Positions 1 to 64,000 of a stretch of 64,000 nt of DNA are shown here, one piece after another (position 1 is the stretch's first letter; each line of letters starts with the position of its first letter). The stretch spans positions 1 to 64,000 of the forward strand of contig NC_134035.1 in NCBI RefSeq assembly GCF_964204645.1, given 5' to 3'. The notes below the pieces were generated by a model. That model had not been told where the DNA came from. It was given only the letters and a program-made list of their open reading frames with translations, and searched no databases. The DNA is from Tubulanus polymorphus. Lineage: Eukaryota; Animalia; Nemertea. The position numbers and the translations under genes were made by a program.

Positions 1-133
1 TTTTTAAATAAAACCATAATAAACATCAAAAATAATGAAATAATTTTTTCACGCACCTCTCGATGGTAAAATCATCAACTGGTTGATGGTGGCCATAAAT
101 TTGTAGGAGTAGAAGTAGAAGAGATTCAATCTC

Positions 134-560
134 AGATTGCTGCTGCTCGTGGGGTTAAACCGGAGTGTTTTATGCCGCTTTCCATCTCGAATCACCTTCC
201 CAATCACAAGTATTCGATACATAAGTAAATTTACTTACTGAAATTCAATGTTGAAATGGTCTGAAGAAATGGTCTTTCTCTGCGTTGAAAGAGAAGCTTC
301 TAAATATTTCAAGTGAAAATTGCGATTGATTCGTCCGCCATCATTCATAAATGGGACATACTCCACTTGGGAGGGCTAGTTCTGTAGTCTGCACAGATCG
401 AGGTCGACTAGGACTCGGGAGCATTAGCACTCCGGGCACCAACTAAAGAGTTCACGGTAGTGCCCGCGGTAGACTTTACATGCCGCTCCGAATTGATTAT
501 TGCCGGAAATAATACCACGAAATTAGGAATTTGTAACGGTTTCCGTGCGATAGTTCACTG
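134..560 (-). repeat. Copy A of a diverged ~430-bp duplicated promoter/first-exon/intron segment (copy B at ~2706-3130); the rest of this unit would lie off-window
   Basis: Shared blocks with 2706-3130: gagattgctgctgctcgtggggttaaaccggagtgtttta, ttcaatgttgaaatggtctgaaga, gttgaaagagaagc, gtccgccat, ccgggcaccaacta.agagttcacggt. A GTAAGT donor is present on the minus strand in both copies. Confidence 0.8.
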
Positions 561-1129
561 AAAAGTTATATGAAAAATATTCCCAATCAAATACCGGTAT
601 TTCAAACAAAGAAACTTTATAACTTAAATCGGTGATTCATAATAGGCATTTCACCTAGTTTTTTTTTGGCGGGGCGCGGCCGACATCGACAAGTTTTATA
701 TTTCTGTGACGAATTTCTATGAAGTATTTTGCTCAAATAAACTCATTTCATTATCAAATCGATGAACATAAGTGTAGTTATTCATTTCAGTTTGAAATTT
801 GGCTCTGTTTTGAGGAATTACTATTTTTCCAGCGACGGATCCAGAATATCACCTTGCCATCACCATGACAACGCACCAGTCAAAACAAACAACAATCATC
901 CAGAAATGAAGCCCTAGATTCTAAAATTTGGTTTAAAGTTTCTTCATTCTGTTTGAGTAGATTCTGGATGGTGCAAAGTTAACTAAAGACACTGGTTTTA
1001 TCAAAAAAATCATCTCTAGGGGACAGTGCCAATCCTGGAAGGGTTCTAACAGTAACTCAGATATTGTGTTCCACTGCATTCAGATCAAACCAACAGTTCA
1101 TACTCATAATTTGAGAACTGTTTTGTGTT

Positions 1130-2920
1130 TATCTTAAATAAATTTCATTTTTATTTTGACTCAAGATATAAATTACTAAATTTCCAATAGATGGCGTCTG
1201 TGATATACAGTTTATTCGTATTCGTATTACTCCAATAATTTGGTGGTTCAGCAGAAATCCAATAGGTGGCGATCATGTCGTAGTAAGTATTCATCAGTAT
1301 ATATCAGACATCCTGGTTTATCATCCGATCAGAATCACTGGTTTTGAACCTGGGACATCCCTCCAAATCCTTTAATCAGCATAAAACATCAGTAATTTAG
1401 AATCAATAATTCATTTGACGCGCAGTCAATTTCAGGTGTAGACGTGTCGCAGGTTTCAGTTATTGAGATCCTCCTCCATTAGACTGAAAATAAATCAAAC
1501 AACATTCATTATAACATCATTAGAGCAATTCACAAAAATCATAGTAAATATTCGATATAAATAAGAGTAACTAAACGAACCTGATCTAAACATCACCTTC
1601 TTTTGAGTAGAATAAACAAAACTCTAGCGTTACGCCTACATCTGAAATAATACAAAACACTGAAAATCATTATTTCTTCATCTGATAAAAAATTAAAACA
1701 GATTCAACATGATTCAAAATGCTTTTAGCGCCAAGAATTTTCAGTGTTACAATTTTTTTTCATACAAGACTTAACGGTAAATTGGTTCAGACTTAGAGCA
1801 GGGAACACTATATGAATTTATTCCCACACCGTCTGAAATTACAGATTTCACAATGAAATTTGCAGCGTGTTCGTTGCTCAGCTGCAGGTGGATCGCACCA
1901 TTCAAACATGTATGATATTTCTGCAGTAAATTTTATCGCAGCGAATATTTTTGCAAACTCCCAAACACAGAAAAATATGTTGGCATCAATGATTTGCGAA
2001 CCTCGCTGAAAACCTGATTCAATTCGGGTTACTTAGTTTTTAAACGCCACTGAAACTGGTTTAGTAGAGGTCTTATGCCTTTTTATGAACACTCGATTAG
2101 TATATTCGAGTATGCAAAACGTTTTTATGAGCATGGATTATGTCATAATCCGTCATTTTTATGAACATTGGTTATCATAATCGATTAGCATACTCCGCAT
2201 ACTCGCTCGGCGAGCAAGTACGCCGATTATCTAATCCAACCGATATGGTGTTCTCAGTAGAAGTCGCTGCTGAGTAGGCCATAATTGAATAAGTTCTACC
2301 TGGCGTTTTTATCAACCAACATACCCGGTTATGCTAATTGACACTAATCGGCTATATAATCTAAATAGCTAATCTATTTCGATTTTGCTGGTTCATAAAA
2401 AGGCCTCTAGTTATGCCTAAGATATATCTACCTGCATTGATGGATCACTTCATCGCCAAACAGTTATTCCTGCTGGAACTTCCTGATGACTGCGGTTATT
2501 TAGTAGAGCATCACCCTCTAAAATAATAATAATAAATATAGAAACATAGAAACCTGTCAGAGAAAGCACTCTAAAATCCAGGGTATTCGCGGGGTCAAAT
2601 GCTCCATCTGTATTGATAGTAATGGTTTATATTAGGCCTCGATCCACTCTTTATGTTATGTGTACTTTTTACTAAATGATGGTTTTACACGCATCAGTGA
2701 AAAGAGAGATTGCTGCTGCTCGTGGGGTTAAACCGGAGTGTTTTACGTCGCTCTCCATCTCGAATCACCTTCATACATCACGAATATTCGATTCATAAGT
2801 ATTTACTTACTGTATTTCAATGTTGAAATGGTCTGAAGACATTCTGTCGCTTCTTGGTTGAAAGAGAAGCGTCTAAATATTTCATGTGAAAATCCTCGAT
2901 CGATTAGTCCGCCATGACAG
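1130..2920 (-). ncRNA. Putative spliced, polyadenylated lncRNA (4 exons: ~2811-2920, ~2433-2518, ~1581-1642, ~1130-1483)
   Basis: Minus-strand chain of donors (GTAAGT, CAG|GTAG, CAG|GTTC) and pyrimidine-rich acceptors (TTTTAG, TTTCAG, TTTTCAG), with AATAAA at ~1150. The ATGs I traced close within about 25 codons. Confidence 0.4.
2077..2404. mobile_element. MITE-like non-autonomous DNA element
   Basis: Perfect 14-bp terminal inverted repeats gcctttttatgaac (2077-2090) and gttcataaaaaggc (2391-2404); no ORF; internal partial TIR copies. Confidence 0.65.
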
Positions 2921-4108
2921 GACTAGTTCTGCAGTCCCCGCGGCTAGGGGTCATCTCAGACTCAGGCATCATAGCGCCCCGGGCACCAACTAGAGAGTTC
3001 ACGGTCCTAGCCGCGGAAGGCTTCAGATACCGCTCCAGATTACTAGCGGCGGGAAATTAATACCATGAATTTAGGGATACGTATCACAGTGCACTTCCGC
3101 TCACAGAAAGAAATATTATGTGAAAATTATTCCCAATTATACATTAATCAAAAAAGAGTCGAGAAGATTAAACCATATCCGTGTAATATGAATAACGAGA
3201 AAAATCCCACAATAGATTCAGTAAAAATGAAAAAGTTGTATAATAAAATGATATAGATTTCGAGCATCGTTTCGGTTAAATACTATACTAGCCATCATCA
3301 GGTGTAATGAGTACTGATTTGCTACGGGCCTCATAACTCCTGGTGCTTTTTTAAATCATCTAATAGTCTTGGGATATTCACTGGCGATTAAAACAATTAA
3401 CCAAAGCTAGTTTTTTCTTGATAAATCTCACCATATGTTATATCAAGATGTAATATAGTTGGTGAGTTTCTGAATAGACGTGGTTTATCTCGGGGAATTT
3501 CAATATCGATCAGCGCAGTTTTAACATGACAGTATGTAGATTTATTGGTGCGTATAAAAGCCCGCTTCAAAAAGTTGATCATATCGAAACATAAAACATG
3601 ATATTTTAGCTTTCTGGGCCTGCGAAAAACTGTCAGTTCAATTTCGTGACCTAAAAGTGGCTTTCAGTCTGTGCTGAAATCAACTCGTTGTTTTCAGAAG
3701 TGTTTTTAAACAAACATTGTTCATTAAATCTATTTTCGAATTTTGTAGCTTGTATCAGCAACGGTATCCCCTGGGAGTGAGAGGGGAGAGAAATGGGATA
3801 GAACAGACGGGAAACTGGAGGGAAACCAACTGTGTCGATTAATTTGACTTCACGTATCCAGTCTACCCGTGCCGTATCCTATCAACTGGAAACTAACTGC
3901 ATACTGAATTATAACACATTACAACGTTTAGAAAAAAAATCACCAGCAATAAATTATCACGCGACTGATTACACACTCACATTGACGCCTTGTCGCGCGT
4001 CATCATTATAAATTAATTGGAAAAATATGTAATACTTCGAGGTATAAATGAAATGGAATAAACAAATACGTAGGTGATTCAAGTTTGATTACGCAACTGC
4101 GCACCGGG

Positions 4109-4311
4109 GTCATATTAAACCCACACAACTGTGGACTGGATTCAAGTCATATTAAACCCACACAACTGTGGACTGGATTCAAGTCATATTAAACCCACAC
4201 AACTGTGGAACTGGATTCAAGTCATATTAAACCCACACAACTGTGGACTGGATTCAAGTCATATTAAACCCACACAACTGTGGAACTGGATTCAAGTCAT
4301 ATTAAACCCAC
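4109..4311 (+). repeat. Minisatellite, 37/38-bp unit x ~5.4
   Basis: Unit gtcatattaaacccacacaactgtgga(a)ctggattcaa starting at 4109, 4146, 4183, 4221, 4258, 4296. Confidence 0.95.
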
Positions 4312-4357
4312 CGGTGGAACTCTTATAACAACTAGTTCTGTGATTTTCTGTGATAAA

Positions 4358-5631
4358 ATGGTCACCGTAGCACATATTCTATTGCTGATGTTGTCGGTAA
4401 CAAATGTCACGTGTTCTTCGTTTGTTCATTATCGTCTTATCATCTTTGAAAATACGATCATCCCAGAATTCGAACCGGAAGACAAAACTACGACAGGTGA
4501 GACGTGGATTGGTTGCGCGAAGAGATGCCGGGATGATTGCGAGGGCGTGTCGTATGTAATGGCGGCTACACATTCACTGGGCACTTGTACAGTCCATAAA
4601 TCGTTCCTGTCATTACCTTATTTTATACCTACTCAACTACAACCAACCGACAAGCGATACTACATAGCCTTAAAAGGTAAGCTGGGCGGATTATTGAGAA
4701 AGGTAATTAACAACATTTAAAAACGCCCCACAATTGAATGATTTAGAGTCAAATTGCCGAAAATAAACGCGATATTTCGTCAAACTGGTGAAAACATTAG
4801 TTTATACACTTTGATTACAGATACGTCAAGATTGTTCACGATAGGAAATGTTTGGTATGGTGTCCTGGGTAGAACAAAAACATGCGCAGAAGCCTTCGAC
4901 TTGTGCATCAAAAAACACCATCAAAACGGGTTCCATTTAGATCGATCGATAAACGTCCCCAGACTGGCGGTCGTGTCCAGCTTCGATAATTTATCGAAAA
5001 CTGGTTTAAAAGATCAACTTGACGTTCATTTCCCACGTATGTATACCCCCATACAGTGTATACCCCTAAACTGTGTATACCCCATACAGTGTATATGTAT
5101 ACCCCGATACAGTGTATACCCATACAGTGTATACCCCATACAGTGTATACCCCGATACTGTGTATACCCCGATACTGTGTATACCCCATACAGTGTATAC
5201 CCCGATACTGTGTATACCCCGATACTGTGTATACCCCAAAACTGTATATACCTACAATATTGTGGTTGGTGGCTGATTTAGCCCATACTATGTTTCTGCT
5301 AAAAGTGCAATAAATAATTATACGGCTGTCAAATGTTTTTTTGCTAATTTTATCAACCCCCCCCCCGAGCCCTGTGCACATTCTAAATGAATGTACTGAA
5401 TGGTCGTTCATGTACATTAATTTACACTAACGTCACCCACTCATAATTACATATGTTTCAGATCATATGAGTTACATTTGGGTGGCAGCGGCGGAGAATG
5501 CGACGACTTGTAACGTGCTTTCATTGTCTCGAGCTAGAAATTACACTTGGAATTTCTGGTACAAACAGAACGTTACTCTGGCACGTGGTGGAACCGCATC
5601 GCAACCACATCTGTGTTTAAGGCTACCGTGA
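4358..5631 (+). CDS. Secreted protein (234 aa) with PAN/apple-like domain followed by a degenerate C-type-lectin-like domain; exons 4358-4676, 4821-5036, 5462-5631
   Basis: Signal peptide MVTVAHILLLMLSVTNVTC. PAN-like C-x3-C..C..C (CAKRCRDDCEGVSY..CTVH). CTLD-like TCAEAFDLC..RLAVVSS..YIWVAA..C..W..HLC. Two phase-1 GT-AG introns give a 705-nt open frame. Confidence 0.7.
5039..5250 (+). repeat. Intronic minisatellite, ~17-18-bp unit (gtgtatacccc[g]atac[a/t])
   Basis: Visible tandem array starting at the donor of intron 2; explains spurious ORFs 4908-5417, 5056-5313 and 5073-5276. Confidence 0.9.
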
Positions 5632-6632
5632 AAAAGACCCAGCGAATTTTATGAATATTATTTCGTGAATGTTTTCTAAGAAACTGTTTGAAAACTTAAT
5701 TATCTGTTATCCACCGCATTAGACCCGTTTACAAACATCATCTTATTACATTTCGATTTTAATTGCTGTTTAAAAGATGTTAGTTTTCACGCCAGACTTA
5801 AATTCAACAATATTCGTGCAGCTGCGTATATTAAACGGTAGATTGTTCCATAGAATCGGAACTGCCAGGCAAAAAGCTCGTTTTTACCGTCAACATATTT
5901 TATTATGTTCCTCTTTTTCTGGAGCGTGCGGCAAATTCTCATATGAATATAATTTACCTTTTCGCTTTGCTGGAAGCATTAATCAAATGAAGTGAAGGGA
6001 ATTTTTGTACGATGATGTAAGGAAAGAAGAGTGGAAATGGCCTCCTATCTGATCTCAAAACCATTTGTAAATTCGAGGGTGATACCTACGCGTAAAACAG
6101 CGTAAAGATGTATTTTTCAGTGGTGTTGCTTTATATTGCCACAAGCATTTGTCCAAACGGTCAACAAAATACTGTCGTTTTATATTGAATTGAATGAAGA
6201 TGTTTTAATTGTTCTGGTTTTTGCCTCATCATCAATTAACTAAACAAATATTTCCTAACAATATTTTATTCATCGTCTTCCATTAAACATCATAATATAA
6301 TTCGTAATACTTAACGTGGAAATAAATCATTTCGAATAAAAACATTGAAGTTAAATCCAGACTAAACGATGTGGTTGTTATGTATAGAACGAAAACTTAT
6401 TTTGTTACAAGTAATTTTTATTCATAATATTTGCAAGACGTAATGTCGTTTTTCACAAGAACATAATTCAACGGAAAAGAAAATAATGACGCGCTGAAAC
6501 GCGATGAAACGCCCAACACCAGCGTCACCCATAGCAGCGCGTTAACTAGACCAAACACATTCATACCCGGGACAATATTGGAAATGAAATTAGATTGAAA
6601 AGTAGGATTTTTTTCTATGATTACTGCCTAAG

Positions 6633-9600
6633 TTACCAGCCGATCGCAATTTTATTTTTACGGTTGTAATTTCTTAGAAAATTGTGTAGTGGTTCGTAAT
6701 ATTCCATCAGCGGACGAACGCTGATATTACCGTCACCTCCAGTCAAAATCCTCTTAGTTTCACGCCACGGTTTACTGCGGCCCAGTTTCAACATCGACCT
6801 GTACAAAAATAATATGAATAATTGAGTTTTATAATTCATGTTTATGATGCATACTGTATGCCCATAAAATGATTTTATTTTCATGTAAACTGCATTAGTG
6901 ACTAGAGTTAAATGAGGGCAAACTCGGATCAGTCACAAACTTGCTTGCTATATCTAGCTGAACAGTTCTATTAAATCAGGATTTGTTCCATGACAAGCGA
7001 GCAGTACTCTGGTCTTAAACCTCATAGGTGCACATGGTTTATAGAAAGTAAGACTTCAAAAAAGGATTTAGTTTCGGTAGAACAAATATCTCTATACTTA
7101 CAACCACGCTTCACCGGCCTTCTTAGAATTCGTCAAATCGCATCTATGTAGTTCAATATCGGGCTCGGCTATATCACAAAGAGCTTTCAGAAATTCGAAT
7201 TTCATGATACTGTCCAAGAAATACCTGTAACAAATTGTGTGAAATATGAAGAAAACTTGTTCGCGTGGATGTTCACGTCCATTCTGCGGGTCACGTGTTA
7301 TTTTTACAATTACCGGAAGTAGTTAACAAAGTTTGCCACGTGATATTTGGATCCCGCATCAAAATCGTGTTCGTTGCGCGGAATCGGGGGTATCATTCCT
7401 TGAAAACGTAATCTGAAATAATATACAGGTGTGACATTTGAAGCGCATTTTTAAACAAGGTCCGGCTTTTATAGAATACAATTAACTTTCAGCCGAGGTC
7501 TCGACTCATTCCACTATGACTGTATCATCTTTACTCGGTTAAAATCACTGAATTCTGCTGAAATCTATTTGGAAAAACCTTCAATTTCTACGATTCTAAA
7601 CTCTGTGAAATGATAGCGAGCCAGGTGAAGTTTGTCGAAGATGAGTTGATCGCCGTAATCTATAAAACCAACCCCTACATTCTATTCGAGAACCAGTCGT
7701 TTCCTCATCGATATTTACCGTAGATCCCACCATTTAGCATTGAGGCGATTGACGGGAGTTGACCCGTTAAACAAACCCCATCGGTACGAGTCGATCAGTA
7801 AAGTCCACGGTAATAAAGGGATATCCCATAGAGCGTGCCTCATCAAAGCGTTCAAATCAGCCTCTGAAAAACAAGGCAGAATAATACATAGTCTCACACT
7901 GGTGCCTGCACTCGAAATGCTTGGTACTATTATCGCAAACTGCAGCAGGGGGTGCCAGTTGCGCAGACATCGCTGAATTCTAAGAATCGGATCGCAGTCG
8001 ACATAAGCTGGGCTGCGATCGCGGTTGCTCTCAGTTGCGTCGGTAGGAGTCGGTAGGCGTCGCGTTGCTTGTCGACATAAGCCAGCCTTAAGACCATCTA
8101 TCTCGGTTCTATAACTAATCTAGCGACTAAGGTCCAGATTTAAGCTCATTTTGGTTCTAATCTAACAACTCGAAGTGAAGAAGCTGGAACTATATCAATT
8201 TTTACCTTTGTTTGAAATAATGTCGTCGGCCATGAGACCAACTCTGTTCAGCCTTCTAGGAGATGTATTAGCCAGAAGGGATGTATCAGCAATCGCCTCG
8301 TGGAAGGCGCTATTTACACCACCGCGCAATAGAGGTGGTTGAATCGCAAACGCCATGTCGTACTGGATGTGACCCATTTCGTGGGCACCGCCATGAAAAC
8401 TGTCCTGGTTTATTTCGGTGCAAATCTTTATCCTAAAAAGTTTTAAATTCGCGTGATAATTTTAACCTGTTACGTTTCACTCCAACAGGGCAATAAAGAC
8501 AGTTCGGTTTAATTTAAATCTCCAGTTTAAATTAGTTAGAATGATTTCTAAATCTTTTAAATCTTAACCCAGAATAAAGTAAAAAAACCCACAATAAGAT
8601 GAAAATAGAACAAGGGGTTTTTCACTCGATTGATATCAGACAGTCACTTGTGCGTGGAGCTGGAGGCAGTTCTACCTTTACCTGAAATCATCTTTTTCCT
8701 TAGCAAACATGTCGAACGCAGAACCATGACATTCAACACTACGGCCATCAGTCGGTTTTGTCAGCATACTATACTTCCAAAATTTATCCGTCATTTTGGC
8801 CATACCCATTGACACAAAGAGCGACTCATAAACCTTGAAAATCTTATTAGCGGTGTAATTCTGTGAAATCAGTGAACTGGTGATGTCGGGTTTTGGTGCT
8901 TCGGGATGAGGCCAAGTTAAATCAGCTATTTCTATCCATTGCTGCGCGTACATGTTGCCTGTAATTGATAACATACATCATTACAGAAAATGATAAAGAA
9001 GATATATAAAATGACTAGGGAAATTCAACTAACAAAATACAGCGTCTTGGGTTAGTTTGACTCAAGAATTCATCTGTCTCTCAACAGAGAACGGGTTATG
9101 TTAAAACATATGAACTGATTTCAACTCGAACCAAATTGACGACTGTGAAATCGGGTCAAAAACCGTGACACTCACCAAATATGTGTGCAGGGATTGGGCC
9201 GTCTGCGCGAAACTTTCCCGGATATTTTTCTAACAGTTTGTGACGTACGAACGCGTGCAATTCTTTATAAAGCGGTTCGACCTCAGACCATAGTTTCATA
9301 GCGACTTCATCGAAGTTTCCATCACCGTCGCCTACTTCGTTTTCAATCATACGTTCAGCCGGATTGTAACCTTTTAGAAAAACAACATCGTATTATTCGT
9401 ATTTGATACAGTTACAGTTATTGCCTGCGTAAGATGGAAAAGTTTGCAAAAACCTTCGACCAAACTTGGAAGTCTATCTATATATTGAACTATAGACGTA
9501 GAGGTGTTTAATGCAGAATCAACATAAACTTCAGGGAGATAAAATATTGCATCCAAAACTATTGAAAAAAACCCACGGCCAAGTTTCAGTCATGTGTCCG

Positions 9601-11045
9601 AAAACTCGAGGTCGTATAATTGTTACATTGAATACAGAACCAATTAACTCTACAACGACTGACCTTTCATTTGTCCTCGTTCTATAGTATTTTGCACCAT
9701 GCGAATATATTTCGCCCTCATCTTGGGACCGACCTGATTCCGGACGCTTTTCCAAGCCCATTCTAACTGATCGTAGTCCCTAGATTTCTCCATGATGAGA
9801 TCGATGAAGCCACCTTCGACTGCTGAACATCGATGGTTTCGACAAACACGAGCTTCGTGATAAATATTCTCAATTTCAATCTGCAATTCTTTATATTCTC
9901 TGTAAAATATTTCACCATTGTTTTTGTATTCAAATATTTTCATTTCAACCGAAAGGAGATGAAAGTCTTGGTCCCACGTGATTCGAGACAAGCGCAGTCT
10001 GGATACATTGATTTTTTTTAATTGAAATTACTTACTTCAGCAATTTGGCAAAAGTTTGTTCTTCCGATTTTGAAAGACTCTTTCCTGTTGCTGGTACTAG
10101 ATACTTTAACTGTGATCTGAGACTTTCCGGTAGAGCTGAGATATCGTGGTCTTCAAACCGGGGATAGAACGACCCCATAAACTTTGCAAATTTCGCTTCT
10201 GCTTTAGTTAACTATATTAAAATCCAGAAAATATCTACGTATCAAGTTTCAATAGTAGCTCGTACCAGTTTTTAGATCTGGCTTATATTATAAAAAAGCC
10301 TACTTTTGTCTGCTATCACTATATATACCAGTAATGGCCATGCAAAAGTGTGAAATAAATTAAATAGTGGAATTTATGGATATATCCACGTGCGTATGTT
10401 TAGGTAATTTGTCGATCTATGTATGAATTTACACGTATATTGTAAATTATTTCTATGCAAATGAATTTTTGCTAAGCAAAATAAACTAAACTGAACTTAG
10501 AAATTAACCTTTGATAATTCTGATTATCTTTTAATAGATTCTTAAGAAACATCTTATTTTGGGCCGAGTCTCTATCTGCGCCTTAGAAGAAAAGTTACAA
10601 GATATGTTATTATCTCAGAGGGCTTATTCAGAATGGCATATACTTACTCGGGTCCGTTTCTCATCATTTTCGAGGTCGGTTCTGTAATCGAATGCGGCTA
10701 GCTCAAGTTTGTGTTTCAGTTCAGTATACGGACCATCGAACTTTGCGAGCAAAAACCTCGCTATATCTTCGGTTACAACTAGACAAAAACAATGACATTT
10801 TTCTAAATCTGAACGAGTTTGACGACGCATTTTAATAACCGATCTCGTTTAAATGTTAGAGTTGCGATTATTCAAAGTTTAAATCAACATGATGAATACC
10901 TGTTTTTTGTTTGCGAGCTCCACTGTATCCAGCTGTTAATAAATTCAGAATGGTTATCGCTGCCACATGCCGCAGCCAAAACCACATCGTTCACCGCGTG
11001 GGGACTTTTCCTCTCTGTTACTGATATGACGTTACCGTCTGGTAC
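6633..11045 (-). CDS. ACE: Angiotensin-converting-enzyme-like (peptidase M2) single-domain, soluble peptidyl-dipeptidase; ~11 exons, 5' exon/start uncertain (candidate signal-peptide ATG at 11203)
   Basis: Spliced translation contains DYDQLEWAW, PLYKELHAFVR, GPIPAHIFGNMYAQQW, CHGSAFD, zinc motif HEMGH, downstream FHEAIAD, DFDAGSKYHV..YFRYF, LGRSKPW, and ends IAIGW* with no transmembrane anchor. Confidence 0.92.
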
Positions 11046-11780
11046 TAAAATAGTAGATGAATCTATAATAGATTTAGATTTTTTAGTCAATTTTTTCACA
11101 TTTTAAGAACCGAATTTTTTCGCTGTTTATCGATAACATTCAATGTTCCTAGTGCAAGTGCGACGATGAAATTTAAAACTATTGAATTACAAATAGATAT
11201 CATTTACATAAATCCTGCGATCACCATTGAACAATTGATCAGTGAACGAGAGATATAGAGATATAAACCCGGCTAGTCGCCAGTATTAGTTTGAAATTGA
11301 TGCGCTTTCAATGAATTGCCTTATCTAGGATCACTAGGCTATAGTCGCCCTTCGCCTGCGGTTTAAATAATTCATATTCGAATATAAATATTAATGCATA
11401 ACGTGTTTATCTCTATAGCTTTGTCTATACCGAACAACGAGAGGACCTCGGGTAAAATGGCGTGGAAAATGTGAATAGGTTTTCTAACGAATCCCGGTAC
11501 ACACAAACCAACATCCTAAAAAGATGATTGAACTAACTGAATCATTTCCACCCTCCCTAACATAAACGTGATAACCGTCAATTAGTAGGGGTAATTTCAA
11601 AGAGAAATGAAAATGGTAAATGTGCATCAGCATTGTGAATGGATGTATAATTTCAGTAAGAAAATACTATTTGGGACAGCTCTGAAATGTCTATAGTTAA
11701 ATCAGACTACAGAAAGACTGAGCCTATTCTGTACGATTTGAATACTGGATTGGCCTATAAACAAGGTACCGTATATTATA

Positions 11781-12284
11781 CAACCTGTCCTACAAAAAGG
11801 TATACAAAACCTATAATAGGTTTATACGAATCTCTCTTTCATTTAAACGAATATTTCAAAAGACCTTCAAATTGAAAGCGTGGATCTTTCAGATGTAATA
11901 TTGGTTTGTTGAATTCCCTTTCGTCCCAATCCATTGTTTCTGATGAAAGTTTGGATGATCAGTGAACATGTCTAACTGTCAGAACATTGAAATGTATTTC
12001 TTGTCTTATTTTTCAATTTTTGTCATTTGATTTGCTATCGAAAAGTAAAAATATTGAATGAATTATAACAATATCACTCATTTTCGATATATCGACAGTT
12101 CTCAACCAGGTCATTATGCATGTCTCGGGTATAAAAGTCATCCTAGTGTGACTTACGTGTCGATAAAATGGTCCAAACAATTCTTATCTCCCACTGGTTT
12201 ATACCTGAAAAGGGGCTAGAGCGGAGCTGCCCGCCATGAAACAAACAATAGCTATAGTGTGGTATATTTTTATAGGACAGACTG
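11781..12284. mobile_element. Degenerate Tc1/mariner-like non-autonomous element
   Basis: Left end TA|caacctgtcctacaaaaaggtatac versus reverse complement of the right end cagtctgtcctataaaaatatacc (imperfect ~24-bp TIR). TA on the left flank only. Confidence 0.5.
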
Positions 12285-12730
12285 TCTCCTCGAGTAAGCT
12301 CTCGTAATATTTGACAGTTGACATTTTCGAATATTAAATGTATATATATTCAATTTGACAAACAAGTACCATCCTACATACTGAATACAGGCCTATATAG
12401 AATAACAGGGAAAAAACAGATTCAATTTAAATCTAGAAACAGCTGATTGGAAATAATGCATAAATACTGACCGTTTTAGTGTCCGGTTTGATGAAACATA
12501 CAAAACAAAACCATTTAATATATACAGCTACCTACAATAAGGTAGACACATGTGTGTCGCTACTATAGTTATAGTTCTTCTCAGTTGAATGATTTTGGCG
12601 CACGACACGAACCAGTGATTCAGGCCTTACACGACACACACACACACACTAACTAGTTCATATCAAGCCGCATACATGTTATACACCAATATAGTATTTT
12701 ATAGTGAATCGTCTGTAAAATTTATACGTC

Positions 12731-12796
12731 AATAATAATAATAATTTATTATGTAAAAGCGCTTAACATTAAAACAATCGCAAAGCTCTTTACAAC
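12731..12796 (-). mobile_element. 3' tail remnant of an L2/CR1-type LINE or related SINE
   Basis: Minus strand reads ttgtaaagagctttgcg...aagcgcttttacataataaa(tta)n, resembling typical L2-clade 3' ends. Confidence 0.4.
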
Positions 12797-13986
12797 TAAA
12801 TATATGTATTTTGTTTTGACTTAACTTCGAATAAAAATGTTTCTAAAAGACTGCACCGATGGTCGGTTACGGATTGGCAAATTATTCCTCGAACGAAACA
12901 GAAAAATATCGTAAACCATAGAGAATTCTGTTCGATATTCAAAGTGGTTCCTATTGGCAGAATTAAAGCGATTGTCATCATAAAAAATTCACTGATATTG
13001 AATCGAATATGTACCATACTTATTAGAGAAATTATTCAAAGGTTTTATAGGTGACTTGTGCACGACAATGATATGGCATACATTGTAACATATCTCAGCA
13101 ATTTCATTTTCATATTTCAAGTAAATCAGTTGTTCTTTTATAAGGATATAGTAAAGTTTATTTCCAATTAGAAACGCATGAACCATCAGTTGGCCAATTG
13201 AAGTAGACAGAGTTAGAGAATGTTGATTGGTCGGATTAGCTGGATGTGGACTATCAAGTCACACGTGATGTGTGTAAGGGTTATGATTGGCTGCTAGGGT
13301 TATAGTCACAGGTGGTCAGGTAACCCAGAGTTAGGGTTGTGTATGACCAGTGACCGGAAGATGCAGATGTTTTATAGTCAGTGAAGTAAAGATGTTGCTC
13401 TAGGATTGAACACCATCTACAAGAATCACAACCGTCAACGGGGTCCATTTTCTAAAGCACTATTACCTGTCAAATTGTTCTCCTGTCTGTCAGTTACTGC
13501 TACTATCTATAAATCAACTCTGATGATCAATTATGATTAATGGACGTGTTTTCCAATCAACTGGTATTTTCTGTACTGAATGATGACATCATCATCGACC
13601 ACAGACCAAGCAACTCAGCAATTCCTGAAACCGGTTTTCATTATGTACCAATTGAGATGAAATCATGAGTGAAAACCAGAAATGTTTTCATATCAGACGA
13701 GGAAATAGAATACGGAGGGAAGAAGGTGGAACAAGGTGGAAGTGGAAGGAAAGAATATAATTACATTGAACACGAAAAAATATATAGCAGTAAAACATGA
13801 TTTATATCAGAGAATGAATGAATCATTGGAGACAATGAAATAAAAAGCGAAGCTTCTACTCAGCTTAAAACGATTACCACTGGATTAAGTATTTATCGAT
13901 AATCAAACCGGTAATAAAACCGGTAATCAAACTGGTAATTGTACAATCTTATACAAATATAATCCTTTCACTTGAAAATAAACAGT

Positions 13987-15465
13987 TTAATTGTTCTGTA
14001 GTTTTTCTAAGTCATCCACATCTTCAGCGTCAATACGTTCTATCTTACGACCGAAGTGTCTCATGATAGCGTCGAGGACACCCTCCGCTCGCTTACCGTC
14101 GACCATGTTTATCGCGACTCCGTTTTTACCGAATCGACCCGTTCGACCGATTCGATGCAGATAGGTTTCGCAGTCGGCTTGACCGTTCATATCGACCGGT
14201 AAATCAAAGTTAACCACGACGGTTACCTGTTCGATATCGATACCTCGCGCCGAGACATTCGTCGTGATCAGTACTTTCTGTTTTCCCTCGCGAAACCTCG
14301 CGATAACCGCAGCGCGTTGTTCCACCGTCAGCTCGCCGCTTAGCAACGCTACCGAATGACCTTGAGCGGTCATTTTCTCGGCGAGCCAGCTAGCGATACG
14401 ACGCGTGCGACAGAATATCATCGATTGACCGATCGATAAAGTGCCGTAAATACTGTTCAATGCTTCCAGTTTATCTTCTTTATCGCGTACGTTGATATAA
14501 ATCTGTTTGATATTATCGAGGCTTTCTTCCTCTCTACGCAGACGGATGACGACGGCGCCGGGAACGACCGTCTGAGCGAACGACATCACGTCTGTGTCGT
14601 AGGTCGCCGAGAATAACAACATCTGACACGATTTCGAAACGGAGTTGTGCATTCTAATCGATTGATCCTGATGACCTTGTTGAGCGATCATCACATCTGC
14701 TTCATCCAACACGAATACGCTTAATTTCTTTAAATCGATATTTTTGAATTTCAGACTCCAATCGAGAGCGGTCCCCGGAGTACCGATGATGATGTGGTAC
14801 GGAGCGATCTTCCCGCGCTGGATTTTCTCGCCGCGAACTGCGAACCCGATTCTAATATTCGGCATGAATTTTGACATCTGTTTAGTGACCTCGCCGGTCT
14901 GAAGGGCGAGTTCGTACGTCGGTGATAGACACAACGCTTGAGGGTAATCCAGAGTCGGGTCGACTCTACTGAGCATTGTCAATACGAACGCGGCTGTTTT
15001 ACCAGTACCGCTCTGAGACTGAGCGATCATATTCTGAGGAGGATCGGCGAGCAGTGTAGGCAGCGCCGTCTCTTGGATTTTAGACGGTGAATTGAAACCC
15101 ATTTCGTAAATGCCTTTCAACAGTAACGGATTCAGATGAAGCGCCTCGAATGATTTCACCGAGTATAAAGGCGAATTCGGGTCTTTCTGTAGAATTTCCA
15201 GGTCTGACTTTGATGTCACTAATTTCGAGCGGATCAATTTTCTCAGCAAGGAAGATTCGGCGACATTTTCTACTTTTTCATCATCTTCTCCAGCATCTCC
15301 TCCAGCATCTCCTCCAGCATCTCCTCCAGCATCACCGGCTGCGGGTGGAGCAGCATTTTGAGAAGCAGGTGTTATAGAAACAGTTGATTTCGGAGCGCCC
15401 TCTATGTTCAGGCTTTGTAGATTTTTCTCTTGTTCATTAACAGCGGTTACCCAATCATCAGCCAT
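13987..15465 (-). CDS. DDX19: ATP-dependent DEAD-box RNA helicase DDX19/Dbp5 (mRNA export), 492 aa, single coding exon
   Basis: LQKDPNSPLYSVKSF, PSKIQETALP, AQSQSGTGKT, DEAD, SAT, ARGID and YLHRIGRTGRFG motifs. A 5'UTR intron is likely at ~15498-16019. Confidence 0.97.
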   Translation of the reverse strand: MADDWVTAVNEQEKNLQSLNIEGAPKSTVSITPASQNAAPPAAGDAGGDAGGDAGGDAGEDDEKVENVAESSLLRKLIRSKLVTSKSDLEILQKDPNSPLYSVKSFEALHLNPLLLKGIYEMGFNSPSKIQETALPTLLADPPQNMIAQSQSGTGKTAAFVLTMLSRVDPTLDYPQALCLSPTYELALQTGEVTKQMSKFMPNIRIGFAVRGEKIQRGKIAPYHIIIGTPGTALDWSLKFKNIDLKKLSVFVLDEADVMIAQQGHQDQSIRMHNSVSKSCQMLLFSATYDTDVMSFAQTVVPGAVVIRLRREEESLDNIKQIYINVRDKEDKLEALNSIYGTLSIGQSMIFCRTRRIASWLAEKMTAQGHSVALLSGELTVEQRAAVIARFREGKQKVLITTNVSARGIDIEQVTVVVNFDLPVDMNGQADCETYLHRIGRTGRFGKNGVAINMVDGKRAEGVLDAIMRHFGRKIERIDAEDVDDLEKLQNN

Positions 15466-17858
15466 TCTGTGATCTTTATTCTATCTCACGATCGTCTGGA
15501 AAAACAATCGAACAAATTCAATTAATTATTGATAAGAATGAATTACTATCACCCTGCATGTTACTGAGATGGGATGAAATATATAGCTTTTTAAATGCAA
15601 TGAAATCATATCTAATCATATCAACCTCCTTGAGTTATTCATATTTACAAATTTTGTAGGATTCTTTTGTAGAAAAATAACTTTCTCAGCACATCTCAGA
15701 GCAGGTATTGACGTTACTTAGTTTTGATTACAGAAATCTTAGTTTTTTAGCCAGGCAATATCTAGCAATATAAAGCGAAACCCTGGTGCAAGCTTCAGTA
15801 AGACTTCTATTCATAGCAAGAACGAAAGTTCCTGATCAAGGGAGGCACCCGGAAAGCGGAATAAAACAACATTGAATTGGATTGATTGATTCACAATCTA
15901 CGTATGAAGTTTAAACGGATGTTTAACAAACAGTCAATAATTCACAGTGTATAAACAAACACAGTTTACAGATCGTTAAATCATTGCGAGGCCTAAAACT
16001 TAAACCGTTATAAACATACCTGACTTTATTCGATGAAATGGAAAGCGCCGATCAATTCAATTCAATCTTTAATTAATGTCTGGTGAATGTTATACGACAT
16101 CCGTCACAGGTCGGTTCACCTTCAATTCAATTTTAGTTTATTTATCACAATCTCCCAGCGGCCCGCCGACGCCGGATACTTTTCTTATCATAGAAATAGT
16201 TTTCTAGCCTCAGCAGCAGAGAATATATTTTTCCCAAATATTCAATTTATGAATAACACGAGTTCGGCCGCCGGATATAGGAGATCTATTAAAACCTGAG
16301 ACCGCTTACAATCTTCGATTCGCAGCGTAGTTTGGTCAGTGCTGTGCATCCCGTGTGGCTCAAATCCTACGCACAAATGGCTCAATTTGATGTGGTGAAT
16401 AAATACCGGTACCATAGTAACAAGTCGAACTATCGAACCTTTGAGCTACTGCAGCCTTTGATGAACAATATGTATTTTGTATGTACCATAGTCTGAATTG
16501 TTTGCGATGGACAATGCATACAAAGTCCCCGGGGGACAGAGCCATGCATAGTATTCGAATATTGGGAAGGGGGCAGAGAAACCCTGAAAAAGGACGATTC
16601 TTTTGAGCACTGTGAAACCCTGCATTAAAGGGTGCATTCATCCATTGTCTAATACTGGTTTCAAAATCGCGTGTCCGTAGATAGTCAAGTCTAAACTGAT
16701 TCATGTGCAAGGATTACATTTAATTCTTATAAAATTAACAACTAAATACTATAAGTGTACATCGCATGAGAAAGTAAAACCAGAATGTTGAAATATGATA
16801 TCTTCATCGAACTACAAAAAAAACAAAATCAATCCATATTCGAATTATATTCATTTTCAATCAATTAAAATTAGGGACAAACATCGACAAGAATGGATTC
16901 CACACGATGGGATGATACACGGATACGGATTGACAGCACCACCAGCAGTAGAGATATCTCTCATTGCGACCACCTGTGATAACAGAAATACTGGGCTAAT
17001 TCGTGTACTGTATATGTGTGGTTGAACACAAGCGTTGAAGATATCGACAATTGCTTTTATAGAGTAAATAAATGCCATCAAATCTCCACAAGGGATTTAA
17101 ACCAGACGGCATTGATGAGAACACCCACACATACTGGGTCTACTCAGGCAGGGTTCACTTGCATTTTCCTCTCTACGGAGGATGAATGCAAACGCTGATT
17201 AACACAAAGCAAGACGATATACGATACACATGCAGTAGAAAATCACACAATCCCCAAAATACAAGCATTATGAAAGTCCAAAACCTTGACAATGAAAAGA
17301 GCTGCATCAATTACAAAATAGTAATTATCAGTACGTTTATAAAAACAGTTTCATTATTTCACCACAAGATCCATAGGATTATAAACCACACCGTGAAGCT
17401 GAACCAAAAACCCAAAAATATATTCATTTTATTAATATTGAACTGACAGGAATATTGTACACTTGACCACAGAATTCTTGGGACTGACCCTGAGGGTTGA
17501 GGAGTGTATAGAGGTAACTGAGGTTCAAGTTAACATTATTCCTGTGAGTGACACTGATAATGAATCGACCTCATTCACATATCTTGCCTTTAATAATCTA
17601 AACTTCAGCGTCACCAGTTAATGGATCGGGGCCTGAAAATAACATTTCATTCTTACAACAGTTAAAATCATACATCATCACCATCAGGATTCCATGTTTA
17701 ATGAGCGCTCAAAATTCATCCGAATTTCTCCTAATAATTGAATTACCGCCACTGTCAATATGTTCGCAATAGATGATACTAATAGTCTGGAGACAGTTGC
17801 AGTAAGTAATTTACTCTAATTAATGTTAATGCGTCATTGTTTCTGAGTTGCTGCTCTG

Positions 17859-19106
17859 TCAGACCATCGACGACGACTCACCTCCAAGTTTCGTTACAAC
17901 CTATTTCAAATAGAAAATAATGCAAAGTGAGCATGAGGAAAATCTAAGCGTCCAAAATCCAGCAAATCATTCGTCCAACGTTAAAATGCAGTTTCAATAA
18001 ACTGGTTACACAGTAGAGACTATATATCACCAAATTAACAATCAGGGAAATACGTGTAGAATGTTATCACAAATATATTCCAGAAAGAATTTTAGACTCG
18101 ATCAGTTTAACGAATTGACGAGTTTATCGAGTTAAGGTAGAGCGTATTTCACTAGAGAGATCAGAGGAATACTTACGTAACTAATTCCTGGTAAGTTGAG
18201 TAATGAACCGAGGACAGGAACTCTGCGTAGAAAACTAATCACTACTGGGAATAGACCACTAAAAAATCAAAATGATACAGAGTTATTTGACAAATACGAA
18301 AAACAAGAGACCAGTGCAGCTTAAAAGTTTATGAAACTAAATAAGCAACTTAGCAAAACTATGATTTGTTGTAGTGGCTGAAAATACAGACCAGAAACAA
18401 TTTCAACATCTTCAATTTATCACTAAATGTCTTACGTATCAAGCAAGGAGACAGTTCTCTGAAGCTAAGATGCAAAGCTTTCGAATGGTACGAAATCAGT
18501 CGATATTTCATGGACTGGTATCTCTGTTAAATGGAACCTCATTTCTAGAACTATAAAATATTCTCTAACTCACCTAAATAAAAGGACGAAACCGTAAAGT
18601 TCAATGATCATTCCTATGACTGGGAAACCGAGTAAAACAATCAAGATTCCTCCGAGGAAAAATGCTGTGCCTTTTAATTTATGCTTTTGGAAAAAGAATA
18701 GAAATGTTCGTTCCATACCAATTACAAACGATAATCCGGCTACAAATAATATCTATAAAAAATAAAAACAAATAGTTATAAACAGAAATATCACAGTCTT
18801 AAATATTATAGGCTTAAAAATAGGCTTAAAAGCAGCGTCAAAGCCACCGCCACAACCAGTCGGTGTCAAAATCATCTAGTGAAATATAATTGACACTTAC
18901 ATTTCCTATCGCCAACAGACCTCGATCGAAAAATAGCAGTACGCCGAGAAATAAAAATGCGATACCAAAACCGGCCAGACCGACACCGATTTCTGAAACA
19001 ACAAACAACAACAGCCCAATCAATTATTACTGAAATCACGGCTTCAAACGTGGTGATATACAACATACACACATCACTTACTCTGAAAATCTGTTATTTG
19101 CATCAT
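17859..19106 (-). CDS. GOLT1: Vesicle transport protein GOT1 (Golgi transport 1); exons ~19082-19106, 18901-18992, 18574-18752, 18177-18258, 17859-17900
   Basis: [80 protein letters not shown]. Confidence 0.95.
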
Positions 19107-19556
19107 TTTGACGACGATTCTTTGCGGCTATAGTAACCGGAAGTATCGGTATTTTGAAACACGTCAACGAGCAATATAAATATTGAATTGAATTACTCGC
19201 TTGCCAGGGTTTGCATTTTGCTCCGGAAAGCGAGGATGGTTCCAGATGGGTGACCGACGAATAGCGCGACGATCTAAAATGACATAAGGCACACAGAATA
19301 ATTAATTGCCAAATTTAATCAGTCATTGTTGTTATGATTTAACAATAAATCATCCTCGCTTGAACTGAAGGCCAAACATTATTAGTAGACTGGTTACCGA
19401 TTTATATCTTCAAGGCAACCAGTCTAACTTAATTAGTACATCTGCAGTAAACAATTTTTTGATTTTTCAACCAGTATTTCCGGATTTGGCAAAAACCTGA
19501 AAAAAAACTTTTTAAAAACCCCGTATCCCTGGGACCGTGGCTCTCGTTTAGACGCG
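19107..19556. promoter_or_regulatory. Compact bidirectional promoter GOLT1 / TEFM
   Basis: Head-to-head ATGs ~450 bp apart. ETS/GABP-type ccggaagt at ~19137, and acttccgg at ~19668 in TEFM intron 1. Confidence 0.6.
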
Positions 19557-21635
19557 ATGAAACGTTCATTGTTAGGGTTACGTAGTATACGTTGGTTGCA
19601 GGTATAATCAATAGTTTAAAGTCATTAAAGCGCGATGTGTTAACAGCAACAACGGGCTTGAGTTTTTACTTCCGGGTATCCCCAACAAAATTTCAAACTT
19701 CCAGTAGAAAAGTGAAATCAAAATTCATTCATTGATTGATTAAATTCTGCGTATTTCGATTTTTAGATTGAATTTCCGGAGGCATTTGTGAATACTAAAC
19801 TCTGGAGGCTGTAGATACTCTAAGAAATAATTTTTGCATTTCCGATCCATGACCAAGGCCTGGCTAATAAACCCTAGTTTTAGGCCACAACACAAGACTG
19901 AAGTTTGAGGGGTATGGTGTCCTAGGACTCCTCGTTTCTTCTAACAAACATAAACAATCTCTTCCTCAGTTGAAGTCCGCTGCCAGAAGTATATTTTCGA
20001 CCCCTGAAGATTCAAGTTCAACTGCTAGTGATACGGAACCTACAACGGAAAATTATCACCAGCAATGTTTGGATTTTCGATCGGAATTTAGCGATGCTCA
20101 AATCACCGAATTACTGCATAAATTTAATTCAGCGCATCACGAAGAGCTTTCTCAGATCCGCCATTGTTCATCGGTGAAATCAGCGAACATCGTCAGACAT
20201 CGACAAACAAAGGGTGAATATCGCTCACTGTTAGAGATATTAAACGTGCCCGGTATCGCGACTCTCGGACTCAAGAAAATCTGTCACGCTATTTTAAACG
20301 ACGAACTGTCATCTAAAGCGCTGAAAACTAGAACCAGTGGATATAAAACAGAGGTGAACCATGGAGGATTGTGCCATCCTAAAATGACAGCGGCTGTAGC
20401 TAAGGTAAAATAAATGTAGTCAGAACTGAGTTTGGGTGAGAGTGCTCTATAGTTATGTGGCTTAAATCAATCATTTAACTGGAAAAATCAAATTTCATGC
20501 AATATCTGTTTAACTAGGTCCTGTAGATTTTACCAGTGTTACATGTTTACATTATATTTATGTTTTAGGATGTAAACAGTGTTTTATCGATAGATTTACA
20601 AATGGATAAAATATCGTGGGCTCACATTGATAAACAGACGTATTTACTCGACTGGCGCGAAGATATCGTATTTGATAAACGTCCGATGAAATATGATCAC
20701 GTTTATTTTCATGAAAAGGTACGATAATTTCTGTTCATCATTAACCCTAACCCTGACATCGTTTAGCTCAGCGTTTCAACTTGCTCTATGTGCTATCTGT
20801 ATTCACTTTCATACAATATGATCATCAAGAAATAACTTAGTCTGGTCCCCAGGGTATTTTTAAAAATGAATTTATATAGTTAACCCCCACAGACATCAGA
20901 CTCAGGGGCCGGTTGTACAGTCGTAAATTAAGTCCAAAAATGGTCTCAAATCTTAAGTTGTTAGATTGGATATAGAACTAAGTTTGTCTAAGACTGGTCT
21001 TAAGTCTAAGCCATTACTTTGCTAAACTGGCTGCAGCACATGGTTATTGAGTGAGTGCAGGGTACAAGTCAACAGATTAATGATACCTTTGTAAATGCCA
21101 TTTTTCCTCAACTCATATTTAATGTCGTGATTAAGGATGATATGAAGACCTTTACGAGTGACCTGTATTAATTTGATTGTAATTTCAGATCAGCGAAGCT
21201 GTTGAAAAGTTGCCAGTTGCAGATATTTATTTGTTGGAAGGTAAACTACACCGTTGCAGCAGTTTGAAACTGGTACCGTTTTACATCACGACTCATATTG
21301 TCGAAGCCGTACTGATGACTATTTTAAACAAACACCTACCGCAAACCGGACTACATAAAGTGTATATATTAAAACCATTCACTGTTAGTAAACATTTTAG
21401 TTTAATCATCGGTGGTGAAAGAGTCAGTGGTCAACATATAATACATAATATAATAGCGGGTAGTGGATCACCGTGTACTGCATCTATCCCTGAACCTCAG
21501 ATAGACTACTATACCGGGCTCACTCACGTGCAACAGGAGAATCTATCCAGAGCATTTCTACTTGGAATTACATTCAATCAGTTGATTCTACAGAAATTAA
21601 GTAACTTGGGACTAGACCGTAGAATATTAGTGTGA
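19557..21635 (+). CDS. TEFM: Mitochondrial transcription elongation factor; exons 19557-19601, 19970-20404, ~20569-20718, ~21190-21635
   Basis: Arg-rich presequence MKRSLLGLRSIRWLQ|LKSAARSIFS. Helix-hairpin-helix region (NSA..EEL..SANIVRHR..GEYRSLLEILNVPGI). RuvC-like region VLSIDL..ISWAH, PVADIYLLE, VSKHFSL..GERVSGQ. Confidence 0.85.
20905..21033. mobile_element. Member of a short dispersed MITE-like family (related copies at ~41458-41585 and ~52027-52170)
   Basis: Begin with gggcc(c/g)..(g)ttg(t/c)ac.gt, share internal tcttaag/gtctta..tctaagcc and end with ..caactg/aaactgg, partly inverted to the start. Confidence 0.45.
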
Positions 21636-21895
21636 TCGTTGGTTGAAGTTATTGATTGAATAAAGCACATTAGTTTTTTTCACGATTTGGTATTCTTTTA
21701 TCAGGCAATAGGATAACTATAGTGAGTATCGTGATAATTATGATTCCGTGAAGCGATTACCGAAACTTATAGAAGTGCGCTAAAGTTTAGTAGTGAGCAG
21801 GCTTCGGAACCGACCCCGTATTCCTGGAAATCTGGAGGAGCAGTCAGTCGGGAGCGGTGGATCTGATGTTCTCGGAGGCGCCCTGTGTTTGGTCA

Positions 21896-22147
21896 GTCAC
21901 ATGACAGTCAGCCGGTCTAGCGAAATGTGACATGTTGACTAATAATATTCTGATCTCGGTCCAATTAAAATTAAGATACTACTAACATCTGAATCGAGTC
22001 AGATACCTGTCAAAATTAAGATTCACAAACGAAACTTAAACGCTTCAAAATAAGAGCATCTTTATCAACAGTCAATATATAACGCGTTGAATTACGACAA
22101 TATAATTCATTGAATTTGACCGTGATTGACAAGGAAGTTCATGTGAC
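21896..22147 (+). promoter_or_regulatory. CLEAR/M-box-like (MiT/TFE) sites upstream of cathepsin D
   Basis: GTCACATGAC at 21896-21905 and TTCATGTGAC at 22138-22147. Confidence 0.5.
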
Positions 22148-22249
22148 ATAATACTACCCTGAACTTTGATAGTTCGATCGTCGACCTCTTGGACCTTCGT
22201 TCACTCCTTCTTCTACTTTCTCAGCTGGACGACAGAAGATCTCAGTAAT

Positions 22250-25680
<3,431 letters not shown>

Positions 25681-27225
25681 TCAAAACGAATGACTTTAAT
25701 CTGACAATAGAAAGAAACTGTTTGGACGATTCTTAAGAAAAGAGATCATCCGCTCTAGAAAAAACTAACTGCCGTAATTTAACGATTAAAAGGAACAGAA
25801 ATTTTTGTATTTCATGATTAAATTTGCTTTGATTAAAGAATATATTTGGGGACGATGCCGATCAGAGCCTTATTTAAAAGTAATTAAATAAATCGCATAA
25901 ATGTTATGTTCTTACTTTATTGGCCAAAAAAACAAGAAAGTTTTTATGGCAGTTTGTTTATTCCAAAAGGGGCTCATTATAATGGTTTGTATATTGTGTG
26001 TTCAATTAGTTTTATACTTTGAATGTAATAATTAGTGGCTTAAACTGGGAGATCGATACATTGTTAATTCCATTAGAAACATGATGTCTACACAAGTGAC
26101 TCTCTCATACTTAGCACGTTTATTGGCATCGAGATTAGTGTCTGGTGAATTTAGCGACTGATGCTGTAAGTGTTTATTGTTCACGGAATGGACTGGTTTT
26201 TGAGTAACGGGTTTATATATGTTAGTTGTGTATGTTACTTAGATCAGGCAATAGTGGAAACTCGTGAGAACATATTAGATTTTGCAAACTCAGAATTTCA
26301 TCTAGAATAGGAAGTATTTCAAACTGGATTTAAAGAACGATAACAAACAGATTTCCTTAACGAGGTTCCACCGTACACTTACATATTACATTTTCATTGG
26401 GGCTTGAACTCGATTGCGTAATCAATATTAATTTGTATATCTAGTTTTTAGTTCCCCCAGGTAATTATAACAATAGGGTCCTAATGTCAAACATTTTCAA
26501 CATATATTTCTTTTGATGACTTTAGATAATTAAGTCGGAAGTTTTGAGTTAACTAAACGTTTCAATCCTTTTCAATTAGCGATAATTTTTTGGATAATCG
26601 ACGTTTTTATAGGTATGTATATACACAAGACTGAGGGACTTAATCATTACTTGTATTTGCAAGATAAAATAAAATCATTTTCTGTCTAAATAAAATCATT
26701 ACCCGGTTGTTCGTTTACTATATTTTCTTAGATATCGATATGGTCGTGCAAAAGTTGTACTACAAAAGTTGCACATCCATCAGTTAAGGTGTGACGAGCG
26801 TGACACCTTTTCTGTCAGTTTCAAAATATTTTCAGTCCGGCCCGCAACCAGTGTCAGATCCATGACCGTCCAGTGCTGCCACCAACAACATATATTCCTA
26901 CTGTGGCACGCGAATGGCTGTTCTATTTGACGGAAAACACCCGATAGATTTATACCGCTTTGTGAGCAAATCCAAGTTATTTCAGAAACAATTAAATTGA
27001 TAAAGTGGTAGAAATTAAAGAAATCCGATGAAGATGTTTGTTACTCGAGAGCATTTTCAGGGATGTTTTGCATTTAAGCGTTATATCTGCGGGTGTATGT
27101 CCAATTGACAGAACAGCGAAAACAAATGGCTCGAAGTGCGCGCTTGTGACATGTCAAAACAAAACTGATTGACCCCTACATGAAGCAGACTCGTTTTGTT
27201 TATTAGTTAAATCGATGACCGAAGA

Positions 27226-28132
<907 letters not shown>

Positions 28133-29465
28133 ATGACACACATTCAGTCTCAAACGTTATATGGCAGTTTGCGCAATAATCCTAAGACTTCAGATGTCAT
28201 ATTCATCACGGTGCCTTGTTCATTCATTCAGACTACTAACTGATATCACCATATATTAGTGCAGTAGACTCTGTCTGCCTTACTCAGTATTTGTTCTCTG
28301 AATTGAAATACTTCAGCAATGTCTAAATTCTAAGAAGTAGGTCAGTATTTAGTAAGGAAGAGTAAGTCAAATGTATGGATAGATTTTAACTAAAATGTAG
28401 TGCCTTATACGGTTCATTTTTCTAGACCAGTTTCTACCTATAGTCACTCTCTCTCTTGCAACCAGTACGTCAAAGGTTTGCAAAAACAAAACAGAAATCA
28501 AGTCTGATTTTGTTTCTTTACAAGCGAGAATTGTATTTATTTATCAAGTGATTTTTACCAATGTTATAACTATATCGAAAAGTAGTGTACATCCTTATCA
28601 TTGTGAATAATGTTAAATTATTTTAATAAACATGAAAAAAATAAATGAATAATTATAGACATTTTGATTCAACTTCATTTGATGAAGAGTTTTGAGACAC
28701 GTTCGAGAAGATAAAATCTAATATATGGCACACATACCCCTTGTAAAAGCTTGGTACTTATTTTATTGATCCCCCTTTCCTATGTACATTTTGACATCTA
28801 CCCCTTATTCAAAGTAAATACCTAATTTTACCCTCGCCCATACCCACAAATTCATACATACTTTGCTTCCCTCTATAAAGCTCAGTCAACCACCAATAGT
28901 GAGCCAGCTCGTGTAATGCAAGATATCTATTGAGGACGGATTATTTGTATTTAAATCAATGAGGATCGAAACATCTCGATCTCTATTCAAATTTCTGGTA
29001 AATATTCTTGGATGTGATGTCTGCAATAATGTTTAGTTAAATGGTAGCTGATTGCAGTTAGTCGTGGTTTATCGACATTTAACCAAACCACACGCAAAAA
29101 GAAACGAACCCAGGTGATATCCTGATGTTTTCAAAGCGAGCACAGTGATTAACAGGTTGGTCCCCACAACATAGAACGTTGATAACTAAACTCGGTCCTG
29201 GATCAGCCACCATTGATAGGACATACGACAGCTGAGCATTTAGTCTACAGTCTGCCTGAAGGTTTGAGCATTTTATTATTCATATCAGTTTTACGTCCTT
29301 TACTTATGTATCGTAGGGCGGAAAAGCGAAGCAATTAGTATTAAGTCATAGAGATAGACAAAAATAACACCTATGTACTGACCTAATCTCCAAGCAAAAA
29401 TCTCTAAACCACCCATGTGGTTTAGGGATATTGTGCCCTTTGATCAGGATTTAAGACATTACAAA

Positions 29466-29663
29466 CATGTACCTAGTGAACAGCGTGATGTTGAACTACA
29501 TGTACCTAGTGAACAGTGTGATGTTGAACTACATGTTCCTAGTGAACAGCGTGATGTTGAACTACATGTACCTAGTGAACAGCGTGATGTTGAACTACAT
29601 GTACCTAGTGAACAGTGTGATGTTGAACTACATGTACCTAGTGAACAGTGTGATGTTGAACTA
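29466..29663 (+). repeat. Minisatellite, 33-bp unit x 6, overlapping the CTBS stop codon and 3'UTR
   Basis: Unit catgtacctagtgaacag(c/t)gtgatgttgaacta. Confidence 0.95.
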
Positions 29664-32413
29664 GCTGGTAATTGGAATGTGAATACGGAATCGCGCCCCA
29701 CATCTGTCGTCTCTGAGCGCGTGCAGTTTTAGTGTCGCTGTAATCCAGACAATCAGCATTCCACATCCCAACACCTAATAGTTTATTCATTAAAGCCAGT
29801 TCATATTTAATTCTCAAACTCTCAACATCGTCGTATCTCATTTGATGAATTTTACCAGTTTTACCATCCTAAAAATTGTTAAAAAATCGAATTCGTCAAC
29901 TTCAAACTACAAGAATGGAGCGGTGAGACTAAATAGAGAGAGGAAGGATTGTGTCTCATCTGAAAATGTCTTTCTTTGGTATTATGTCATCCTCTATGTC
30001 CCACAGATGTCCGGGGCACTTTCTACCGGAAGGCGATCATCAAGGTCCAATACTGCTATTTTGGTAGATGGGATTTGTGATTCTCTTTGATACTCAAGGG
30101 CTCAGTCAACCAGAACTACAGAACTAGCTGATACAGCAGCATCAGTTAGCATAGTAATTAGATATAAGTTAGATGAACTGGTTTTTACTGAACATGAATG
30201 AACACAGCTATCACCCTGCTGTCTGTACACACCCCCCTCACTCAGACGTTTGACAGACATTCAGCATTTTCCCAAAACATGTCCAGGCATCACCATCCCC
30301 TGCTGCAGTAACCCCACACATATTTCTTGAAAATTAATTTGGATGTCATGTCTGAAGTTTAGACAGACATTCACTATTTCAGAAAGATGTGATCACTTAT
30401 TTAAAAGGTGAACGTCTAGCCTGATTGTTGTTTACTAGCAGGACAGAATCAGAGATCATCATCACCGTGGAACAGTTAAATATTATGATTGGAGCTGCTT
30501 TTAATTACCTTGAAATTGAAGTACGGTGATTTAGATTGATCGTCCCACAATCGGCCGGATATCGATGTGTTTAACAGATTCATTATGTTTGTATACGGCA
30601 CTTGACGACCGACAGCATCGCTACAGTTCACTCCCCGAAATGGCACTCGTTTCAATTTGCAGACGTTGTCCTATAATTATCATTACAAAATATTAAATAT
30701 CTAATATCATTTTTTATCAATATCATTATTGATAGTCATAATATTATTTCAATAATAATTCAGAGAATTAACCAACAATTTTGGATGAATTAACACAAGC
30801 ATTGACACCAATCATGTATAGTCTTGGTTGGTTTGGTATTTGAATATATTTGCTTTTCATAGAAACTACTGTAACTTCGCTTCTTCTTCAGCATTTTTTT
30901 AAGCACGAGTTAGTCAGAATACCAGTCGTTGTTACCGGTTCCCTACAACGGTTGTTTGTAGAACGACGGCTACGTACTAGACTAAAGGTAGGCATCCCTT
31001 AGAGCCGTATTACGTTATTCAATGATTACCTGCGAGAGATCGATACATTCATAGTTGTAACCATACCACGGAACACCGAGTACCAACTTGGAAGCCGAGA
31101 TCATTTTCAAATATTCATTCAAACCTGGAATCAATATTAAGAGAACGATCAGAGCGCGAGTTTTAGTCAATACAAATTGCAGATATTATCGAACACTTAT
31201 ACCTCTAGTTGTTAAATCTATCGGTGAATTCGCCTTAGCAATACATCGACCACGAATCTGACTTTGTTCATCGTAAGACATCACAAACATGAAATCAGTG
31301 GATTTAGAGAGTTGTAAAATATCGTAGCATCGATCATCAGTGCAGTTCGGCCACCAGGCTACATCTATAGTCACCTGAATATCGATGAGAAAATACATCA
31401 AAGTCCTTCATCTGGTTTCAGTTCAATAATCAAATATCAAACCTCACTTTTCACTGAAATTAAATGATTTGCTTTCTGAGTCACATAAGCCGCATTCACC
31501 CTAACCACCGTTCCAAATTTAAAACAGAGAGAATCATAGCGTGGGTTCACACACGCGTTGTGTCAAATTGGCTACAGATTACTGGCCCTGCATGATTTTT
31601 GATGACTGCGGTTTATCATTACCTTCAAAAACTTATTATTTGAAACAAACCTGATAATAAGGATTGATTTTCTTGAATGTAGTTTGAGCTTCTTGTACCA
31701 ATGCGTTATAGCCCTGTCTACTGGCGTTATCATTACGTTCAATCACATCTTCAAAATCAAAATTAATTCCATCCAGGAAATTCTCCTCTACATATTTCAC
31801 ACGTTCCGCGACCCATTCGCGTCTCTTTTTCGCGTCTTTGAGATATTTTTTCTCGATGTTGGCAACGGTTACGATCTTTGCTCCGTGTGAATGGGCGTGA
31901 CAGACCATGAGAGGATTATAAACGCCAGGTCCGAACACGACCGCTGTTGTCACTTTACTCCAGTCATATTTCAACCAATATTTCTCATCTTTTTGAAGCA
32001 TGAATATAACAACCTAGAAATTAGAAAATACAATACAACACATTACAGTCAGACCTCTGTGAGCAAAATCTCCCTTTTATATGACAGAAATCTGTAGACA
32101 AGACGAAAAGGTGTCATTTTGACTTCTATTTTTAGAATCGGCAGTAAAAAATGCGGAGTATTCATTGTAGATTTACCTCATTTTTATGTTTAGTTGATGG
32201 TGTTTTACAAAGATATTCTTCCTGACAGGGACATGTATTGTCAGCAGTCCTCTTGCTCTTCCATCTCAATGACAGTGGCAGATGTAATTTAAATATTTCA
32301 GCGTTCACGACTTTCTCTCCTCCACTAAACACTGACACCGACAATAACAGCCATAAACCAATAAAACACAATAAAACACTCAATAAAACCTTGCCCCGAA
32401 CTGAATTAATCAT
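29638..32413 (-). CDS. CTBS: Di-N-acetylchitobiase (GH18); ~6 exons
   Basis: N-terminal hydrophobic segment; CPCQEEYLC; WLKYDWSKVTT; catalytic DGINFDFE; VTIDVAW; FVMSYDEQSQI..C.AKANSP; LVLGVPWYGYNY; PFRGVNCSDAVGRQ; GVGMWNADCLDY. Confidence 0.95.
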
Positions 32414-32518
32414 CGTTTAACAGCGAACAAACACAAAAATATTGTTTGTTAGGCCGGGTACACTTTTTTTCATTACGACATTGGGAAATTGGCCATATTA
32501 GTCATTCTGCAGATTTTC

Positions 32519-32901
32519 CAGAACCTGCCTTTAGAGGCCACCTGGCTTCTCAGGGCAGGTACCTGCCCTGAAAGCCCAGTCATTTGAATCAATAAAAAAT
32601 AAAAACCCATTCAACTGATTGAGCTGAAACGGTGGCATGGTGATCGGGATATTAGGATTCAAATTGGTATTTTTCAGAAACAAATTTACGATTAACATGC
32701 TGTTTCTTCGAATTTCTTTGCACTTCACTTTATTTTAATTTCATGATACTCGACAAGGTGAATGTCTAATATCGGTAAGATAGTTCGCCGTTTCATCAGA
32801 ATTATAGCCGAGTTTTTCATTTATACTGCTTAATTGCAACACTGGCCTCTCATGGCAGGTTTCTGCCCTGAGAAGCCATGTAGCCTCTCAAAGCAGGTCT
32901 G
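32519..32901. mobile_element. MITE-like element with ~60-bp inverted arms between the divergent CTBS and synaptojanin starts
   Basis: 32519-32580 cagaacctgcctttagaggccacctggcttctcagggcagg.. is the imperfect reverse complement of 32841-32901 actggcctctcatggcagg..gcctctcaaagcaggtctg. Confidence 0.7.
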
Positions 32902-33229
32902 CGGATTCTTCTCAAATTGGCCGAGATGTCCGTCCGCTAGCGCCACCTAACTCAGTGTATATTTTTCCATTATTTACTGTACACAAAACGTTCAGTACGA
33001 TAGCGTGTATATTACCATCATCAACTAATTGAATGTCAACAGATTCATTGGTCTTTCATCTGCTCAATATCTTAATAAAATTATCGTTAGCACAAATTTA
33101 CTAAATTGGATTGAATTGAATTGGTCCTGGAAATACTGAATCAACATGCTGCATTTTCATACGTCAAAACCCGGAACTGATTGATTTTATCGAAATAAAT
33201 TTTTCGATCAGTGTAATTAGAATCACAGA

Positions 33230-36200
33230 ATGGCGATGCGTAAAGATTTCCGAGTTTATCACAAATTAGAACCACCCTACAGCGTGCTGGTTGAATGTAG
33301 AAGTAAAGAAGAGAGTTTGCTGTTTGAGAATCAGGCAGTTGCCGTTCTTTGTAAGTAGCATCTCCCGATTCTAAAAACAAATCCTTGCTTTTAGATTTTA
33401 GAATCATTCAACGATCGATCTGTTAATCAATGTAACATCGTTTTAATTTAGCTAACATTGAAACTGACACAGTTAAACAACAATATACGAAGATAATGGA
33501 TGGTTACGGATGTTTGGGGGTGCTAAAACTATCTTATGGTGAGTATAAACCCAGCGCTTCATCAGTATCAAACAGAACAGTGGTCCAGTAGTAGTTAGTT
33601 ACTGGACTGGGCTTGATTAGCAGCTCACTGTATGTTGATACCGGACTGGATGCAATTTGTCCAGATTCTGATGATATTTAGAAAGGTTTTTAAGCTCAAT
33701 CAAACGTTATGAATATTGATAATATTTATTTCAGTTGATGGTAATCTGTTATACCTGATACTCGTTACTGGTTGTATTTCCGTCGGGAAAATTCTTAACT
33801 CAGAGATTTTCCGCGTTACCGCGACCACTTTCATATCGCTTCAAAATCTGCCGCAGGACGAGGATCGTATTGTTGAGGTGCGGAAACTATTGAATTCTGG
33901 AACGTTCTATTTCTCGTGGTCATCGTCAGGGCAACCGTTAGATCTCAGTTTATGCGCGCAGAGAACGCATCAAGATCACGTGACTGATAATCGATTTTTC
34001 TGGTGAGATATTGTCCATGTTTTTTACTTAGCTTTAGGAATAGGCCTGATTTCACCCATCCAGTCACCAGGACCTACCTCCTACTAATTACAATGTATTG
34101 GGTACTGAGCCCTGGCAAGTGAGGATGAGCAAGAGCTGGTTTCACAAAATCAGAACTTCTTGGTAGAGATAAACCACAAATAAAAACCAACAGTAGATTT
34201 GTAGAAACAGTTTATTTCCTAACAGTTTTGATTTAAAACTAAACCTCATCTTTAGAGGAACAATTGTTTCTACAAATCTACTGCGGGTTTTTATTTGTTA
34301 ACTATACTGAGATTTATATCAGTTCACTACAGTCACAAATAGTCTCCTCAATGATATTTACCGGTATACTTTGACTTAAATTCTCACGGTTACTTATCTA
34401 ACCTGAGCAGTTTAATGATGTAATTGTCACTCTGATATTTCTAGGAATCGAGCTTTATTCGTTCATCTGCAGCGTTTTGGTGTAAACTGTAGTAATTGGT
34501 TGATGAAGATAATGTGCGGAGGTATTGAAATACGTACTATCTACGCAGCTGATAAACAGGGTAAAGCCTGTTTAATATCGAGACTGAGTTGTGAACGTGC
34601 GGGAACTAGGTTTAATGTTAGAGGCACGAACGATGATGGACATGTCGCTAATTTCGTCGAAACTGAACAGGTTAATATTTCACATATTTCACAAACCCAC
34701 ATCTAAGTTACTGCTCCTACTGACCCTACTGCCCCTACTACCCCTATTGCCCCTACTGCCCCTACTGACCTACTGACCTATAAGCAGTTAAGATTTGAAT
34801 ATTCTATTTGTAGGTGATATTCATTGATGATAAAGTCACCTCTTATTTACAAACTCGTGGTTCAGTTCCGTTATTCTGGGAACAGCCAGGACTTCAGGTT
34901 AGTTGAGCGGAAATTGAAATGATAAGGGTCTTGATACCAGTTGAGTATCAGTAAATGTTTCTTCAAAAAGCTTAGTTAAATAGTTACCTCACAGTTATAC
35001 TGTTACGAACTGTGAGAGTCTGAGTCTACTCTGTAGTTAACTGTAGCTCAATATATGATATTTAAGGTCGGATCTCATAAAGTGAAAATGTCTCGAGGTT
35101 ATGAAGCATCTGCTCCTGCATTCGAGCGTCATTTAAACATGGTTAAACAGCAATACGGTGAACAGGTTATAGTAAATCTACTTGGCAGCAAAGAAGGAGA
35201 ATTCATGCTTAGTCAAGCATTCCAGGTAAATGTGAAACCTGCCCAAATCAGGATTCAGATCTAACAAGTGAAACTGGATTCAAAACTATTAGAACTGGAG
35301 TCAGAGTTATAAAACATTTTTCTGTTAATTTCTATTTTATAGAATCATCACAAAGCTTCCATACATTCTCAGAGTATCCCACACATAGCGTTTGATTATC
35401 ACGCCGAGTTCCGCGGCAATAAAAAGAACCTGAATAAACTCAAAACTAAAGTTATGAAACAACTGAATGATTTCGATATGTTTTACTGCAGCGGTTCAGC
35501 TATAATGAGGTATAAAATACGATCATCTGAATTTTACTCACTAATTTCTAACATCCAGATGTTTGTTAACCAACTTTTGAATAACTGGCCTCAGATCCAC
35601 ACGCGGTAAGTTCACTGTTGAATTCTGATTCTGATACGTATTTTGTAACTACAGACAACAAACTGGAACAATTCGAACCAACTGTTTGGATTGTTTGGAT
35701 CGGACAAATGCTGTTCAAACACTATTTGGTTTAGAAGTGAGTAGTTCAGTAAAACCCTTAAACTCCGTTCTCATCCATCTACCATACTCACATTCAACTT
35801 GTACTTTCTATTTATAGATTTTACCCAAACAATTAGAATGTTTAGGTTTAGAGAATAAACCTCAAATGGTGTCGCGTTTCTTCGATGTTTATAAACAGAT
35901 TTGGGCTTTGAATGGAGATCAAGTGAGCCGTATTTATGCGGGGACCGGGGCTCTCGGTGGCGGCAGATCAAAGGTATCTTTACTGGAAAATGTCTCATTT
36001 CATGTTTATAAGTTTGATATTTGATACTGATATTCAGATATATCATTGTAGATGTATTGAGATGATTTTATCGATGTTTATAGTTTAGTAATTTGTGGGA
36101 GATTTTGTGTTATGTCGATTTCAGACTAAATTAATGAATTATGTAAGTTAAATGATCAGATAATCTACGGTATGCGAGATTATATAGAGTTTAGTTTAAA

Positions 36201-39200
36201 TCAGTATCAATTCTGATAGTCATACTATAATATAGTATATTCTACTAAATCTATCTACCTTGGGTGAGTAGAATTTGGAGAGGTAAAACTGACCCCACTC
36301 AACCCCCCCCCTCCTCATTTAGAGCGGTTTTACTGAGGAGTTGATTATGATTGATTTCAGTATAAAGACGCAGCGCGATCAGCGACGAGAACCATTCAGA
36401 ATAACTTTCTCGACAACAGCAAACAAGAAGCAATAGATATCTTATTGTTAGGTCACACGCTGAAAACAGAGATGTCTGATAAAGCGAGGGCGCTACTGTC
36501 TAATAAATGTCTTCAAGGTAAGGTCGACAAATTGGGATTTGGGAGGGAGGGAAGGGAGAATCTTCGTCTTGAAATGTTTTTCTCTTCTGTTTGAAAGCTT
36601 CCCCAGCAATACTCAGTGAATTAGTGATGAGACATACTGAATACACATATTCCACATCACTGCGGATATTCAGCGGAACGTGGAATGTCAATGGTGGAAA
36701 ACATTTCCGCAGCGTGGCGTTCAAACACGAACAGGTCACCGATTGGTTGCTCGATTTACCCGCTATCTCGTACGAGACTCAACCAGGTACATTTTAAAAT
36801 TCAGTTTACCTCAGAAACTGTGTGGAATACGCAGATATTTGATATAAATGTAATTTGTGTCTGTTCAGATTTATTGGATGAAAGTGCAGATTACACGAAA
36901 CCTGTTGATATATTCGCGATTGGATTCGAAGAGATCGTTGATTTGAACGCCAGTAACATCATGAATGCTAGGTACATTCTCATTTTATCTGATATCTCAC
37001 AGATCTGTGTGTGAGATGACTGTGATATCTCACAGATCTGTGCGTGAGATGACTGTGATATCTCACAGATCTGTGCGTGAGATGACTGTGATATCTCACA
37101 GATCTGTGCGTGAGATGACTGTGATATCTCACAGATCTGTGCGTGAGATGACTGTGATATCTCACAGATCTGTGCGTGAGATGACTGTGATATCTCACAG
37201 ATCTGTGCGTGAGATGACTGTGATATCTCACAGATCTGTGCGTGAGATGACTGTGATATCTCACAGATCTGTGCGTGAGATGACTGTGATATCTCACAGA
37301 TCTGTGCGTGAGATGACTGTGATATCTCACAGATCTGTGCGTGAGATGACTGTGATATCTCACAGATCTGTGCGTGAGATGACTGTGATATCTCACAGAT
37401 CTGTGCGTGAGATGACTGTGATATCTCACAGATCTGTGCGTGAGATGACTGTGATATCTCACAGATCTGTGCGTGAGATGACAGTGATATCTCACAGATC
37501 TGTGCGTGAGATGACTGTGATATCTCACAGATCTGTGCGTGAGATGACTGTGATATCTCACAGATCTGTGCGTGAGATGACTGTGATATCTCACAGATCT
37601 GTGTGTGAGATGACTGTGATATCTCACAGATCTGTGTGTGAGATGACTGTGATATCTCACAGATCTGTGTGTGAGATGACTGTGATATCTCACAGATCTG
37701 TGCGTGAGATGACTGTGATATATCACAGATCTGTGCGTGAGATGACTGTGATATCTCACAGATCTGTGCGTGAGATGACTGTGATATCTCACAGATCTGT
37801 GTGTGAGATGACTGTGATATCTCACAGATCTGTGTGTGAGATGACTGTGATATCTCACAGATCTGTGTGTGAGATGACTGTGATATCTCACAGATCTGTG
37901 TGTGAGATGACTGTGATATCTCACAGATCTGTGTGTGAGATGATATACTATGATCTATTTTACCTATCATTGATAGTTCACAGAATGTACGAGAATGGGC
38001 GATGTTTCTACAGAAGACAATTTCTCGTGATGTGAAGTATGTTTTATTGACGTCTGCTCAACTCGTCGGAGTTTGTTTATATATATTCATTAGACCTCAA
38101 CTCGCTCCATTCATCAGGTATAAACTACTTTCATCTCAACTCGTCGTTCATCTACCCGTAATTTAGAAGTAAAACAAATTTGACTGAGAACGACGTCCCT
38201 CTTCTCAAACCTTCAAGGAGATGTAACGAATAATTATTATTTCATTATTATTTCACACAGAGATGTAGCAGTTGACTCAGTAAAGACCGGTCTCGGAGGT
38301 GCAGCAGGAAATAAAGGGGGCGTTGCTATCAGATTTATGGCGTACAGCACTAGTCTGTGTTTTGTCTGTTCACATTTCGCCGCAGGACAATCTCAAATAT
38401 CTGAACGTAACAACGATTTCAGTGAGATCTATAAACGTATCTCATTCCCGATGGTAAGTATTCCAGTGTTCGGTCGACAGGGGTATCATTGACTGATAGG
38501 TGATGGGCTCGAACATGACTAGTAAAACCGCTAGATACTGCTTTGAATACATCTTAGTGGATTCAGCTTTGTGATATACTGATACCTGACACATTTATAT
38601 ATCTGTTTTATAGGAAGCTTGTTTGGTAAGGTTTAGGGTTAGATTTATTTGTGTGTGTTTATTATTTTGAGGTAGATTTACAGACTGAGTAATTCTGTAA
38701 TTCTCTGCTGTAGTTTAGTGCATGGTTTCTGTATGGTTTGGTTCACAGTTTAAGCTATACCAGGTCGAAATACCCGGGGGTCTGGCTTGACCGGGTTTAA
38801 ATACCCGGGGATGTGGCTGGACCGGGTCTTAGTACCGGGGGATGTGGCTGGACCGGGGCTAAGTACCCGGGGATGTGCCTTGACTGGGTTTAAATACCCG
38901 GGGATGTGGCTGGACCGGGTCTAAATACCCGGGGATGTGGCTGGACCGGGTCTTAGTACTGGGGGATGTGGCTGGACCGGGTCTAAATACCCGGGGATGT
39001 GCCTTGACTGGGTTAAAATACCCGGGGATGTGGCTGGACCGGGTCTAAATACCCGGGGATGTGGCTGGACCGGGTCTAAATACCCGGGGATGTGGCTGGA
39101 CCGGGTCTAAATACCCGGGGATGTGCCTTGACTGGGTTTAAATACCCGGGGATGTGGCTGGACCGGGTCTTAGTACCGGGGGATGTGGCTGGACCGGGGC

Positions 39201-42200
39201 TAAGTACCCGGGGATGTGCCTTGACTGGGTTTAAATACCCGGGGATGTGGCTGGACCGGGTCTTAGTACCGGGGGATGTGGCTGGACCGGGGCTAAGTAC
39301 CCGGGGATGTGACTATAGCAAAGTATTTCACATTTTATATTTATATTACATCATTTTCTTATTCAGTGTCAGCAATATTTATGTTCATGCTTTGCATGGT
39401 TTTTTTGTCTGATGCATATAATCGTTTTAAACTCATCCCAAAATATGCCTTACGTAATTCTTCAGAATTTACAAATTTGAGACCCCTTAATTCCAGTCAT
39501 TCTAGATTTATCTTCAAAATCTGAATTGAAATTCTACGTTTAACCTGCAGGGTCGGTCGCTATCTAGTCATGACTATGTGTTCTGGTGCGGTGATTTTAA
39601 CTATAGAATCGACCTGACCAATGATGAAGTAAAAGAGATGATCGCTAATAATGATTGGGCTTCGCTTCAACAAGGAGATCAACTTATCAGTCAAAAACAA
39701 GCAGGAAACGTAAGTCATCACGTAAAACATTCCTTAATTACGTCCAATCCAGAGTCCAGTTTTACAAAAGAATGTGGAATCCTAAATTGATTTAAGAATT
39801 AAATGTGTTTAGTACAAGTGAACCCGAATTCAGAGATGAAAAGCTCTATTTCAATTCCAGACATTTAATGGATTTAACGAAGGTTTGCCGAATTTTGCAC
39901 CGACCTATAAATACGATCTGTTCTGTGATGATTACGATACCAGTGAAAAGAATCGATGTCCGGCTTGGACCGATCGGGTTTTGTGGAGACGCAAAAAACT
40001 ACCAACTAAAGGTACAGGCAATCAGTGGCCCCCCTACGCCCACACATGTACGGGCGATCAGTGGCCCCCCTACGCCCACACAGGAACGGGCAATTAGTGA
40101 TGTCTCATGCCCACACAGGAACGGGCAATCAGTGACGCCCCCAACGCCCACACAGGTACGGGCAATCAGTGATGCCCCCTACGCCCCCCACGCCCCTGTC
40201 TGGTGCTAGATCAGCTGTTGAAATACATGTATTTGAATATAAGAATCAAAAACATCATTACAGATGATCAAGATGAAGGGAATCCTGGAAAACTATTATT
40301 ATACAATCGAGCAGAACTGAAAACATCCGATCACAGGTCAGTCTATTGTTCATTACTGATTTCTAATTATTGTCTTATTGATTCACCTCAGTATTTGAAT
40401 TGATATATTGATATATCTATCAGACCAGTGATATTGATATATTGATATATCTATCAGACCAGTGATATTGATATATTGATATATCTATCAGACCAGTGAT
40501 ATTGATATTTCTTTCAGACCGGTGATGGCTCTACTCGATATCGATATTCTACACGTCGATGAAAAGTGTCGTAAATCAACAATCGAAGATGTGGTCAGTA
40601 GACAAGGTCCAGCCGACGGAACGGTTATGATTAGTCTAATAGATGGCAGCACGTTTGATGATGATGAGCTGATCGATGTTATCTGTACCAAGTTCGCTCT
40701 CGCTGGAGAAGTTATATTGATTCGGTAAATCATTCTTAACCTCTAAACTGAGCCACTAAACATCTCTCAAAGTATTACGTATAAGTGACTGAGAGGGAGC
40801 CCAGAGAAGAATCATCTAAAAACAACGTGTATCATCCAAAATTCAAAAAAGAATCCTAGTTCAGCAAGACCAGGCCTTCCTCAGACCTAATGTCTCCCAG
40901 TGGTAGATATATGAAAAGGAGCCCAGAGAAGAATCATCAAGAAACAAATGATCATCATTCAAAATTTGAAGACAAATCCTAGTTCGGCAAGACCAACGCA
41001 GGCCTTCCTCAGATCTAATGTCTCCCAGTCATAGATATATGGAAATATTGTATTGTAGGTTTGTAGGTGATGAAATGGCATTAACATATCGTTGCGGTCA
41101 AAGTGCTTTAATAGCTTTAAAATATGATGAAACTGAAGTAAATCATCGATTAATCAGAGTTCGATTGAGAACTGATAACTGGAAGGATGAGATGGAAAAA
41201 GAGATGTCAGTTTGTACGGCTAATACTGCTGCTTTATATAATGCGTTTACTAATTCTCTACTCGGAGATGATTTCGATATTCCGACTATGACTTATGATA
41301 TGGAAGGTAAGCTATACCTTAACCCAGTGATAGATTTACTGTTGCTAAGATCATAATTAGAAGCCTCGGTATAATTTTCAAATGTACCCAGGACCCAGTT
41401 TCACTGTTGTGAGTTCCATCTACTCGAGTTGTATTTAAACCAGACTTCATTGAGTCCAGGGCCGGAATGCTCAGTCGTGACTGGTAATTAATCATAAGAC
41501 TAGTCTTAAGTTGTTTGATTGGTTATATACAAGAAAGATGGTTTAGAGCGGTCTTGCCTAAGCCTGCAACAGAGCAACAGTTCCTAGGTCTATTTAACTG
41601 ACCCCCCACTTAATTCTATAAAGTATTATTTCACATTGATAGTAATTATGGTAGGTTGTTTTATGCAGGTGATGAGTTGGATGAAGAGTTGATTGGACTC
41701 GGTTTAGATGGTAATTTACAGGCTTCACCGGCTGGATCCGGTCGGACTACGCCGGTCTCCGACGACGAGGATTCGTCGAGGAATAATCGACCTCCTCGTC
41801 CACCTGCGGCGGTGAAATCAATGAATAAACCTTCTCGCCCAACACCGCCATCTACGATCAGTCAACAACCGATACGAGTATCAACACCTACTATTACTTT
41901 AGAGGTATAAACTAGTGTCAGTTAACTCAGCACATGGTTCCCTAATCTTTCAGTTCAGTTTGACTCAATTGAGGTGAAATTAGTTCATTTTCCAAATTAA
42001 GTTAAACCTTTATTGCGTACCTCTCTAAAATGAACACTTTTTTCTTGGAACCAATCAAAATTTTCTAATCCATTTTCAATTTAGTGAAACCTTTCTACCA
42101 CAAGTGTTCACTCTAGACAGGTTTTATTGCATTCAAAACTAGAATCAAATTCATTAATTCAGAACTGTAGAACTAGGCGCAGTATTTCATGGGACTATTT

Positions 42201-44273
42201 TAACTTCAGATAAAAACAATGAGAAACATCTCTTCACATACAGATATTATTGAGTAGTTGATGTGAATATTTGTAGGGTGAATTGTTAGATCAAGATGAG
42301 ACAATAGCAGCTCATTCAACTCAGAAGGTTTGTTCTGTTCAATGTTGTTATCGAGCTATAAATGTTTTTAAGATGACGACAACCTGAGAAGAATTCACTG
42401 TTACTGGTTATTTGTCTAATTGTCTGCTTCTTGTCTCTTTATTTTTTGCCAACAGCAAAACAGGAAAAAACGCTGTGTACGTTTAGTCTTTTTTATGTAA
42501 TTTTTTGATTTTTCAGTGTAGTTAGAAATACGTTTTACTCTTATCTATGAACACCATTCACAAAATACCTAATTATATCCAGATTTTATTATAGAATTTT
42601 AAAAAGACTTCAATCGAAGTCGAATTAAGAGACAGACCATTCATCACCAGGAGTTTAGACTCTTTGGTTACTTTTCATTCACTGACGGCATGTTGTCCCT
42701 GGATCCCCCTAGTATTTATACAAGTCTAACTCATTCTACTGCAGATCTTCTACTCTCTTCATGTATTACTCTAACGGTGAGATTTTAAAGGATTATTTTC
42801 TATTTTTCAGTCTAAACCAACGAAACCGCCGCCACCGCAGAGACCTGCTCCGCCTCAGAGACCAGCGCCACCTACACAAAGAACTGGACCTCCTCCACCT
42901 AGACCAAGTAAATAATCATTTTATCGGCTTAGATTTCATCTAATAATGTTAACTATCAAATCTAAACTATCAACTATCAAAAAACAATGTTTTTCTTTCG
43001 ACTAAAGGTTCACCTAAACCAGTCAAACCATCGACGGAGCCAATTAGACCTACCCCTCGACTACCAACTAATGAATCTACTGTTAAAAATCCTGTTTCAT
43101 CATCTACTGGTTTGGTGAGAACAAAAACATTTCAATGAAATTCGTGACAAACAGATGGCTGCCTACATAATCCCCCCTATGATATCATCGAATTCCCTGA
43201 AAACTATGATGTTGCTCTGGAAATCAGTGAAATCATTGGCAGATGAGGCAGCCATCGTTTCAAAAGTTTCATTTATTGTTAAGTTGAATTTGTTTGTAAA
43301 ACTTCAGATCGGAATAATTGGACGACCGACAAATGTGCAACATACAGGAACAAGAGATGAGGAGCAAGCTAGATTTCTGATCGAGAAATTACTGGCATCT
43401 CAGAGTATGGATTCAGACTTACCACCTCCATTGTTACCAGCAGGTGAATATCAGTTACTCTGACAGTTGATCGACAAAATATGATTCAAAGTCTTGTTAT
43501 TTTCATTAGAAAACCTGATTGTTTTATCAGTGTGGAATAAATTCAAAAAGTGGAATAATCACAATTTTTAGGAGCCCATATTATTCCAAAATCTGATGCA
43601 GTTCCCCGAATTAGAGCGTTTAAAGAGGGACATCTCAACTGACTACAGTAACACAAACATAGTGTTGTAGTTAACAATTTAAATCGATCTACTGTTTATT
43701 TGTTGCTGTTGTATTTTTACAGATGGAGAATCATCAGTTGCCTCTGATCCATTCTCTCTTCCATCATCAACTGATCCATTCAGAACTACTCCAACTACTA
43801 CTACAACATTCTCTACAACTACAGATCCATTCTCTACAATTCCTACTACATTCTCAGCAACTTCAACTACAGCGGATCCATTTCAACCACCTGCACCCCC
43901 TCCTCGCCGTAACATATCAGAAGTACCGACTGTACCCCCTCGACGAGGCAGTGGACCGGACCAACCATCGGTACCACCTAGAAATAAACCCGTATCTCAG
44001 CTACTAGCTACTGAACTAGGTAGTCCGGGGACACCTCCCCCCTCACCCCCTAGTGACGCCCCTCTTATTACACCACCCCCTCTACCATCATCTCAACAGT
44101 TCGATGATAATTTCGCCGATTTTGCCTCAAATGGTTTCAGCGATAATTTCACCCCGCTCGTACCTCAACGATCGTCTCAACCTGGGGTGACTCCAGAACC
44201 AGGGGTAACTCCAGAACCAGGTGCTCCTCCTGTACCTAAACGCAGAAACCCACCTCCAGTTCCTCCACGATAA
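33230..44273 (+). CDS. SYNJ1: Synaptojanin (Sac1 + inositol 5-phosphatase + RRM-like DUF1866 region + proline-rich tail), >25 exons
   Basis: [19 protein letters not shown]; [15 protein letters not shown]; Sac1 catalytic [12 protein letters not shown]; GTWNVNGG; [10 protein letters not shown]; [14 protein letters not shown]; SDHRPV; Pro-rich C-terminus ending PPVPPR*. Confidence 0.96.
34177..34297. repeat. Intronic inverted repeat (palindromic MITE-like hairpin, ~36-bp arms)
   Basis: caaataaaaaccaacagtagatttgtagaaacagtt versus aattgtttctacaaatctactgcgggtttttatttg. Confidence 0.8.
36989..37943 (+). repeat. Intronic minisatellite, 33-bp unit x ~29, near-perfect, internally palindromic
   Basis: Unit gatatctcacagatctgtg(c/t)gtgagatgactgt; source of the three long low-complexity ORFs. 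Confidence 0.98.
38770..39311 (+). repeat. Intronic GC-rich minisatellite, ~31-bp unit x ~17 with three unit variants
   Basis: Unit aatacccggggatgtggctggaccgggtcta with variants ..gtgccttgactgggttta and ..tcttagtaccggggg. Confidence 0.95.
40011..40190 (+). repeat. Intronic degenerate tandem repeat (~33-36 bp) starting at a splice donor
   Basis: ggtac(a/g)ggcaatcagtg..cccctacgcccacaca repeated about 5 times. Confidence 0.85.
40400..40525 (+). repeat. Intronic tandem repeat (~34 bp x 3-4) that duplicates the splice acceptor
   Basis: gatatattgatatatctatcagaccagtgatatt repeated, ending at the true acceptor ttcag|accggtgat. Confidence 0.85.
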
Positions 44274-44833
44274 AAAAAACATCTCAGCAAAAACAATAAA
44301 CTGAGCAGGAATGAGATGCATGTGAAAAATATGAATATTTCTGAAAAGTAAATTCTCCTCTGAAAAGAATGTGAAAATTTCAGAATCTTGCATCTAATTC
44401 CTGACTGAGGTTCCTCTAATTTCTGAGAATGTTGAAACTGGTTAATCAGTGATTAGTTCACGTAAGCATTTCCTTCGATCACCTAGTCAAAATAAACCAC
44501 AGTCTGCGTGTAGATATCATCAGAAAATTGACTTAGTGTTTAGAAACATATCTAATGTAGGTTCAACCATAGCTGCATAGTTAACTTTATATAAGTACTT
44601 CCTCATTATATCAATTCATCAGGTAGTTTTAAAAAGTCTTCTCACTGTAAAATACTGTAAAATACCGACCGGTAACTGATAGATCTGTTTAAACAAACAA
44701 TAGCGATAGATCGGTGTTAAAACCGTGCTAAACAAGCTAGTATTAGTTCTAAAGCACAGTTATAGAGTGAACACGTTTTAAGTAGACTGAATCAGGTGAG
44801 ATAGTAGTTTTATGTGCCTTCATCCCCCGGCTG

Positions 44834-45089
44834 TGGGTACTGCAGCTATGTACCCCTTGTTCTGGGTACTGCAGCTATGTACCCCTTGTTCTGGGTACTG
44901 CAGCTATGTACCCCTTGTTCTGGATACTGCTATGTACCCCTTGTTCTGGGTACTGCAGCTATGTACCCCCAGCTCCTAGTATACTGTAATGTAGCCCCAG
45001 CTCCTAGTATACTGTAATGTAGCCCCAGCTGTGGGTACAATAATGTAGCCCCAGCAGTCGGTACAATAATGTAGCCCCAGCTGTGGGTA
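44834..45089 (+). repeat. 3'UTR minisatellite, ~28-bp unit drifting in sequence
   Basis: tgggtactgcagctatgtaccccttgttc changing to gtac/atactgtaatgtagccccagct.. Confidence 0.85.
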
Positions 45090-45552
45090 TAGTCCATACT
45101 TAAATGTTTTTTCGGAATGTTTTATGGATATTTGTTGGCTGTTAAATGTTATTTGAATCTTCTATGTGTGAATGTTATATCTATTGATAGACTATGCATT
45201 GAAAGGTTATGTCCATGTTTGTTAAAGAGCCAGTTGTTTAAAGTCAATGTTAATCCGACCTAAACTCTGTTCTACAGTTGTCAGTTGTCAGTTGAATGAA
45301 TCACTGGAAATGAAGAAATCTTTAGTCTTAACTGACAATTGTGCAACCAGGGTTCTGTTCACTAAACCCGATCAGCGTTTAACAATGTTTAAGCAACTAG
45401 CCTTCACTGAACAACGGGTGTGAAGTTACTTTTCATTTATTGTTGCATTTTAAACTCAGTGATAATGTGTGTATTTCAAACAGTAGGCTTCAATCCTGTA
45501 AGATTGAGAAAGTGCAGCTCAAATTGTTTTATGTATTGGGAGGAGTCTACTG

Positions 45553-45922
45553 CAGGGTTCATAGCAGTCCTTGAAGGTCCCTTAAAGTTCTTAAATTGGA
45601 ATGGATCAATTCAAGACCTTGAGTATCATGGAATCACTCCTTTAATCACTGTCATGGTCCTTGAATGGCATCTACCTCACCACTCTCGAGTACAATTTGA
45701 AGCTTTTGGTCACATATCATTATGGTGTACAGTATATCAGATCATTGTATTGTTAGGACTAGTACACTATAGTCTGATGGATGCTTGGTCTATGGATGGA
45801 CCCAATGTTAATTGGAAATTTTATGAACTATTGAAAAAAGCCGAGAGATTCCTTAAATCAGAGACAAAAAGGTTCCTGATACCCGTTAGATGGAATTGGG
45901 TCGTGGGATTATGAACAGACCT
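45553..45922 (+). mobile_element. Internally deleted hAT-like DNA transposon remnant
   Basis: Begins cagggttcatagcagtccttgaa.., ends ..ttatgaacagacctg (imperfect TIR). Encodes SMDGPNVNWKF, resembling a hAT-like transposase motif (recognition from memory). Confidence 0.45.
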
Positions 45923-46632
45923 GTTACTGTATTCAGATATAACATTTCAATATGTGGCGGTCGCAAACTATGCACTTATAATCACTACCAACAACAAATC
46001 AGTGCTAGGGAATAGTGGATGATGTCATAGGGGGATTTATGGAGGCAGCCATTTTCTGGGTGATTATGGTTAGAACGTAATGAAATACTGTAAACATGAA
46101 AATAATGCTAAAAACCTGAGTCCTATTGATGCTTGCTTTGTTATCGGTATTTACGTTTTTTATTGTTTTTTTTACATTTTAATTGAATAGATTTGTTAAA
46201 CTATATGCATTGTGAGTCGTTTAGGTTGATTCAGCAGGGAGGTGCACCTCCCTGGGATTCAGTTACTTTCAGTCATCCATAAAATAATATATACTTATAG
46301 AAACTTATTATTAGCGATAAATAAATGTGATCCTGTATCATCACTAGAAATCGAAGTCTATCGATACATTTTCTATTTGCCACAATTTGCAGGATGCAGA
46401 ATTTTCAGGGTTAGAGTGGGGGTTGACCAGACTTGCAGCTTGCAGCTTGCAGCTTGCGTAGAGCTCGATAGAGAAACCATGACTCCAATCCACAGCCAGC
46501 AGCTGACCACGAACCCAACTGGGCCGATCCCAGACCAGGGCCGATCGGACATATTGTGTAGTGAATATCAGTATTTCAGAATAAGATGATGACTTTATTC
46601 AAGTAAAGTACGTGTTGACATTAATCACCGAT

Positions 46633-46773
46633 TCAACCGGCCGTCATTTGTTGAAATGCGATTTGAACTTGTTCCCATAGAAACAGCCCAATTTCCTCCT
46701 TGTGTTCATCAAAAAATTTGATGGCTTCTTCGAGTGCCTTTTCAGTGAAATAACCTCCAGCAGCCGAGATGAA
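46633..46773 (-). CDS. Distal alternative terminal exon (duplicate) of the orphan secreted protein
   Basis: atttcag| FISAAGGYFTEKALEEAIKFFDEHKEEIGLFLWEQVQIAFQQMTAG*. Phase-0 acceptor; AATAAA at 46594-46599; 16/40 ungapped identity with exon 47931-48086. Confidence 0.7.
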   Translation of the reverse strand, partial: FISAAGGYFTEKALEEAIKFFDEHKEEIGLFLWEQVQIAFQQMTAG

Positions 46774-47261
46774 CTGAAATCAATGCAGGAACATGTGGGT
46801 TGTTACGGGGAGAGGAATATGGTTTTATAAATATCCCTGGACTCAGTTCCAGAGTTTTCGATTTTGAGTTGCTATTACGTACTTAAGTTCCCGATGTTTT
46901 GAGTCAAATTCACTGATCAAACTAAGGAACTGATCCTGGGGGTCGCGTCTTTAAGCCCTTGTCAAGTCTCACGTGTTAGCTCCATTTGAATTCTAATGCA
47001 TGAAAGATGACAGTAATTCCTTGTTGCAGTCGATTAAGCCACTGCTGTAGTTGTGACGATTGTTTGATGTTTTATCCAAAATATGACTTACAATTGTAAC
47101 TACTAATTGCGACCCAAAAATAAAGTCGACATCAGTAAAATGTGACGATGATGAAATCACTGCTGTACAAACGGTTTAAATTCGTCTTTCGCTGGGATCC
47201 GCCGAGCAGCGAGGATGATTCAGCATGAAGGCAGCAGCTCGTGATATTTCATAATAATTTC

Positions 47262-47826
47262 CTAAAGCAGCTATTAGAATAGCATGGACTAAAGCAGCTA
47301 ACAGAGCAGGGACTAAAAAGCAGCTAAAATAGCAGGGACTAAAAGCAGCTCACATAGCAGGGACTAAAAGCAGCTCACATAGCAGGGACTAAAGCAGCTA
47401 ACATAGCAGGGACTAAAAGCAGCTCACATAGCAGGGACTAAAAGCAGCTCACAGAGCAGGGACTAAATCAGCTAACATAGAAGAGACTAAATCAGCTAAC
47501 ATAGCAGGGACTAAAGCAGCTAAAATAGCAGGGACTAAAAGCAGCTCACATAGCAGGGACTAAAAGCAGCTCACATAGCAGGGACTAAAGCAGCTAACAT
47601 AGCAGGGACTAAAAGCAGCTCACATAGCAGGGACTAAAAGCAGCTCACAGAGCAGGGACTAAATCAGCTAACATAGAAGAGACTAAATCAGCTAACATAG
47701 CAGGGACTAAATCAGCTAACATAGCAGGGACTAAATCAGCTCACAGAGCAGGGACTAAAAGCAGCTCACAGAGCAGGGACTAAATCAGCTAACATAGCAG
47801 GGACTAAAAGCAGCTAGAATAGCAGG
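47262..47826 (+). repeat. Minisatellite, 23-25-bp unit with ~195-bp higher-order duplication
   Basis: Unit agcagggactaaa(a)(g/t)cagct(a/c)aca(t/g). The block starting cagctaaaatagc occurs at ~47321 and again at ~47517. Confidence 0.92.
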
Positions 47827-47930
47827 AAGTTGAAGCGAAGCAAAATGTACAAAAACAGCGATGAAAAAGCGCGGGATAAAATGAAAAAACACGATCCGAA
47901 TTCATAATGATTTATTTACAATTGATGACA

Positions 47931-50316
47931 TTATCGACCAATAGCTGCGGTAGAAGTGACTGTGAGGAAAGTTTGAAGGACTTGTTTGTAAATGAAAGGT
48001 CCAATTTCGTGTTTATGATCGTTGAAAAAAGTCATAGCTGTTTCTAGAACCGATTTCGCCATAGTAGTCGCAGCCGTCACCACAAACTACAAACAAAACC
48101 AACTATACAGCGCCCCCTAGCACACATATAAAGCACTTGAACATGGACCCAGTTTTACCGTCGGGTTTGACTGTATCGAAATTTAACTAATTGACAATGA
48201 ATTAATTTGACACTATCGAAAAACTATGGAAAGCGTGCTGAACATAAGACAAGTTTTTACACACAAATATACAATTAAAGCAAAGCATGGATGGAGGATT
48301 GCGCGAGCGATTAGAAAAGCAATTCCATGATAGCATAGGCAGTATTTCACCCGGTCCTGGAAGTGGTTGTTTCCACAACATATATCTCCTGGTGACAACT
48401 GGATTCCACTTACCGTAACAGCCATTTCTTTGATGATTTCCACTACCGGTTGAGACGCCTCCCAGGCAACTGACAACTTAGATTTCATCCAATCTCTGAA
48501 CGACGAGAATTTCGATCCCAATTTGTTGAATAATCCTGAATGAAATGATACTTCAGTTAACGCAGATTTTTACAATGGACACCAATTATACTTTCCACAT
48601 CAAGTCCCTGTACAGGACCATGATATATCATGAATATCTATAAATAGTGTAATTCTTGTTGCAAAAACCCGTGAGGACAAGGTGCACAGTGCAGGGCTTC
48701 ATTATATGGAAAATGAAATATCAGAATATGGCTTCAAAAACGTTGATCCTGGATCCAGCAGTTTCACAATTTAAATAATCAACTCCTAAATCATTCTATT
48801 TCTAATATTTCATTAGGCGACCTATTTGGACCCGTCGTTGTTACGGGTTCCCCTGCCTTGGGGAAACATGGCTAGGAGAGGTGGCTACCTTTCATTGTAT
48901 CAAATAGTCCATACTGTTCTCCATTCACCATTAGATGCGTTAAAGTTTTATCGGTGACCTGATCTTTTAAACCATCGAGGATTTCCTGAATCTGGTTCAG
49001 TTCTGAAATTGAAACGAAAACCACAACATTTAATCAAGATTCTTAAACTCGAGTCGTCGGAGCGTCTAATAGCAGATTGACTGAACCCGAGTTAGATTTG
49101 AATCTGAGTTAGGAAGACCGCGAGAGGACCGTGATGCTTACTGGTAGCTACTGTTGGGTGAGACTTCAGTTTCTCGATCAACTCCAGAACTTCTAATTTC
49201 GCTTTACTGTTCACCTTCCCGACAAGACCCTTTAGTTTATCGACCAATACAGCGGCGTCCTGTGCGATATCCGTACAAGCAAAAATTCATAAAGACTGAT
49301 CACAAAAATGTACAACTTTGTGGCTGACTTTTGCGGTAACTTCGAAAGCCTGTAGCTCAATAAGTTTTTGGGTTTATGAATGCGATTAAGACACAGTTGT
49401 GAAACTGGATCCAGGCAGTGGGTGATTTTACACGATGTACCTGTTTCTTCTCAGCGATTACTTGTTTCACTTTACCGGTTACATTCTTCAACACATCTCC
49501 GAGACTGATCTTAAAACTCATTCGTAACGATCTCATTAACCTATAATTAATATATTCATAATCATTATTCCATATCTATATTCAGCAATCGTGGAAAAAA
49601 GTTTTTCTCCGCATAAATTCCCTTTTTTAAGTATATGACTTCACGCCTTGCCAACCACTAATTCACTCACTTAGAAATTCATTCAATTAAATTGGTCTCC
49701 CAACTATACATGTATAAACCCCTAGTTTCTATAATTCCCTCACACCTGAACTCTATAGTGAGAGTTCGAAACGTGTCATTTTAAGTTTTTCAGTAAATAA
49801 ATTGTTAGTTTTCAAATCTTTTAAATCTGCATAGTGGGTTTTATTGTATAATCTGCTCCCGTCAGAGAGTGGCCGCATTCTACTATTTGTCATTAATGTT
49901 TAAGTAGACTGTTGGACTGGACTGGAGTAATACACGTACTGCTGCTCTTCAGAACTGATTCCCCTTTTGGAGATATGACTTTCAAGCGCATCGTTCGCTC
50001 TTCTGACCGCGAGTTCAGCAAATCCATCCAGTGCTGGAAATATAATCAAGTTTGGAATTAAAATTGCCGAAATACTCTTTCAAAAAATCATGACATTGCG
50101 ATTTTGTTTTATTGAAAATATCTTTTTATTTGTACACTAAGTGCCTTTAGGGCACTAAAGTCAAATCATAAGAAGGTTTAACAGAAGTCTCATACGACCC
50201 CCTGGGACCCCGCCTCAAAATACAAAACCTTTTGAAGCGAACTCCTGATTAAAAGCCTCGATGCTGCCAACAACAAAAACAACTGCAAAAACTGCGAGTC
50301 CAGTCTTCGAAACCAT
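47931..50316 (-). CDS. Orphan secreted amphipathic-helical precursor protein (263 aa); coding exons 50229-50316, 49940-50033, 49441-49540, 49142-49259, 48889-49002, 48414-48535, 47931-48086; probable 5'UTR exon ~50558-50640
   Basis: All six introns are GT-AG with consistent phases (1,2,0,1,1,0) and give an open frame. Signal peptide MVSKTGLAVFAVVFVVGSIEA. AATAAA at 47911-47916. Confidence 0.85.
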
Positions 50317-50825
50317 CCTGAAATTATACAATATAATCAGTCGTTATTCTATACCATACAAGGTATCAAAATATTTATGAATATCTGGTCCGTTTGTTTT
50401 TCTAAGTTGTTAACGTCAGATAAAACTATATTAACTATTTCACAGTATCGTTCACCGTTGGTTCACGTGAATCAACATTTGAGTAAAGTTAGGACGCAAA
50501 ATAACAATAATTCTTGATAGATTTTAAAATTTAGCAACAACAAAATATCTTACTTACGTGTTTGCAGAGAATTGAATAATCCAAGCCTAACCGCAGCGGA
50601 GAGAAGTATGGAGATTTTGAGAAGAAAACGTGTGTGTGAAACAGGGCTTTTATCTAATTTTAACTGATAAAACTAATGGGTTTTTATCGCCAGTGATTTA
50701 GTTTCCTTATCACTTTATTGTTAAATCATAAAATCAGGTAAAAACTTTTAACTTCACACGCGATGCACATATGAGAATTGAACGTGAAGGGGGGGGGGGT
50801 GTGGTACACACCGTGTGGCTACACA

Positions 50826-51022
50826 CTGAACTAGTCTCACGGTACGGGGCTGCTGAACTAGTCTCACGGTACGGCGCTGAACTAGTCTCACGGTACAGGG
50901 CTGAACTAGTCTCACGGTACGGGACTGCTGAACTAGTCTCACGGTACGGGACTGCTGAACTAGTCTCACGGTACGGGGCTGCTGAACTAGTCTCACGGTA
51001 CGGGACTGCTGAACTAGTCTCA
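50826..51022 (+). repeat. Minisatellite, 24/27-bp unit x ~8
   Basis: ctgaactagtctcacggtacggg(g/a)ctg repeated, between the PHF21A 3' end and the orphan gene promoter. Confidence 0.93.
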
Positions 51023-51270
51023 CTGTAAGGGTCTGTTGAGTCTTTACAGTGTTGTAGGGAACCGTAACAACGACTGGTATTCAGACTAGGGTAAAAGATG
51101 AAAATCTCCTTCAACGTAAAATCGAACTCAAGAAACAACGAAACAATTTTAAGACATGATACATAATTATTACATTCTATTACATAATTTCATCGGACAC
51201 ATGATTCATACAAAATATGACAATTAATTTTATAAAAGACACGATTGTTTGTTTGTTTGGTTTAGAGACA

Positions 51271-54200
51271 TCAGGATGTTTGAAATACTCGAATGAAGTT
51301 TTTCAGATTGTCCACTGATTGTTGATGTGATGACGACACTGTCATCAGTTCAGTTTTTTCGCGTTCCTGTTGCTGTAAGATAAACAACGAAAATAAACAA
51401 CATCAGAAATTATAATCTAGTAGAAATAAATGCTACCAATCTTAGAATAAACCTTGTATTACAAAGAAAGTTTGGTTTATGCGAGCTATGTTTAGAGACT
51501 GGATCGAGAGGTCAGTGGCTCACTAAGATTTTAAACAAGTCTTATAAGATAAGACCACTTTGACACAACTGTGCAACTGGATCTTAGGTATGCCCAAAGT
51601 TAGTCTTAATGACAATGAAGATTCAGAGTTAAGCTTGAAGATTTATTGATGAATTAATAGTTCTGAATTCACTTACTTCTAAAGTGCCGTCAAAATGCTT
51701 TAATTTCTGTTCAAGTTGTTGTTTTTCAAGGTTCAATTCAACACTTCGTTTCAGCAGTTTCTTTTTTTCTTCTTCTTTTGCTGACAATAAGAACAGCATG
51801 AAAGGATAAACAGCCGTAGCGTGACAGCACCCACACCCCAGACCCCTCTCCTATCATTCTACGTACCAGCCTTCTTAGCGATATAAGCGTGCACAGTAGA
51901 CAACTGTTCGTTGAAATGACTTGTCGAAAGTTTAACTCCGGCGGTCTGAAAAAAAATATTATAGAATCATCTAAAATCTTACCTGGCGATACCTTTGTAT
52001 CATGACTAATTGAATTCCATAAACTCAGGGCCCAGTTGCACGGTTTGGACTATCAATTCTTATTCTAATAATATCGTAGTCTTCAAATAATTAATAAGAC
52101 CAGTCTTTGATTATTGATCCATAATGGTCTTAGGCTGGTCTTAAATCTAAGCCCTTCATGTGCAACTGTTCACCTACAGTTTTATGTGAAATTCATTGTA
52201 AACACTTACTTGACATTTAGGGCAGCTCCAGAGTCCTTTAGGCACAGCAGTTAGAGGTGGTTCTAAACATTGTAAGTGATAAACTAAACTACATGAATCA
52301 CACATCAATAATTCACCACTCGACCCACAAATGCAGCAATAGTTGTCATGGTTTCCATTCTGAAATACAAACACGTTGAAATAAGTTGAAAATGCACAGT
52401 GCTCAACTAAGGTTTAATTGTGTTTGGAAATAAACTGATTCTTATAAAACTCAGAAGACAAATTATTCACACGCATTCAAGACGTTTTATTTAAACAGAC
52501 CTGAACGTCGGTGAGACCGTTTTTGTCGAACGTATGTTTGGAAGGAGAGTGATCAGGAGTTGAAGGGGGACTCGTACACGGTGACAAACATCTCTGATAT
52601 CGACCTGGAAAATATCAACATCAATCATTATATCACAAATCAAACATAGATCGACTTCGTACTCATCCACGGAGAAGGTGATGTCAGTAATTAAACTGTT
52701 GGCCCTTTGTCATTAAACTATGGCAGGATGTAATACAGCACCTACCTCGGGGTCGTTTAGATAGAGGGCTTCCTCCATAACTTCTTCTGTGTAACGGGAT
52801 GAACTACAAAATACAAACATACACATAATTCAAATCTGACATCTCATCTACAGAGAGGAGAGAATAATATTCAGGATGTCTAAGTTACCTCTGATTCGAG
52901 ATGACCCGAGTTCGCGTGACGTTTTCTATCCGAGCGCTTTCTTTGTAAATCTATAAAACATGAGTTTAGATTAATACACAGATATCCTTCACTGGATATA
53001 GAACTCAGGATCCAAATCAAAGTTCTCAGAATTTGCCACAAGAGACAAATATTTGAGGCCCGTTTATCTCAGTGGTCAGTTTGATTTTTAGAGTTTTGAT
53101 TTTCAATGTTTTGTACCTAAAGTCAGATTTTCACCAAGAACTACGGAAAGGAGTCCTGTGAACTCGACTCCACTGGATTACTATTGAGTCTGGTTCAAGA
53201 GAAAGGAGTCCTGTGAACTCGACTCCACTGGATTACTATTGAGTCTGGTTCAAGAGAAAGGAGTCCTGTGAACTCGACTCCACTGGATTACTATTGAGTC
53301 TGGTTCAAGAGAAAGGAGTCCTGTGAACTCGACTCCACTGGATTACTATTGAGTCTGGTTCAAGAGAAAGGAGTCCTGTGAACTCGACTCCACTGGATTA
53401 CTATTGAGTCTGGTTCAAGAGAAAGGAGTCCTGTGAACTCGACTCCACTGGATTACTATTGAGTCTGGTTCAAGAGAAAGGAGTCCTGTGAACTCGACTC
53501 CACTGGATTACTATTGAGTCTGGTTCAAGAGAAAGGAGTCCTGTGAACTCGACTCCACTGGATTACTATTGAGTCTGGTTCAAGAGAAAATTAAACTTCA
53601 CAAAGTGTGGAAAACTGTTTAATCAGGGCGAATGAATTACCTTTCACAGATTCGTGATTGATCAGTTCTAAAGCGGCCATAAAATCGGATTTCTAAAAAT
53701 ACAACAATCAAACATAAATAAAACTACAATGAATATAAACATTTTGGCAGAAACCCGAGATTATTAAAACACTGACCCCAGATTTTCCTTGATGCTGGTG
53801 TTGTTGATTCTGATGAGGTTGTTGTTGATGCAGCTGTTGTTTTCTCTGCGGTGGTGTACGAGATGTTGTATTGTTATCAGTAACTTTATTTGCAGCAGCA
53901 GCAGCAGCGGATTTTTGTGCATTTCGACCCGTAGCGTTTACAGAACGTGGAGATTTACCCTAAAAACAGGACAAAATCAAGTAGATTTAAACATATAAAA
54001 TTGAAAGCAGATTCTTTTCGGAGAATTTTTTATTAATGTCAAAAAATTATTTTCTGAGAATCACAGATTTTAGTTTAAACTCAATAAACTTTGCTCCTAA
54101 ACTTAGACATGGGCAACACTTGTGACTAATTTGGACAAAATCAAAATTTTGATGATTTTCTCTGATCTAGCTTTTCCGACCTCACATTTACTATTATTTT

Positions 54201-55186
54201 GCCAATCACTTCACAAGGCGAAGTTTTCTGCAGCCAAAAATGTGCGATTTGCTCGTTGAAATGAAATACCTGTAATATCGAAGGTCGATTCATACGAAAG
54301 TTAGGAACCCTGAGAGGCGACGAGGGTCGAGGATTCTGTTTACGCTGGTGTTTTTTGTGCTGCGGTTTCTGTACTGCGACCGTCGTCGGTTTTGAAGGTG
54401 ATGGTTTCTGTGCAGGAGCAGGAGCAAATGTAGGAGCATGTTTATTCAGAGTGGAAGAACTAGGATCAACATCCTGAAAATACATCAATTCATACAATTT
54501 AAAGATATTTCTAAGTAAACACTGTCTAGTGTTTTCTGTAGAAGTGATAATGTGAACTCACTGGTAGGGTAGGGGTATGAGGGGGTTTCGGTTTTTCTTT
54601 AGGAGACTGTGGTTTAGTAGCTGGTGTTGTCGTTGCCAAGTCTTTTCTTAATTGTTGAACGATTTTTTTCTGAAAAGATACCCAGAAACAGTTTATCAGA
54701 GAAATGATGAATGCATTGTACGTTTAGAATGGATAAACCTGAAACAAATGTTAAAATCTTAAATCAATGTAACATAAACTGAATCAATAGCATCATTTAA
54801 ATGGATTCAGAGGCAGAATGTTTATGATGAAGAGCTCGACCCACACCTGTTTTTCACTGAGTTGTTGAATTTGTGCTTGAACATCGTTTAACTGTTTCTT
54901 CATCTCGGAATTCTGAAAACGTATAAGGTAAGTTTTTTGAAATAAGAAAGTTTTAACAGAAATCATGAGGCCAGTTTTAAAACTGGTTCGTGAATACAGT
55001 TTACCTGTGGGTCATTTTTTATGCTTTTGACGAGTGTCTGAAAAAGTGTTTGAAACAATTTAATCAGAAATTTGCGTAAGATGAAACGAGAATTCAAGAA
55101 TTCGAGAAATATCTATTTTTTACCTGATGAGTTTGAATTGTGTTTTTAAGCTGTTTCTGAATTTGCGCTAGATCGGATTTAGACAT
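51271..55186 (-). CDS. PHF21A: PHD finger protein 21A/BHC80 (CoREST/LSD1 complex), ~14 coding exons
   Basis: N-terminal coiled coil [53 protein letters not shown]; FMAALELI; KRPRGR AT-hook-like motif; [46 protein letters not shown]; [18 protein letters not shown]. Confidence 0.93.
53147..53586 (+). repeat. Intronic minisatellite, 55-bp unit x 8 perfect copies
   Basis: Unit aaaggagtcctgtgaactcgactccactggattactattgagtctggttcaagag. Confidence 0.98.
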
Positions 55187-55982
55187 GATTCAAAAAATCA
55201 GTTCTTCTTCAAACTTCACGATTTAATTTTCTGAAGAGAATCTGAAAAAGTTTATGCATAAAAAATACAACAAAATGATAATCTGAAGATTTTGTTTTAT
55301 CAAGATTTTGATAATTAATATTATATAAATTATAGAATATAGGTTAAATAGTGAAACTGACAGAATATAGTCACAATAGAATGTGAATTCATGAATGAGA
55401 TGAAAAAGAATCACAACAAATACTTACTTTTTTAAGCAACAAAAAGAAACGTTTAATACGTGGTTTTGATTAATTGTCAAATCGAGGAGGGAAGAGATGG
55501 AAAAATGGATTAAATTGATTCCTCTCAAGTCACTGGATTCAACTCACATCTCTACGCACTGGAGCCAGCCTTTCAAGTTCAATCTTCTCATTCAAAACCA
55601 CTGCTTTTCAATCAGCCTCTTGAATTATTTACAGCGGCGTTTATTCAGATAAACGAACGTATATTGTGAAAATATGAAAAGTCACAAAAAGAAAACAAAC
55701 TTCTTCAATAAAGGATGGCTCCGTGAATTGAACCAAGTGATTGCTCCAGTAAGGCTGGCTCCGTGAATTTCACAGGAATCGATAATCAAATTCAAATTAA
55801 TTTGTTTTAATTTCAAAAATAAATTATTTTGCCTCCTCAATAAGAAAATCAGGCTGGTCCTGGTACTAACATCAACATAACATTTGAAGAGATTGAAGAT
55901 AAAGGCTGTAACCTCCGAAAAATTAGTCAAGTCAAATATAAATAAAGTTTTATTTCACTATCCCTCAGTTAGAAACTTTTTG

Positions 55983-58141
55983 ATGGAGAAAAGTAATTGG
56001 TGCATCACTCCGGAGGAGGGAGGGAAGATGCTGTTACCGCAACTTCATCAAAAATCTGTTTGGGAAGATGAAGAATGCTTCCCTTACTCCTGGATAGACA
56101 CAGGAGCTGGTAAGATTTTAGACCCCCCTCGAGTCTTCTTTTCCCGTTTATGTTACTTAAAGTTTCTTCTTTTTATTTGTAAATGACACTGTACATGCTG
56201 TATTAACTATTCTGTTTTGTAGAGGACTGCAATAAATTGGATCGAAAAGCACTAATTGAACGTATCAGTGAACTTTTGAACGTCGTCAAGAACTTGGAAC
56301 ATGTGATCGATTTGAAGGATGTTCAAATTACAGAATGCAACAGGTAACAAAAAGAGTTGTTGTGGATGTATGAAAGGGAAAGGTGTGGAACTGTGGATAG
56401 GTGGAATAGAGATGTGGAAACGGTTGAAGGAGGTGAAGAATGATGAGTATTATTTCTATATTTCAGTATGTTGGATCATTTAATACAATTAAACGCGGAA
56501 CTCATGAGAAAATTCTCAGATCAACGAGTTAAAGAAGAATCCAGGAACGAAAGAGCTGAAAGCGTCAACTCGGAGCAGGATGGCTCCGAGCGGTACAGAG
56601 ATGGAGCAATAACTAGTGAATCGCAGAAACTGTGTCGAGAGATAATCAGTGAACTGTTCTCATCGGTCGGAGTAGAACCTGGAGTTGAATATTCCTCCGG
56701 TCCGGAGACAGATCGGAGGAATATTGCTATTCAAACAGAGTTAGACATGATGAGTGACTGGGAATCACTGATGTCTTACCGCGATCAGCCTGATAAATCA
56801 TTCCCCGTTGTCTTGACTCCCGCTGCATCGCCACGGTTACCGCTACTACAAACACGATCAAACGTCGAAATCAATTTGTTCGCGGAAACCATGGCGACCG
56901 AAATATTGAACGTCGCGAGTAAATCGGAAAGCGCGATAGATGGCGCTGTCAGAGCTCCCGAACGGGCAGTCGGATTTAAAACTACTTCCTGGCGCCCTCT
57001 GACGGGAATATCAGAATATCTGAGCAACACACTCAGCTACGAGACGACGACCTGGAGTAGTAACCATGACGACAACGATGAATCGATTATAGCTGATGAA
57101 GTGATGCCGGAATTTTCATTAATAGATTCTCAGGTGGAGGAGAGTGAGCAGGGGTCGGAGGGGTGCGAGCAGAGGTTGGAGGAGAGTGAGCAGGGGTCGG
57201 AGGGGCGCGAGCAGAGGTTGGAGGAGAGTGAGCAGGGGTCGGAGGGGCGCGAGCAGAGGTTGGAGGAGAGTGAGCAGGGGGTAGAGAGACCTCACACATC
57301 AGTCGGGTCGAATAAACGAGATGTTGATATTCTCATTGTTGGAAGTGAGGTTTATAAATCATCCGAGAGTAGTAGCGACGATGATACTCTAGGAATAATT
57401 GATGATGATGACGGCGATGATGATGACAACCTCTTCGAATCGGATACCGACGAAAATAATAATTCCGACGATTTAAACGCCGATGACGTCGCCGTGGTTA
57501 CAGCCATCGAGGGAGTCGAGAAATTAGACTTGGATTCGATAAAAGATGAAAACATGGAAAATGAGAATCAGTCGGAAACGAGGAGGAAATCCGATCGGAA
57601 ATGTGTCGAGACGGACGACGAGTCGCCGCGACGACCAATCGATTTACAATGCAGCGGTCGACAGATGGAATTACAAAGTAAACCGGTTTTATTGCGAAAA
57701 ACATCGGCAAAATTATTAGAAAAACGACCGACAAAATCGAACAATTCGGTTCTGTCTCCGCGTAAAACCATGACGACGACGAGTCAAGGTTCGAGTTCGG
57801 GTGCGAGTCCCGGGCGACAGTTACGCGATCACAGTCACTGTTCCCGTAGCGCCTGCCCGAACAGTAAAGATATCGTTCATTTGAGTTTAAGAGACGTTCC
57901 ACCGGCTAAACTACCGTTCCGCGGTAACGCAGCTGCGGTTCCGTCTGTTCGTAAATCCCTCGACGGTTTCAACAGTTCACCGAGAATGATGGCGACTTTT
58001 CCTCCGCCTGCTGCGGCTACTCAACATCCCGCGAAGAATTTACCTTCACTGCCATCTGCTAAATATCCTACTATAGACATGTCAGATCGAGTTGGCTTCA
58101 CTTTTTCTGCGGATAAAAAGAAAAAACCATCCGGACTTTAA
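55983..58141 (+). CDS. Uncharacterised ~640-aa protein: N-terminal coiled coil, acidic/disordered middle, Ser/Pro/basic tail; exons 55983-56109, 56223-56343, 56467-58141
   Basis: 557-codon ORF joined in phase to two upstream exons (MEKSNWC..; DRKALIERISELLNVVKNLEHVIDLKD). Head-to-head with PHF21A. Confidence 0.75.
57134..57280 (+). repeat. Coding tandem repeat, 42 bp x 3.5 (EESEQGSEGREQRL)
   Basis: In-frame repeat visible in DNA and protein. Confidence 0.92.
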
Positions 58142-59120
58142 ACTTCAATTCTTCAGATTCCAGTTGGATGTTTTTAGACAGGACACAATTTGTTCAACTG
58201 GAACCGATAAATCTGATGACAATACTTTGGATAGTACTTAAACTTGAATACTTTCAAGTTGAATTCTCTAAAACTAAAACATGGATATTAAAACCATTTC
58301 AATGGAATATCGATGAAATCTTCTCCTGAACTTGAATTATCACTTAAACCTCAAATGAACACAAATCACTTGATTTGATTAAATTCTCGATCAGCGGACC
58401 CACGGTCTCCTAATACTGTATCTGAAATCGATATTTCTAATATGACAATCACAAATGTTGTAATGTATTATCAAGTCTCATGTCTGCATTTAATTTTTTC
58501 CTGAGAATATTTCATTTTCTTGTTATTAATCTCTATGCAAACGTATTGTTTAAAACTCTTGTCTCCTGCTGTGCTGCGTTAATGCATTTAATGTGGAATG
58601 TATTTTTAGGAAGTTTATGATCTATAGGAACTATTAGGATCTATAGGAATTTACTAATGTTTGGTGGTTATAAGATTAGTATTCAAATGCATAATATAAA
58701 CTGGTGCTCCCCCAACAAGAGTGACATCTTAAGTAAAAGTACAGTGTAAAATGTTAGGGTTGTTCAATTGCATTTTTGTATTTTGCCAGTTTTGGATTGT
58801 TTTATTTTGTGAATAAAAGTTGGTTTATTAAATTTAAATTACATATTTCTTGTCTGTAGTTTTTCGTGGCAAGTAGTTATTGGATCCAAAAGACTTATTA
58901 GTTTGGAGGATGGACAGAGATTACTCCATTACTCGGGGTTCGAACCCGATCGTATTTGGCGCTGTAGCGGAAGTGACGAGTGAGGTCGCTGTATGTAAAT
59001 GAGAGGTCATGACCTCCATATAGCGTTCAATACAATCGATATTCGAGCTGGAATTTGACGAGGATTCCGTCTTTGATTCATGATTTTGGAATTATCCGAG
59101 CGCGTATTTTCTCACGGAAC

Positions 59121-60946
59121 ATGTCGAAAGATGTATTTAAAGGTAAACGAACGGTTAACAGTGAATTGAATGAAGATTAATCGTGAATAAACTCGTGTGC
59201 AGTAGATTAATCAGCTCATATCCCGTACACCTGCCTTATTCGCGCTTATTCTCTCCTACTCATTTTAATTTACTGTATACGTCGTTATTGCGAGGTATAT
59301 TTTCTAATAAACTCCGCTTACTTGTTCACACATGTCTCGTGTTTATCTATGTGAATTTTCGGGTGAATCGATGCGATATTTCTATATGAAAACAGCGTTT
59401 GAATTTGACTCTTCGTTTTTCTCAGTTCGGGACAGTAGAGAAGAATGAAATATGGCGCCCGACTCGACTATTCGTGTTAACGAGACGAGTTACCTACAAT
59501 AATTAGATAGCTCCCGTTAAACAAACGTGTCTGAATAAAATTCAAAGCAAAAATAAACTATTTAGAGCTTTGTGCATCTCTGTACCTTTCAAATATTGCC
59601 AATGGGTAATCATTCTTAGGATGGTGGGTTCTCATCGGTTGGATATACTCCACTCACCGCCCCCATATCTGTGTGTCGAGGCCCCCTTACTCCTAAATCG
59701 GCCAATCTATCAGCACCAGTTCTCTCACTGATGTGGGTCCCCTCATCAATCATTAGTCCTACAATTATCAACTCTGACCAGGAGAACGACAGGTAGGACG
59801 GTGAATATTTTGCCGACACAGCATTATTATATTTTAGTAAATCCCATTTTACTGACATCAACATATTTACTATAAAATAAGAATAACAATGAATTTAGTA
59901 TATAAGGTTTAGGGATAGGATGCTACGAATAATGCCGCATTGGCAAAATGCCAGCCATTTAGTTTTGTCTTATTGTCATGTGTGTTTTTTTCAGCTCCTA
60001 AAGCTCGACACAGTCGAGCAGACAGTCACAGCGGGCCACAGTCTATTGATGAATCACAAAATAATTTGGTTAGTTCGTTATTTCAATTAACTCAGAACTG
60101 AGAGACTAAATTCAGACTAGTCAAGTACCCATTGTTCCTGAAACAGAATCCATTTTAAGAGTACTTTGGGATTTCGTGTGGTTTTGTTTCAGCTGACTCT
60201 AACCTGAATGATTAGGTCTCTGACTCGGTCTCATATCTCTCAGTTTATTGAATGTAGTTTATTTGATGTATATTTCTCTCGTGCTGTAGTCGAGGTCTCC
60301 GAGAGTCAAACGACGTCGAACTAAAGAAGATTTCTACAGTTTTTGTAACATAGTTCTCGCTTATACACAATACGAGCCACAGAAATCAGTGGAAGTAAGT
60401 TTAATCCTCGATTCACCGGATTAAACTTAATCCGGATTAACCATATGCTCTATGAGAGAATAATGATTTGATTGATTTGATGTTTTCAGGATCTTAGGAA
60501 TCATCACAACACAAGTCCGGTAGATAGTGGAGGAAGTACGGCTGATAGTTTCACCTCAGAATCAACATCGAGTTCAGTAGAATCACAGGATACTCTGCCA
60601 TCTCCGGTGAAAAGTACGTAGCACAAATATTCGGGCAAATTTGAAGAATGTCAGCGTAAAGCGCGAGCAGTAACAGCGTATTTATAATGTATTTATATTG
60701 TATATTTTAGATACAGAAGATTATGATTTAATAACGTGTTTCTGTATGAAACCGTTCGCTGGTCGACCGATGATCGAATGTTCGCTGTGTTTAACTTGGA
60801 TTCATTTATCGTGTGCTAAAATACGTCGTACAAACATCCCCGACGAATACGTCTGCCAACAATGTAAAGACGCAAAACTGAGCACGCGTAAATCCGTGCG
60901 TCGCTACGGGCCGTCGCCTGGCAACAACTCTCCGAATACTGTATAG
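59121..60946 (+). CDS. PHF13: PHF13/PHF23-like PHD finger protein; exons ~59121-59142, 59995-60068, 60290-60394, 60490-60614, 60711-60946
   Basis: Family motif [19 protein letters not shown] and [50 protein letters not shown]. Confidence 0.88.
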
Positions 60947-63518
60947 CTACGTTTTCATCGTTCGAATTGTGAAAAACAAACGATTCATCATCGGCGCTAT
61001 AGAAACCGGTCGCTTAGCAACCTAACTTATAGTGCGCGTTGTCACGGTAACTGGTGACGCCTCGTTTCCGAGGTGGTGTTATTGGCAGCAGAGATTATTA
61101 TTTTTCTAGTTGCTATTGGCAACAACAGCAGCAGCAGCTTCCAGTGTTGGATATAGAGAGAGAGTGGGGGCAAACAACGTGCTTTTCATCGGTAAAATTG
61201 CGATTGTTTCTACAGTTGAAGCACAAAAGTTTTATGAACTAGATTTACTAGGTTGAATGATAGATTCTTACGGTTATCGGGATGATTTAAATTGTTCGAT
61301 GAAAATATTGATTTATCTGTAATACATTGTTGAATATTGTTTATATCTCTCTAATCGGTTCATTGCTGTTGGTTACAAAATTTGAAATGATTTCATTCTG
61401 GAATCTGACGATGAATTAATTAACGACATTCCTTCTTCAATCGCGTTCATCGTCAAGGAAAATATATAACAGAGGCAGCCGGTTATATCTTCTGTGAATA
61501 AAATGGTCGTTTATTCCAGAAGTTTGTGCTGTAAATAAAACGCAGGGAAATCTAATTCAAACTCAGTCCCTCAAATGACTCAAGGAAATTACAGTAGACT
61601 CAACTCAAGTCTGATTTTTTTGGGCGGGACAAAATTTGTACGAGTGATGCATTACTATGATTTGGATGGTTCATAATCCATACATCATCGGGTCAGAAAA
61701 CAACATTTCTTAAGTTAAATGATTAACTCGGAGTTGACATGATTTGAGTCTACTATAGGCCTAGTCTGTATCAGATATTTGAACGATGAAGTTAGTTGGT
61801 TGTGAGTTTGAAATTGATTGTATTCATTCTCTTAAATGCGCACAGAAATCAGGTAACTGATGAAATAGAAGAATTCTGAGTGAGGAAAGACTCCTTTAAA
61901 CTCGAATGCGTTCATCACATTGCAACAGAATGTAAATTGAATTCCACATTAATCACTGGTACCAATTGTTATGTTAGAAGGAGTCTACTGTACGTTAACT
62001 TACTGGCTAGGATAATGATAATGTATATGACTAAATCATAGATTGCATAATGTATATTGAATTGTCTTATTTCTTGCGTCTGAAATTATACTAATAAATA
62101 ATTATTTTTTCGAATCGATGATTTCTATAGCAATAATAACGATTATTACTTTTTTAACTATACAAATTTTCCGACTGTAAAAAATCTATGATTGATAATA
62201 ATTTTGATCGCAAAGACATCGAAAATACAGTGAAAACTCCTTCCGTTTCAATAAAATTGCCCAACTTAACTTAAGCTAACAAATTCCAGGCTAGTCAGGG
62301 CAACATCGGGTTGTCATCACATGAATGAAGTAAAATTATTCTAAACATCATCCAAGGCAAGTGCAGTCTTTTAAATTCTGATATACTCTTGTCTATTATG
62401 CGACAATTAAATAATTTAGAAATTCTCGATCCATCATTAATTAATTATTGAGTTGATCCGAAAAAGAGTTAACTGTATTTTGTAAATTATTCGTTGCGTT
62501 TTCGATGTTCCCATTTTACACCAATCATCAATGTTAAATTATTTTGTCGTCACAGTTTTTCAGTGTTTTGTGTTTAGCGAGTTTTATGGTGCATTGATTG
62601 TGTATAAAAGTGAAAGACGTCCTGATTGTAGTGGAGACCTGTAAATTACAACCATTAATGCCAGCCTCGATCCTCAAAGGGGTCATTTACATCTTATACA
62701 GTGAAACTAACGTAGAGAGTTGTCCTATGATTTGGGACGATCCACTTTGACAATTGAATTGGAAATACAAATTGGAACAGAAAAAGAGATGGCTTCAGTA
62801 ACGTGATGACTTTATCAGTTTCACTGACCAGTGTAAGTTGTTTTATTAGTTTCACTGAAGTCGTCTAATTTTTAATCCAAATTTGTATTTGTAATTCAGT
62901 TTACTATTAGTACAAATCGTCATTTGATGATAAGGTAAATCTTTGCCGACAGGTGCTTTTTTTGAGCTATTTTTGAGACCCTATCTCTGTTTAAATGTTC
63001 CAATTAATCTAAGATCTTATTAGGTTCAGTTTAGCTGAACAGCGGTTTCTGAACTGTCTAATTGAAATAGACAGGATTTTTTAATTGATGATTGAGTTAG
63101 CTGAACTGTGTCTACAGAGCTGCAGTTGCTCGAAAGTTGGTTGAGTTAAACCAGTGAATATTTAAGATAGTGAAAATTAGAGGTTCATTGTTACTATGGT
63201 ATCTATCCAGCGATTATCTTTAACCAACTATTGAATAACTGCAATGCGAGGATTTTAATAACGATGACAAACGTTTCAGTTTTCACTCAGTTCTCTCTAA
63301 TAATAAATAAATAAACTACTGATGAACGATGGATAATACATGTTATTTGTAAATAGATATATTGATACAAAAATTGTAAATATTCATGGTTAAAAAAAGG
63401 TCATTTTGTGCATTGATACAAAACAGAAAATACAGTGAATTCATTAATAATGAATGTGGTATGTTTTATATTTAATCTGGTCACGTTTGATGATTATGAC
63501 TAAGCTGAAAGCAGATTA

Positions 63519-63780
63519 TTTTTATGCCCCTCCCCACAACCCATTGCGTGGAGTGTACTGTAATCCCTTTGTCATCCCTGCAGTGGTTTCCGTCCCCACC
63601 AAAACCGTTGAACAGATTTTCCTGAAATTCAGCAACTAGTTGACGATAGTAACTGATGAGATTTTGGGTCCTGCAGGTCCAAGGTAACAACTTCAATATT
63701 AAACTCCCTCTAGTGACGGGAACAAAAAACTGGTTCACCCCAAATCCCCTGTGAGGAGACGAATCCTAAGACAGCGATAA
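63519..63780 (+). mobile_element. Possible Helentron-associated (HINE/DINE-like) interspersed element fragment
   Basis: Starts tttttatgcccc..; internal gaacagattttcctgaaatt and aggtccaaggt motifs resemble such elements. Weak support. Confidence 0.3.
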
Positions 63781-64000
63781 CAAATATCAAGACTATAAGT
63801 TATATTTTCATCGACTGTATTGATTTGTGTTTCCATCGTTTTTAAGATCGTACGGATCAGAAACGCGTTCGAAAACTGCTAGATATTTATCTCCATTGTT
63901 TCTCGTTACTTTCTGTCCCTCCTCGGTGCTGTCGTAGAGTTTCGGTACAATAGGGTCGTCTTTCTGTAGAGACAAAAATTTCATCACAACCTACTGGAAT

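Follow-up and report, generated by a model that had tools for sequence, protein, structure and literature searches.

The gene LOC141912942 of the ribbon worm Tubulanus polymorphus contains, downstream of its sixth exon, two exons that could each end the coding sequence, which raises the question of whether a single splice donor serves two alternative last exons, or whether one of the two is a relic, a leftover of another gene or a fortuitous resemblance. We analyzed this locus in the window, a stretch of 64,000 nt at the start of contig NC_134035.1, and moderately favor the first answer: an ancient tandem duplication of the last exon, after which the exon-6 donor (pos. 48414) would be joined to either a proximal (7A) or a distal (7B) copy, giving alternative tails to a predicted secreted helical protein.

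Architecture of the gene and its two terminal exons

The gene has seven exons on the minus strand and an ATG at 50316. Exon 1 (50229..50316) carries this ATG and a hydrophobic, signal-peptide-like N-terminus, and its translation equals residues 1-29 of P0002, which is RefSeq XP_074660478.1; exon 2 (49940..50033) carries a dibasic KR site conserved in the family; and exon 3 (49441..49540) has AG/GT borders, as is the case throughout exons 1-6. Exons 4 (49142..49259) and 5 (48889..49002) each occur as one genomic copy, and exon 6 (48414..48535), the last shared exon, has a homologue as penultimate exon in each of two paralogous genes. The lengths of exons 1-6 add up to 636 nt, which puts the GTAAGT donor that follows 48414 in phase 0, and both 7A and 7B, read from the first base after AG, match it in phase. 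Exon 7A (47931..48086, minus strand) comprises 51 codons and a TAA stop (47933-47931), has a net charge of +1 and lies outside the RefSeq product; its AATAAA (47911..47916) is located 15 nt past the stop and is followed by a GT/T-rich stretch. Exon 7B (46633..46773, minus strand) comprises 46 codons and a TGA stop (46635-46633), has a net charge of -5 and forms the C-terminus of XP_074660478.1, with an AATAAA (46594..46599) about 34 nt past the stop. A minisatellite of twenty-two copies of a 25-nt unit (25-nt x 22; 47279..47826, no strand assigned) sits between the two terminal exons, and the introns from exon 6 to 7A and to 7B measure 327 nt and 1640 nt, respectively.

Joined translations, which were built from window coordinates and used for frame, length and local comparison with database sequences, gave predicted products of 263 aa ending in 7A and 258 aa ending in 7B, and the latter was identical to P0002 letter for letter. 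Because 7A carries a stop codon, 7A and 7B are mutually exclusive at the protein level. The initial annotation had described phase-0 acceptors fitting the donor at 48414, a separate AATAAA for each exon, these two product lengths and a far more acidic distal exon, all of which the coordinates and spliced translations bear out; its treatment of 7A as the default end differs from the public annotation, which uses distal 7B only. It had also considered an alternative upstream donor for 7B, a GTAAGT near 47090. As a coding option this donor is excluded, and with it a mini-gene of its own that would supply 7B, because no open frame runs from an ATG to a phase-0 GT at that place; between 7A and 7B there is no ATG-started phase-0 exon.

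Homology and constraint of 7A and 7B

BLASTP alignment of 7A with 7B, as a single comparison, revealed 17/45 identical and 27/45 positive residues without gaps (E 6e-12), in agreement with the gapless 16/40 noted in the initial annotation. Six-frame searches of the whole genome with either exon returned the other exon and the terminal exons of the two paralogous genes, and nothing beyond these. Comparison of the flanks of 7A and 7B showed no remaining nucleotide similarity. The two exons, the terminal exons of both paralogs and the tail of P0005, a transcript-derived homologue, all begin in the same phase and at the same alignment column. Thus 7A and 7B are true homologues, and their similarity is not due to chance.

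The two paralogs are located at 10.85 and 10.88 Mb of the T. polymorphus genome, in tandem and 28 kb apart, and each has a single terminal exon after its exon-6 homologue, at a distance of roughly 200-290 nt. Judged against this spacing, 7A lies at the ancestral intron distance. The paralog tails share 15-17/51 identical residues with 7A and 11-13/46 with 7B. The P0005 tail has the length of 7B and resembles it slightly more (20/47) than it resembles 7A (16/47). The four Tubulanus terminal exons have 8 invariant columns in common, all of them retained by 7A and by 7B; a Trp invariant in every other family tail is kept in 7B and is Tyr in 7A. Maximum-likelihood branch lengths were similar, at 1.01 for 7A, 1.58 for 7B and 1.45 for the P0005 tail, in a tail tree that is a polytomy and does not resolve the order of these three.

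Nucleotide identity between 7A and 7B at the three codon positions was 58/69/31 %, and pS was 0.79 (saturated) versus a pN of 0.39, in tests that rest on 45 codons with saturated synonymous sites. In a simulation of neutral decay at 0.75 substitutions per site, an open frame together with at least 17/45 identity was retained with a probability of 0.008; from 1.0 substitutions per site upward, this probability was at most 2e-4, and at 1.5 the simulated third-position identity (0.37) was still higher than the observed value of 0.31. Long neutral decay of a terminal exon was therefore rejected by the simulation (P <= 0.008). Both exons look selected, as the initial annotation had proposed, with a pattern over 45 codons that indicates protein-level purifying selection on each copy and that a recently silenced exon would share.

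Use of the two ends and competing explanations

The record XP_074660478.1 is a computed model whose name has no isoform tag, which indicates that the NCBI pipeline gave one product, skipping 7A. A P0002 query against a protein collection in which the RefSeq proteins of the T. polymorphus genome are included returned P0002 itself only, and a family-profile search of the collection gave only P0002 among the matches listed; an open frame of 118 aa surrounding exon 6, of which the exon part was scored, retrieved no fragments from the collection. A scan of JGI metagenomes with P0005 found its own 1068-nt contig alone and no second isoform. Three sequencing runs from one study (X1-X3), analyzed over 45000-50850, covered introns and intergenic DNA and contained no splice joints, and the sole long joint carried inserted letters, as in a ligation; these runs are DNA or Hi-C-like, not RNA. 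The switchable ends of the initial annotation therefore stand in part: the exons are homologous and exclusive and the 6-to-7B join is in the RefSeq model, but a 6-to-7A product is absent from the protein collection. Given two old, intact copies of the last exon, the gene can probably make two alternative tails; we infer this alternative use from evolutionary evidence, as distinct from a demonstration.

Under the proposed duplication, the donor at 48414 would join the 7A acceptor, 327 nt off, with cleavage following at the 7A poly(A) site, or would skip 7A and join 7B, 1640 nt off, with cleavage at the 7B poly(A) site. Exon 7A would then be spliced and translated today, competition between splicing and polyadenylation may regulate the exon choice, and the tail might tune how strongly the protein, as an apolipoprotein-like amphipathic bundle, binds lipid or membrane surfaces.

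A gene that always ends in 7B as annotated, with 7A formerly used and now skipped, either as a recently silenced relic or as a rarely used exon of no distinct function, is the alternative that we take most seriously, though we consider it unlikely. It agrees with the single RefSeq product using 7B, with the absence of a 7A product from the protein collection, with the 7B-like length and slightly greater 7B similarity of the tail of the expressed homologue P0005, and with the replacement of the family Trp by Tyr in 7A. Against it, 7A has an intact frame of 51 codons behind a canonical acceptor, with its own stop and AATAAA; it keeps all 8 invariant residues, is no more distant from the paralog tails than 7B and has the shortest branch of the three tails. 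The ancestral intron distance of 7A and the simulation, which rejects long neutral decay, also argue against it.

The converse, in which the true end is 7A at its ancestral position, the RefSeq join of exon 6 to 7B arose as an artefact of prediction and 7B was left behind as the last exon of a tandem paralog since lost, seems quite improbable to us. Paralogs of the family do lie in tandem elsewhere in the genome, the 6-to-7B intron is four times longer than any other in the gene, and XP records are computed models; yet 7B shares the constraint pattern of 7A, retains every invariant residue as well as the family Trp, and possesses a good acceptor and its own AATAAA. The 1.1 kb upstream of 7B offers no other exon with which it could be joined as coding sequence, and a predictor would presumably have little reason to bypass an intact 7A absent alignment support. 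Chance similarity of amphipathic helices, with either 7A or 7B not being an exon, would fit two short helical segments, and helical low-complexity sequence did give spurious matches (P0003 and P0004, which came from the large sequence search and were discarded as repeat-protein noise). Nevertheless, the ungapped alignment at the pairwise E value given above, the phase and start column held in common with P0005 and the terminal exons of two paralogs, and the presence of 7B in an annotated protein effectively refute this explanation. The reading that we moderately favor remains the duplicated last exon with alternative use of both copies.

Predicted protein and comparison with known systems

The protein is cysteine-free and predicted to be all-helical, with about 240 residues after removal of the signal peptide. 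The AF2 model of P0002 was all-helical (pLDDT 68.5, pTM 0.62), the region from the junction through the tail being covered by helices 181-235 and 242-256, and the 7A module modeled alone formed a helix-kink-helix (helix 2-23 and helix 25-49). From these models, 7A and 7B are each predicted to supply the second half of one long helix, followed by a turn at a conserved E-I/L-G motif and then by a final helix. The swap from 7A to 7B lowers tail hydrophobicity, and the net charge of the secreted form without signal peptide is about +7 with 7A and about +1 with 7B. The initial annotation had read the C-termini as amidation-type; both do bear a terminal Gly (..AIGR*, ..TAG*), but this is not conserved in relatives, whose ends are ..SRSA (P0005), ..GQE (P0001), ..VQE (the L009 paralog) and ..PVY (chiton).

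Searches of Pfam with every exon and four full-length relatives gave nothing above cut-off. Sub-threshold matches to PF01442 and PF07464 were obtained in relatives (P0001, E 3e-7; P0006, 1.5e-4; P0005, 0.03), those to ApoLp-III (PF07464) having E values of 0.02-0.05; the gathering threshold of the apolipoprotein families was not reached, with no match for P0002 and 30.8 bits against a cut-off of 90 for the paralog P0001. A sequence-profile search of the PDB returned nothing, a search of the ESM Atlas returned nothing above chance, and Foldseek (E >= 0.012) and VIA (Z <= 9.6), run with the moderate-confidence model, returned generic helical bundles only and no specific fold match. Alpha pore-forming toxins of the ClyA type (ClyA, Hbl, AhlC) were considered and rejected, as ClyA gave a Foldseek E of 0.024-0.15 at a TM of about 0.24 and was absent from the top VIA rows. 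Of the secreted effector in the initial annotation, secretion fits the signal-like N-terminal segment, but the effector role finds no Pfam family or specific fold match, and nothing in the analysis ties the protein to such a role or to that of a toxin. The protein is a member of an unnamed lophotrochozoan family of apolipoprotein-like helical proteins found in nemerteans and molluscs. Like the exchangeable apolipoproteins (PF01442, Apolipoprotein A1/A4/E; PF07464, ApoLp-III), it is predicted to be secreted and lacks cysteine, and it would be built from long amphipathic helices; unlike them, its family scores far under the curated cut-offs, and lipid binding is putative.

Where tandem exon duplication has produced mutually exclusive exons, the classical cases are internal and share both flanking splice sites. 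Exons 7A and 7B resemble them in being tandem, homologous, equal in phase and nearly equal in length, and in keeping frame and hydrophobic pattern despite about 60 % amino-acid divergence. The duplicated unit here is instead a terminal exon with stop and poly(A) signal, so that exclusivity would arise by termination and not by splice-site incompatibility. The two terminal exons of vertebrate CDC42 are homologous duplicates. Alternative use of these last exons yields prenylated and palmitoylated isoforms (bioRxiv 10.1101/366369; PMC6411841), and the T. polymorphus gene shares with CDC42 one upstream donor, two terminal exons each with its own stop, 3′UTR and poly(A) site, and products that differ solely in a short C-terminal module. 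In CDC42, however, both isoforms are established at the RNA and protein levels, and the chemistry of the tails is known (CAAX versus CCAX lipidation), whereas the T. polymorphus gene has a single annotated isoform and is known from genomic sequence and a RefSeq model.

A further reading, which we offer tentatively and regard as rather doubtful, is that the duplicated last exon acts as a charge switch in one member of a secreted, convertase-processed, apolipoprotein-like family of ribbon worms and a chiton, alternating a strongly cationic, more hydrophobic form (about +7) with a near-neutral one (about +1), for example a membrane-active defensive or mucus form and one for carriage or storage. 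On this reading, the duplication would date back at least to the divergence from the species that yielded the JGI transcript.

The practical value of the finding is modest, since alternative last exons are a well-known mechanism and events of this kind are known, as in CDC42. The family, which occurs in nemerteans and molluscs, is unnamed and lacks both a Pfam model and a structure. If both exons are used, the locus would correct a public annotation that gives a single product and passes over an intact exon under constraint, and it would provide a clean, small example of how duplication of a terminal exon gives one protein two tails of very different charge, in a phylum whose genes have hardly any functional annotation.

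Organization of the gene and its terminal exons

The gene is compact and lies on the minus strand, with six upstream exons at AG/GT borders (exon 1, 50316–50229; exon 2, 50033–49940; exon 3, 49540–49441; exon 4, 49259–49142; exon 5, 49002–48889; exon 6, 48535–48414). These exons sum to 636 nt, and thus the GTAAGT donor following position 48414 is in phase 0. Two candidate last coding exons, both in phase 0 and right behind an AG, lie downstream on the same strand: the proximal exon 7A (48086–47931; 51 codons and TAA), with an AATAAA at 47916–47911, and the distal exon 7B (46773–46633; 46 codons and TGA), with an AATAAA at 46599–46594. The predicted products are 263 aa long with 7A and 258 aa long with 7B; recomputation confirmed all exon coordinates, phases, AATAAA positions and product lengths of the initial annotation, which had proposed a switch between these exons. 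Because 7A carries a stop codon, translation of an mRNA with both exons would end at 7A in any case, which makes the two tails mutually exclusive.

The 7A stop and the 7B acceptor are separated by 1.16 kb, 548 bp of which is a 25-nt minisatellite (22 units, 47279–47826, with a 196-nt higher-order period) that lies downstream of the 7A poly(A) signal and upstream of exon 7B; most of its units contain an acceptor-like CTTTTAG or CTTTAG motif on the gene's strand. The upstream neighbour, a multi-exon gene also on the minus strand (about 51270–52960), encodes a PHD-type zinc finger, with the CxxC...H..C...C..C pattern in an exon at about 52360–52210. A 27-nt tandem repeat of eight units (50826–51039) lies between the two genes, and a long near-perfect tandem array of ~61-nt units (53150–53500) is located upstream of the exons of the PHD-finger gene. 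The window comprises the initial 64 kb of a contig of 13.98 Mb and thus lies at the end of a chromosome-scale contig.

Homology of and constraint on the two exons

Ungapped alignment of 7A and 7B revealed 17 identical and 27 similar residues out of 45 (BLASTP E 6e-12). When the complete 268-Mb assembly was searched in six frames with 7A or 7B as the query, the only matches were the respective other exon and two sites on the same contig, at about 10.849 and 10.876 Mb. Each of these sites is the last exon of a paralogous gene and lies a few hundred bases downstream of an exon 6 homologue; since each paralog has one terminal exon, the last-exon duplication is specific to the window gene. No nucleotide similarity is left between the flanks of 7A and 7B, indicating that the duplication is old. 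The paralogous loci (L009, G000:C11:10847206-10850325; L010, 10874898-10878026) are 28 kb apart, and in L010 the sequences corresponding to exons 5 and 6 are apparently fused into a single exon.

The initial annotation had suggested selection on both exons, and this was borne out by codon-position pattern, invariant columns, tree and simulation. Nucleotide identity between 7A and 7B was 58%, 69% and 31% at the first, second and third codon positions, the last being at the random level (pS 0.79, saturated; pN 0.39). All eight columns invariant across the four Tubulanus tails are kept in 7A and in 7B, and identity to the paralog tails was 15–17/51 for 7A and 11–13/46 for 7B. In a seven-tail maximum-likelihood tree, 7A and 7B formed an unresolved trio with the tail of P0005, a homologue known from a transcript, and the branches were similar in length (1.01, 1.58 and 1.45, respectively); neither exon evolved faster than the P0005 tail. 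Neutral decay of one copy was simulated with the other frozen, a setting generous to a relic. An open frame with 17/45 identity or more survived with a probability of 0.008 when 0.75 substitutions per site had accumulated; from 1.0 substitutions per site upward, this probability did not exceed 2e-4. Simulated third-position identity after 1.5 substitutions per site (0.37) was still higher than the observed 0.31.

No ATG-started open frame ending at a plausible phase-0 donor was found in the 1.16-kb interval between the exons. A separate coding feeder exon using the GTAAGT near 47090 was ruled out, as stops precede this donor in the relevant frame. The protein-level constraint on 7B, together with the lack of another coding feeder, implies splicing of 7B from the shared gene, and likewise of 7A. 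There is thus good support for 7A and 7B as homologous terminal exons that exclude each other and are both under constraint.

Annotated end and possible alternative use of the two exons

The four terminal exons were combined into a profile, with which 1.84 billion representative proteins were searched. P0002 (258 aa; NCBI XP_074660478.1, a computed model without an isoform tag) is identical to the model of exons 1–6 plus 7B, and P0001 (XP_074660341.1) is the paralog at 10.876 Mb. P0006 (533 aa), from the chiton Liolophura sinensis, is uncharacterized and carries two copies of the module. P0005 (255 aa) is encoded on a 1068-nt environmental contig (JGI 3300032651, Ga0314685_10204512) whose 768-nt reading frame is unbroken and intronless, so that the contig appears to represent a related animal's transcript; P0005 and the core of the window gene share 39% identity (77/196 aligned positions), and the P0005 tail agrees with 7B at 20/47 and with 7A at 16/47 positions. 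Two other rows, P0003 and P0004, were repeat-protein noise.

The initial annotation had implicitly taken 7A as the default end; the relation is the reverse, since the public model bypasses 7A and ends in 7B, leaving 7A as an unannotated extra exon. A query of 5.8 billion proteins with P0002 returned P0002 alone, although a 7A product would share 211 identical residues, so the 7A product is absent from that collection, in which a search for shorter protein fragments with exon 6 was negative as well. Three sequencing runs from one study, compared over 45000–50850, covered introns and intergenic sequence and contained no splice joints, and are thus DNA. In all three, a ~35-nt element at 46018–46052 showed many joints going back and loose ends, with a summed contig depth of ~9500 versus ~36 around it in one run; it resembles the end of a high-copy repeat.

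The main rival explanation, that splicing now bypasses 7A or the exon is silent, agrees with an annotated model ending in 7B, and we regard it as less likely. Its long-term form, neutral decay of 7A, is rejected by the sequence-based selection tests, which span only 45 codons and beyond whose reach recent silencing would fall. Present-day alternative use of 7A and 7B is plausible, and is the reading towards which we lean. The mechanism itself is already known, for example from CDC42, in which alternative last exons giving distinct C-termini are documented (10.1101/366369; PMC6411841); here a similar arrangement is proposed from sequence.

Predicted protein and possible effect of a tail swap

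The N-terminus is signal-peptide-like by sequence; the remainder is cysteine-free, and its predicted fold is all-helical. In the AF2 model of P0002 (five-sequence alignment; pLDDT 68.5, pTM 0.62), residues 181–235 form a long helix that spans the exon 6/7 junction; the chain then turns at the conserved E-I-G motif and closes with a helix at 242–256. The 7A module folded by itself gave the same helix-kink-helix. A dibasic KR about 30 residues past the signal peptide (exon 2, 49940–50033) is conserved in all relatives (P0005, P0001 and P0006), and the repeated units of the chiton protein begin after GKR, which together suggest proprotein-convertase processing in the family.

Searches revealed no Pfam match above the cut-off, no match in a PDB sequence profile search, no Foldseek match at E <= 1e-3 (top rows, designed bundles and ClyA, E 0.01–0.15, TM about 0.24) and nothing beyond chance level in the ESM Atlas; VIA gave Z <= 9.6, within the tool's reported common range for helical bundles. 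P0001 showed a sub-threshold Apolipoprotein A1/A4/E match (30.8 bits versus a cut-off of 90), and those of P0006 and P0005 were weaker. The protein is therefore apolipoprotein-like, amphipathic and helical by resemblance only, not a member of the apolipoprotein family, and nothing pointed to a toxin role or to the secreted effector role proposed initially.

By sequence, the terminus of each tail is of the Gly type (..AIGR* in 7A, ..TAG* in 7B), as had been noted in proposing amidation, but the feature is not conserved in relatives, which end in ..SRSA (P0005), ..GQE (P0001), ..VQE (L009) and ..PVY (chiton); the Gly-type ends may be a coincidence. With the signal peptide removed, the core has a net charge of +6, and the tails differ in charge and hydropathy (7A, +1, GRAVY 0.38; 7B, -5, GRAVY 0.00), which would give secreted forms of about +7 and about +1, respectively. 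In a surface-active helical protein, such a tail swap could shift the affinity for membranes or lipids or the tendency to self-associate.
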